Notes under the pieces: model-generated | The model's input: only the letters and a program-made list of their open reading frames with translations | What the model was told of the DNA's origin: nothing | Database searches by the model: none | Shown here: positions 1-64,000 of the stretch, one piece after another | Layout of the letters: every line of letters starts with the position of its first letter | Position numbering within the stretch: position 1 is the stretch's first letter | Origin: Oikopleura dioica | Taxonomy: Eukaryota > Animalia > Chordata | DNA length: 64,000 nt | Direction of reading: 5' to 3' | Assembly: GCA_907165135.1 (NCBI GenBank) | Contig: OU015569.1 | Coordinates: 8,184,001 to 8,248,000 of the forward strand | Position numbers and translations under genes: made by a program

Positions 1-3000
1 TCTTGGTTCATACGTGAGTCGCCATATGTTTGTGGTGGGCATCCATGTAAACATCGAACTCATCGATGCATCGAAATGGCGAGCTTGTGGCGTGCCAAAT
101 CGCGATGAGAAGGATGACCGTGCTGATGCTTCGCTCCCCTCCGGAGAGAGTCGCTGTGTTGCCCTTATTCTTGCCCATTTCTGAGAGGGCTTCCATGTCA
201 ATCTTTTGGTCACCGACGATCTTTGACATGTTGATGGTGATCGCTGAATTATTTTTAGCAATCGAGAATCAACAATTTGATCCTTTTATCAAATAGAACT
301 CACTTCCTTGGCTTTGGCTTTTAGCGTTGAGGTCGAATTTCTCTGGGATGATTTTACACTCGCCCTCGTATTTGTTTCCTCGGCAGATGTGGCTAAAGAA
401 GTGGGAGACTCGTTGAGCTTGATCCTCAACAAGGCTATTGAGCTCCGAGAGGCGAATTCTCACTGCAGCTTCTATCTTCCCAGTGGCCTGAAATTTATAA
501 ATAGTAAGAGTTAAAAAATTAAACTAACGATTTGACGAGCCTTGAGATTCGTCTTTTTCTTCTTGTAGGTCTCGGCTGCTTCCTCCGCGGCTCGCTTGAT
601 GTCTTCGTAATCCTTGTCGGAGCTCTTGACATTGATTTTCAAGTCACGAGAGATCTTCTCCCGCTCGTCAGTCAGCAGCTTTTTCGTAAGCGGTTTGGTT
701 GGGCGCTCGCAGTGGCTTTCCGCGATTCGAACGGCGTTTTCAGCTTCCTTCTTCCATTTCTCCACGTCAGCCTTTTTCGCGACGATCTTATCTTCGACAT
801 CTTTCTTCGCCAGCTTGATCTCCTTCAGTTCCTTCTCGATTTTCCTGGCGTCATTTTCCCTGCGAAGTTTTCGTGCTTCTAGGGCCTCAAGCTCTTGCAT
901 GCGTTTGTCGAGCATTTCTCCCTCACGAGCGCAAACTTCTTTCTTTTCATCAATCTTGCGTTCCGCGTATTCCATTCTTTCTTCGATGCCTACAAGCTGA
1001 TCTTTCTTCGCATCGATCTCTGCCTGGCTGTGCTGGATCTCGGTCATCAACTGCGCATGACGGCCGTCAGTATTGACAACGAGTTCTCGGAGCTGCTTCT
1101 CAAAATGCTCATCTTTCCTCATGCATCCCTTGATCAGATTATCTAAGTTTGCACGAATCTGCTCCTTCTTTCTTATAACGTCCTTCTTTTCGCCAGCTCT
1201 TTTCTGCCATTTTTTGAAATCATTCTGATAGGCCTCGTGCTCCCGTTTCGCTTGTCCAAGATCCTAAAAATATCATGTTAGAGCAGTTGTTAGTCGAGTA
1301 CTGATTGGTAATAGACAAACTAAAAAAGACAAATTACCCTTGCATTCTGGTCGGTGATACTCTGGAAATCGTTGGACTCGCACAGATAACGCGCGACGAG
1401 ATCGTTACTTCCTCCACTGACACCAGAACGGTACTTGAACTCGCCGCCTTTCGTGGTTAGCACACTCGGGTAGTTCGATCCACCGGGGTTACTTACTTCG
1501 GACTGAGCAATGTCCTGAGCAGCCTCTTCATCGTCGCAGAGCAAGAAGTAGTTCAACTGGCTCCAAGAGATGATCAGATTCTCCACAGCGAGATGATTAA
1601 TTTTCAAGACTTTGAGTCCCGAAGGGTATCGCGTATGATACGCCTCCTTGAAACTTCGTCGGTTGCGAAAGGAGTCCGACACAAAGTCCTGCTGGTAGAT
1701 GCTGGGCACGTTGTTGGTGATGCTCTTGATGATCGCAGCTTAAGAACACATTAGAGAGTATTTTTGATCTCATCACTAAACAGGCTGGTTGACACATTAT
1801 AGTTTTACTATATTTAAAAGTAGACTTACTCAGTTTCATCTTGTCCTCCAGAGTGAATACGATGTATCCATGGAGAGTGGCGGCAAGTTGTTTCTCGATA
1901 ACACCGGCGTATTTTTGGTAGCTATCGTGAATATCAATGTGATTGCCAATCGGGCCAACAGGCTCCTTAATCCACCGAGCAGTTGCAATCTTCCGGGCAA
2001 TCTCCCCGGCGTAAGGACCAAACTTATTTTCTTTCGCCGAGGATCGTCGTCGGATCTCGTCCCTTTCCCGCTCTAACTCTTGAATGCGCTTCTCGCCTTG
2101 ATGGATGGCAGCCCTGGCTCCGTCGATATTCGAGACAATTATCTCCAATTGCTCTCTAGCTTCTTTCATGGTAGGCTCTACTTCCTCAACCAACTTGAGT
2201 TTTTTCTCTTCCATTAGTTCACGATTAGCAAGACGCGCTTCCTCCAATTGAGCCTGTTTCTCGACGACAGGGTTGTCCTTGTAAGACTTCAGCTGACGCT
2301 TGCAGTTGGTGATCTTTCGTTCAGCGTGAGTAATATCATCCTCCAGCTTTGACTTGAGGCGAAGGTCTTTGTTTTGCTCGGCCTCCTGCTTCTTCTGCTC
2401 CTTTTCCAACGCGCTCACTTTGTCCTTAAAGTCCTTTAACTCCGCCCTTAAAAATTAAATCAACAAAAAGAGTCAATAAAGAAGTAAGGAAAAATACTTA
2501 CTGGATTCTAACACGGTCTCGTTCATCCACTCCATCATCCTGGTTATTAAGGAGTGCCTGTTTATCTTTCTCTCGATCCTCGACCTGTTCCAAAAGGTTC
2601 TCGTAGTCGGCAACCTTTTTCGTGGCTTTCTTTAACTGTGCCTCAGCAAGAGGCACTTCCGTCCACTTTTCCAAACTGTCGAGTTGGAGTTGTCTGGCTT
2701 GAGCGCTTCGCTTTCTTTCGCAAAGCTTAAGCTTTCCAACGGCCTCTTCCTTCAATTTTTTTTGCTCTTTCAGGTCTGTCACTCGCCTTTGCTGTTTCGC
2801 CTTCTGCTCCTCCCAATTATCGCGCATTTCGTTGTAGCTGCTCTTGAGCTCGTCGATGCTCGTACCGCGGGAGAAGTGCTCGTAAAGCTTCTTCGGGTTT
2901 CCCTTCATGAAGTTCTTGATCGTTTCTTGTGTCATGATCGTGAAGGGATTCGTCGCCTGGTAGTTTCAAGTTAGAATTTCGTCTTTACTAACAGAATTAC

Positions 3001-3736
3001 CTGAATCTTGAAGTAGTTGGCGATGAGCTTGATCTGCGCGGCGGTAACTTTTTCGCGTCGGCTGTTTGTGCCCGTCAAGTAGTAGCTCGAATATGAGGCC
3101 GTGATCTGCCGCTCGAAAGTGATGTCGCTTCCGTAAGTTTCATACTTGTACGGATTAGGGCCCTCATTGCTGATCGTAATTTTGATGGTTGCCTTCTGCT
3201 GGCGCCCGCTAGGACCTCTACGAATCCAACCAACGACGGAGCCTTTCTTTCCCGTATCAGTCTGTTTTCCACCAAATACTGCCGTGAGCGCATTCATTGT
3301 CGCACTTTTCCCTAAATTCAGATTGTTTCCTGATGAAGCTTCGATAATGGCTTACCGCTGCCGTTCTTTCCAGTGATGAAAGTAATTCGATCGCCAAAGT
3401 CGAGTTCCAACATGCGATGACACATGAAGTTCTGCAGAACCATCTAAAAGGTCAAGTAAGTATAACCGAAAATCAAACATGCTTCGACAATAGTGGTTTT
3501 TTCATATATTTCTGAGCTACCTTCTTTAGTTTATGGGCTCCTTGGTGAACGATCTCGTCCTCTCCGCCTTCCTCAGACTCATCGCCACTATCTGAATCAC
3601 CAGGGGGTGGAGGGGGAGAATCAGGTACTTCGTTGTCTTCTTCTTCTTCGTCCTCTTCTTGCTCCTTCCGCCGCTTTGGGTTCTTGCCCGACAGAGAAGC
3701 CGGGGAAGTGGAACGCCGCTTCGTCCCTTCGCCCAT
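1..3736 (-). CDS. SMC6: Structural maintenance of chromosomes protein 6, multi-exon, 3' end runs off the window start
   Basis: N-terminal [28 protein letters not shown] (Walker A, split by an intron near 3355). Long coiled coils and hinge. C-terminal LSGGERS signature and [12 protein letters not shown] (Walker B/D-loop) at 8-229. ATG at 3736 follows TTTTTAG-AA. Confidence 0.93.
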
Positions 3737-3960
3737 TTCTAAAAAGTGTCTCTGTTAGTTTCTCTATTTGAAAATCTATGCAGAATTAGGCTGAGTCGAG
3801 GGAGATGGCTCAACTTTGCCTTCTTGGAGGAATGGAGAGGATTCCGACCAACCACGGCAAGCCGGAGATTTTTGCGTAGGCCGATCAAAAATCAAGGAGG
3901 AAGCTTATTTATTGCACATTGTTGGAAGGAAGAATCGCCAATCACGAGTAAGCGAAGAAT

Positions 3961-5897
3961 TCACGATAAATGATGAGTCATTGTTTTTGGGGTGAAAACG
4001 GTATTCGTGACGACTTGAATATCTACATTGAATTTGCCTTCCAGGTTTTTGATCTGCTTCGCTTCTGCAAATGTCAGACCGCCGATGACAACAACGAGTA
4101 TCCTTGAGAAGTCTAAAACAATCATTGTTAGAAATTGAAAAATAGCATTTCTGACCTTTAGGATGCGAGGGTTTCGCCGACCCATTTCCACCAAAGAAGC
4201 CAAATCCCGACGATAACTTTCCAAGGAGCCCGTCTTCAATTTTCTCGATGAAGTTCGGGACAGGCATGCCTATGAGTAGTGTCTCTAGGATTTGGGCCGA
4301 GCCATATGTGCCGTACCGCTTATTGCACATTGCTAGGTCCGCTTTCATTTGACCAAAACGCTGCTCCACCCTTGATCTGATTTCATCCAGCGTTGCTGAA
4401 TCAATGAGTTTTTTTCGTTGATGCCCGTCAACACTTACGATTTGGCGGAAGAAAAAACATTGGGAAAGCTTTCATTCTTTGGTTGGGTGTACATTTGTTC
4501 AAATATAAAGCAAAAGATGCTTCCAGAATTTGAAACTCTTCTCTCTTCTCTGGCGACACGCGTGTCAGGTCGAAAGTCGAAAGGTAGTGAAGATAGTCAG
4601 CCACGAGAAGCTCGACGGGAGCATCCTCTGGATAGCTTGAAATTTTAGTTTTCAAACTGCCAAAATCCATCGAAACAGAGGCCAAGTTTCCCGATAACAA
4701 TTGTGCGGCGGAGAAAAGACCTTCATTCTCAAGACAAAACGATTTTTTCTTTTTCAGTTTTTCAACCATTTCGCGCAAGTCGCCGTTAATATTCGCTTTC
4801 ATCGAAATTATACTCTCAACCACCTTCTTCGAGTATTCAAGGCTCTCCGTTTTCAGCGCATCAAATAGCTTCACGTCGTCAGAATTTCTCGGAAAGAGTA
4901 GACTCGATCCAAGATCGGCGCCTCCTTCTTTGATAGGGAGTAACGGGTTACTGGCAGCAAAGATGAGATCAGCCGCTGTTGGCTCGAGTTTATCTTTCCC
5001 GAACTCTACTAGCCGGTCAAAAAGAAGCACTGCTTGCTGATTGAGCTCTGATTTACTATTTGTCTGCAGGAGACGCTCAGCAACAATTTTCGAGATTTCG
5101 CCCGCTGCCCACAGGGACATTTCGACACCACTTTGCATTTCAGCCAGGACGGCGGAGAAGGACAAAATCTCGATTTGGTCTTGCTTCGGAAGATTGTGGA
5201 ATGAGAAACCGGGAACATTGGGAGAGCCTATGCGATGAATTTGGCTCTGGAAGAGAGGACGGATCTGCGATTGAATGAGCTCGATGGAGTCGTTGGAAAA
5301 TTTGTTCGAAAACGAAAGATTTCGAAGGGCAGGAATCGCCTTCGTCAAGACCTTTTGGAGGGATGGATTGGATTCCCGCAACTTGTCGGAGAACTGCTGG
5401 TAAAAGGCACTCTCCGAGACTGTCACCGATCCGTAAAGGTGAAAGTGAGTAGACGTTGATACGCTTGTGTAGACGAAAGCGTTTTTCCAATCTTGACTGG
5501 AGACGGTCCTCTTAATGAGATCGACTGTCTCTCCGATAAGCGGCCTAAAATTCGACTTGATCCGATCGTCTTCCATAGAATAAGTTAAACACACTACGAT
5601 TCTATTTTCTCTACCTGGAGACGAGAACCACGACACTGCGTCCAAACTTTGTCACCGGGCTGAAAATGGACTGGACGGACTGTCCATCAGCCGAGGTGAC
5701 GAATTCTAACCCCCCTCGGAAAAGCAAGGGCTGGACGATTCCATTGTCGAGGATGATGTCTCAATAACGGTTCGGAGGAAGGACGAGAGCTTATTTAGTC
5801 ACAGTTAATTATAAAAGCGAACGAAGCCATCAAAATGATAAGAACCGGGCCAGCGTCGGCGAAATCCGGAAGCAATTGTTCCCAGGGATCAGAGAGC
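3961..5897 (-). CDS. SCFD2: Sec1/Munc18 family domain-containing protein 2-like
   Basis: LIGETVDLIKRTVSSQDWKNAFVYTSVSTSTHFHL resembles the SCFD2 N-terminal block. C-terminal ILVVVIGGLTFAEAKQIK...VVTNTVFTP is the Sec1-family end. Putative start MLSDPWEQLL at 5897; splicing of the first exons is not resolved. Confidence 0.75.
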
Positions 5898-6036
5898 ATT
5901 GCTCTGAAATAATTCTTTTTTTCTTTCAGACTTTGAGAATTTGAACTTTTTGTATTAGTGGCAGAGTAGGAAAATGAATGAATGCGAATAAATACAGATT
6001 TGAAAAGCACGACTATATGCAGCGAAAGGGGCCATT

Positions 6037-6932
6037 TCAGCGCAGTTTGATATAAATCGTGAGCAAAATAAAGAAGACGAGCCCGGCGACAATAGAATAA
6101 AGAATCACACGATTTTGAAGAGCTCTCCTGATCATGCCGCTGAGAATACGCGAAGATTCGCCAAGATTGAACTCTGTATCCCTTGAAATCACTTTAACTC
6201 ACTGGAAAAGAGACTAGTTGCGTTGGATACCTAACACGAGCTCTTGTGCGGTTGATGGTCTCTCTGTCTTTTTGCAAGTTGCTGAGAATGTCAGCTCCAA
6301 TCTGTTCGGACTCAATAGCAACTCTGTTTGCCTCTTGAAGCCGCCTCGTGCCTCGTTCGATGCGATCTACACTTTCAAGCAGCGCCGAGTTTTCCGTGTC
6401 GTCGTACATTTCGGCCGCCACAGTAGCCCCGATCAACTCATGCCGAGATTTGATTTGCTGCACTGTGTCCATGGCAGATTGGAACTCTCCTTCTACCTTC
6501 TTCATTTCTCCTTGATACGCCTTCAATTTGCTTTGATACTTCTGTCGACCTAAAAATTTTCCTATCAGCTCTGAATCGAGATATTGATCCGGAGCAAGTT
6601 AGCATCAAAGTTCGATTCCGACTTTACAAACTGCAAACTTACTCTCTTTGGGTATTTCTCGAACTTCGAGCTCGAATTGCTCCAAGATTTCTTTGGCTTC
6701 TTTCATATCATCGTGGATTTGGCGTTTTATGTTTGCGATTTCGGCCGACGCGTTCGGCGTTTCACGACCAGTCCGAAGTAAAGAAGCAATCTTTGCCGTT
6801 GCATCTGCTGTCGAGTTGCTTTTTGTCGGGATAGAAATGTTGCAAGCGCTTGAATTGATTCTAGCGAAAGGCAATCAAAAGAACAATTTATCCCTCGCCA
6901 AACTGTTGTTCGTATGTCTTCAGCAGACTCAT
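6037..6932 (-). CDS. VTI1A: Vesicle transport Qb-SNARE Vti1
   Basis: MSLLKTYEQQF; Habc domain (AKEILEQFELEVREIP); SNARE motif ERGTRRLQEANRVAIESEQIGADILSNLQKDRETINRTR; C-terminal TM VILYSIVAGLVFFILLTIYI; stop at 6037. Confidence 0.88.
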
Positions 6933-8893
6933 AATAAGAGGCTTTTTCTCGTGCGTTCCGAACCGTTTTTGCCGTTCTATAAAACACATAATTTTATTAC
7001 CTACTATCATTGAAAATAACAATATTCGATTTTCGATGCAAAGTTAACTTCAAATTTCTTGTAGAGATTCTCTACTAGAGCGAATGTCCGAGCATAATTC
7101 TACGAAAGGAGAGATTTAAAAAAGAACCGGAATCGATGTGGCGCAGCGCAACTTCTCTTCCAGCGAAGATCTGAACCAATCAGCTCGGCGGCGCCTGCTC
7201 CCAGCAGCAGCAACAGCCTTCGAGTGGGGATCATCCAGCCAACTGGACAAGTCGCGGCGGCCCCATTTTTTCACAATACTTACAATACAACAAAAAACAA
7301 CCAGTTTCACTTTTGACAAGAGTTATTGAAAAAATACAATCGTATTATTTTTTGGTCTACTAGAGAGCTTTGCTGAACGAAGAAAACTGTATTTTTCTTT
7401 ATATTTCTTACTATTTTGTTCTATTTATAATGTATTTGTAAGAGTCGTAGACATTATCATCCTCTAAAACTATAATTGATTAAAACCATAATTTGGTGAA
7501 TGGGTCTGATTCAGATCAATCCGCCTTTATTCACTAATATTTATTGTCGCGAAATCTTTGGGAAAAAAGTGTTTCCAATTATTATAGAAATATTGTCCCC
7601 TTTACTTAATTAACCCGGCCTAATGACTTATCCGCAAATGAGTACATGTAGTACTGCAGCAGTCTGCTACTAAAAGTAGCAGTGGACGACTGTAGTGACT
7701 TCGATCCGAGTTGAACGAGGTTGTCAACAAGTGCTGGAATAGGTTAATATTTCATTGCCGCTTTATAGGAAATATGCCAAGATTCGCTATCCCAAATAGC
7801 TCTAGCTCGTGCCTTATTCCCCAATCAATATTCTTAGAAAGTATCAATGTCACTAAATTCCTTTCTGAGCGAGTATTTCTCCCTTTTCTTTTCTCAATCG
7901 AAAGAGAAAATGCAAACGCTTTCGTCGCCCATGGGAAGTAGAAAGTGGTTCTTTCAATATTCAAGAAATTAATGTGTGGATATGTAAATGAAGGGCTGTC
8001 CGATGACATACACACACTCGCATCAAACTCAATCGATCTTTTCGGATAAGTCTATTTTTAAAATAAGGAAAAGCGCCCTAATCGGGATTATTTGTCTGCT
8101 CCCTCTCTCTGTTTTCTTATTCACACGGCTACTTTCGCCGTGATTTATTTATGCAAATTGATAAGTTTTTAAAAGACTGTCATTTATTGCCAAAACGAGA
8201 AAGAAAGAGAGTGAGCGCGCCTGTAGTGGCAGTACAGTGCATGGCGAGTAGAGAAAGCGGAGATTATTATTTTTTTGACTACCAAAAGAAATATTTTTTG
8301 TTTCATTCCTTATTGAAGCGCTTCTGAGTAGACTTGAGGTAAGTCACTTTCAACAAAATATTTATTCGAGAGTGATGAATCTTTAATTGCGACAAGAAAA
8401 AGACCTCCTTCTCTCGCCAAGGCACCTTTTCCCTCAAGAGTACGAGAACTTGCCAAACGAAAATAATGATTCTATCAATAATAGAAATCTTTGTTTTATA
8501 TCGTCTGTTGAGCCTTTTGCTTTCTCGTCGATCACTTCTTCTTTCAACTGGGGGCAATTAAGAACCCGCCTCCGCCGCTAGAATCTTTCAACTTTGAGTT
8601 TCTGAAATCGCTTAGCTTTGTTGACTGTATATTGATTTCGGGGCATGTCCGGTTTACGCTCATCATTTTACACTGGTCGCTAAATGCCGATCGATACCTC
8701 CCCCGCTCATAGTTTTCTCGCCGTTTTCTTTAGTCATCCCAGACAAGCGCCTTAGTTACTATACCCCCCACTCTGTTTTTGCTACGATCGTACGCTCTTT
8801 GTGCCCATGACTAGGTTTGAGAAAAGCTTGAGTGTCCTGCGTTTACCTTTTTTCTTCACTAGTGCAAGTCTAAGCCTATCATCTTTTGAAAGA

Positions 8894-10365
8894 ATGTCGC
8901 GAGACAAAGAGCGGGCGCTTGATGAGCAGATCGCCCAGCTCCAACGCGAAGTTCTGGACTTAGACCATCGGCTCCGACATGAGCGAGAAAAGCTGGCAGA
9001 TATAGAGCTGTTCATCGCTGGTGGAACTCTAGGAAATGGTTTGCCGAGATAATGAACGTTTCCTCTCAGAGAGACACAGAGAAAAAACCTGCTTAACAGA
9101 TCCGATGCGCCCCGCCAGCTACAGACTCGTCCGGGTGATGAAGAGGCATCAAGACAAAGTCCTGTGTTGCGCGTGGGGCACTAATTCAAGAAGAATTGTT
9201 TCCAGCTCAAAAGAAGGCGCAGTGGTATGTCGCCGCATTTTGAAACGTTTCTGTATTAAGAATTCAAGGTCGTCTGGGAAGCTGGCCTTGACAAAAGAAT
9301 TGATACAGTGGTGTTGCCTACTACGTGGGTGAATTCATGTGCCTTGTCCCCTTCGGGGGAACTGATCGCCGCTGGCGGCATGGACAATAAATGTGCCCTG
9401 TTCCGCGTGCGAGAGGGCGACGGCGAACGAGAGAAGAGGTAATGACAGCGTTGCCCGCGCTCGTCCCTTCAAGATTGATTACAGTTTAATTTAATAGTCA
9501 TAGCCACAGTTCTCTCGGCTCCGTGCTTCTGGAAACAGGCATTCGGGAGCCGCCACTCCCTAGTCCAACTGCACACACCAAAAAAGTATGCTCCCTTTAT
9601 ACGCATTAGCTTGCATTTGTTAAGGTCGTCGCTATACATACGTCTTTTTTATCATTTTGTACTTTTCTTCACTCCGAACATCAACTTATTACTGCCTCGG
9701 GCGATGGCACGACCGCCTTATGGGATGTTGAGTCCACATCCATGATTCAAGTGAGAACAGCCACTCTCCTTCTTTTCTACTGATCTAATAGGCCTTCCAT
9801 TCACCGGATGCTATTTTGGGCGTAGATGTCCCTCAAGACGATTCAAACTTACTGGCTTCTGCTGGATGTGACCAAGTGATTCGAATATGGGATGTTCGAT
9901 CGGATCAGTGCGTCCAAACTTTCAGAGGCCACACAGGTAATCTGCCTCTGCTGATTTCTTTATAACGTCAATTGAGACGACGTGAACGACGTCCGCTGGT
10001 CTCCGACGGGAGATGCCATCGCTTCCGCCTCGGACGATTCGACAATTCGCCTATTCGATCTTCGGGCCGACGCTGAACTGGGCTGCTACCAAAGAAAACC
10101 TGTTATGTTTAGCTGCAATTCTATAGACTTTTCGGTGAGAGCCCCGATCTCACTTACAACTTGTTGACGAGTGTTTCAGATATCAGGGAGGCTCATCTTC
10201 GGCGGGTACAACGACTACTTGATTCATTTATGGGACTCGATGCAAGGAATCAAGGTCGGCTGCGTGTTCGCTCATGAAAATCGCGTGACAGCTTTACGCC
10301 GCTGCCCCGACGGAACTTCTTTCGCCACTGCCAGCTGGGATAATACCGTCAAAGTTTGGGCTTAA
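8894..10365 (+). CDS. GNB5: G protein beta subunit 5 (WD40)
   Basis: N-terminal coiled coil, then WD repeats: [65 protein letters not shown]. The terminal WA is typical of Gbeta5 rather than Gbeta1-4 (WN). Confidence 0.88.
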
Positions 10366-12524
10366 TTATTATGCACCAGCAGTTATATTCTGGCCTATTC
10401 AACAACCGAAACAATGTACAACTCATTTAAAACCTAAACCGTTGTGTTTTATAAAAATTGTATTTATGTTTGCATGAATGCTTCACACTCTTCTATCCTT
10501 GAATCCTCAAACAAAACTTGGAGAACCGCTCATCGTTCTCTGGCTCGCTGTACATGAAAAACTGCTTCTAGTTTGTAAAGATTAACTCGTTCCAAATATA
10601 CTGACTTATACATACAGATCATTTCATCTCTTAGAAATTATATGATATTATATTAATATTGCAGTGTGTTATATTAAAGATGAAGACAAGTTCTTTTTAC
10701 CTCAGAAAAAGCATCGTCGATAAAGTTGCATTAGCAGTTTCGTACGAATCAGCCCCGCGCTTTTGCGAATTTTGAATATTGCCTAGAATTAACAAATAAT
10801 ACTTCAATTCCAGTTTCTTTTCGAACGTTCAAGATCTACCCTCGCCCTCTACTTATTCCTCGTCCTGAATCGCTTCACTGTCTTGTATTCTTCAAACTCG
10901 TTCGCACGTTCTATTTGGATTTTGGTGAAATTCTTGAGTTTCTTTCTTTTAGACACCAACGATGCGTTATGAGTGAGAGAGATCCCAACTATCATGTACC
11001 CTACTATGAACCGACCTCGAATCAATCAACCGACGCCTGGCAGAGACCTTATGCACAAGTAGAAACAGATCACTGGCAAAGTGAATGCAATCCTCATCTT
11101 GCTCGACAATCTATTGGAAGAATACCGCCGACCGTCACATCTCACGTTTCTCTTAATTAATATTACCTCTATTCACTTTCATGTTTAGTCACATCACGAA
11201 AGAATCGCTATGCCAAAAGTGAATGAAGACATGCCTATTTCCCCGCCGATGGGAATGAATTACCGCGCTCAACTTCCGAGGGAGCATGCTATGCCATGGA
11301 AAGCACCACAAATGGCACACTCTGTTGGTTATCAGCCAGAGTCGTATCATATGGGTATGTAATGTGTAAACGTCTTTAAGAAAGAACTTTTTATAAGCTC
11401 ACTCGTATGGCCCATCTGAAACCGATTTGCGGAGATTGTTGACGCTTGAAAGACGGGTTGAGCGTCTTGAGAATGAAAACGATGGCCTGAATATCGAAAA
11501 TGCCAAATTGAAGAGTCAATACATGTGCACACTGGATAGAATCGCCTCTCATATAGCAAGCAGCTTCGTAAAACAGCAACTAGTCTGTGATCAAGCAGTT
11601 TTCGCTCAATCGTCTCCGCAGAGTAATTATGGCTCAAATGAGCGCTGTAATGGCGGAATACTCAAGGCATCGCAAAACGGAAAAGGCTTTCCAGACTTCA
11701 CAGCAGGTAAACGCATTTAATTATTCAGCCGAATTAAGGATAAATTAAGCATCTGAGCAAGTTTGGTCGGATAGTTCCGATGCCGAAAAAATTGCAAAAG
11801 AATTCCTCGTTAACGACAGACCTGCTATCGCAAGCTCATCTAGCCACAATCACCATTTGCCTTCGACACTGACTTCTGTGATGCCAAACTCATATTCGAA
11901 CCAAAACAATTTAAACATTCCGCCGCCGACTATTGCTCCTATACTTCGACCACATCATCATAATCCACCACACGCTGCCTTCAATACAACTTCCAAAACC
12001 TACGAAGTCATGTCCGCTATCCAGGTACCTAAGAAAATTTGCCTCAAATGAAGTTTGACTGATAGTTATCGACCCCGCGAGATAAACGTCCGAAGACTGT
12101 TTCATTTCAGCCCGAGAGTCGTTCAGGTGAGGCTTCTTTTTTACACTCATTTCCTCTTTCTTTAGTCGGTGCCCCTCCGTTGCAATCAAGACGGATAGAA
12201 GAAGAGCTTGATAGTGACACCGATCAGACAGAAACAGAGAGTGAAAACACAGATAACGGTTTGGGCTCGCGATTATCAAGAGAAATGAGTTAATTTTAGA
12301 AGACGAAAGAGAAGACAGCGCAAATTTAACCAGGACAATCGTCGATACAATCGAAAAGAAGAATATCAATACTCCAGACTCGTTGATTTCGGAACCAATA
12401 ATTCCTTCAAAAATGTCCGTAGTTGTCTCCCCTGGATCTCAAAGGTTTTTTCTTGCGTCGATACGAGTTCAACTTTAATTTAAAAGATGGAGCCTTCAAC
12501 GCAAAGATTCAATACACTCGCTTA

Positions 12525-12780
12525 TGAAGGGATCCTAGCTTCTGCTGAATCTCCCACTTCTAGCGTAGTTTGCCTGCTCTCTATATCTGGACGAGTGAAG
12601 AAAACGAGTAAAGTATCTTTGACGTCTGTATTTCGAGCTGGAGTAAAATAGAGGTTAATTCACGAACTGCGTGAATTACCGAATGGAGAGAAATACACGG
12701 CGGCGACCGAGCAAAGCTCGATCTAGATAAGCAAGTGACCTTAGGGGACGAGGGAGTCTAACGAATCTAAGATCCCAATA
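12525..12780 (-). repeat. 3' LTR
   Basis: 256 bp, identical by eye to 18748-19003. Minus-strand termini TATTGGGATC...GATCCCTTCA. Confidence 0.97.
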
Positions 12781-12787
12781 CCCCCAT
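12781..12787 (-). promoter_or_regulatory. Short polypurine tract
   Basis: ATGGGGG immediately precedes the 3' LTR on the minus strand. Confidence 0.6.
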
Positions 12788-13086
12788 GAGACTGAAACGT
12801 CCTCTAAGGCCAAAGTGTGTGATTTTTGCAGGAGTATAAGCGTAAGATGAGTAACATGGCAGGTTCGAAACGTCGAGGCAGTCTGATTCGCGTTAAAAAC
12901 CCTTTTTGGGAAAAAGCTTGAATCAGATGCGAAGTTTTCGTGATGTCCGAGCGGTGATGACATGAAGGAGTAGCTGCACATGTAGAAGAACTCAAAATAC
13001 GTCGGCGACGGTAAACTGTGATAATTTCCGTACCTTTTCAGGCCCCGGTCGATGAATAGGGGACCTGAGTGGGGCAGTACTTGCGC

Positions 13087-13780
13087 TTAGTCGTATGACT
13101 GACCCGAGTTTGTGCCGATGTTTAGAGGTTCGACGGGCCTCGTTTCACGGTGTGCTCGTTTTGTATGTTTCGGGAGATGAGCTGCTCCAACTTCGGTTAA
13201 AGTCGCATTCGGATCGGCGCCGGCTGAGTATTGACGATCTGGTGAAGACTTTGGACGGGTTCTTTTCTTGCTGTTTTCAGTTGCTGAGCCCTCAACTACT
13301 GTTGAATTTTGTTTATCGACTGACATATGGCTATTGTCGGGCGCAGCAACCTCCGAAATCACTGTAGCATCAGCTGACATGTCCTCGGCAGTTTCATAAA
13401 GAGTACCACCAGAGTACCAGCGATCTGACGGCTCGGCTGGAGCTACCGACGAGTCCAAAATAGATGTAGCGGTTGTATCTCCCAGATTTTCCATGTCCAA
13501 TCGGCGTCTACTTTCCAAAATAGGTGATAGAGATGATCTTGGCGGTTTTTCCATAGCAACCATCGGAGTCGACGCGACCTGAGAAGATTTCCTCCCCCCA
13601 TGCGACTTCGACCCGGACTTTTCCATCGGTTTGGAAGTAGGAACAGGCGATTTTTGTGGGACTTTCGACTTAACGATTTCGGTTAAATGTGGGAATACGT
13701 ACTCGGCCTCGTAGTAATCAATCCAGCGTAAGTCGTGATTTCGTTCTGCGGCGTGAACCACGTGTTCTCGATGGATGAAA
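13087..13780 (-). CDS. Probable disordered C-terminal extension of integrase
   Basis: 224-aa Ser/Thr/Pro-rich ORF. Its frame (GQRDFIHREHVVHAAER) begins directly at the A4 run where the integrase frame stops. Confidence 0.65.
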
Positions 13781-15900
13781 TCACGTTGTCCTTTTATCTT
13801 CGACCATGACGACCCAGTCGTTGCTCGAAACGGCTTTCAGGGGACCTACCCAGCGTTCCTTCTTGCTTTTAGCGTCGGTCAGGTTTTCTCGCTTCATGTA
13901 CACGACAGCGCCAGCGGGGATTGGTCTCGGCTTAGGCTCGTTTTTCAGCCTGTGCTCCATGGCTCGGTCAGCAGCTTCCATCGCAGTTTTCACAATGGCT
14001 TCCGCCGATTTCGCTAAAGCTCCAACATTGAGACCAAACACCTGAGGTGTTTCCGCTGTCATTTCTGCGCCAGTAGAGTGGGTGAAAGTACTTTTTCGGC
14101 CAAACCAAACTTCTCGCGGTGAAATTTTCGTGCTTTTGTTTTTCACACTATTGAGCGCGCGCATCACGTGGGGAACGCAGTCGGCCCAAGTTTTTCGACC
14201 GGAAGATGAGTTGACCATGCAGAATAGACTGTTTTTGATAGTCCGATTCGCTCTTTCTGCGAAAGCGTTTGATTGAGGGTGAAATGCGGTACTTATTGTA
14301 TGTTTTATCTGGTTAAGCTTACACATTTCGTCAATCACGCTTGCGCAGAAGTGGGTACCTCTGTCACTGTGTAGATGTTTCGGCAAGAAATCCATGGGAA
14401 GGAAGACCTTGTAGATGAGCGCTTTTGCAGCGCAGATAGCAGTGTCGGACCGCGTCGGAATGCACCAAGTGTAGCGAGAGAAAGTGTCCGCCACCACCAA
14501 ATAATACTTGAATCCGCCAGCGGGAGGCATACAAGCGAAATCGATCTGAATCGATTCGCCAGCTGTTTTTCCACGACGAAGGGTTCCAAGTGGCGGTTTG
14601 GTACGAGTTCCAGCAGATCCTTTTCTGCGTAGGCAAGGGACGCAGCTGTGGACGTAGTTAGAAACATCGTCTTGAAATGAAGGCCACCAAACGTCCTCTA
14701 ATCGCTCTAAAGTCCGCGGCTCGCCCAGATGACCGGACAAGTCGTGAGCTAGAAAGAGAAAGTGACTTTTTACCGCTTCCGGTACCACCGCCCGCGCGCC
14801 AGATTTGAATTGACACATCAAGCACCCGGTAGTGTTATCCAGGAACAGAGCTTTTTCCATCTTGAGTAGAGACGATTGTCGGTGGTCGGAGTCCTTCACC
14901 AGCGATTTTATGTCCAGTGGCTCCTTACCAGATTCCAGAAAAGTGATGATTGCACTCAGAGCAGAGTCCTCCCTTTGATAGTCCAGAATGTTATTATAAT
15001 TCGCTGACACCAACGGAATCTCCATTGGCGCCGCGATAGCCTTGACGTTTACCTTATGTATCTTCACCTCTGATAAAGTGATTTTCTCCGGAAACTGATT
15101 TTCGTTCCAGAAAGGGACGAAGACACGTACTGGTGAATTCTTGTCGATTTCGTACTCGCGACCAACGGGAAACTCAGAGTCGTATCCAAGTGATTTGTCG
15201 TCCTCGCCAGGTCTGCGGCTCATAAAGTCGGCGAATTGATTTTCTGATCCCTTGATGTAGACAATGTGAAAATCGAATTCTTCCAATCGGCTTTGCCATC
15301 GGCTTATTTTAGAATTCTTGAACTTCTTTTTGTGTAGGAAGATCAAAGATCGGTGGTCTGTGTGAATCTGAAAGAATCTACCTTTCAGGAGCTTTTCCAG
15401 TCGCTCGCAGCACCAGACAATGCTAAACATTTCCTTTTCTGAAGTGTTCCATTTTCTTTCAGCTTTGTTGAAGGTGTGGGAAATCGCGCTTACTAGGTGC
15501 ACTCTCCCGCCATACTCTTGTAGCAGGACGCCACCCGCTGCGTACAGGCTCGCGTCTGTGTAGAGATGAAAAGACTCGTCAAAGTTAGGAAAACTTATGA
15601 CTGGAGTCTCGGAGAGTCGTCGTTGAATTTCCTTGAGCGCCAAATCCGCTTCTTTGGTCCACTTGAAACAATTTGTTTCGTTCGCCGAATTTCGAACATC
15701 GTTTATGGGCTTCATTCTGCTCGAGAAGCAACCGGATGAAATAGCTTCGCCCATTTTCGTTTCTAGAAAACCTCGGATCCAATTCAATGACCCGATTAAT
15801 GAAGCTAACTCCTTTTGGGAGCGTGGGGGTTTCATCTGACGAAGAGCGGAGACTTGCGCAGGGTCCGGTTTGATTCCATCTTCGTTGATGATTCGGCCCA
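13781..15900 (-). CDS. pol: RT thumb - RNase H - integrase
   Basis: LGRIINEDGIKPDP; FHLYTDASLYAAGGVLLQ and EKEMFSIVW (RNase H); HDLSGH...CVPC (HHCC); IQIDF, HSDRGTHF, AERANRTIK (DDE); RWVGPLKAV (GPY/F-like). Confidence 0.95.
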
Positions 15901-16565
15901 AAAGTGAGCTTCGGATTGTAGGAAAGAGCACTTTTCGCCCTTGAGTTTAGCGTTAAACTTGCGGAGCGCGATGAATAGGTTTCGGAGAGTGTTGTAATAG
16001 CAGCTGAAAGTCTTCCCAAAACACACTATGTCATCGATATAAGAAAGCATCTTTTTCCTGGTGGGGCTTGAGTCGAGAATTGTGTTTACGACGCGCGAGA
16101 ATATATTCCCCGAGCATCGATAACCGAATGGTAGTCTGCAGAAGGCGTAAGATTTCCCACCCCACTGGAAGGAAGTCTTGTACCTGTCGCTTTTCTTTAC
16201 AGGGCACTGCCAATATCCACTTCGTAGATCAACTGTGGCGAAAAACTTATTGCCCGGTCCAATGTTCGCAATCGTATCCTCCATGCTTGGGAGATGGTAA
16301 GGGTCGGATTTGTCGGAGAGGCATTTGTTCAGGCTGTTTTTGTAGTTGATGCAGAAGCGCATTTCCCCAGATTTCTTAGGAATAGGCAATACCGGGCTGT
16401 TAAACCCTTTCTGGTCTTTGATCTCTTCTATTATTTTCGTTTCGAGCAGTTCGGAGATGTGATCGCTGACCTGACCATGAAAAGCTTGCGGAATCGGGTG
16501 TTGACTGATGTTTCGACTCGTACCATCAGTCGGGATTTCGATCTCGAACGGGAATTCACCCATTT
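15900..16565 (-). CDS. pol: Reverse transcriptase core (frame-broken at both ends)
   Basis: FNSPVLPIPKKSGEMRFCINY, FATVDLRSGYWQ, RLPFG, YIDD, KCSFLQSE. Confidence 0.93.
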
Positions 16566-18236
16566 TTGACCGTCGCAGCCGAATCTGTCGTCGAATTCCA
16601 AACACAGCTCGGCGACCATCTTCTTTTGCCCCGGGTCTGCGTCTGCTGGTAGGGTTATTCCGAGTTTTTGCTTCGCTAGCTGAATGGGGCACCTGGCTGC
16701 GTTCTTGTTCGGCGCGTCCAGCTTTGGGACTTCTCGTGGTGGTTGAGTGCGGGACCGATCGCTGTCTTTGACCGCTGATCTAGTCGTCAAGTATTTCTTG
16801 ATTTTGGTCCGCTTCACTCCGTCCAGCTTCACCACTTGAGTCTCAGTTTGTGTGAAGGCTTCGTTGTAGCAAAATGAGAGAGTACGATTCTTATTGTCGA
16901 CTGTGAAGCTGTCCGTCATCGCATTCTCTAGTATATCGCGGCCCAGTAGACTTGGGTATTTACTGCCTGGCATAATGGTGAGATTCAGGGAGAATGCAGG
17001 GCCACCATTGAATGATAAGCGGCAGGGAAGGATACCCATCGGCTGCTCGGCGGGAATATTTGGGCTGAAACCGGTGACCTTGAAGGGACAGGGCTTCAGC
17101 ATCTGGAGAAATTCGTCGGGAACGTAAGCAGCGGACAGACAGGAGGACTCGGCTCCGCTGTCGACTTCCATCGATACGTCAAAACTTTTAGAGCCCGTAA
17201 TGATGGTAGCCGAAGCGAAATAAGCCTTTCCTGGTCGCTTCTTCTTCACTGTGTAAAAGTGAACGTCGAATGGTTGGAAATCTTCAACGTTCTTAGTCGT
17301 ATTTATCTTCTTGGATTCTGGTTGTTTATCGTCTTTCCCATCCTTAGAATCGTTGCTGGCGCGCTTAGCATTCTTCTTCTTTTTGTTCTTATTTCTGTTG
17401 AAGTGCTGGGAGACGGTCGCGCTGTCAACTCGATTCTGTCTTGTGGATTGGGCGAGACGGCAGAGTTCGTTGATATCGTAAACTTTTGATAGGCTTGGAA
17501 GGATTGCGTTGAAAACGTCTGGTTCTTCTTTCCTAAGATTCAAGTACAGCATCATCGTCGAGAATATGTCAAATATTTCATCGACCCCGGCGTCGGCTGA
17601 CTTCTCTTGTCGGTAAGAGTTCAAAGTCGCTTGCTTCGCCTCGTTCATCTTTTGCAAGACGTTGGCGGTGTAGTGTGCAAACGGCTTCGAATGGTCGTAT
17701 TCGACGTCGAAAACTTCGCTTAGCTTCAGTAAGTAGTGACTCTTCGCGGCGAATGATTTCTCTAGCAGCGCCTTGGCCGATTTCCAGTCTTGACAATTCA
17801 GAAATTCGGTTCCAAGTGAGCGTTCGATGTTCAAGTCGAAGTGGCTGTACACTGCTGCGATGAAAGGCTGTTCACGTGAAGGTCTGTCGCGGACGTAGGC
17901 GCGGTGATAAATGTCGGCTCTGCCCAAGAAGGTGTTGAAAGATGTGTTGCATGCGGCGTCCAGCTTCGGCAAGTCTTGGACGTGACGAGACCAGGTAGTG
18001 GCCACCCATGCTTCTTCTCTCATTGTCGCATTCGTAGAGTCTTTTCCTTGATCGAGCTCGCAGGTAAGAAGCGTTGTACTGAGCTGTTCTAATTTTACTC
18101 TGCTTTCTGTGATCAAGGGCTCTAGGCTTGGCTTTAGTGATTCGTCATTTCGCACTTGTTCTTCGAGGTAGTTTACTCGATCGTTTATGCTTCTTATTTC
18201 GGTGACGGTTTCTAGCAGTGATTTGTTCGCCGCCAT
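16431..18236 (-). CDS. gag-pro: Retrotransposon Gag-aspartic protease ORF
   Basis: 601-aa ORF with helical capsid-like N-terminal half, a Lys-rich region with no CCHC knuckle visible, and protease motif MEVDSGAESSCL plus LLGRDIL. Confidence 0.9.
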   Translation of the reverse strand: MAANKSLLETVTEIRSINDRVNYLEEQVRNDESLKPSLEPLITESRVKLEQLSTTLLTCELDQGKDSTNATMREEAWVATTWSRHVQDLPKLDAACNTSFNTFLGRADIYHRAYVRDRPSREQPFIAAVYSHFDLNIERSLGTEFLNCQDWKSAKALLEKSFAAKSHYLLKLSEVFDVEYDHSKPFAHYTANVLQKMNEAKQATLNSYRQEKSADAGVDEIFDIFSTMMLYLNLRKEEPDVFNAILPSLSKVYDINELCRLAQSTRQNRVDSATVSQHFNRNKNKKKKNAKRASNDSKDGKDDKQPESKKINTTKNVEDFQPFDVHFYTVKKKRPGKAYFASATIITGSKSFDVSMEVDSGAESSCLSAAYVPDEFLQMLKPCPFKVTGFSPNIPAEQPMGILPCRLSFNGGPAFSLNLTIMPGSKYPSLLGRDILENAMTDSFTVDNKNRTLSFCYNEAFTQTETQVVKLDGVKRTKIKKYLTTRSAVKDSDRSRTQPPREVPKLDAPNKNAARCPIQLAKQKLGITLPADADPGQKKMVAELCLEFDDRFGCDGQKWVNSRSRSKSRLMVRVETSVNTRFRKLFMVRSAITSPNCSKRK

Positions 18237-18735
18237 AGCTCGAAATATATCGGCAGTAAGGGTTTATGGGCCTTGGATTACCTTTCAGGCCCTCAGAAAA
18301 TACTGCGACTAAAAGTCGCAATATGATGAGCTGAGGTGCCTTTTGCGCAAACGCCCGACGATTTCTCTGTCCAGCGATTGTCGAAATTTCAAGGTCTGGT
18401 CCAAGGGTCGATTCTTCGTAAACTTCTCTCGATTTTTGGTGAAAAGTGGCGAAAGAATTATGTTTTTCTCAGTATTTTAGGTTTTCCCCGGCGTGCGTGC
18501 GTGGTTGCGTGGGCGCGACTTTCGGCGCGTGGGTCGTGGTGGCGCTCGTGCGGTGGCGCTCGCTCGGGGTGGTGTTGGTGTGGTGCGGAAAATTCTCTGA
18601 GTGGAGTTTCTCCGGCGGCGCGGTGGCGGTTGGTGATTCGGTTCCCCTCGACTCCGCTGACGGCCAATCAGCGTCCAAGTTGCGAAACTTCGGTTGTCGA
18701 TGGCGGAAAAATTTACCTTTTCTCCAACGGGACTA

Positions 18736-18746
18736 CTCTGATACCA
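18736..18746 (-). promoter_or_regulatory. Primer binding site, tRNA-iMet type
   Basis: TGGTATCAGAG, 1 nt downstream of the 5' LTR CA end. Confidence 0.85.
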
Positions 18747-18747
18747 C

Positions 18748-19003
18748 TGAAGGGATCCTAGCTTCTGCTGAATCTCCCACTTCTAGCGTAGTTTGCCTGC
18801 TCTCTATATCTGGACGAGTGAAGAAAACGAGTAAAGTATCTTTGACGTCTGTATTTCGAGCTGGAGTAAAATAGAGGTTAATTCACGAACTGCGTGAATT
18901 ACCGAATGGAGAGAAATACACGGCGGCGACCGAGCAAAGCTCGATCTAGATAAGCAAGTGACCTTAGGGGACGAGGGAGTCTAACGAATCTAAGATCCCA
19001 ATA
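18748..19003 (-). repeat. 5' LTR
   Basis: 256 bp direct repeat of 12525-12780, followed on the minus strand by G and the PBS. Confidence 0.97.
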
Positions 19004-19721
19004 CTTATCTCCGAGCCCGTCAAGTCCGAGAATACGTCACCCTTTAAAAGAGGTGCCAAAAGTCACTCCAGTCTTAACCGGTAAACGCCTTAATCAAGTC
19101 AGATTTGTCTGCCCTCGCTGTTATCCTTTCTCTAATACAAGTAGTAACTATCACCTAAGTTTCCGCAAAGAGTCGCGCAAAAATGGCCAGCTGGAAAGAA
19201 ATAGTTCTAGTGCAAATGAAAGAAGCATCACCTCCCTAAATCGTGTGGACGCTCATAATCGTGGTACACCACCAAGTCTCCAGGCGCACTTAGGTGGAAA
19301 CTTTAGAGCCCCGACCTCTGTTTCGAAGAAGAAAAAGAAATCAAGGTAAGTCGCTTTTGTTTTCGGCACCGCTCAACTTTGATCTAGTTTCTTCGATAAA
19401 GTAAAGACGAAGCTGCACTTCAAGAAGCCAGAAGGTGGTGTAGAGCGAGTTGAGACACCCACTGGTGGCTGGATGAATACTTCTCTATCGCCGAGCAAAT
19501 CAGGTACCCTCTAGACTTAAATAGTTCTTGTAGGCTTCTAGATACGAATGAGCTTCCCAACGCCGACGTAGTTAAAATGACGCCAGGACGAAAATCAATA
19601 GGATAAATTGAAAATCACGATGACTTTTTAACTGCTCGATTACTGCCAAACTAAAACCGAGAGATTGCAACCTATACACAAAACTAGCTGAATTACGGAA
19701 TAAATAGTCAATTTTCTTCAG

Positions 19722-22708
19722 ATGTCTAAGTCAATGTAGATGGGATTTTTATTGGCGTTCTTTTCGGGATCGCATTTACAGTCGCAGCATTATACTTGTC
19801 AATAGCTTATTTACGTTATGAGCCTCCAAGGTAAATACTGAGCTCATCAAGGGACGCTTGTTAATAACTATTCTTTGTCTAGAATAGTCAGGCCGATCCA
19901 AGAACCAAGTCTTCCAACGCGCCTTTATGAACTGCTGAATAAAAGAGATGACTGGTTTAACTATTTGATCGCATTTGTCTACCGTGAGCTCTGTTATTCT
20001 GATGCCCTGCATCAGTTTGCTGTCAAGAAGATAAATGTTGAACTCGAGGAAGTGAAGGATAGCTCCAAGAAGGTCCTTCAGAAGCTTGCATTGAAAGATT
20101 ATGAATTTGGCTCTGTCATCCCGATTTTCTCTAGCCACGGATCGAATTTTTACTGTTTTGTAGTACCGTTTGATAAAGAACGAGGAATTTAATCCTAGGA
20201 AAGATTCCGGTTAACAGAGCCTGAAGGCGTTGACTGCGATGTTTGGACAGATTCTATATCGATCGAGTTCGACCTCGACTACGATGTCGGTGGTGCGCAA
20301 ATCGACGCCAACCGTGATCCAGCTCCAATTCAAGTCTCAGCCGAATGTTGGCCGATACTCTTTTCTTCTTCAGTAACTGTTATGATCAAAATATTCAAAA
20401 TAAAAGGAAGAGCTCGTCTCCATCTCACACGAAGGCCCTTCCCTTACTGGTATATTTCGTTTATGGAAAAGCCCGAGTTGGACTTCCGAGTTGAAACCAA
20501 TCTCAACAATCGCTATTCAAAGACAATCGAAAACCTCTTTGCAAGTCATATGATTAGAATGGTTCAGGTAACTATGTTTTATAGATTCTATGTGCAAATT
20601 TATTTTATCATTATTTGTATCACAAACTATCGTTTTATATCAGGCTCAATCTCACGGCGGTTTTTTAAGCGGCGCCACACAGTTCCGAATTTCAAACTGC
20701 GTCAAAGTCCTTTCTTTTCGAACGAGCACTTCGATTTGAAGTACCGGCCAGGAGACCCTGAGCGCGAGCTTATCAAAACGACACGAAGCGAGCTATCTAT
20801 AACAGCGAAAAGAGGACGAGGCTTTCCATGCCTATTCAATTCACCCACTAGCACTTCATCCTGCTGTTTCGTTACATTCCTCGTTTGTGATAAAACATAC
20901 GCAGAGCTCCAAACAAATCCCGACAAGAATGTGTCTGCAACGCAAACTGATTTTGAAGCAGGGGACGGCTTGGACGATGCCCCTGGATCTCGCTCGTACG
21001 ACTCCATCGCCGAAATGCAAGAGCGAGAAGAAAAACTTGACGAGTTCGTTAATATCACTGTTGGCAAAAAGAAAAACATAGCTCTGGCAGATGATGAAAC
21101 TGAAGGCGATATTGTAGAAGCTGGAGAGAACTTTAGTCCGCAAGTGGGACGAGAAAGCAAACGCGCCAAGCTGATGGGTCTCGCGCGAAATCTCAGAGAC
21201 CATGCGAAGGAATTACCAGTGCTACGAAATAGAAAGAAAGAATCTTCCCAGGCGACGCCCAGCCAAACATCAACCCCCCGAAAGTCAGACCAAGAAATTC
21301 CTCCCATTCCCAAGACGAAGCCGGAGCGCCTCGATTCCAACTCACTCTGGAATATTATATCGTCACAAGATCGCTTTTATCGCACAAAAGTTGCGCAACA
21401 ATCCAACAATACGTACCAATGGCGTTATCAAACTTTTAAAACTCACATTTCCACGGATCTAAACTCGTTGCTGGTAGGAGTCTGGGAAAAGCCACACGGT
21501 GTAGAAGAACCGAACCTTCTTGGGATCGCGGAAGTGCCAATCGACACGATTCTTCTCAAGGCAACGCAGACATTGAGGTAATAAGCAATTGCATACGATC
21601 AAACTGATAACGCTTTGAATAGCAAGTCGTTTCAGCGCAAAATCAAACTTTCGCAGCCACCTAACTTCGTCGAAGAGCGTTTCAGAGCCGCAGTTGGCCC
21701 CATAAATACAAATCGAGGATTTAGACCTGAATTCGCCATCGGTGACTTAACACTAGAGTTCGCGCTTACGATTGAGAGAGAACCCTCAGTACCAAAAACA
21801 ACATCAAATGTTCAAACGGAATATGAAAAATCAGATGCTCAGAATACATTTCAGGTAATTTGGGTGCTCCTCTCATTTCGTTAGTATTTCAAAATTATAA
21901 TTCAGCAAGCGCCAACGCTTGAGCCATCAAGCCGTGGCCGTATCTTTGGAAATATCAGAAACAAGTTTTGGAACGAAAAACACCAAAAATCCGACACTAC
22001 TCAACCAGCGAACTCTAGCCCTAGGTCAACACCAAAAGCTATGAATGTGAGGCCGCAATCTAGGGAGGATAGGTATGGATTTTAAATGTAAAAATATTGC
22101 ATTTTTACATCTTATTAAGCCAAATCGAAGATGAGTGTGAGGAGGTTGAGGTGGGCACTCCAGTTGATGATCGAGAGATTTTGATGATGAGTCAAGTACA
22201 CAAATATCAACCTGATTTAGGTAAAAGGGACTATTCAGGCCTCTATTATATATTTGGATTATACGATCTCGAGCAGTGGAGCATTTAATCCTTTACATTT
22301 TATCAACAAAACTCGTATTCTTAAGAGCATCCATTTATTTTTTTTATTCTTAAGTTGCCAAAAACCAAGAAGACATGTTCGCTGTATTGGCCAAAGCTGA
22401 AGGATCGAAAATATTCAGCGATCTTCCCGTGGAAGAACGAAAGTTTGCGATCGAAAAAGAAATGAGCAAAATAGAAGGAGAGATTGAAGCTGAACTTGGT
22501 AGGAAGCATTTGATGCAGCTTGAGTTTCAGTGCAATCCAGACTCAATATCGCTCGAGAATAACATCAAAAAGTGCGCAGGTAACGGCCAAGTAGCGTTTT
22601 TCGTTGGCGATAAAGCAAAGTATAGAGCGAGTTACATCTCTACAGACTCTTCTGATGACTTACACCTCTGCAATGCAAGATACCGAACTAGATCCGAAAA
22701 CCAAATAA
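19722..22708 (+). CDS. PDZD8: PDZD8-like ER lipid-transfer protein (TM - SMP - split C2 - coiled coil)
   Basis: TM GIFIGVLFGIAFTVAALYLSIAYL; SMP WFNYLIAFVYREL...KKINVELEEV...LQKLALKDYEFGSVIP; LTRRPFPYWYISFMEKPELDFRVE; KRRHTVPNFKLRQSPFF; C-terminal ERVTSLQTLLMTY. Confidence 0.85.
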
Positions 22709-22971
22709 GGATGCCTCATTTCACCGCCTGTTTCACTTGTTGTCAAATCATATTTCTTCATTACAGATACCCAAGATTATATTTTTCGAAGTTTTCTTTT
22801 GCCAGGTCTTCATTTAAATACAACTCAAGGAAAAGTAGTCCGTCAAATTCAGAAGTTTCCTCTTTCCCATTTTACACTCTTCATATACCTGTGCAATTAG
22901 TTGTTTTTCTGCTGCTTTTTTTCTGAAAATTTATCCGTGAGTTCAAATCATATCTTACTTTATATTTTTAG

Positions 22972-25900
22972 ATGGATGAGTTGCCTTTTGGCTACGATTT
23001 CGATTCAAACACATTCGTAAGATGAATTGGTCAAACTATTGGGTATTTTAAAAAAGCATATCTAGGCTCCAGAAAGTAAAAACAGACATGGGCTAGAGGC
23101 AAACTTGATAACTAAAAAAGAACTTACTTCCATGAATCTTATTATATGATCATCATATCTTGTCCTCTTTTGTTGAATATTTGTTGTAGAAAGAGGTTAT
23201 TTTGGAGAGAAAGATCCTTATAATCAGAGACATGGTTCTCTTTACCAGTTCTTTTTTTCTCCCTAACAGTCTAGTGCTACCAGTGCTTTTTCGAACCTAG
23301 TGATTGACGCATAGATTTCTTCTAATACACTTATGTAGCCTGACAGTGGGATAAAAAACGGACAACCCTCAGCAGACGATCGAAGTTTGGCCACTCAAAT
23401 TTGCGGACAAGAGGATAGCTTCAATGCGAAATGGCGTCCCGTTGCCACAACCTGCTCTCGAATCAGCGGTTTGGATGAAATTTTTGGACTTGATGAGCCA
23501 GAACCGATTCCAATTAATCCTTCTCCGCCGGAACCATCACCTCTCCAGCAGCCGTCTTCGTCAGGCCTGACGGTTCAGAATTCTACGCCCTCTTCTATTC
23601 ATGGCAATGAGTTGCCTCCTGATTTGACCCCGCAGCATTCTGGCTCGGGCAAAAACGATATATCCCCTCATACAAGTGAGGCACTCAGTACGCACGATCC
23701 ATGCACTCCTCTTCCTGCTATTCCAGCTGCCAATTCCATGTCACAATTTCTGCAAGATGTTAAATCCGAAGTCGTCGACGACGACCTTTTCGGTAGTTCG
23801 TCAATGCACAAAGTTCTCAAGAAGGAGATCATCACTATCACCACGACCAAGATCTATTACCTGAATGGGAAGGAAATTTGTAAACGAACAAAAACCAAAA
23901 GCTCTGAGTCCAACACGACGATCATGATGACTCCAGCGGAACTTGAACGAAAAACAACGAAACCGACAAATAGGAATGGCTTATTTTATTCACGATGGAC
24001 ACAATTTTGTTGTCCTCGAATTATCAGCCAAAATAGTGTTGCAGAAATGATGATGCGCGAAGAAGAACGCACACCAGTCCATCAAACATCAATCCCCCAA
24101 AAAGGCTTTGCCCAGATCCAAATAGAGGATATAAAAAGGAGCCCTGGCTACATGGAAGATTCCATGGATAACGGTTACAGCCATCAAGAACCGGTGAATG
24201 ATCGATCAAAAGGTTTTTGTGTGAGTCGAATGTCGTGTCTTTAACTTAAGGATTAGTAATCGGAATTGACGATGACAATGATGATCAACCTCTGGACAAC
24301 CTTGACTTCGACACTCCCGGAACTTCAGGCACTTTTCAGCCTCCCACTCCGCTGGAAAAGCCGCCGTTGAGTGCCGACTCTAACAAAAAAATCGAAAGAG
24401 CTAGTACCCAACAGAGTGAGACGAAAGAAGAAACTAAACAAATTATTTCGCCGCCCTCGATCCCTCATCTAGCTCCTCCTTCGACTCCGCCACCACTCGA
24501 CCCTACTCGACCAGATTTGCCACAAATGCCAAAGCTCGTTCCATGTCCTTCGCCTCGTCGGCCGCCCTTGGCACAAAAGAGTCCATCACGAAAACGGAAA
24601 TCTTCACCAGCTGCAACAGAGCTTCCTGTAAATAATTCAACACTTCAATCTCCCGCTCTGCAGCCTCCTAAACTTACCACGGGTAAAACCATCGTAATCG
24701 CCTCTTCAACTAATAGCCAACAACCTCAAAAGCCGCCAACTCCAGGAACGGGTCAAAATCATATTTGATCACTAAAACATTCTAATGTTATTGATCCCAA
24801 TTTAGTAACTCCACGAATAGTGACACCACGGGAGCCAGAGATGGATCTGAGTAGCGTGTTGATCTGTCAGCCACCATCGGACCTGACTATCATCAATAAA
24901 GCGACAAGAAATCTCACAAAGTCTATCTGCCAATACGGTAACTGTATGTTATCGTTTTTTGGCGGTATATTATTTCGTCTCTAGATGTTGGTGCGCGATG
25001 CTTCGTCAAGTACGACCAATATTACTATCCTGCTGTTGTTCACGAGATTCTCGGCCCACAGACAAACAAATGCAAAGTCAGCTTTTGCGACCAACAGATG
25101 ACGAAGGCCGTGTCAGTAGACAAAAACGACATCCTGCTTATTTCTGATCTGGAAGTTGGCATGAAAACCTTGGCAAGAAACATTATAAGCAAGGTAAACT
25201 AGTTTGTACGAGCTGTAACGGTCAAAGCACGTTTTTTACCAGGACGAGTGGGTGCCCTGCACAATTACCGGTAAGATCGGAAGATATCGTAATGTGGACC
25301 TGCGACAAGACAAAAATAGAAGATTCTACTCAACGCGTTGCGGATACAGAGTCGTGTACGAAGACAATTTCAATCGCGAGGTTCATTCATTCGTTTCTGT
25401 AAGTCTACTCGATGTTCTAGCAGATCTATTGACTGTTTTAAGTTTTCTGATTGTGCATTGGAACTTTCCGACATTCCCGCTCATTTGATTCCTGAATTTA
25501 AAGGTCGCATCTACGTAAAAATAGAGTCAACCTAACACGAAATTTAGTGGCAACGCAAAACACAAACGCTCTTCCAAATGCGTCGAATCTCATGCTTGAC
25601 AACGTAATCGTAACGCCGCGTCGAAAACGAAAAGAGCGTATTTCCTTAAACGGCTCGAACCCCGTGAAGCGTAACCGGCAAACTCTAGAGACAGTATACA
25701 TTTTGGACGATGGACGGGGTATTCAAATTCCAGAAGAGGCTCTCCGCAAAGTTGGAAATAATACAGCTGAAATCAACGAGTTAGTGGATGCTCGTCGAGT
25801 GATCTACAGATTCGTAACGACTACACAGACTTTAAAGATGCCGTCTCGTTCACTTTTCATCGCGCTTCTTAATAATGTCCAAATAGTCAGAGTGAGTACT

Positions 25901-27729
25901 TGACCATCAAAATTACATTTTTAAAATGATTAATTAATTTAATTAATTAACTGATCAGGGACTTACTTTTCAATTATTTTTTAAGTGGAGCCCAAAAACT
26001 ACCAACTTCGAGCCACTGCTGACCGATAAAAACAGAAATCGTTTATTCGAAGGATACCGCTTTGGTAAGACTCCTCGCACCGTGTTAGGTTGAGCTCTTA
26101 TTGTTTACTTAAGAATTCACGGAACCTATACCGAACAACGAGCTTTTGGCCGAGTTTATTAATCTCGCCGGAGGATCTCTATATATCCCAGAGCTTGAAG
26201 ACGACAGCATAATAGATATCGAAAAGGAACACGTGGCCAATGTGTTCACGGTCGACGGACGAAGTGTTGGACAAGGAATGGCTTAACATCACATCTGAAT
26301 ACGTTTCCCATAAAAGTAACAAAGGCATATGTGTTAAGCGAGTACAGTCACCTTAACAGCTCTCCTAGAAGGCATTTTTAAAGGATCGCGACCCTCATTC
26401 TCTCTGTGAAATCTTTCATTGTTCCTTTACTCAGTTCAAAATAATGATATTCTGTTACTGCCAATTGCAGGAGCATTTGTAAATACATCAATTCAGTCAA
26501 TTGACGGGCGTGCATCAAAAATGAACCACTACGACATTGGTGACTTTTTGGCAGATCCAGGCCCCAGCAAAAAGGGGCTAAGAAACAAGTTCTTGGGTTA
26601 GACTAAATTTTATTCAACAATCGTTATTTATTTACAGGGTCGGCGGATCGTCTTCGAAAGCTGACTCTGAATGTATCTGATGCAATGACTGGATCTATCC
26701 GAAAGAAGTTTTCGAAGCGCCCGTCGATCATGCCGCCACCGCGAGGCCTCGTTAAAAGAGAAGAAATGCCCCAAGATTCACCATCAAAATCTTCTAACGG
26801 AGCTCCATGCGATATAGGTTCTCATCTGTCTTTCCGACTTTTTATTCGTTGGGATGTCCGTGAGATCCAAATAAACTTTCAGAAATTAACAATCACGGCC
26901 CAGTAGAAGTTTGTCAAGACGTGATCAACTTTGCAACCGCAGGAGTCAAACTACCAACAGAAGGCTTGCTGGAGACTTTGATCGCCAAGGGACAACATGC
27001 TATCGGAATCGACAAAAGGGAATGTCATTCCAGACAACCTACTCGTTTGCCGGTTGGAAAATAGAATTTGAAAATTTTTTCTCTCGGGAAGGTGACTTGT
27101 ATTGCCTCGGCGTTACGCCCGACTTGAATTTCGTCGTCGAAGCAAAATGTACGCCCGTTTACAAACCGAAGCTCGGATCCGATAAGACGCTTTTCCTTGG
27201 TGTGGTCTGCGAGCTTACAAACCTTGTTTCAACATCTCGATTCATGCTCGAGCCGCGAGAAAACGAGCTGTTGATCCTGAATCCCAGCAACGACGCACAA
27301 AAGACGTATAAAGTGATCTCGTCCGACTATCGACGCGACGAGTGGATGCACCTCAACGCTGAATCCAACCTTTGTGACATGAAAGTTCAAATCATCATCG
27401 ATAACTTTAACAACAAGCTGCAAGATAACTCCACGTTTTATTTTCTAAAAACAGCCGGTGCGAAATTGCATGTCTCTCGTCCGTCATCACCGCTTTACGA
27501 ATACCAGTAGGATAAATGAGTTTCCTTGTCGTTCTTACTTTTCTCTAGGTTTTCTTCAGACACTGAAGACGAAGTCGAACCACCTCAAAGCGCATTTACT
27601 GCCTACAAAAACCTGCCGCGCAAGTCATGCCTGACTTCACTACTCCACCAGAGTCTCTTCGAGACCTTTCTAGTGAGTCACTGCCCAAACTCTCAGCTGC
27701 CAGCGCTGACACTAGCTGCTCATCGGTAA
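22972..27729 (+). CDS. TP53BP1: 53BP1-like DNA damage scaffold
   Basis: Oligomerisation-domain-like KEIITITTTKIYYLNGKEICKRT; tandem Tudor VGARCFVKYDQYYYPAVV...KVSFCDQ...NDILL; UDR-like NLMLDNVIVTPRRKRK; BRCT-like C-terminus (FEGYRF, FINLAGG, FLKTAGA). Confidence 0.82.
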
Positions 27730-27879
27730 TCACCGAGTTGTAACCGTTACTGTAATAGTTCAACTATCTCACACTCAAGTTCAAGCATATATCACTCCCA
27801 GTCTACCTGACATGTTATGCTATAAATAACCCTGAAATATATCCAATTCTGTTAAGATGACGTGAGAGTTAGAGTTGAA

Positions 27880-29942
27880 ATGTTTGGCCGTATAATTCCA
27901 GTAAGAAGATACTCGCATGCTACACGCGAGACCTTCCTCGTCGAAAAGAAGTCGCGCGTCGCTCTAGTCTCAGAACGACATAGACCCAAAGCCCGCATTT
28001 ATCGAGAAGAGAGCCGGCCTTCTTTCATCGCAGATGAGTTGTTTGCGCGTCATGAGATGGGCACCTTCGTTCCCAGATTTCGCTTCTTCAAGAGCAAAAT
28101 TTCAAGGCTAGACTGGTTTGACAAATATTCGAGCAAATTATACCAGACACCAGCCGCGCAGAAACTTCGAAATATGACTGAAGAGTATAGAATTGAGAAT
28201 GATGATTTACGCGAAGTTATATCTTCAGTCGGCTCAAGTATGTCGGGCGCTGAAGAATTATCTGTCATTGATGAATTATCTCGGCGGGATACTGGATTAT
28301 CGCGTTTTATTTCCTCTCACTTTGCTGCTCGAGAAGTTCTGTCTAACTACGGCAAGGGTGAATTACCATTGGAAAATTCCCTTATTGGAATCGCTGTCTC
28401 CGAGCAATTTTGCGGTGAGACATCGCAGAACTTTGAAACTATTATTGAAAACTTTGGTGACGACATTCTTCTCAATGGACGCAAAACAAGAGTACTCGGA
28501 GCGAAGAATTGCGACTACTTTTTGGTTCCTGTTGCTACTTTTGTGAAAGACAGAGATGATGAAATTTACAAACGATTGTCCACTGTCCTCGTGGATGCGA
28601 AAACAGATGGCGTCGAGGTCAACGATGATGATTCTGTCGTTTTTGACAACGTAGAATTGTCAGAAGACTGTATCATTGGTCGAGTTGGTTTCGGAAAGCA
28701 CCATTTACGGCATTTACGCGACTGCATGAACCTTTACAATGGAGCAATCGCTTCTTCCCGACTAAACCATCATCTACAGAAGATGATCGAAGACTCTCAA
28801 GTTCATTCGAGGCATAACATGCTTTGGGCTGATCATGACGCTTCAAGAGCTATCGCCGCCGATCTGCAGCTTGCGTCGTGGACCCTTGACTCAATGGTTA
28901 GGCAGATTGCTCGCAAAAGAAGCTTTATCTTTGACGAACTTCAAGCTGAAGTCTCGGCTGTTAAAGTGAAAGTTTCGGATGCATCATTGACTTTGTCAAC
29001 TCTTCTTCAATTCTATCAATGTGAAAATGAGGATCTTAATGCTGACCTAACGCACTTTAAAGAGATGTCAGTAATATTTGGCAGTTCAAAAGAAGATTTG
29101 GCCGTTGTCGGCTTCGCCGGACTTAACCGGTACGTATAACTCTATTCATTGAGTCCTAATTTCTTGCGAAAGGTTTTACGTTCGAAATCAAAAAGTCCTA
29201 AAGAAGCGCGAGCGCAGCAGCTGGAATATCGGCCAATATATGGACAACCCAGATTTCTGGTATAAACGCGCACAAAAAAGGTGGATGATGATTCGAAGAC
29301 CTAAAGTAGCTGTATTTGGGAAAGACTCGCAGTTTTCATTTGGCACTCATTTCTTCCAGCATGATGGTTTTATAAACAATGTGGCTCGGCAGTGGAATAT
29401 CTATCATGCCAACATGGCGCAGCATTTTGACTACTTGTTTAATGTAACCAAAAGAGATATTCCAAATACCAAAAAACTTAATCTAGCATAACTCGAAAGT
29501 TATATCTGCACTGACGCTGATATTGGTTGAAATGCATGGCCGAGACATAAATAAAGACGCATACAAAGCTGCGCTAATCGGACGAGTAGGTGTCGACCAT
29601 TTTGCTCTTGCAGCTTTACACAACAGGCTCTCCTACGAAAACAGGCTTGATGAGTTTGCAGACTATCTCGTTCGCGAAGTCATCAAGCTTGAAGGCGAGC
29701 AGTTTGATGCTTTAGATGAAAAATTTCAGGTATTTTTTATTGAAAAACGAAGCTAAAATGTCTTTTAGTGGGACCACGCATTAGAAAGCGGTTTCTTCAT
29801 CGAATCAAGAGGCGTCCATAAAAAGCTGCAAGACGCACGAGGATATTTTATTGCAGACGCCATTCTGATAGAACCTGAGTACTCTGAAAACCCTCAATAC
29901 CTTTCTTCTGTTGAAAAACTAAAGCTTCTCGATAGCACTTAA
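27880..29942 (+). CDS. ACAD9: Divergent ACAD9/VLCAD-like acyl-CoA dehydrogenase fold protein
   Basis: Mitochondrial-type presequence; SFIADELFA; LLNGRKTRVLGAKNCDYFLV; VVFDNVELSEDCIIGRVGFG; VLCAD-like C-terminal extension. Confidence 0.7.
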
Positions 29943-29967
29943 ATTATCATGAAGTTCGTAAATTCAG

Positions 29968-30890
29968 ATGAACACAGTACGGGACTTCGTTAGCGGATTC
30001 TCAGGTGGATTTTTGAGTACGCTTCTTCTTCATCCCTTCGATCTCGTCAGAAACAGACAAGCAGTCAACGATGGCGATCCCAAACGTCCCAGATACGGCA
30101 ACCAGATGTCCATCATTCGATCTGTGATAAAGAATGAAGGCGTCGAGTCTCTCTGGCGTGGTGTCTCACCAAGTATAATTGGTGCTGGCTTCTCATGGGG
30201 TCTATACTTTCCAATTTATGAGCATTTCAAGCGACAACTTCAATCACACTATGGCAACGCTGTCCCTCAGTACCAGGTAAAGAATTGTGGGCGAACTCGA
30301 CCTCATTTTTATTAAGTATTTCTTTACTGGATGTTTGAGTGGTGCTCTAGTTCTTACGTTGACAAACCCAATTTGGGTTTGTAAGACGCAGCAGTGTCTC
30401 CAGTACGAAGAAGGAGCATTGAAGCGTTCAAAGGAGACTTTTGCACAGACTTTATATAGACTATACAATATGGAAGGCTTGAGAGGGTTGTATCGTGGAT
30501 ACTATGCTGGTTTGTTCGGAACTATACATGGCGGTGTTCAATTTTTCTTCTTGGAACTCTTCAAAACGCGTCTCGGGGTGACGAAACAGAACCAAACCAA
30601 CTTTCAAATGCTTGCCTTGCCTGCTGCATCGAAAATGATAGGTAGTCCCTGATTCCCTAACTAGTATTTACATTTTGTTAGCTGGAACATTGTGCTATCC
30701 ACAACTACTCATTCGATCGCGCATGCAAGACCAGCATAGGATCTACAATAGTATGAGAGATTGCATACGACATACATTTCAGCACGAAGGATTCAAAGGA
30801 TTTTACAAAGGCCTATCTACAAATTTATGTCGAACTATACCTAGCTCCGTGATTACATTTTATACATACGAGTACCTTACAAAGAGATAG
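29968..30890 (+). CDS. SLC25A32: Mitochondrial folate/FAD carrier
   Basis: HPFDLVRNRQAVNDG..RPRY, GVSPSIIGAGFSWGLYF, TNPIWVCKT, YPQLLIRSRMQDQH: three SLC25 repeats. Confidence 0.9.
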
Positions 30891-31107
30891 CTTCTTAATT
30901 ATTTATTCTCCTATTGCTCTAATCTGATATTCTAGTTCTCGTTCATGACTGACGAGCAATTCCACTATTTATCTAATTTGTGTTGATACCTCATTCTCGA
31001 TATTTTTGTGTTACATTTTTTTTTTCAGAATTGGACATTTCGGCGTGTCTTTCCGCTGGGTAAGTCGTTTTTCCCTAATTGGTGAGAATTGAGTCAGTCC
31101 AGCAAAA

Positions 31108-33325
31108 ATGAACGGAGATGGAATGGTCCCAATTTTGCCTGTCATGTCAATGGTAACAATATCAGTTTTTAGTCAACGGATTTATTGTACTCATTAAGGT
31201 TGTCCCCGGACAACACATGATCCAGCAAAATGCGCCTTTTCCTATGGCGCAAATGCCTTCGCAAATAGGAACCAATTTATCTGCTCAGCCTTACTCGACT
31301 CCGCAAAACCCACCAAATGGAGAATCAAACGGGAGTAAAAAAGCACCCAAAGAGAAGACACCCATGTGTCAGGTTAGATGCTCTTTGAGTCTCTCTAAAA
31401 TAATTATTTATCAAGGTGAACGAAATCGCCAAATTTAACAAACTTGCGCCAAAGTATACGTTGACAGGGGAAGAAGGCCCGCCCCACCATAAAACGTTTA
31501 CTGTGACTCTCGAACTCGGCCCAGGAGAAAAGTATGAAGGTTCTGGAACGAGCATCAAGAAGGTATCCCGAGTTTTGAGTTCGCCCGGCTAAGTTCTTTT
31601 TTTTCAGGCGCAACACTCTGCTGCGAAAAAAGCAATTGAGAACTGTCAGACACTAGAGAGACCCAAATACAAACCGAAACGACCGAAACAGATAAATTAC
31701 GGTATCAGCGTTATTTGTAAATAATCATGTCTCATCTATGGCATTTAGACGCGCTAACTCCTACTGTTAAATTAAACGGACTAGCGATGAAGAGAGGAGA
31801 GATGGCCCACTACAAAATGGTTGACAGGAAGCCGATTTTTCATAATAATCAATCATACAATCCCCAGGTTATTTTCGTATCCTTATCGGCTTTTATTATC
31901 GCTTTAGTTTGCCGATGGAATGCCCCAGATCTATCCGAACGCTAACACTAAACGAATCAATACAAGACCACCGAAACTTTTTGTCGTCGAACTGACGGTT
32001 GGCGAGAAGGTATTCCACGCTGAGGGGCGTACAAGACAACAAGCAAAGCACTCAGCTGCTACCCAAGGTAATTTTTTTTTGCCTCAGCCACGATTATGAA
32101 TCCTTTCTAGCACTTGAATATTATGAAAGAAACCCAGCTCCTGAAAAAGTGCCGAAACCGGCACAGTCAGGCCAGCCGATTACTCCAGGAGAGCAATCTC
32201 AACCGAAGAAGTCGGAAGTCTCCCTTGTCTACGAGTTAGCTCTCAAGCGAAATTTAACTGTCCAATTTGAAAAGATTTCCGAAGAAGGACCTCCTCACTT
32301 AAAGCACTACTCGATTAGGCTTCACGTAGGAAATCCCGAAGAACAGGAAGACAACGATCAGTAAGCCGCTTTGCATTTTCAGATGACTTTTTTAACATAA
32401 CGGTTAAGAGTTACATACTTTACTGCTGAAGGTCAAGCTCAATCCAAGAAACTGGCCCGTCGAAAAGCCGCTATCACTGTTCTTGATGAAATGCGTCGAC
32501 TAATTGAATCAGAAGAGCGCGAAAAGCCCCAGCCCAAAGGCAAAGGACGAAATAAGAAGAAGTCGAATGTCATCAAGGAAACTGAAAAACAGTCGCCTGA
32601 CATTTCACTTCATCCTGTTTCCCGACTTGCTCAAATCCAGCAAGCCGCAAAAGGTACTCAACTCTTTGTTCTTGCGAATATTTCGAATTTCACTTTTAGA
32701 GCGTGAGCCGATCTACCAAGTTATCTCTGAGAAATCTGTCCAGCGGAAGAAGGAGTTCATAATGCAGTGCATTGTGAATGACAAGGTTTCTCAGGGAATT
32801 GGTCCAAACAAGAAAACAGCAAAGAAAATCGCTGCCGAGGCTATGTTAGTCATTATGGGGCACGAGCCAAGCGTCGGGGTGAGCTAACCATTTAGGAAAT
32901 CGATGATAAGCGATATTTCAGGACTGTGCCGACGAAGGCAAGCCGTCAAAGGCTGAAGGAAAGAGCGATAATGCTGCACTTCCGAAAATGGCTCCGACTC
33001 CTTCGGGCATCGCTCAGGCAACCATTCTGCCTAACTCAGCTGCTAAAGCTGGACAAGTCAACGAGCCTCAACTCAATTATCTCGCCTCTCTTCAGGGCTT
33101 TTCGGTTAGCTTTACCGACTTCCCAAAAGACGGCCAGTTCTTAAGGTGAGTTACGAGTAGTTCTTGCAGACAAAGATTTTTTTTTCTAGTTTGGTGTCGA
33201 TTGGAACGACTCCTCCTATCGTCGCTCATGGACAAGGCTCTTCTGTTGCTCTTGCTCACGAGGAAGCTGCTGCGCAAGCGCTCAAAGCCTTAATAACTCG
33301 CGGCCTTGAAAACAGCTCGGGTTAA
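31108..33325 (+). CDS. STAU: Staufen double-stranded RNA-binding protein
   Basis: KEKTPMCQVNEIAKFNK, EEGPPHHKTF, LTPTVKLNGLAMKRGE, KKSEVSLVYELALKRNL, HPVSRLAQIQQA, GPNKKTAKKIAAEAML, and a dsRBD5-like C-terminus. Confidence 0.93.
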
Positions 33326-34425
33326 GCTTCCGCTTATTTGACGTCCTCTAGTGACTAAAGTCTAATGAATAAACCGTTTACTGCAATGCGCTGTAATTCT
33401 AGATCAAGCTTGCATAGCCTCTCTCGTTAAGAGAGTTGCTTCGGCGGATATTTTTAATCGTATTACCTACTAACTGCAATATTCTGTATTTTGTTCCTTA
33501 TTATTCGAGACTCTAAACAACAACCAACTTATTTTTTCACATGCTCAAACTCCTATTGCTCTTTCTTTTTATCTCCCTCAATTCCTATTCAAGTAATCAT
33601 TTAAGTTAAAAAAAAACTATTCCATATTGCTCTTAATGGCTCTAGAATCTTTCGAGGGTCTATTTAGACTCTTTACCGTTCCACATTCTCATCGCAACTG
33701 ACTTACTAAAGTTAACACTTTTTCAGTTTTTTTTAGTTGAATCATTTTCGTGCAGTTCATTTTTTAAGTTTCTCTCTATTAAGTCAACCCTCATGACAAC
33801 TGTTTTCCGCAAGATATCCTTTGATCAACTTACCGTACTACTGAACTTTAATCTTCCTTGTTTTTTATATGGAGAAAGGAGTCAAGCTGACTTTTTTCTC
33901 TTTCCACTACCCGCATGAATTCTGGTGCGAGCCCAATGATTTGCCGATTATTTTGTCCCATAAACTGTCCCTATTTTACTCCCGAGGTTGGTGATCTTTT
34001 TCGAAAACATAAACTTTGATAAAAATATAAATCTCGTTAGCTTGAAGATGTTTCCCTAAAAGGTATGCTTCTAACACCTATCTCCTTTATCGCATTACTC
34101 GATAACATACTCAATTTGGCATCAGACTCATTCTGTATTTAAATTTTAGAATACCGAAGTATAAATAATAATTCGCTAATCAGACTATTGCTATCTCTTA
34201 CTATCTTCCTGCTCTCACCCTGTCTGTTAGAGATTTCAAAATATTAAAACAGCAGGTGTTGAAATTTACGAAACCCTCTTGTATCTTTCGAGCTATGAAT
34301 GCAGCCACAACTAGATTCTAAACTGAGTCTCTTCTAATGAGCCAAAACAACTTTAAGTATAACTTGACCTAAGTAAAATGACGCCTCGACTCTCTCTCGA
34401 TGAAGTGCTTTAGTTTAGTCAGTTT

Positions 34426-36130
34426 ATGTCGGTTCCGCCTAGTAATGTGAATGGAACAGCGGGCGAGACTGGCATGACTGATGGCATAAATCCACTCACA
34501 AGCCCAGTGCCGAGGCTCTCGCTCGCGCAGGCACCCAATAGAGAACAAGGTTTGTGTCCCTAAATTAAAAAATCTATCTAACTGTCGGTTAGGATATTAC
34601 TAATTTTGTAGGCCATTCACATCCTCAATTTATGCCAGCACCAGGCCATGCGCAGAGACCAGCGATGGGACCGTCACATCACAGACCTCTGAGCCGTGAA
34701 GATGGTATAAATGTTTCTTTCCCGCTAACTATCGAGCGTGCGCTTCGATTTCGAACTTATGCAGAATCGAATCAGGACCTAATCGGCGAGCTACAGAAGT
34801 TCGGCATACATTCTATACGCTTTCAAGGTACTCCTCTCAGTATAACGTCATAATAGACTAATTTCAAAGGTCTACCCGCAAAAGAACCACAATGGCGTCC
34901 ACATCCTTCTATCCCTGCCTATCCTGCCCCACGTCCAAATGTGATGCCTTATCAACAACGATATATAAATCCTCCAGATGATAGGCCTCCTAGTATAGGG
35001 TAGTTACCCGAATTTATTGAAAGGATACTTGAGTTTAACAAAAATTAAATGGTTTTTACCCTGAAGTAGGAAGAAACCGCGACCTGGTCAGAAGAACCCG
35101 CCCAAACCTTCCCATTCACTGCCTCCAAAAGTGTCTGTCAGCCACTCGATGCCCCACGGTCCAGTGATATACCAACCTGGTCCAGTGATAAGACCAGCAC
35201 CCCCCTCGAGCTTCCCTCCAGGAAGGAATTTCGGAGTCGACTCACGAGTTGTCCATCTTCCAAATAGACGTATGTACAGAATAAGAAATGTCACACCTTC
35301 ACCTATGATTCCACTCACCTCTCCCGATCAGAATTCAATAATCAACCAAGTTCCAATGGGTAAGACTCTAACAGCTGTCTGTTTATAATAACCTGGAAAT
35401 AGATCAATCGATTCAAGTCGTTCCCAATATGCAGACGAGTCCTATGATCATGACTACTCAGGGAGAAGCTCTGCCAAATCAAAACGAGCAAGTGAATCTA
35501 GCGACTATAGATGGAAAGAACCACCTCCAACAGAGCAATGGCATCAACAACTCGGTCCCGCTCGGGCATAATAAAATATCACAGGGAAATGGCGGCGCGA
35601 ATGTGATCCCGCACTCTCCGGGAATATCATCCCATCCACCGATTGCCTCACCAACCCAGTCACAGTCAATTTTACCTCAATCAGCTTCCCACGAAATCCC
35701 CACCGGTATGTAAAACTAAAGATGGACAAATTATTGTGAACTGGATTTAGACGACTCGGAGTACTTGAACGAACTCGTCAGTAAATTTGCTCCAGCTCCT
35801 GGGCAGCTTTCTAACCACCAAGACAGCGAGAAAGCTAAACAGAGCATTCTCAACTTTCTGCTGGATACGAAGCCACTTCCCGCTTCACCGAGCACCACTG
35901 AAAGCGGGCACAATTCTCTACCTGACTCTAATTCCAACGTTGCACCTCCTACGAACAGCTTCCCGAGTCAGTCTGGTGAGAAGAGCCAACCAGTGGTGAC
36001 CTCTCCGGCCCACCAGAACAGCAACTCTGCTTTAAACGAAGAGAACTCTTCCTCTTCGATGGGCACCAACGATGCCGATGTGTTTAAAAAACCGCCACCA
36101 CCGCCAAGACAGAAGACCAATCCAACATGA
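34426..36130 (+). CDS. Proline/serine-rich protein of unknown function, multi-exon
   Basis: Chain of low-complexity exons bounded by GT-AG, ending KKPPPPPRQKTNPT*; no recognised domain. Confidence 0.55.
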
Positions 36131-36730
36131 GCATAATGACGTTGCTGAAATGGTGCGTTGGCTCCTTGCTTCACGCAAGAAATTAAAAAAATATGTTGTT
36201 TATGCTCGACATCCTACCATATTAAAACTTCAGCGAAATAAATAACATGTTGATAGCTCTTTCCTGATGATCTTTAAACCTATTTTCTGGCTAATCGATC
36301 TCCGCACAGATCTCACGTGCCTATGCTCTTCATAAACGGGTCAGAAAATGCGCTTAAATTACCATACTGCCCAAAAAATAAATATATCAAATTCAATCAT
36401 CCTCGAATCACCTCAATTATCAATTCGGTAATTGAGTTTTATTTCAGTTTTCTTTGCAGGCGCTAAATTACCAGAAAAGGTGACAGAGCATATCAACGAG
36501 TCTTTTCAGTGTTTAACGATCTATTTCAAGCATTGTGTTCTTCGCAAATTTCTTTCTGCGCCCTTTGACAGGGCAGAGTGACATGCTTGCATTTAACCCT
36601 AGCCGGTCAAGGTACTCCAAATATGGAGCAGGTTTTTACTCATTTCCAAGTACCTCACAATATTTAACGTATAATTTCTAAGAAACTCATTCTGGCGCGG
36701 TTTTTTCTATTGCATCTTGATAGGCAGGGT

Positions 36731-37960
36731 TTAATCTATTTCCCCAAGACCATATAATTTGACCTTTATCATTTGTATAGTCTTATTTGCAGGTAAATCC
36801 CTGGCGCCAAATATGGAGTATCTTGACCGGTACCCGAGAAAAATCATTTTTGGCCGGCTAGGGTTAAGAACGCATTCTACTCTTTCTTCCTTATTGAACT
36901 CTTCTTCGCACAAATGGTATCTCATGTTCTCATTCACTAAATATGCTTTGAACGTTTTCAATAATAAATTATTCGGAACCTGCATTCAGGGTTCGAAAAC
37001 TCATGAGCGCGTGAGCACGCGAGTGACAAAGCAAGGACAATCCAGGAAAATGATAAAACCATCTTCGATTATTTTTCTAGCGTCTCTTTTTCGCTGCAAA
37101 AGTGCTCTCTTCAAAGGCCATTTTGGGCGCCTCATCGCTCTTGGAAAGCTCTAATTTTCTCCTTTGATTAAAGCTGTTGCCTACTCTTGCTTGTTTATGA
37201 GTGTTTTTATGGGTGAGGTTTAAAGAGTGTTTTGTTTTAGTAGAGAAAGCGGAGAAGAAAGAGGATTTTACGAATAGTGGCCGGGCGGACCCTAGGCGCG
37301 CCACGAGCTAATACCTCTCATTTATAATTCAGCCATCATAGTACAATGAAACTCGAATTATATACCCATCCGAATTTCGTCTTTACATGTTCAATGAGGC
37401 CTTCTGGCATACCATCAATCAGTTTACATTTTTATAATATTAATTCCCCGCGCATATTGTTTTTAATCTAGTGACTATGTCCGAGAGGGCACCTTTTAAT
37501 CCCTTTTTAATTAAATTTTTTCCATTTGATTCAGGCAAGATCGAAAGTGATATTTAGTCTTGGAAAATGGCGAATAGAGAAATGTTCGCAGATCAAAATT
37601 TTGAAGTTAATTGATGTTGCTTTTTGTCCCCCTTTGTACGGATGGCCTGCTCCCAGCGAGATTCCACAGTATGTCCTCAATATCATGGGAACAAAGAGAA
37701 TCGACGAGAACAGCTACGCGATCGTTTTTCTCAAGATCTGCTCGTTTGTCATAGCCGTCTTCGCCAGCTACAAAGTAATCTCGATTCTCAAGCTTTACAT
37801 CTGGATAGCTCAGCATCTCGGTTCCTGGGCTAAACTCAGTGATCCATTCTTCCATTCTTCCATTCTATCTGAATAACTTGATCCTTGTCATTTTGTTCCT
37901 CTGCGGCGGCGGGTCGATTCTAGCGCTGAAGATCCCCTCCTTCGACGAGAACGACCCAAC
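36731..37960 (-). CDS. Hypothetical multi-exon protein
   Basis: Coding-like exons EEWITEFSPGTEML...EDILWNL and ...LKTFKAYLVNENMRYHLCEE...; family not recognised, ends uncertain. Confidence 0.35.
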
Positions 37961-38447
37961 ACTCCATATCCTTCAATTTTTTTCGATGCCTTCTGGTTAA
38001 TTTAAAATTTTCAAAAATGGCTCAAAATGATCCTCTCAAGAAGGCGCTTCGAATGAGGGGTGACTCTTGTTAGGCGCACGACCTTCGATTTTTTTGGCCA
38101 ACCCTACTACCCATCTTAGTAACTCTTATGTATCAGGCTAGAATTCGCCAATAATGCTTTAACTCTTCTATAAGATTTGTTCTTCTCGGAATGCAATCTG
38201 GAATAAAGAAAGGATCTTGTTTGTTCCATTTTCTTTGAAATCAAGGAAGACTCACATTTTCATCCTCTTCCAGGCAGAAATCGAAGAAAACTACGACATT
38301 CACCAAAATCGCCAAGATAAATCCGATTCAAGCCGTAATGCCTCGTTCGCCTCAAGAAGTCAACTACAAAACCTCGGTGATTCAATTCCGCTGTGGCCAA
38401 GATTCACATCTACAGAAACGCGCACACAGCAATCTGAGCCAGATACC

Positions 38448-39083
38448 TAGGCTTACCGGACTGATTTTTGGCCGATTTTTCTAGCTTAGTTGGGGGGTCT
38501 TATGATACAGCTTTAGAAAGCCCAGAAGCTGAGCTTTCATTTGGGCACAATATCAAGGGGTCAAGGTCATGCCCCCAAGGGAAATTATGTGACCGGAAGT
38601 TCCAAAATAGGCACTTGAACTCTTCAATCGATTTTTTCGATGTGTTTAGGAGCTCAAGAGCCTTGAGGAGCGGTTGGGATAGAAAGCTCAGACTCTAAGC
38701 TTTCTGTAAAGCCCATAAAATCTAGCTGCCCTCGGCTCTAGCGCCTTCTTGTGGCCCTAGAAGTTGACTTCATAAGTGCTTAAGTCGAGAATCTTCAGGT
38801 TTCGAGTCGAATTTCCGACTTCTTAACTTACTTGTTATATTTATAAAACAATTCCAGCCGTTCCTAAAGGCTCAGGAGTTCCTAAACGTATCGAAAAAAT
38901 TGATTGAAGACTTCTAGTGCCTATATTGAGACTTCCGGTCCCATAAATTGCCTTGGGGGCATGACTCAGACCCCTTTATTCTGTGCCCAAATGAAAGCTC
39001 AGGACATGGGCTTTCTAAATATATGTGACATGACCCCCAAATTAAGCTAGAAAAATGTGCCGAAATTTAGTCCGGTAAGCCTA
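38448..39083. mobile_element. Non-autonomous foldback DNA transposon (MITE, hAT-like)
   Basis: Perfect 15-bp terminal inverted repeat TAGGCTTACCGGACT, extending as imperfect ~230-bp arms. 8-bp TSD CAGATACC at 38440-38447 and 39084-39091. Confidence 0.92.
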
Positions 39084-39517
39084 CAGATACCTCGGCATGT
39101 CACTATGCCTAGCTTTCATGCTGAACAAATTACACAGTTTTAAGTTAGAACTTTCGACTTTGTTTTTTTTACTTTTAAATGCGAAAGCAAGACAGTTTTG
39201 TTTTAGAAGGGCATTTTATAGGTGCGTTCTTATTTTTGAAACGAGTTTCAACCAATCGGAGTGCTGATGGACGTAGAGCGTTTAGAAAGCGGGATCGAGC
39301 GCCACCATTCTTCACCGCCTACGCAATTTCCCTCGTGCCATACGCCCACGAGCCCGATTAGAAATGCCTAGTCCAACTGGCCCAGTTGCGGGACACCACA
39401 CGTGTTAAGTTTATGTCAGAGATTTTATGGACTACTCCAACTTTTCAAGAGTCTTGATTATACGGAAAAACTTTATAATTTAGCATTAATTTATTTCAGA
39501 CCAGAACGAATACGTGA

Positions 39518-40485
<968 letters not shown>

Positions 40486-40737
40486 GGAAGAACTGTTCTC
40501 CCTCCTCACGAAAGTAGCTCCATTCATTTTATAGACACTGCCCCTTTATCAATCGAATAAAAGTTTTTAAACTCCGAAGAAAAAATCGTTGAGAGCATTC
40601 ATGACAGGGATTCCTGACGTTTAGCATCATAAATGCCCGTTATATTTTTGATCTCCGCAAAAGCAACTTTTGATCTTATCTAGGCAGTCGACAAGTAGAA
40701 CGGCTGCAAAGATTTAAACTTACAAAGAGAATTTGAA

Positions 40738-41895
40738 ATGTCCGAATGCAATCTGACAGAAATAAATTGTATGGAAATGCCCGGGTCATTAGGAAAGTCT
40801 CCAATTAATCTGCTTTTATTTAATAAATAAATAATACAGGATTTTTGAAAACTTAATCGAGGCGACTATTACCTTACGAGAAATTTTCCATTGGCACCAG
40901 TTTTCTCCGGTATCTAAAGACTCGTTATTCCATATTTAGATACTTTTAGGTTTGGGATACTCAACAGACAGCGACAAGCGTACTTATGTTGCGATACTCT
41001 TCGTCCTTGCGTTATTGGGGAGTATGATTGATGTAACTTGTAAATAAAAAGTCGGCGTGATAATCAGATATTCAGGAGATGAGCGTTTTTCTACAAGATT
41101 TTCTTCGGGAGCGCAACGACTCCCCCTGTCTCCATGATTGGTGAAAAATAATAGGCTATAAATTGGCTCCTTTTTATCAGAAATTATTTCTTCCTTTTTC
41201 ACCATGCATTGAGTTACACATTGTTTTATCGACACGATTACGTCTGCGGTCAAACTTCTGCTAGGTTACAAATCATAAATTTACCCGAATACATTTTAAT
41301 TTCAGTGGTTTCGTTACAAGACACCAGTTTGTGGAGTGCCCTAGCGATTTGGCTCGGCTGGTGGTCTGGCGTCACTATTTACAGGCATCTTTCTAAACAT
41401 GAAGTGTCGCTTATACTGTTTTTACAGTCTACAGTTTTTTGTTATCAGCTATCTATTTTGAAATGAAAAAAGTATTTTTGTTCTTTGGGAAAAGAAAACG
41501 AAAGGTATTTTTTTAATAAAATATTAAAAATAATGAGACATGCATCTATTAAATTTAGGGATGTTTATATTCCCTCCACCTGCTCCAAAACCGAAATCGA
41601 AAACACCTGAACTTGTTCGACTTCAACCAGGCCACAATTCGGATGAAAATAACGCTGGAGAGGTGGAAGTGTTCGACGACGTCGATCCTTACGACTTTGA
41701 CTCGGTGAAATCATTCACCTTTCAACGCAACCACGTCTACAGGTAATTTTATTCCCAGCGAAAGTAAACCACATGAGACACATCTTAAGCCTGGCTGAGG
41801 ACGAAGATCCTACGAACGGAGTATTAAATCGCCAAGCTCGGTTGAGTACTTTTAATCCAGAAGAAGGACACTCTTGGGAGACTATTCCTGAATAA
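40738..41895 (+). CDS. Hypothetical membrane protein
   Basis: Hydrophobic exons TYVAILFVLALLGSMID and LWSALAIWLGWWSGVTIY, acidic tail ending SWETIPE*; start uncertain. Confidence 0.4.
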
Positions 41896-42649
41896 TACTG
41901 TACATGGAGTTGAAAAAATAAAGAAATTTATCGAACTAATTTGGGGGCCAAAGAGAATCGCAGGGTCAAAGAGAAGTCACCCGCCAGGTGTTTTATCTCA
42001 CGTTTATGGAATACCGGATAGGTTTTTGAAGAAACGAAAGAGCTTATCTGACACTTTGAGTTCTCCTCTATTTCGAAAAGTCTGAGAGAACACGCACAAA
42101 GTTATTGACAACAAACATGGAAGCATGATATGTCTTCAACGACAGGGCAAAACAGTGTTTTTGGCTACAGTTGTAGAGACTGATACAAATCATGACACCG
42201 CTGATTACGGGTTTGGGGAAAATAAAAGTACTCGAAGTTGAAAGGTGTCTTTTTTGAAAATTGATCCCGATGTCATAATCTCGCGGTCTATCTCGCGAGA
42301 TGGGACTCAAGACTCGCACCACTACTGCACATCCGCTGTGGTCATCATTATCCGATAATTTTTGTTTTCGTCGAGGTCGCTTGCCTAACAAGTTAAGAAC
42401 CCGAAAATAGACATCATAAAGTCAAGAGAAAAGTATAGCTTTCGCAAGTGGTCGCCAATGATGAATAGAAGTAATTTCACATTTGCCCTTCGTCTCAAAT
42501 TTTTGTCTTCTTTCTTTGACACCGATTGGTTGGTGCCCTTGGCCTTTTCTCTTTCACCAATCGGCATTCGGCGAAACTGACCGTAAATTTTAATTGATTT
42601 TTAAGTTTTGATACGGAGAGAATGTCAAAAATAAATCCTTCACTCGTCC

Positions 42650-43544
42650 ACTCTTATGGGAATGTTGGGCCATGTAAAAACTGTTATTACACGGTTAAAG
42701 AAAAGGGAAGATGGAAGGATATGCATTATATAACCGAAGAGATGGCGATGCTTCAAAATGGCGAAGCAATATGTAAATATTGGATAGGATTTTATTAAAA
42801 GCCAAAAATCTCTTTGATTTTTCGTCATTATTATTAAAAAATGAGTAAAAGCCTTGAAAGTGTTGATAGCGCCTTCAAGCCTGAAAGGCATGAGCTTGTT
42901 CGGTCTGATGCAGAGCTGAAGTGCCCGGCTAAAAATTGCGATGTGAAAAATCTTTCTTGGAGAGAGTACGGGATCGGAAAATGTTGTGCTCCAGCGATGG
43001 TAAAACAAAGTGGAAAAGGCTAGGGCTTTGAATTTTAATAGTATTTAATTAGTTCTAGTAATAAACTTTCAAAACTCAAAATAGACAGGCAGGAGTACGT
43101 AACTTTGGTTATGAAAAATTTGAATGAGGCCAGAGCTGTCGAGCGTGAGGCTGTAATCAGGATCGAAAAGGCAGAAATTACCATCAAAAAGCGGAAGAGA
43201 AATTGGAATGGGAGAAAAAGTATCTCGAATGGGCGAAAAAGGATACTGAAAGAATGGAAGCGTCCTTGAAAACTGCCTACATTGGAGCTTTGCGAGAGAT
43301 GGGCGCCTCAGGTTCAAATGCCTCAAGTTCAAATGCAATTATTTACAATAATTAATTTTCAGAAGATAAGGAAGAGGGCAGTTGTGACATCTGCTTCGAA
43401 GGCTACGACAAACAGGTGCGACGCGAGTGTACTCTCCTCTGCGGACATCGATATTGCCTCCATTGTTTGACTGGTCTCAAAGAGAAGTTCTGCCCAACCT
43501 GTCGTATCCAGTTCACAAACGAACAGATTATCAAACTCTTCTGA
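42650..43544 (+). CDS. C-terminal C3HC4 RING finger protein with upstream Cys-rich and coiled-coil segments
   Basis: Last exon (missing from the ORF track): SCDICFEGYDKQVRRECTLLCGHRYCLHCLTGLKEKFCPTCRIQFTNEQIIKLF*. Upstream exons contain CKNC, CPAKNC and EEKLEWEKKYLEW. Start uncertain. Confidence 0.75.
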
Positions 43545-43699
43545 AAAAAATAACGTATTATTTTATTCACCAGAAGTGGTTAGAAATACAAAATTGAAAA
43601 TTGAAAATCAACAACGTAAATTGAATAGAATATATATTATTTATATGTCTTTAACATCCACAAATAAAAAAACACGCATGAAAAATTGGGCTTATTTCC

Positions 43700-44740
43700 G
43701 ATTAAACTCTAGTTGGCGCGCGCTGATGGTGCAGCGCCACCATCGTTACCTGCGAACGCATTGATATAGCCACCGTTGGCAATAGATCACCAGCAGTAGC
43801 TTTTTTGAGAGACCTAATGAAGATACTATTTTCGCTCCCATTTGCTTTCGCGGAACCCGTTCTTCACAGAGTCACGAGGTATTAGAAAAGAAGCTTCCGA
43901 GAAAGTAAATGCGTGTGTTTTTAAGAGATAGCAATGCTAGTGTAGAGCCAGAAGCCGGTAGGCTGGAAGTAGGCACTGGAGGGGAAGATCGTCGATACGT
44001 CCAACTTGTAGATCAGATCAAATACTTCAATCCAGCTTTTGATCACAGAAAATTCTGGGCGTATGGTTGCAATTGTCTGCTTTTAGGTACGAGAGACAAT
44101 AAAAAGTATATCCTTATCAATATTTCAGGAGACCGACCGATGTCTGATCCAGGTTGGGGTCCACCCATCGACGCTCTGGACACAGTTTGCAAACATTATA
44201 AGGTATCGCGGTGCAAGAGTCGCAGTATTTTACATTTGAATTAAGGATTGTGCTCAATGTGCCAAAAAGAAGCATGGGGAGATGTGCATTAATGAATTTG
44301 TGAGATATAAATACAGTAAAACGTAAGTCAGGACCATAAACGAAATAAGTTTACAAAAATCTAGTCAATACGCGAACGGAAACTCGATGTGCAGAGACGC
44401 GCCTAATTCTTGTGCGAGAGATCTATGTGAATGCGATTTTGCCTTTGCAAAAGCACACTACCCAGCAATAGATGTTTTCAATTATGACTATCATCTCTTC
44501 TGGACAACCACGAATTGGTATCCCGAAGATAACTGTCCACAACCGCCCGGCTCTGTTCCAGTTGCACCTCAATGCTGTTATTCTCTTACTGGCCCAGCTG
44601 TGATTTACAATAGGAAGGGATTAACTTTTTCATAAATTATAAATATCATTCTTCGATCAATATTGATCATAAATAAAGTAATCCCTATGAGCCTTACTCA
44701 TACGTGCGATGCATCTGGTGCTATAACGAAAAATGAATAA
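43700..44740 (+). CDS. Secreted phospholipase A2-fold protein, catalytic His-Asp lost
   Basis: AYGCNC...GPPIDALDTVCKHYKDCAQC, CARDLCECDFAFAK, and a Cys-rich tail (PQCC). Start and end approximate. Confidence 0.75.
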
Positions 44741-45179
44741 TCTGCGAAATATAAACTTGTATATTTTTAAAAAGACGGTATATGACAGACAGTTTGATAA
44801 CTATCCGACACAACGAGAACTTAAATAGCTGGCATGATCGTATAGTTATCCAATTACTCTGCTCATAAGTTGAAAATTAACGATTTTAGCGATCCTTCTC
44901 TGACGATTCATTCTCACATGTATGAAAAGAAATAATTTTGAACAGAAATGTTCAACTGGCTCTCTGGTCTGAGCGAATTGCAACATTTCTTGTTAAAATG
45001 AACAAAGTAATATCAAATTTCAATCTGATAGTACCACTTATGATATACAACTTTGGCCGTCTATAAAGCCTGACTGTAAATAAACAAAATTATCATATGC
45101 ATCGATGTGTGTTTCTTTTATTAGTATCTATTTAAGGTCAAATTGTAGCCCATGAACTGTGATTAGTTTAGTGATGAGT

Positions 45180-47183
45180 CTATTCATGCTGCAAGATGTG
45201 CCATTTTTGGTTATCGCCACCGTGGCGAGGATAAGTACCGATGTGGACGCCAATATCTTCGGATGCGTAGGGAATGTCAAGTACATTTCCTTGATTAAAA
45301 AGATAGTTCGATTTGTATCTTAAAACTTTTGATTGATGGGGGACAGGAGTAAGGAAATACTAACCTCCATAGCTGGCTTACTTTGTCTTCCTCAAACGCT
45401 TTCAAGAAGAGGTTATCTGGCCCAGCGTCTCCTTCAACATCAAGGACACAATCTTTTGAATAACGATAAATTCAAATTTTGAGTATCAAGTCTAAACCTG
45501 GATTTGCCACAGAAGCGATGAGTGCAAGTTTTGTCGATGGATCGTACGAAATGTTCCATAGCTGGCTCTCTTCTTCAAGCCATTCATCTTGCACTACCTA
45601 AATTTTCTTTATTTGACTAGTAATAATTCTAATAAACTAACCGCTCCATCTTCTTCGCCCCCAGGAATGGTCAACACATGTCCAGAAAGTTCAGACATGA
45701 TGTACACATTTTCTAATGTAACGCCTGCCTTCATTTTGTCCTAAAACTTGAAGTTTCAAATATCTGTGATCATGAAAGGATGTAGTCACCTGAATACTGG
45801 CTCCGTCATCAACTTCTGGTGCTTCCTCTTCTTCTTCCTCCTCATCTTCTTCATCTTCAGCATCTTCCATTTCGGGCGTCCATTCCTCTGCACATCCATT
45901 CCCACGGACGACGGCTTTGAGCAATTCCTTCGCGTCACCTCGGAATCCTTTTTTGATGGCTTTGATTAAAGTGTAGCCAGCTTCTTCGAGGAATGTCTCA
46001 TTCACTTGCTCCAAGCAAGTCTAGAACAATCATTACAAATGCCAGAACATACCCCCATTTCTCTACCTCTGAAGTGTTGACAATGTGCCTAATCATTGTT
46101 TCCTCGTCCGTTCCTACGCCCTTCAACGCTTTTTGAATGGTCCGGGCGTAGTAATAAGCAGGGTGAGCTGCAAGTCGCACGATTGCTTTGTACCCCTTTC
46201 TCAAGTCGCGCGAGCATTCAGACTCAATAGCGGATTCGAGACTATTGCCAGCGATTTCTTCATACGCGGCAATAATCGCCCGCAATTGAAGAAGAGATCG
46301 TCGAGCAAAAATGAGGGTAAAAACAGACTCATCAGTTCCCCATCGGTCTTCGCCAGCCTCGTAGAGTTCCTGGGCGTCTGCTTGCGCGGCATCTTCGTCA
46401 ACTTCATCTGATTCTTCTCTTTGCGCCATGAGAACAGCCACAAGAAGTCGTTTGAAGTCTCCACGAGTGTCCGACTCAATGTCGGACTCAAGATCTCGAC
46501 CAAAAACTTCTGAGTAGGTTTCCTTGATTTCTTCGAGCTGCTCATTCGATTTCGTGCAGATGATTTCAATAAGTGCTTCTTCGTCCGTCCCAAGTCCTTT
46601 CATCGCTTTTCTGAGCTCTCGAGCGGCGTACTCTGCTGGTGGCCGCATCAAAGCTACAATTTTTCATCGAAACAAATTCATCGAGAAAATAGTGTCTTTT
46701 GAGATCACTCTTACTGAAAATACCTTTTAAACTACGGCGAAGATCATCTCGTCGAATTTTGTCCATTCGTTTGATCAAATCCTCGCCATAACATCCTTTA
46801 TAACGATTTTATTACTACTCTCGTGTTCAAATTTGTACACGAATGTATAAAACCACATTCCTTTGTATATGTCGGCAAGCTCCTGGCGCTGAGCATTATT
46901 GAGTTTCGTCACGATAGCGATGATTTTCTCCTCGTTGATTCCAATGCGCTCTAATTTAAATAAATAAATTACATAAAGTTAATTTTAGGTTCTTACTATG
47001 GAATGCTTTGTGAATCGCCTTAGCTTCAGTTTCGGCATCAAAGTCGGGAAATTCTCCGATGGTTCCCTAAAAGATTTATAAAAAAATCTTCCTCGAAGAT
47101 TGAAGAAAATCCAAAATAGTAATTTTTTATGTAAATACCTTGAAAGTGAGGCCACAAGCGAAATTCGAGCTAGAATTTCCCAT
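45180..47183 (-). CDS. Annexin with N-terminal MGNSSS, four-repeat core, acidic linker and C-terminal ricin-B lectin domain
   Basis: MKGLGTDEEALIEII, RWGTDESVF, LKGVGTDEETMIRHI; then EDAEDEEDEEEEEEE; then three subdomains ending QLW, QLW and NQKW; stop at 45180. Confidence 0.9.
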
Positions 47184-47926
47184 TTCGGATAAATTTTATG
47201 ATGATCTCTTTTGGATGATCGAATGCACGAAATAATGGCCGTATGCGTAGGGCTGCACGACAAAGGTAATATTTAATCTGTGAGTGAGAAAAAAGCGCAA
47301 ATTGAATCGTATGATAATAGGAAATCATTCTCATTCGCATACTCACTCTTCGTCTATTTTGTTTTGATGATTTTAAGAAATAAGACAGCTTAAATACTCA
47401 CTTATGAAATATATTTTATGCACAAAATAAAAGGGGCAGCTAAAAAACAACAACACAGAAATAATGATATCAAAGTGGTTACAGCTGCTCGAAAATTGCG
47501 TAGCGCCGTTGCTAAACAATTTTTTTTTATTTTCGGTTTTCACGAAATCGACGAAATGGAAATTTCGCCGGTAAACTACAATCGCGGACGGGCGAATTCT
47601 AGGTTTATTGAATTTGAAAAGAGTGCCTGCAGTAATTTTACTTCAAGAGATGGGATTGACCACGACACGAGTGCGAGCCCCGAAGACGACTTTCTCCAAC
47701 GCAACGGAAAACTAATTGCAACCACTGGCTTCAGCGCCGCTTTGTTTGCACAGAATGCAACAGATTTAGGGCTACTTCAATAGCATTTGCGATTTACTTT
47801 TTCCCTTTTTCTTTTAAACCTTTCCCGGAAGTAGCCCTGGATAGAACTTGGCGATAACATCAGGCGGCTTCAAGTTTGCTATAAATTACGATTGATAACG
47901 TGCGAGACTGACTGGTTTGTCGCTAG

Positions 47927-48300
47927 CTACATATTCCTCAGTATTTCTATGATTCTCCAAGTAGCACACGCTTTCATCGCTCTGGAACGGACTGATATAT
48001 CAAGACTCAAAAAGGTTGTCCATAAATCAGTCCATAAAAAAAGTATGTCCACAATGTAAACGTCGAGAAAGAACCGGCGCATCGAAAACTGCAACGCATG
48101 GAAGATTTTATTTCGCTCATAATTATCATCGTCAATTTCATTGAAAGTTTTACCATTAGGAAAGTTATAGAATGGCAAATCTTTTACAACAAAATAAGTA
48201 TCAAATGTAACCTTCGGAAGAACACAAATTTCAACCTTCCACATCCCGACTTCTACTGACCATCTGCTCCAAGCAACTCAACCAACAACTCTTTTTGTAA
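47927..48300 (-). CDS. Hypothetical protein
   Basis: 105-aa stop-free ORF with coding-like composition; no recognised homology. Confidence 0.25.
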
Positions 48301-49099
48301 ACGGCTCTGTGATCAACTGCATTCACCAAAAATAAAAATATTCTTCGTGACGGGCCGGAGGGACAATTATCTTTATTTTTATAAAGGCCACGGAATTTGA
48401 CGCAGGCTTCGGTTAATTTGATAAAGACTTTTTGGAAGCATTGATTGAGAGGAAAAAAAGGATAATTTCGTTACGTGAGTCAGATTTTATATTTAGAGGA
48501 TAACACTTTTTAAACTTCTAACTTCTTTCTAATGCTGTGTCCATCGAATGTTTGAACAGTTCTGATGCGGCGGCCGCGCTCCGTCCTCAATTATTTATTC
48601 CCTTTTCCCACCTACCTGTACAGGTGGAAAGTATATCCCGCCAAAGATACGATACTTGCTAGATTCGCGTTCAGAAGCGTCGTTAATGTGATCCCACCGG
48701 TTTAGAGCGAAAAGGTAAATTAATTACGAACAGAGCCGGATAAACGGATTACTCGAAAACATAATAACCGAAATTATGAATAAGTAATAGGACCCATAGG
48801 CAATAATTTCAGCTTTCTCTATCAGCTGCATAATTCAAGGACGGTGCTGCCGAAATCACTAAGAGAGGACGCTCAAAACGTCAGCAAGCACCTAAATTCT
48901 ACATACGAAATAAACTTCAAACACAGAGAAGCGAAGGAATAGAGACAAAATGAAGAAAGAATCACGAGAAATACGAATAATGGTGGGAACTCCCGCACTT
49001 CAGGTTTGTTAGACTTTTTTTATTCGAGGAAAATGATCTAAGGTAGAGAAGGATAAAAGTTCAAATGGGCAAATAGGTTCATCGCGCGCAGCTTTGAAC

Positions 49100-50084
49100 T
49101 TCAACTTAGGTCTCTTTCTCGTCATGAATTCAATTTTCCTCGTGATAGAATAAAAACATTCCCGGATTATTTCAAAATACCTATAGATCGTTATTGGAGC
49201 TGTGTTAGACGTGTTGCAAATGGTCAAATCTGAAAGGCTGAAGCCACGAGTAGACGCTGGAACTGCCAGCGATAGGCCATACGAAGCAGCAGTTGCTTCA
49301 ATTGGTGGTCTTGTCGCTGGATCAGCCGGACTTGCCTTGTTCTTCTTTCCGCGAAACATGCGACTCATCTATAGCTACCCCTTCCTATGCATATTTGGCG
49401 CGGGAGCTTCTATTTTTGGAATGGTGCAGTCTCTCATCGTTCGTAACAGCGTAGACGAGCTCGTCCATCTGCATTGGGCAGCAGGAAAATTAAAAAATAA
49501 AAACAAGCCAATAAAATATTCAAATAGACCAGATCATTTTCAATCAAAAAAGGTTCACCTTCTTAGGCCTAGTTGGACAAATTAGAACTTCTTTCAGCGG
49601 ATATTTTTGAGTAGCAGTGAACTCTCTTCCGATAAACAAAAGCGACATTTTTTAATTATGGAAAGCTGTTTTTGCCTCCTTTCTCACTTTTTATCATTTG
49701 AGTGGGTTTTACAATGGACTAGCGAATTTATTCTTAATACAGCGCAAACTGGAGGGAGAAAAGGAGCAACACTATCAGTCGACGTTCTCTGTTGTTTCGT
49801 CAAAACCACTAAATCAACACTCTGCAAGGCAAAACGGCGACGCTAAGATACCATTGACCTCTCAGACTGCGCAAGTAACGGTGAAAATAACAAATCCCTC
49901 GACGGAGCCTCCCACAACGACGGAAACGACGCGGTGCTTGATTGAAGAGAAAGCCTCAGTATCGGTAAGAAAACAATTCGTTTGGCCGGTTACTTCGATG
50001 ATGCCATGCTATGAAACAATAGCCTACGTTTTGAGTAGATCCCGGGCCTCACGAGATTTCTTGGCATCAGAGTGTGTCTTATAA
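49100..50084 (+). CDS. Multi-pass membrane protein, possibly CD20/MS4A-like
   Basis: Closely spaced hydrophobic segments IVIGAVLDVLQMV, SIGGLVAGSAGLALFFF, YPFLCIFGAGASIFGMVQSLIV, then a Thr/Pro-rich segment; exon chain incomplete. Confidence 0.35.
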
Positions 50085-52319
50085 ATAATTCACGCAATAT
50101 ATTGCTACGAGGCGTCTATTTCAAGTCTATTTGCTAACCTATCGGATAGGAGAACTCATAGCTAAGTGAATACTTAAATCAAGTCAGAAATTATTCATGC
50201 ACAAGTCGATTATATGGTCGGCTTACTCAAGTGTTTTGCGTGTAGAATCATCTGTAGGGGATATGATGTTAAATAATGACCTAATATGGTATTGATTTTC
50301 AGGTCTCACCGCTTCCCTCGTCATTTTCTGCTAAAGTTCAAGAGCCCTCAATCAGCAGTGATCAAGTGTTTGTGAACAAGGGTTTGAGCAAATCAGCTTC
50401 GGAGGTGGAAGACTCAGCTCTTCATTCCTCATTCACCGTTGATCCGGGTTCCCCTCAAGTTGACAGAGTTATATCCATCTAAAAATTCGTTATTTTTTTT
50501 ATTTATTGAATAAATCTGCTTGTTGAACCCATCCTCTGAGCCTGATGACAAAAATACCCTTCCTTCAAAATCGGATTCGACTATGTTTAACGAAATCGAG
50601 GTCTTGACAAATGCCCCTGTTTGTCGCACTGAATCGGGTTTTCAGTTTATGTCTGTTTCGTCAAGGCATGGGTTAATAATGCTTATTCTTAAGTGAAAGG
50701 ATTTTCCATTTGATACACCTATTAAAAGCTCTGACTACGTTTCAAACTCAGCAAGTATAAATCGGCTAGCTGCCTCTACATCTAATTCGGAATTCGTCCG
50801 GGAAGAAACAACGCTAAAAGAAGACCCGGAGAACGAAATGAATATTGAAACGAATAGTCTCAAGAAAGACAGGCAATCTCCACTCACCAAACAAGTTGAT
50901 TTTGGTAAGAACAAAGTTAGTAGCATATTCCCATGCATCTTAATTAGCGGTCAGGACGGAAGACGTGCATATCATTTCTCGTTATTAATATTGATCTGAA
51001 AAATTGGTATATTTTCGATTCTGAGTCATGCTTTTAGGGAGTCGACAGAACACAATCGACAGCCGGATGACTTTTGAATCTTTTTCACTTCCATCCTCGC
51101 CAAAAGGTAAACGATATCGAAAATTGCACCGACTCTCCATAAATTAATGAATTAAGAGGACTCACAACGGCTTAGTCAGCAGCAAAACTCACATTCTCAA
51201 ACAATCGACGAAAATACGACGAGAGAGGATCTCTGGTCTACACTTTGCAAAATACTTGGCACTTCTACTTTAGAGGAATCGCCGTCAAATGGTAGTCAAG
51301 GAAGGGCTTTTACCTCTGATTCTGGGAAAAATATTCATAATTTTATTTTGTTATTTTTTGAAAAGCAAGATGAATAAATTAGTAGAAGTAATATAGTAAT
51401 AACTATAGAAAGAATGTCGCAGTTCTTAAAAACGTGGTTTTTATGTAGGCTGAATTTACTGGCATACATTTTCTATTTACATCGTGATAAGAAAGCCCCT
51501 ACACGTTTCTGAAGGAAAATTACTTCCTCCGCTTCAGATTATTCCTATTTTACATATCGGTTCCCGATATAAAGTAAAACACAATAGTTGCACCAAATTG
51601 TTCAATAAAACTCACTATAGAAGTAGTTTTTGTAGCCTCTCCTCAGAGTCTCTTCTGCAAACTCCAACTGGCGCCGCAGCCGATGTGAAATTCGACGAAA
51701 ACACCCGAAAATTATTTATCTACCTCAGAAGCTTACTGCTTCATCTCAAATCACAGGGCGAAAAATTCGACGAAGTCGCTGATAAACTAATAGGAAAGGA
51801 TAGAAAGCCACCTTCTAACAAAATCGTCATTTGAAGAAAAATATTTGGCAATGAAATCCTAAAAGTGAGGATAAACTTGCTAGACAAAAATTCGAGCGAA
51901 GCACAGACCTCGCCAGAATTAGGACCGATGGTAAGTAACTATCAACGAATCGTTTTTCTACATGAGACGATTCATCAACTTTTAAATTTTAGCTGGCGAT
52001 GCTCCAGTTCAGCGAGTCAATGCGGCGCGTTTCCAAGTCGCTATTAGAAATCAGGAAATTTTGAACAATGATTTGAAAAATAATGATTCCTATTTCATGT
52101 TAACGAAATTCGAATTCAAATCAAAAAAGTGGCCTTCACGAAGAGAATTGATTATGAACACGAAAAAGACCCAATTCCCTGTAAAAAATTATTTGTACAA
52201 GAATAAAGCCTTATTTTTCATTGAAGCCCTGCTCAAATTTTGCCGCGCATATGACATTTGCAAGAAATCTTTTCAAAAAAAAAAACAAAAAAAAAATAAA
52301 TAAATTTAGAGCAAAAATC

Positions 52320-54230
52320 ATGACACGTTTCTGCTTCTTGCTGACTGCAAGTATTTTTACTTTTTTTGGAAGTTGTATTTTTGTGAAGTTAAAAAAACTA
52401 AAAAGAGAGGCTGAACTTCAGTTTGAAATAAATGAGGAGCAAGAGTTCTCCCCGAAGTGGGAAATGAGAGAAAATGGTTTAAAATGAATATTTCTTAATT
52501 TGAGAGACTCTTGAATGGAAAAAGGAAGGATCTAAATCATGAAAGAAGATAACACCACAATTCCGATCGCCGAGTATGACATTGCCCTGCATGGCAAAGT
52601 GAAAATCGACCTCCTTCTGGTCATTCCGTTTCAAGGAAAAACAATAGGAGGACGACCCTCGTCGGACGAGAACGTTTGGGACGGAGCAGCTATTCGCATG
52701 CTCCATCGTCAGTACTACAAACTGATGAAACGAACGAGTCGTTTTACTGTGCAGCCCCTTTTCGTCGCGGAAATCGGCTACCAGCAGCTAATAGCAAGGG
52801 GCTGATTTAATAATCTAAACAATATGTGTGAAATTTCAAGCCTTTCAAAGCCGAAGAAATGCAGAGATTCGGAGATATAATCATTTCGCCGAGTCCATCA
52901 GATTTCTTTTATACAATTTATCATCGTGCTCTTACGCTTGCAAATATTACCGAAACCGATTTTATTCTAATTGGAGGCCAGGAAATGGATTTTCCTTTTA
53001 TCTAAAATCTCTTGTTCGTAGTTAAATTAACTACAACCATACCCAGCCCGCCCGGGTCTTCTTATTTCGGAAAGGCACTGTATATGAAATATAGAAATAA
53101 GTCCAACTAAGAACGACATATTCGAATATGGCTTGATTGACAGACCAAAACAACTTCAAGAAAGTGGGTACCAGCTTATTTGCCCAGAACTTGGTGATTG
53201 TGGTAATTCTGGGGACTGTGTTCTGAAGATCACGAAAAATGCTAAATATCTAACTCGAAAGAACATGTCAAAAGAACACTGATACACTCGTCAATTTACT
53301 CGGAACTCCTTGGCAATCTTGATAAAGGACTGCAAAATGATGGAATCAAACAGATGATGAAACTATTACAATTAAATGGAAATATACGAAGTCATGTCGG
53401 CGAGAAACTCATCGGTTGGGCAATATTATTCGACATTAAATATCTCGATAGAGCATTTCAGAAAGCCAAAGCACATTGCTGCTACTTTCTTTGGTGGTAT
53501 CAAAGGAACGACTTTGCTTCCATCGCAATACAGAAAGAACAAGACAGGAACCGTTTCTTATAAGTTAGAAGATTTTTCTAATAATTGATATTCGAAATTC
53601 CTAAAAGTTGAACTTTACGATTACCCATGGGTTGTCGAAAAGGACAATGAAGTTGTGAGCATTGTCGTGTCTGAAACACAAAAGTCCATTTTCCGCGAAG
53701 TGAGTCGCTGCTCGAAGAAGATGCATCAAATTGAACTAGCAGATGGCTTTGAAGATGTGGCTTGATAGCGTCCGATTCATAATAATTATGATAAAAATGA
53801 CTCCTAATCAAGCCATAAGAACGCGTGCAGATTGCCTTGGGAGCGATGAAGGCTTTTCTCAATAGCGATGCCAGATACGTGACGCTCTCATACGGCCAGA
53901 TCGCCGATTGCTTCGACTTCCAAGATGAGAACAAATCAGCAGTGATGAAAACGCAAGAAACTTTTTCCTACGCCAGACCAAATTACTTTCAGTAAGTAAA
54001 ATTTCCATTCCGTCTTCTAATTTTTAGCAAAAATTTCATCGACATATCAGCCTGGCCGCCGGAACACTCGGTGCCTGAACAAAGTAAACTACCAACTTAT
54101 CTGAATCGCCGAGCCGTAAAATTATTAGTCCAAGTTGCAGAACATGTAGACGTCGGTGCCCTTACGAGTATTCAATTTGTCATAACTGGTCTTTTACGTG
54201 AAATCGCTCAAATAAAGTTCACAATTGAAT
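52320..54230 (+). CDS. Hypothetical type II membrane protein(s)
   Basis: N-terminal anchor MTRFCFLLTASIFTFFGSCIFV, followed by several coding-like exons including ERVQIALGAMKAFLNSDARYV; model unresolved. Confidence 0.3.
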
Positions 54231-54435
54231 GAAAACTTCACTATTTTCCCAATCAAAGAATAGACGACCGTTTAAGAAATGAGAGCAAAATAAAAGATAA
54301 AGATAATCATAATTTTGGCAACTATCGCAGCAGAGAGATTGAGTTGTTTTTGTCGTTTTTTCGCACATTGGCGGTTCGTGCGGGCCTTGCTGATCTTTGA
54401 TCGCCTACGAGATAGACTAAGAAAGAGATAGAAGG

Positions 54436-56211
54436 ATGATCGTCAACGCTTTGTCGAAGAGGACGTTTAAACATTTAGCGTCCCTCGAAGGCCTAATTGG
54501 CAAGGCAAATGTTTCTGCTGGACAATCAACTTTATATCTAGTAAGTATTTTTGATACTCACCGGGAGTCTACGGCGTTGACTAAAATACTCACATTCAGA
54601 AGCTCACTTCATTTAACCCCTTTAACATTTCCGAAATAGCTTCTTTCACTCTTAAAAATAATCGTTTCCGTATTAGCATTCGCACGACGAGTCCTATCAT
54701 CGCACAAGAGCGCCCGATGCTGTTGTTTTCCCAACGTGCACAGAGGACGTGGCCAAAGTCGCAAAATATTGCTATGATAACGAACTGCCGATCATTCCCT
54801 TCGGGCTTGGTTCTGGATTTGAAGGTGGAATAACAGCTCCTGCAGGCGGAGTTTCCGTGTCGATGGCAAAGATGAACAAAGTTGTAAAAGTTGACACTGA
54901 AGATTTCGTAGCTGTTGTTCAGCCGGGAGTTTGTCGCCTCGCGTTGAATGAATATATCAGGCAACAACAATAAATGTCAAAACTCGCTTTAAATAGTTTT
55001 CAGGGATACAGGATTAATCTTTCCTATTGATCCTGGAGCGGATGCAACAATAGGAGGCATGTGCTCCACATCCGCTTCAGGAACGGCAGCAGTTCGATAC
55101 GGAACAATGAAAGAAAACACCATCAATTTAGAGGTTGTTCTTTCCGATGGGCGAATAATTCATACTGGTGGCCCTGGTCGTCACTTCCAGAAGTCTTCGG
55201 CTGGTTTCAACCTTACAGAACTCCTTGTCGGCTCAGAAGGAACTCTCGGAATTATAACACAGGTGCCGGCGATCTTATTATTTTTTTTTTGGCAAATATG
55301 TTTACTCAGGCAACTGTTCGACTTCATGCTGCCCCAGAATATCTTCATGCTCTCATAGCAACGTTTGAGACAATCGAAGATTCGCTGGCTTGTGCTAATC
55401 TTGTGTTACAAAATGGTGTCCCTGTTGGGAGAATGGAGTTCGTAGATCCCAAGTCGATAGATGTTATTAATAAGCACTCGAATTTGGAAAACGATGTCAA
55501 ACCGACTCTCTTCTTTGAACTCATCGGAAGTCCTGCCTCAGTCCAAGAACAACTAGAAACTGTGAAGGTACGTGTTGATTAGATCCGTAACGCTTATCAT
55601 ATTTCTTTTTGAAGTGGTGTCTAGAAGAAAATAATGTTTTGTCGATGAAAGAAACAGCGGATCCTGAAGAAAGAAAGACTCTTTGGAAAGCCCGACACAT
55701 GGCGTATTATGCAAGTACGAAAACGTTACCAAGTCATAGTCATTAAATATTCACATTAAGCCTTGGGCCAATGCCGTCCTGGACAACAAGGATATTCCAC
55801 CGATGCATGTGTTCCGCAATCAAAGCTCACAGAAATGATTCTCTCAGCAAAGGAGTACATTGCGGAATCGAAATTTTCCAAAGACACCGCCATAATAATA
55901 GGCCACGTTGGCGATGGTAACTTTCACATATTCACGGGAGTTGATCCTTCTAGCGAAGAAGAGATTCAGGACATACGAGAACTAGCTAGGTTCGAAAAAG
56001 ATGTTGACTTGATTTGACAGTTTTTATCAGGAAAGTTGCCAATAAGGCGCTTGAACTTGGCGGTACTTGTACGGGCGAGCACGGAATCGGACTCGGCAAA
56101 AAGCAATTTCTTGTTGACGAAAAAGGCCACGATGTCGTAGAATTGATGAAATCAATCAAAAACGTATTTGATCCGAAGAATATTATGAACCCCGGAAAGA
56201 TATTCTTTTAA
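54436..56211 (+). CDS. LDHD: Mitochondrial FAD-linked D-lactate dehydrogenase
   Basis: HSHDESYH...[77 protein letters not shown]. Confidence 0.95.
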
Positions 56212-56461
56212 AATGCTCACTCTGATTGAACACTTTATGTAATCTCTGTAAATACATAGATTCTACTATAAAACAGAAAGTATCATTCTGTTTTCAATCT
56301 ATTTTTCCGACGAGTTAGCTTCAGCTGAGATTTATGTATATTTTTTGGGAAGGATGATTTTGCACCGCCGCCGGGCGCAGCAAGATGGATTTGAGAAAGA
56401 TAAAGTGGCACCGGACTAAAACCAGTCGGTACGATCAACAAGGGTTTCTCTCCTTCAGCTG

Positions 56462-58127
56462 ATGCGAACTGTCCATATAAAGGACCAAAATCGCTTTTGG
56501 CCATTTATTTTTCTTGGAATCGGCCTCTACCTAGTCCAGAGACTTGTTTTCCATCATGCTTACTCGGAAGAGAAAAATCTCAAGCTTTGGAAATCGATGG
56601 ACTCAGGTATTATTCTTTTTTAGTTTTTATAAGGAGAAATCTTTTTAATAGAAACTCGAAAAGTGATATTCCAACTACGCAAAATTGCAGATCAAGGAGA
56701 ATCCACGGAAGATGAGGATATGACCGACATTGATGACGACGTCGACTTTGAAGATAGTGACAGGGAGCAAAAACTCGTAGGAGACCCGAAGATAATTTCT
56801 CAGCTGGCTTCTATGCAAGGCCGAGAGCTAGAAAGCAAACTCATCTCAGACTCAACAAAAAAGTCTGTCCTGATGCTTGGAGAATTCAAATCAGGGGCGA
56901 ATTTCGTCAGCCAGGTACTTTCCATAGATTATAAAAGATACTGAGAGAATTGAAAATTTGAAGAATTTTAATTTCAGATAATAAACCAAAGATCAGACGC
57001 TCTGTATTTATTCGAACCTCTGTCACCCTTCGGAACTTCATGCAACAAAGAAAAAGAAGTGAAGACGCACGTCTTATATCAGCTCAATAAGTGTAAATTC
57101 CCGAATCAGGAGGAAATCTTTGCGAAGCGCGGAAATAGGAATGGCCTACAATAGTTAATTTTATAGCTGTATAAAACTATTGAAAAGCCAAATTAAGCAA
57201 ATCATGGACGGCGTCGATTTGTACAGACCATCGCATTTGCTTCCGACATCGTTCGCGAGCATTAATTCGGCCACCTTTTTGCAAAAAGCCCTTTCCCAAT
57301 GAAGACAAGCTCAAACAAGCAGAAGCGCTTAGTAAGTGTGGCCCAGTAAATATCCGGACAGCCGAGGAATACTGCCAAGACGCGGCAATCGTTGGCGCAA
57401 AAGTTCATCGAATATGTGATTTTGAGGAAGTTAAAAATCTCGCCTCTAATCCAAACGCTGACTGGAAGTTCATCTTTGTTGTTCGAGATCCACGTGCTAT
57501 ATTTGCGTCTTTAGGTAAGCCTTTTCGAAAGATTCGAATCGTTGACGAGATGGTCGTTACTGTCATTAAAAATTTTGAATGATAAAATTAAGAACATGCA
57601 AAGTCTGAGTCCGGGAAAATTGAGACTCTTTGCAACCAGCTGAACGCAAACATGAACTACCTTCTTAATCCCACTAGCTCAAATTGGATAAAAAAGAAAC
57701 TTTTGATAATCCGTTTCGAAGATTTACTTCTCAAAAGTAAGTCATTTTTACTAAAGAGAGATCATAAAGCTGAACGTAGAAAAATCTGTGATCAACAACA
57801 CTAACCAATTCCTCGGACTTGACGCGTCAGAGGATGTAAGCAATTGGTTCGACGCGAACACGAAAGACACTCTCAACAACTGGAAAACTAGACTTTCTTC
57901 TTCTCAACGTAAGTGCGCATTCTTAGTTGGAGGTCGTTGGTAAAGATAAAAAAAAAATAACGAGTATCACTTTAGTTCAAGAAGTACAAAAGCGCTGTGC
58001 CACTGCTATGAGTTATCTAGGCTACAAACATATCGCTGCAAAAGCTGTCAAATCATCTTCTACCGAAGAAACTCTTGCCACAAACTGGCCGCAATCAACT
58101 GCCACAACTGTTAACGAGAAATTGTGA
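56462..58127 (+). CDS. Golgi carbohydrate 6-O-sulfotransferase-like (CHST1/3 family)
   Basis: TM FWPFIFLGIGLYLV; 5'-PSB-like LGEFKSGANFVSQ; LYLFEPL; 3'-PB FVVRDPRAIFAS; IRFEDL. Confidence 0.82.
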
Positions 58128-58366
58128 ATACAATTATTTATTTTATTTAAAATAAACCTTTTATATACCTCAACTGTCATTTTCTTTCAACCAAATGTAT
58201 GCCATTGGTGCAACTGCGGAAGAAAGCCCTTTGTCGCTATCTAGCAGTATCGGGAGAAACGTTTCCTATGCAAGCAGGATCCTGGTGGCGCACTTTAGCG
58301 TGGCGTTTTGTATAAAACGCGCATATTCCTTAGCTTTATCATTAAAGCATTTTAAGATACATTAAA

Positions 58367-59475
58367 ATGGTAAGAAAAAAGAGACTATCAAACATTCGAT
58401 TTAGACTATGGTCCATATTATGGACGCCATAATCTATGAAAATCTTCAGCATTTTTATTGAATTTCTAAAGACAACTTTCAGAAACTCTCGCTGTCGTTC
58501 GTCGCTTTCGCAAGTGCAACCAGCTTTAAGGAGCTGTACACGAATAAAGTGCAGCGAAATATCGTCGGAGAATGGGTTGATAAAAACCTGTCCGGCGGAC
58601 GACACAGACGACAAACTGATGCCTCGAAGTTTACTCCACTGGCAGCGATGATCGCTTATATGCAAGGCGAAGGAGAAGTAAGCCAGAACCCTCTCGATCA
58701 AAACATGGACGAGACTCTTCAAGCTATCGAAGCGAAATACACGAATTATGGATGCTACTGCTGGAGAAACGGGGTCAAGAGCTTGGAAGACTTCACAGCA
58801 GGCTCGGGAAATGCAGATATGATTGATACAGCTTGTACTACACTTTATAGGTGAGTCGAATGCTAATTTTCGATTTAAAAAATAATATTTGAAGATGTTA
58901 CACGTGCATCGGAATGGATTACGGAAAAACATACAAAGATTTGGAGTACACGGCTGTCTTCACGACTGACGCTGACGGAAACAGGAAAATCGACTGCACT
59001 GGTAACGCTCAAAGCGATGGCGAGCATGTTTGTCAATGCGACGCTAAGTTTGCCGAAACTTTGGAATTCAACCGCCAGCAGTGCCAGGTAAACTTCCTAA
59101 AGCTACTTTAAATCTAATATTATTTTTCTAAGGCTGGTATTGCCCACCAGAGTGGCAAAGGATACTGTGTGGATGAGCAGTATCGAACATCAACTGGCGG
59201 CGGAAGCTATGAATGTCCAAAACTTGCGCCTCGAAATATTGTTAAAGAGAAGTGTTGCGGTCTTTACCCGAATAGGCGAAGTTATTCTATTGACAAGCAA
59301 TGCTGCCGGATGAGGTAAACTTAAATGCTATCTTAAATTTCTATCAATTTATTTAAGCGCCTTTGATGGCGAGGGAAATCCATTCGACGTTTTTGAAATT
59401 AAGGCAAGCGGAACTTGCTCTGGAACAGTGGTGGAGAGCGAAGACGGAAACCCACATAACTATATCGCTGTTTAG
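58367..59475 (+). CDS. Second secreted PLA2-fold protein, catalytic His-Asp lost
   Basis: Signal peptide MKLSLSFVAFASA; RHRR furin-like site; NYGCYC...DMIDTACTTLYRCYTC; CQCDAKFAE; KCCGLYPNRRSY...KQCC. Confidence 0.78.
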
Positions 59476-60208
59476 GTTCCTATCCACTCTTACTGTACAT
59501 ATATTCTCCAAAAAAATAAAGCAAAAAGCAAAAAAATGCTCTTTGAAAATGAGTTTTTGAAAGCTTATTCTTAGTTAGCAAGATTAATAGATTTTGACAA
59601 GGTGACACTCGTAGGTGAACTTCAGGCGTTAAATACGGGCTTCGCCAATGTATTAAAGTGATAAATTTCATTAAAAGAGAGGGCACATATGGACCTTTGT
59701 CAAACGAAGAAAGAAAAAAGTTTCATGGATAAGAAAGTCCCTCAGCCTTGCAAGTCTGTGGTCAGAATAAGATACTGTAAAAAGTATGAATTTACTTTTG
59801 AAGCACTGTGAAAGGTTTTATTATAATAAGCAAATTATGCATTGATTTGAATAAGAACCTTACAATAGATGTCGAAATTAAGAAGATTCGAGGAGTTTGT
59901 TGATATTCGTCTTGAAGAAAACGAAGTCAACTGCTGCTTCGATTTGTCAATTAATGAGTTTCTTTATCACGACTCTTCAACGAAGAAAATACCTAGCGTT
60001 GATGCTCTGGACAAGTTTGCTGTTGTCGTAGAAAATGCTCTGATTGAAAATGGAATCAGATTTTTAGATTTTTAGAAATGTATTTCCAATAAATAGTCTC
60101 TCAAATTAGTTGCTATTTGCTTTATTTATAAGACGAAACAAAATTTTGAATCACTGTTCAAGTGATTTTTAATCAAAAATGTACAGGAAGGTCCATTTGC
60201 TTGGGGAA

Positions 60209-61514
60209 TCATCGACGACCTTCGGCAAATTTCTTTCCTTTCTTCGCGAGCTCCATGAGTAGACCCTCCTTTTCGGTGATGATTGGCAACTTGGAGATCG
60301 AGAAGTTCTGAGATATACTTAAATTGTATGGAAGATGATATTTGGACTTACCGTTGCGGCAGCAAATTTTTGTTTGGTGGCGGTGTACTTTTTAGAGTGC
60401 GCACCAAAATGGGCCATAAAGAGACATTTCGCCAACAGATTGGTCACATTTTCTAGGTCCGCGCCAGAGTACGTCGAGGTGTGCTCTAGGATGGGCAACC
60501 ACTCTCCCTCGCTGATCAGCTTGATAGAGAGCCATAAAGCACCTGCGGCCACTAAGGACGGCTTCATGCTCGCCAGGTCGTAGTCCATCAAAGCAAGTTC
60601 GCACAAATACTAGAATCCAGGTTTGTCATCTGACACGATTGATAACGCCTACCTTTGACATCGTGTATTCTTTAGGGTCGATGGTGTCCTCGACGACTCT
60701 TGCGAATCGTCTTAGGAACTCAAGCGAGTAGGCGACGGATAGATCGCAATCCAGGCGACCAAGAACTTCGAGCTCCATGTCTTTTATATCGTCTGAAATT
60801 GGTTTTATTTTCTCGAAGCTACTAATTTTGCTACCTGTCGAGTAAGCCCTGTCACAGACGTAAACGAAGTCGCTGAGAGATGGTGAGTAGATCTCTTCAT
60901 TTTTTGATGCAAGCATCATGCATGCGATGCCGATCAACTGCATTTTCGACTTCTCAACGGTCTCCGTGCGCTGGAGATAGCGATCCATGTACGCGACGGT
61001 TAGGAAGAGCGTGTCGTTGAGGAGCCGGAATCGCCGCGCCACTTGCACCATCCAATCGATAAGAATCAGACGCATTTTGGGCGAGGCGCTTTGCCCATGG
61101 TGAGCGAGAAAATTCGGTCGCACTTCTTTCGAGTGCTCCAAGAAGCGCAAGTATCCGTAGACTTGTTCTACGTGGTCTTTGCACCACTTTTCATCGGACT
61201 TAAATTGAGTTGGCCACAATTATCCCTTGTTTTGATGTTACCTCATCCATGACCTCAATTTTCTTGAGCTGATCTGCCAAAGCTAGCGATCCAGCGTCAT
61301 TTGCTTCCCAGGTCATTTCCTCGACATTCTCTTTCGGAGTTGTCTCGCAAGGTTGGGCGACCTTCACAGGACCCGTCTCTTGGATGTTTACATCCCGGTT
61401 GAGAGCTGAATATATACGCATTTATCACTTTTTATCAAAGTCTATCCAAGAGATACTCGCATCAGAAATTACATTTCTTTTCTTACCTTGAAGTTGCTCT
61501 CGGTTAGTATTCAT
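60209..61514 (-). CDS. CCNB: B-type cyclin
   Basis: D-box-like REQLQALN; cyclin box MRLILIDWMVQV...TLFLTVAYMDRYL, KMQLIGIACMMLASKNEEIY; YLCELALMDY; PSLVAAGAL. Confidence 0.9.
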
Positions 61515-61771
61515 CTCGACGAAAAACTGCTCACGACAAATGGACTTAACGGAATTCAAAATGTTTTCTCGCAAGTGCGAATCTCAGATTTTACAGATGG
61601 CTTTTATACGGTTCCTTTCCGGCACCGTCAAATCACGCCACCACGAACGAGCCACCTTGAAAAAAAAACCGTTGTCGAACGCCCTGCGAAAATAATATGC
61701 GCGCGCCTGCCGTTTTTCCATGAACACGATTAACTTCATCCGGTTTTATTATTATTATCGATATTTCCATA

Positions 61772-62992
61772 TTAAGAAACAGTAGTTGTATTGGTTTTTC
61801 GGGAAATTCGTGACAACTGAAAGGACGGGTTTATAATTCCCTTGAATTTGGATTTGAACTCGTTACTTCTCCAGACATATACTAATCCATTCGAAATTGA
61901 ATTCCCAAGGATAAAGAACAGGGCGATGAGGCCAAGTTCTTTTGAGCGATTAAAAAATATTGCAAAGAAAGCAGGCATTATCCCAATAGCTAAGATTGCC
62001 ACCATCTGAATAAGAGTCATCGCGAGTTTGGCCGATTTCGATTGCTTTTGTCCGTTTTGGAAATATGTGCGTTATTTGTTTTTAATCAAAAATTGCTCTT
62101 TATTTATCGAAAACATAACTGAGCTCCACTATCAAGTTGTTTTAATCTGCTGCGTGTTCGTTTATAAGTCAGATAGACGCCAAAATTAGCAATGATGACA
62201 AAAACCAAAGGCACCAGCATTGAGACCGCATAAGTTATCATCGCTATGTCTACTAAAGGTTTAGGTGTCTGCTCATTTCAATTGTCGTAAAATCTACTCT
62301 TCAGCCCTAATCTTGTCCTGTTGCGCCAAGGACAATTAGCCCTAGCGAGTGGCGAAAGAATGCCTTCTGCTGAATAAGAACAACGGTTACAGCCGAGAAA
62401 ATTAGCCAAATCAACGATATTGATATTATTGAGAAATTCTTCATCTTTTTAACACTGAACGTAAAAGAGCGAAGAACAAGAAATCGCTCGATCGAATGAA
62501 ATGTCAGCGAATAAATTGAAATCGAGATTGCGCAGAACATTGCACCACCAAGTGTCTGCCTCAAGAGTGCATTACTCTCTTCTCTTCCTATGGCGCTTTC
62601 TTATCAATCTTGTTAATTATCTTCTTGCTATAGTTCTGTACCTTGTCGGCTTACGCTTCCCCTAGTCTCGAGTCTCTGAAGGACAAGTCCCTTAAGATAT
62701 ATGAAACCAACAAAGGAATATAAATGATTCCGATGAGCAAGTCAGCAGCAGAAGTAGAAAGCTTGAAGTTATAGACGTAGTTTTTGCGCATCCTCCTAGA
62801 GCTCATGTAGATATAAAGAATAAGTCCATTGACGAATAAAATTGCAAGTGCCAGCAACGATAATAAAGCCAAAATAACAATGACAGTCGTCTTTGCTTCT
62901 GTAGTTAGGCACTGCTGGAAAGCGTTGAATTCTTTCGTAACTGAGCTATCGAAAATACAGTCTTGTAGATCGTTGAAAGGGATAAAATCCAT
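61772..62992 (-). CDS. Class A (rhodopsin-like) GPCR, orphan
   Basis: TM1 LAILFVNGLIL, TM2 STSAADLLIG, TM3 SIERF (DRY-like), TM7 NSISNGLVY followed by helix 8 EFKSKF. Confidence 0.8.
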
Positions 62993-64000
62993 ACTTCATC
63001 GAGTAACTTTGTTGTTTTCAGAAGTATAAATGTTTTTGAATAATTACTATTCCTGTAGTAATAAAAATCCAAGCTAAGATTCTCGAATTTACTTGCGCTT
63101 AACGTATTGCTTTTGTAGTTTCACAATGAAATGACCTTTTTGCGTAAGATTTAGCTTGAAACATTCCAAAAATCATTCTCACACCCGTCGATCACGTTTG
63201 AATTAAAGCCTCCATCGCATATTCTGCTGTAAATGTGATCGCGCAGCGGGGTAGTAGCGTATGTTCGAGCAGTACACTCACTTTTGAAGGCGTCAGTTGG
63301 ACAGTCAGGGAGTTCCCGTAGTAGAAGCAAGTACCAGCTTACTGGCTCAACGTACTGGAGCCGACTAAACGCAACTACGATAATCGTTTACCATGAATTG
63401 AATTTAACCTAAACGCGTCCGGCAAATCCGCACAAGTGCAATTAAAACAGCTCACTCGACCTTCTTCTCTCAGAATCTCCCAGTCCAACTCAGTCCATCC
63501 CGGGTAAAAAATCTCCTCAGAAATCATAAAGATATATTATTCTAAGACGAGCAATTCAAAAGATGACGCCCATTGTTGAGAAGATTTAACCTCATTTACG
63601 CAGTTGAACCATAACGACCGGATGCTCAAACGCATCAATCATCGTTGTGTTTTTATGAATCCTGATTGCAATTAATTGAATTTTATTTGTTCAGTTCGCA
63701 ATGGTAGCAGTAAATATTGTGTTAGACAGAAAAGAGTTGTTAAAGGGTCTTCGAATGTATCAGGCTCGAGTGTACTCGATACTTATTCCTCGGACTTTTG
63801 GCACGTTAGTGAAATTGTTGAGGCGATTTGATAGGCGTCACAGAAAAAAAGAAGAAGAGAACAAATTGCATCAGAAAACGTTTTGTTAAATCATTGAGCC
63901 CATGTGTAGTAATACTCATATCAAATATTTTAAAGCGAATGCAGCAAAATTAATGTGGCAATAGAAGCTGCACAACTGTAAATTGCAGCTGAGGAACCCT

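Follow-up and report, generated by a model that had tools for sequence, protein, structure and literature searches.

Annexins, which act in membrane repair and are known to be externalised, are usually described as variable only at the N-terminus, and annexin A13b (ANXA13b) has been linked to apical carriers. Galectins sense exposed glycans, and galectins 3, 8, and 9 are cytosolic galactoside-type lectins with no signal peptide that meet glycans only upon membrane rupture. A literature search found no paper describing or characterising a fusion between an annexin and a ricin-type lectin. Such a fusion is encoded in the window analysed here, a 64,000-nucleotide stretch of DNA from the small marine tunicate Oikopleura dioica (contig OU015569.1, positions 8,184,001 to 8,248,000): the annexin-lectin gene is real, expressed and conserved, and gives one mRNA for a 506-aa protein of two modules. 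An earlier note on this DNA knew of no characterisation of the architecture, and the literature search agrees with it; however, the fusion is already present in two public gene models of O. dioica, one of them automatically named 'Ricin B lectin domain-containing protein' (UniRef E4XVU6), and public catalogues have listed the gene, with an uninformative name, from the first genome release onwards.

Explicit splicing of the window DNA gives ten exons on the minus strand, from 47183 to 45180, with an open reading frame of 506 aa. This exon model was built from the DNA alone, and its product matches CAG5098478.1 (P0287), a public protein of O. dioica OKI2018_I69, at 100% identity; the public gene model for the locus is OKI2018_I69 g15704. 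The nine introns range between 44 and 72 nt and show GT-AG borders in eight cases and GA-AG in one. As claimed in the earlier note, an annexin, a poly-acidic linker and a complete ricin-B beta-trefoil share one frame, and the annexin and the lectin pass the curated Pfam cut-offs in the spliced model; the four phase-compatible lectin exons, the three QxW subdomains and the quoted peptides are likewise all present in the sequence. The exon limits given there held within a few bases and were corrected to 45790 (from about 45780), 45642 (from 45650), 45498 (from 45490), 45365 (from 45370) and 45318 (from 45315). The 5' UTR, collinear with the genome, covers at least 47184-47312, where nt 25-87 of the cDNA contig L004, from a sister lineage, align to 47312-47250 with 89% identity; according to the same sister-lineage contig, the mRNA start carries no spliced leader. 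The 3' UTR covers at least 45115-45179, within the 45115-45318 spanned by record 1 of the X1 contigs, and an AATAAA hexamer was read from the sequence at 45122-45117. ORFs flanking the gene showed no Pfam match.

The annexin module of the window protein scores 216.4 bits in four stretches against Pfam PF00191, the profile of the roughly 70-residue annexin repeat (curated cut-off 25), and the model of the orthologue P0155 shows an all-helical core at residues 26-327. Exon 1 (47139-47183) contains the start codon and residues 1-15 (MGNSSSNFACGLTFK). The MGNSSS start with a Cys at position 10 pointed out in the earlier note is found as MGNSSSNFAC, an ANXA13-like consensus which fits that of N-myristoyltransferase (Gly2, a small or uncharged residue 3, Ser/Thr at 6, here Ser6), and N-terminal myristoylation is predicted on this basis. 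The MGN start is common to fused relatives, canonical relatives, mouse ANXA13 and Styela ANXA13. No signal peptide or hydrophobic leader is present in the window protein, and the N-terminus is disordered in the P0155 model. Exon 2 (46997-47066) encodes an N-terminal segment and opens annexin repeat 1; in L002, L003 and L006 an intron also follows the homologous exon. Repeat 1 continues in exon 3 (46861-46950; Pfam Annexin E=1.6e-4 with the exon alone) and ends in exon 4 (46724-46795), which has X2 contig joints at both sides. Between them lies the non-canonical GA-AG intron 3 (46796-46860, 65 nt), with the 6-nt repeat AAAGGA at both flanks; its joint in the X2 contig can be shifted over 6 nt, and of these positions only GA..AG leaves an AG acceptor. 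Its splicing gives IYKGCYGEDL, which is the same in P0155 and P0287, and O. dioica is enriched in GA-AG introns (PMC7072748). Exon 5 (46067-46653; Pfam Annexin E=8.9e-50 in three stretches) encodes repeats 2 and 3 and leads into repeat 4, with the type II Ca2+ loops KGLGTDE, GEDRWGTDE and KGVGTDE. The type II sites, which combine a GxGT loop and an acidic cap about 39 residues downstream, are intact in repeats 2 (KGLGTDE, cap Asp154) and 3 (RWGTDE, cap Glu). In repeat 1 the site is degenerate (KRIGINE), and repeat 4, which ends in exon 6 (45790-46020; aa 289-332; Pfam Annexin E=1.2e-3), keeps the loop and has Gly313 at the cap position. Loss of the repeat 1 site and of the repeat 4 cap may therefore make the Ca2+ affinity atypical; Ca2+ and lipid binding by the annexin core is predicted from these motifs.

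About 175 residues follow the annexin core. They begin in exon 6 with a conserved EEWTPE motif, which precedes a poly-Glu/Asp linker of about 30 residues (aa 333-365) whose composition is kept across lineages and whose pLDDT falls below 50 at residues 339-356 of the orthologue model. The lectin domain is encoded by the next four exons. Exon 7 (45642-45740) carries the opening strands of the alpha subdomain of the beta-trefoil, exon 8 (45498-45597) the rest of it and the start of the beta subdomain, exon 9 (45365-45452) the beta subdomain, and exon 10 (45180-45318) the gamma subdomain and the stop codon TAG (45182-45180). Taken singly, exons 7-9 gave no Pfam signal, and only exon 10 among the lectin exons was matched (PF14200, E=3.2e-4; PF00652, E=5.1e-3). 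The whole protein reaches 32.5 bits against PF00652 (cut-off 29; profile positions 3-126 of 126) and 39.6 bits against PF14200, RicinB_lectin_2 (cut-off 25.6), and the lectin domain alone reaches 36.6 and 45.0 bits, respectively. On the whole protein, Pfam returned Annexin and ricin-type families only, with no galectin domain (PF00337).

The (QxW)3 motifs are QLW, QLW and QKW at aa 410, 458 and 498. We take the roles of the sugar-site residues to be those of ricin B and EW29, and the gamma site aligns to that of the EW29 C-half. The alpha site is degenerate, with both Asp and Asn lost; the beta site is partial, with Asp retained and Ser-Gln instead of Asn-Gln; and the gamma site keeps the Asp, the stacking aromatic and the Asn-Gln before xW (LDI ... 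HIGTY ... GGDNQKW), which gives the sugar-site pattern Asp...His/Tyr...Asn-Gln-x-Trp and agrees with the D...H...NQxW that the earlier note had read in the third subdomain. With a degenerate alpha and a partial beta site, low avidity would be expected unless the protein oligomerises on membranes. Glycan binding through a Gal/GalNAc-type gamma site is what this pattern predicts. O. dioica forms have only one or two Cys in the lectin domain. An N-x-S sequon, NIS, is present at aa 413-415. Structures were predicted for the orthologue P0155, which is 93% identical to the window protein overall and 89% in the lectin domain, and which stands in for it. The AlphaFold2 model of its lectin domain (pLDDT 94.2, pTM 0.89) folds as a beta-trefoil, so the absence of this fold, which the earlier note had named as a possible refutation, was not borne out. 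Its top PDB matches in Foldseek are all R-type trefoils, galactose-binding lectins among them, and the C-half of EW29 with bound lactose or GalNAc aligns with a TM-score of 0.73-0.83. The PDB sequence-profile match to EW29 is full length (E=1e-8), and the lectin domain matches ThreeFoil with E=1.4e-15.

Four data sources, among them merc, JGI and Logan, contain full-length fused proteins of at least three lineages, and the architecture is seen full length in two more divergent lineages as well as in the sister-lineage cDNA. Values of dN are 0.024 for the annexin and 0.061 for the lectin, with synonymous sites saturated, and purifying selection on both modules is strong. No lineage has fewer than one canonical sugar site, which in the window protein is gamma, and retention of the alpha and gamma sites is complementary among lineages, a distribution not easily accounted for without selection on the sugar site itself. 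Among named homologues, annexin A13 and A13-like proteins rank first, with about 45-50% identity. In the phylogenetic tree, the fused clade (support 100/99) is nested among canonical MG-annexins, and the appendicularian clade groups with Styela and echinoderm A13-like proteins, with vertebrate A13 as outgroup; the tree is limited to the A13 subfamily, and ANXA13 orthology therefore rests mainly on homologue ranking. A canonical paralogue with no lectin persists in this genome, on C1. Canonical relatives end 0-6 residues after the annexin core, as expected from the statement in the earlier note that canonical annexins end right after repeat 4. Together, these sequences indicate a single origin of the fusion, in a duplicate of an ANXA13-like gene and within an appendicularian expansion of A13-like annexins. 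No lectin donor was identified within the genome, where other ricin-type modules are at most 24-31% identical and the nearest is a module inserted in cubilin (13.6 bits). Genomic fragments made up most of what a lectin profile search returned, and no close relative standing alone was among them; a word-index search with the P0155 lectin region recovered only P0155 and P0266 and missed known family members, and querying the ESM Atlas by feature with the full protein gave no usable match. P0266, which joins an unrelated N-terminus to the end of repeat 4 and the lectin, was not used as evidence; it is a probable assembly chimera, given that its N-terminus is not found in this genome. A galectin (PF00337) search of the genome gave no match, but its controls were silent too.

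Two independent metatranscriptome studies (X1 and X2) yielded RNA contigs that contain the joints of introns 3, 4, 6, 7, 8, and 9, including those of exon 8 in record 9 of the X2 contigs and those of exon 9 in both studies. For intron 5, support comes from loose ends among the raw reads of a divergent lineage: in two raw RNA-seq sets with the same species label (X12 and X13), eight reads each mapped with 90-95% identity and covered only the splice between exons 5 and 6, the low number being due to the origin of the reads in a divergent cryptic lineage. The earlier note named as a possible refutation that the lectin exons belong to a separate cistron with spliced leader (SL) trans-splicing. On this reading the cistron would lie downstream and be trans-spliced at the exon 7 acceptor, and the fused model would be an artefact of annotation or assembly. 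Operons and SL trans-splicing are common in O. dioica, and an ATG, which such a cistron would use, lies 6 nt downstream of this acceptor. However, the cis-joint between exons 6 and 7 (45740|45790) appears without mismatches in record 2 of the X1 contigs, which for the window's own lineage is a single contig of depth 4 with 24 nt counted to a masked repeat, and the sister-lineage cDNA contig L004 is full-length, lacks all nine introns and shows the same architecture. Both continue into the lectin exons, so that the other outcome considered in the earlier note, transcripts terminating before 45740, was not borne out. Furthermore, in the genomes of L002 and L006 one and the same exon spans the annexin-linker-lectin junction, where no acceptor occurs, which rules out in such a relative a separate lectin cistron starting at that point; the fused full-length proteins from several lineages argue the same way, and in the window the annexin frame, if left unspliced, reads across the intron and stops within exon 7 (ORF 45691-46014). 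No SL-like loose ends were reported at 45740, at low read depth, and record 9 of the X2 contigs, which stops 7 nt past the 5' end of exon 7, is uninformative on this point. We therefore reject the separate cistron as the main product, by reason of the contig joints, L004 and the single exon of L002 and L006, and an artefactual fusion is extremely improbable; the available read depth leaves room for a minor trans-spliced lectin-only isoform from the exon 7 ATG.

With one fused mRNA, the best explanation of the whole is an annexin-lectin gene whose product would act as a membrane-tethered cytosolic glycan reader, a reading to which we give slightly less than an even chance. Attachment to the cytosolic leaflet would come from the myristoyl group together with the Ca2+-loaded annexin core, and the lectin, on its long acidic tether, would meet ligands only where luminal or extracellular glycans face the cytosol. 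Since such ligands would be reachable only after glycan exposure, the protein may be both a coincidence detector and a bridge where the plasma membrane or endolysosomal membranes are ruptured, responding jointly to Ca2+ influx and exposed galactosides, and one chain would combine annexin repair and galectin damage sensing, which are separate in vertebrates; this mechanism is tentative and falls clearly short of even probability. That appendicularians possess a one-chain rupture detector, in which the annexin would bind the torn bilayer and the lectin would capture glycans to patch, cluster or flag damage, is more speculative still and appears doubtful. The roles suggested in the earlier note (damage sensing, apical sorting and house secretion) are putative. 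An extracellular role, unlikely in our judgement, would involve unconventional secretion or vesicle export, as in several annexins: at the Ca2+ level of seawater, the annexin core would bind to acidic lipids that are exposed, and glycoproteins of the surface or house that carry galactose would be cross-linked by the lectin, serving apical delivery, house assembly or pathogen agglutination. R-type lectins do normally meet their ligands outside the cell, the animal lectin EW29, which is the nearest relative of known structure, binds galactose, and the ANXA13-like annexin part and the NIS sequon also fit this possibility; on the other hand, the lack of a signal peptide, the myristoylation consensus pointing to the cytosolic leaflet and the very few Cys in the lectin domain do not, and none of the papers found to name Oikopleura and annexin together deals with the house, with house proteins or with this protein. 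Beta-trefoils also include fascin, hisactophilin and MIR domains, and the domain might have been re-used for another ligand, such as glucosylceramide (a cytosol-facing glycolipid), a phosphoinositide, actin or another protein, in a trafficking or cytoskeletal adaptor. The degenerate alpha and beta sites of the window protein and its cytosolic nature by sequence are compatible with this, as is the functional diversity of beta-trefoils (PMC12225799); however, the sequence places the domain in the sugar-binding R-type/CBM13 family, beyond mere fold, and the canonical Asp, aromatic and Asn-Gln are kept in at least one subdomain of each lineage, with the alpha and gamma complementarity mentioned above, which makes such re-use rather improbable.

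The fusion unites modules that normally act on opposite sides of the membrane, a cytosolic Ca2+ and lipid binder and a reader of glycans. Given that annexins are usually described as variable only at the N-terminus, a conserved and selected C-terminal lectin is an unusual departure. The gene itself is not new, and the value of the analysis is that its architecture, conservation and testable predictions are recognised and documented. An active lectin would make the protein a natural experiment in sensing the loss of membrane integrity, or in annexin action after externalisation, and the architecture could suggest a compact probe reporting Ca2+, lipid and glycan together. It is also an example of the shuffling of a Cys-poor ricin-type module in the fast-evolving Oikopleura genome.

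Among known systems, the nearest named homologues are the A13 annexins (ANXA13b), which share with the window protein membership of an MG-initiated A13-like clade, the MGN N-terminus and the four-repeat core. ANXA13 and the canonical appendicularian paralogues stop a few residues past repeat 4, whereas the window protein adds its long C-terminal extension, and it differs from ANXA13 in the degenerate loop of repeat 1 and in a repeat 4 with no acidic cap. The best natural match of the lectin module, in sequence profile and in fold, is the C-half of the earthworm 29-kDa galactose-binding lectin (EW29Ch; PDB 2zqn, 2zqo and 2rst). Both are Cys-poor and their gamma sites are nearly superimposable (VLDI ... 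G.HI ... HGG.NQK), although identity is about 22%, the alpha site of the window protein lacks the Asp and Asn, unlike EW29, and EW29 is a stand-alone tandem lectin with no membrane-binding module. Galectins 3, 8, and 9 are functional analogues only, and hypothetical ones, as the same logic is proposed for the window protein; they are beta-sandwich proteins (PF00337) in contrast to its beta-trefoil, and have neither a lipid anchor nor a Ca2+ module. Fungal nucleocytoplasmic ricin-B-type lectins (SSA 2x2s, RSA 4g9m, MPL 4izx and MOA 6yh0; TM-score 0.72-0.80) are also R-type trefoils with no signal peptide, but they stand alone or with a protease or dimerisation domain, serve in anti-predator defence, and none is fused to an annexin. 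Finally, the CBM13 modules of prokaryotic glycoside hydrolases and lyases belong to the same family and fold, with ESM Atlas shape matches at TM-scores of 0.85-0.87, none of which has an annexin partner; while the CBM13 trefoil directs a secreted enzyme to a polysaccharide, the partner of the trefoil in the window protein is a cytosolic membrane binder.

Read directly on the minus strand, the region 44900-47500 has its coding blocks separated by short GT-AG introns, and an explicit splice model divides the annexin-lectin gene into 10 exons and 9 introns of 44-72 nt, eight of them GT-AG and one, intron 3 (46860-46796), GA-AG. On the minus strand, the exons are located at 47183-47139 (exon 1), 47066-46997 (exon 2), 46950-46861 (exon 3), 46795-46724 (exon 4), 46653-46067 (exon 5), 46020-45790 (exon 6), 45740-45642 (exon 7), 45597-45498 (exon 8), 45452-45365 (exon 9) and 45318-45180 (exon 10). 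The ORF encodes 506 aa and ends in a TAG stop at 45182-45180. The spliced product agrees with the earlier note in its MGNSSSNFAC N-terminus, in the peptides quoted, in the acidic linker and in its QxW motifs, three in number (aa 410, 458 and 498); most exon bounds of the note hold as well, and a few shift by 3-10 bases. Intron 3 has the 6-nt direct repeat AAAGGA at both flanks, and its splice position is therefore ambiguous by alignment alone; three loci of relatives (L002, L003 and L006) show no intron at this place. In the Okinawan O. dioica assembly OKI2018_I69 the median intron is 49 bp and 11% of introns are non-canonical (PMC8008620), and O. dioica is specifically enriched in GA-AG introns (PMC7072748).

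RNA evidence was mapped over 44700-47700 from two raw-read runs (X12 and X13) and two metatranscriptome contig sets (X1 and X2). The raw reads, eight per run, have only 90-95% identity to the locus. Although labeled as the same species, they therefore derive from a cryptic lineage that has diverged, in line with reports of cryptic, deeply divergent species within O. dioica, and runs of this kind are poor evidence for this assembly. Loose read ends at 46067 match the start of exon 6 in reverse complement, with a few changes, and therefore show the splice between exons 5 and 6. Exact joints, at 95-100% identity, were found in contigs for intron 9 (X1 and X2) and for introns 8, 7, 4 and 3 (X2). 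The joint 45740/45790, which connects exon 6 (repeat 4 and linker) with the first lectin exon and for which junction reads had been sought, is present in X1 record 2 with 0 mismatches at a depth of 4, in one contig where 24 nt were counted up to the masked acidic repeat. By this joint and by a fused sister-lineage cDNA, transcripts run beyond 45740 into the lectin exons. This cDNA (L004), a 1,688-nt JGI metatranscriptome contig, encodes P0155, of 505 aa and 93% identical to the window protein, and has no introns anywhere along its length. The 5' UTR of this contig aligns collinearly with 47312-47250 of the window, so the mRNA starts without a spliced leader.

Other fused relatives, with 65-69% identity to the window protein, are P0152 (full-length, 514 aa, merc, with cluster members also from JGI and Logan), P0157 (full-length, 504 aa, Logan) and P0158 (partial, JGI). 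In L002 and L006 (10.9 kb), genomic contigs of the P0152-type lineage, the equivalents of window exons 3-7 are fused in one continuous exon, which carries all four annexin repeats, the acidic linker and the first strands of the lectin and is followed by an in-frame 48-nt intron, the remaining lectin exons and the stop. Neither contig shows an acceptor for a separate cistron at the annexin-lectin junction, and between the window gene and these contigs the fused frame was kept while intron positions turned over. That the lectin exons form a separate SL-trans-spliced cistron, the case that the earlier note named against a fusion, is thus largely refuted, and as main product it is ruled out by the X1 joint, the cDNA, the fused proteins and the position of the junction inside one exon. 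At this read depth, a minor lectin-only isoform from an ATG 6 nt into exon 7 is possible. A Logan contig of the sister lineage encodes a protein of 316 aa (P0266), in which an unrelated N-terminus of ~145 aa is joined within the end of repeat 4 to a shortened linker and the same lectin. This N-terminus has no match in this genome, which makes a chimeric assembly the probable origin of P0266; it may alternatively represent a second gene or transcript of the sister lineage.

On the plus strand, a divergently oriented neighbor gene (47418-47783) starts ~235 nt from the annexin ATG and contains a GT-AG intron (47601-47645) supported by an X1 contig joint, and two Cys-rich ORFs (43909-44244 and 44387-44635) converge on the annexin gene from its 3' side. 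No Pfam match was obtained for the exon of the divergent neighbor or for either Cys-rich ORF.

The independently built model is identical at every residue to the public protein P0287 (CAG5098478.1, "Oidioi.mRNA.OKI2018_I69.XSR.g15704.t1.cds"), which belongs to the cluster of P0155, itself nearly identical to the window protein. The same cluster contains P0288 (CBY13814.1/UniRef E4XVU6) of the Bergen assembly, automatically named "Ricin B lectin domain-containing protein", which differs from the window model at 31 of 506 positions. For years the gene model has thus stood in public databases with an automatic name only. A search of a literature library that covers few subscription journals found no paper citing these accessions or describing an annexin-ricin-B architecture, and by occurrence counts the word annexin is absent from two surveys, both recent, of architectures with beta-trefoil and ricin-B/CBM13 domains. 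For these reasons, we rate the annexin-lectin as an uncharacterized combination of known kinds and not as a new kind. The public name puts the gene on "XSR", which we take to be the X-specific region, and the gene appears to be X-linked.

Comparison of the window CDS with the L004 cDNA shows saturated synonymous sites (pS 0.69-0.88) and dN values of 0.024 (annexin), 0.061 (lectin) and 0.105 (linker); annexin and lectin alike are under strong purifying selection. A canonical paralogue (P0163 type, 334 aa) is located in this genome at C1:14239695-14240303; it has an MG start, shares about 65-70% identity with the annexin half and ends directly after repeat 4 without a lectin, as the earlier note had stated for canonical annexins. 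In a maximum-likelihood tree of the annexin core only, all nine lectin-bearing rows group in one clade (support 100/99), which is nested within the canonical MG-annexins of appendicularians; ANXA13 sequences of echinoderms, Styela and vertebrates branch outside. Four further rows without lectin label fall inside the clade: P0156 and P0166 are truncated fragments, and the metatranscriptome proteins P0160 and P0165, with canonical ends and long branches, may reflect secondary lectin loss in some lineages or may be misplaced in the tree. The last lectin exon has no paralogue in the genome, and no lectin donor was found, other ricin-type modules in the genome being at most 24-31% identical. The nearest of them, weakly similar at 24-31% identity, is encoded on the same contig (C2:10723323-10723691) within an ORF of 2,108 aa; it is poor in Cys, and its likeness suggests repeated shuffling of Cys-poor ricin-type modules.

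P0287 scores above the curated cut-offs of three Pfam families, with 216.4 bits in four stretches for Annexin, 39.6 bits for RicinB_lectin_2 and 32.5 bits over profile positions 3-126 of 126 for Ricin_B_lectin, so that both proposed domains lie in one polypeptide; P0155, P0152, P0157 and P0158 exceed the cut-offs for the same three families. Ca2+ sites with loop and acidic cap are present in repeats 2 and 3. In repeat 1, all appendicularian members, whether fused or canonical, have a degenerate site (KRIGINE), and repeat 4 has the loop with Gly or Asn as cap in all fused members. Most canonical annexins have Asp/Glu at this cap position (aa 309-317, exon 6, about 45950-45980). Exon 6 also encodes a conserved EEWTPE motif ahead of the poly-acidic linker, and this motif and the cap change may be regulatory features of the junction.

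Sugar sites were read across the family with the help of an alignment with EW29, the earthworm 29-kDa lectin, assuming the residue roles of ricin B. In the window protein, the gamma subdomain retains the whole pattern (LDI, HIGTY and GGDNQKW), in agreement with the site proposed for the third subdomain; alpha shows Asp to Thr and Asn to Ser changes, and beta has the Asp, with Ser-Gln in place of Asn-Gln. The canonical site is in gamma only in P0152 and the O. dioica forms, alpha is canonical and gamma degenerate in P0157, and both are canonical in P0158. Because retention is complementary between lineages, no member lacks a complete site, which would be expected if selection acts on sugar binding; a trefoil ligand other than a glycan is a rival reading. 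The MGN start, common to canonical paralogues and to mouse and Styela ANXA13, fits with Ser6 the N-myristoyltransferase consensus. The window protein has no signal peptide and the lectin domains of the O. dioica forms contain only 1-2 cysteines, features consistent with a cytosolic protein; another rival is an extracellular role after unconventional export. The data show the architecture, its expression as one mRNA, its conservation and the selection on it, whereas the mechanism is inferred. Its most economical model would be a coincidence detector of rupture, or a bridge. The protein would be put on cytosolic membrane leaflets by its myristoyl group together with the Ca2+-annexin core, and the Gal/GalNAc-type lectin, on its long and acidic tether, would meet ligands only at places where glycans of the lumen or the cell exterior are exposed.

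The full-length P0155 model (pTM 0.64) consists of a helical core (26-327) and an independent trefoil (363-505), with disorder at the N-terminus (1-11) and in the linker (339-356), and its pTM indicates no fixed orientation between domains. AlphaFold2 predicted the expected beta-trefoil for the P0155 lectin domain, 89% identical to that of the window, with twelve strands in three lobes (pLDDT 94.2, pTM 0.89). A profile from the family's own lectin domains, searched against solved structures, matched ThreeFoil (1.4e-15), CEL-III (1e-6) and, over the full length of the domain, the galactose-binding C-terminal half of EW29 (1e-8). By shape, the lectin resembles CBM13 modules of prokaryotic carbohydrate-active enzymes in the ESM Atlas (TM 0.85-0.87), none of these matches having an annexin partner. 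The top Foldseek PDB matches of the model are all R-type/CBM13 trefoils, among them the EW29 C-terminal half with lactose or GalNAc (TM 0.73-0.83).
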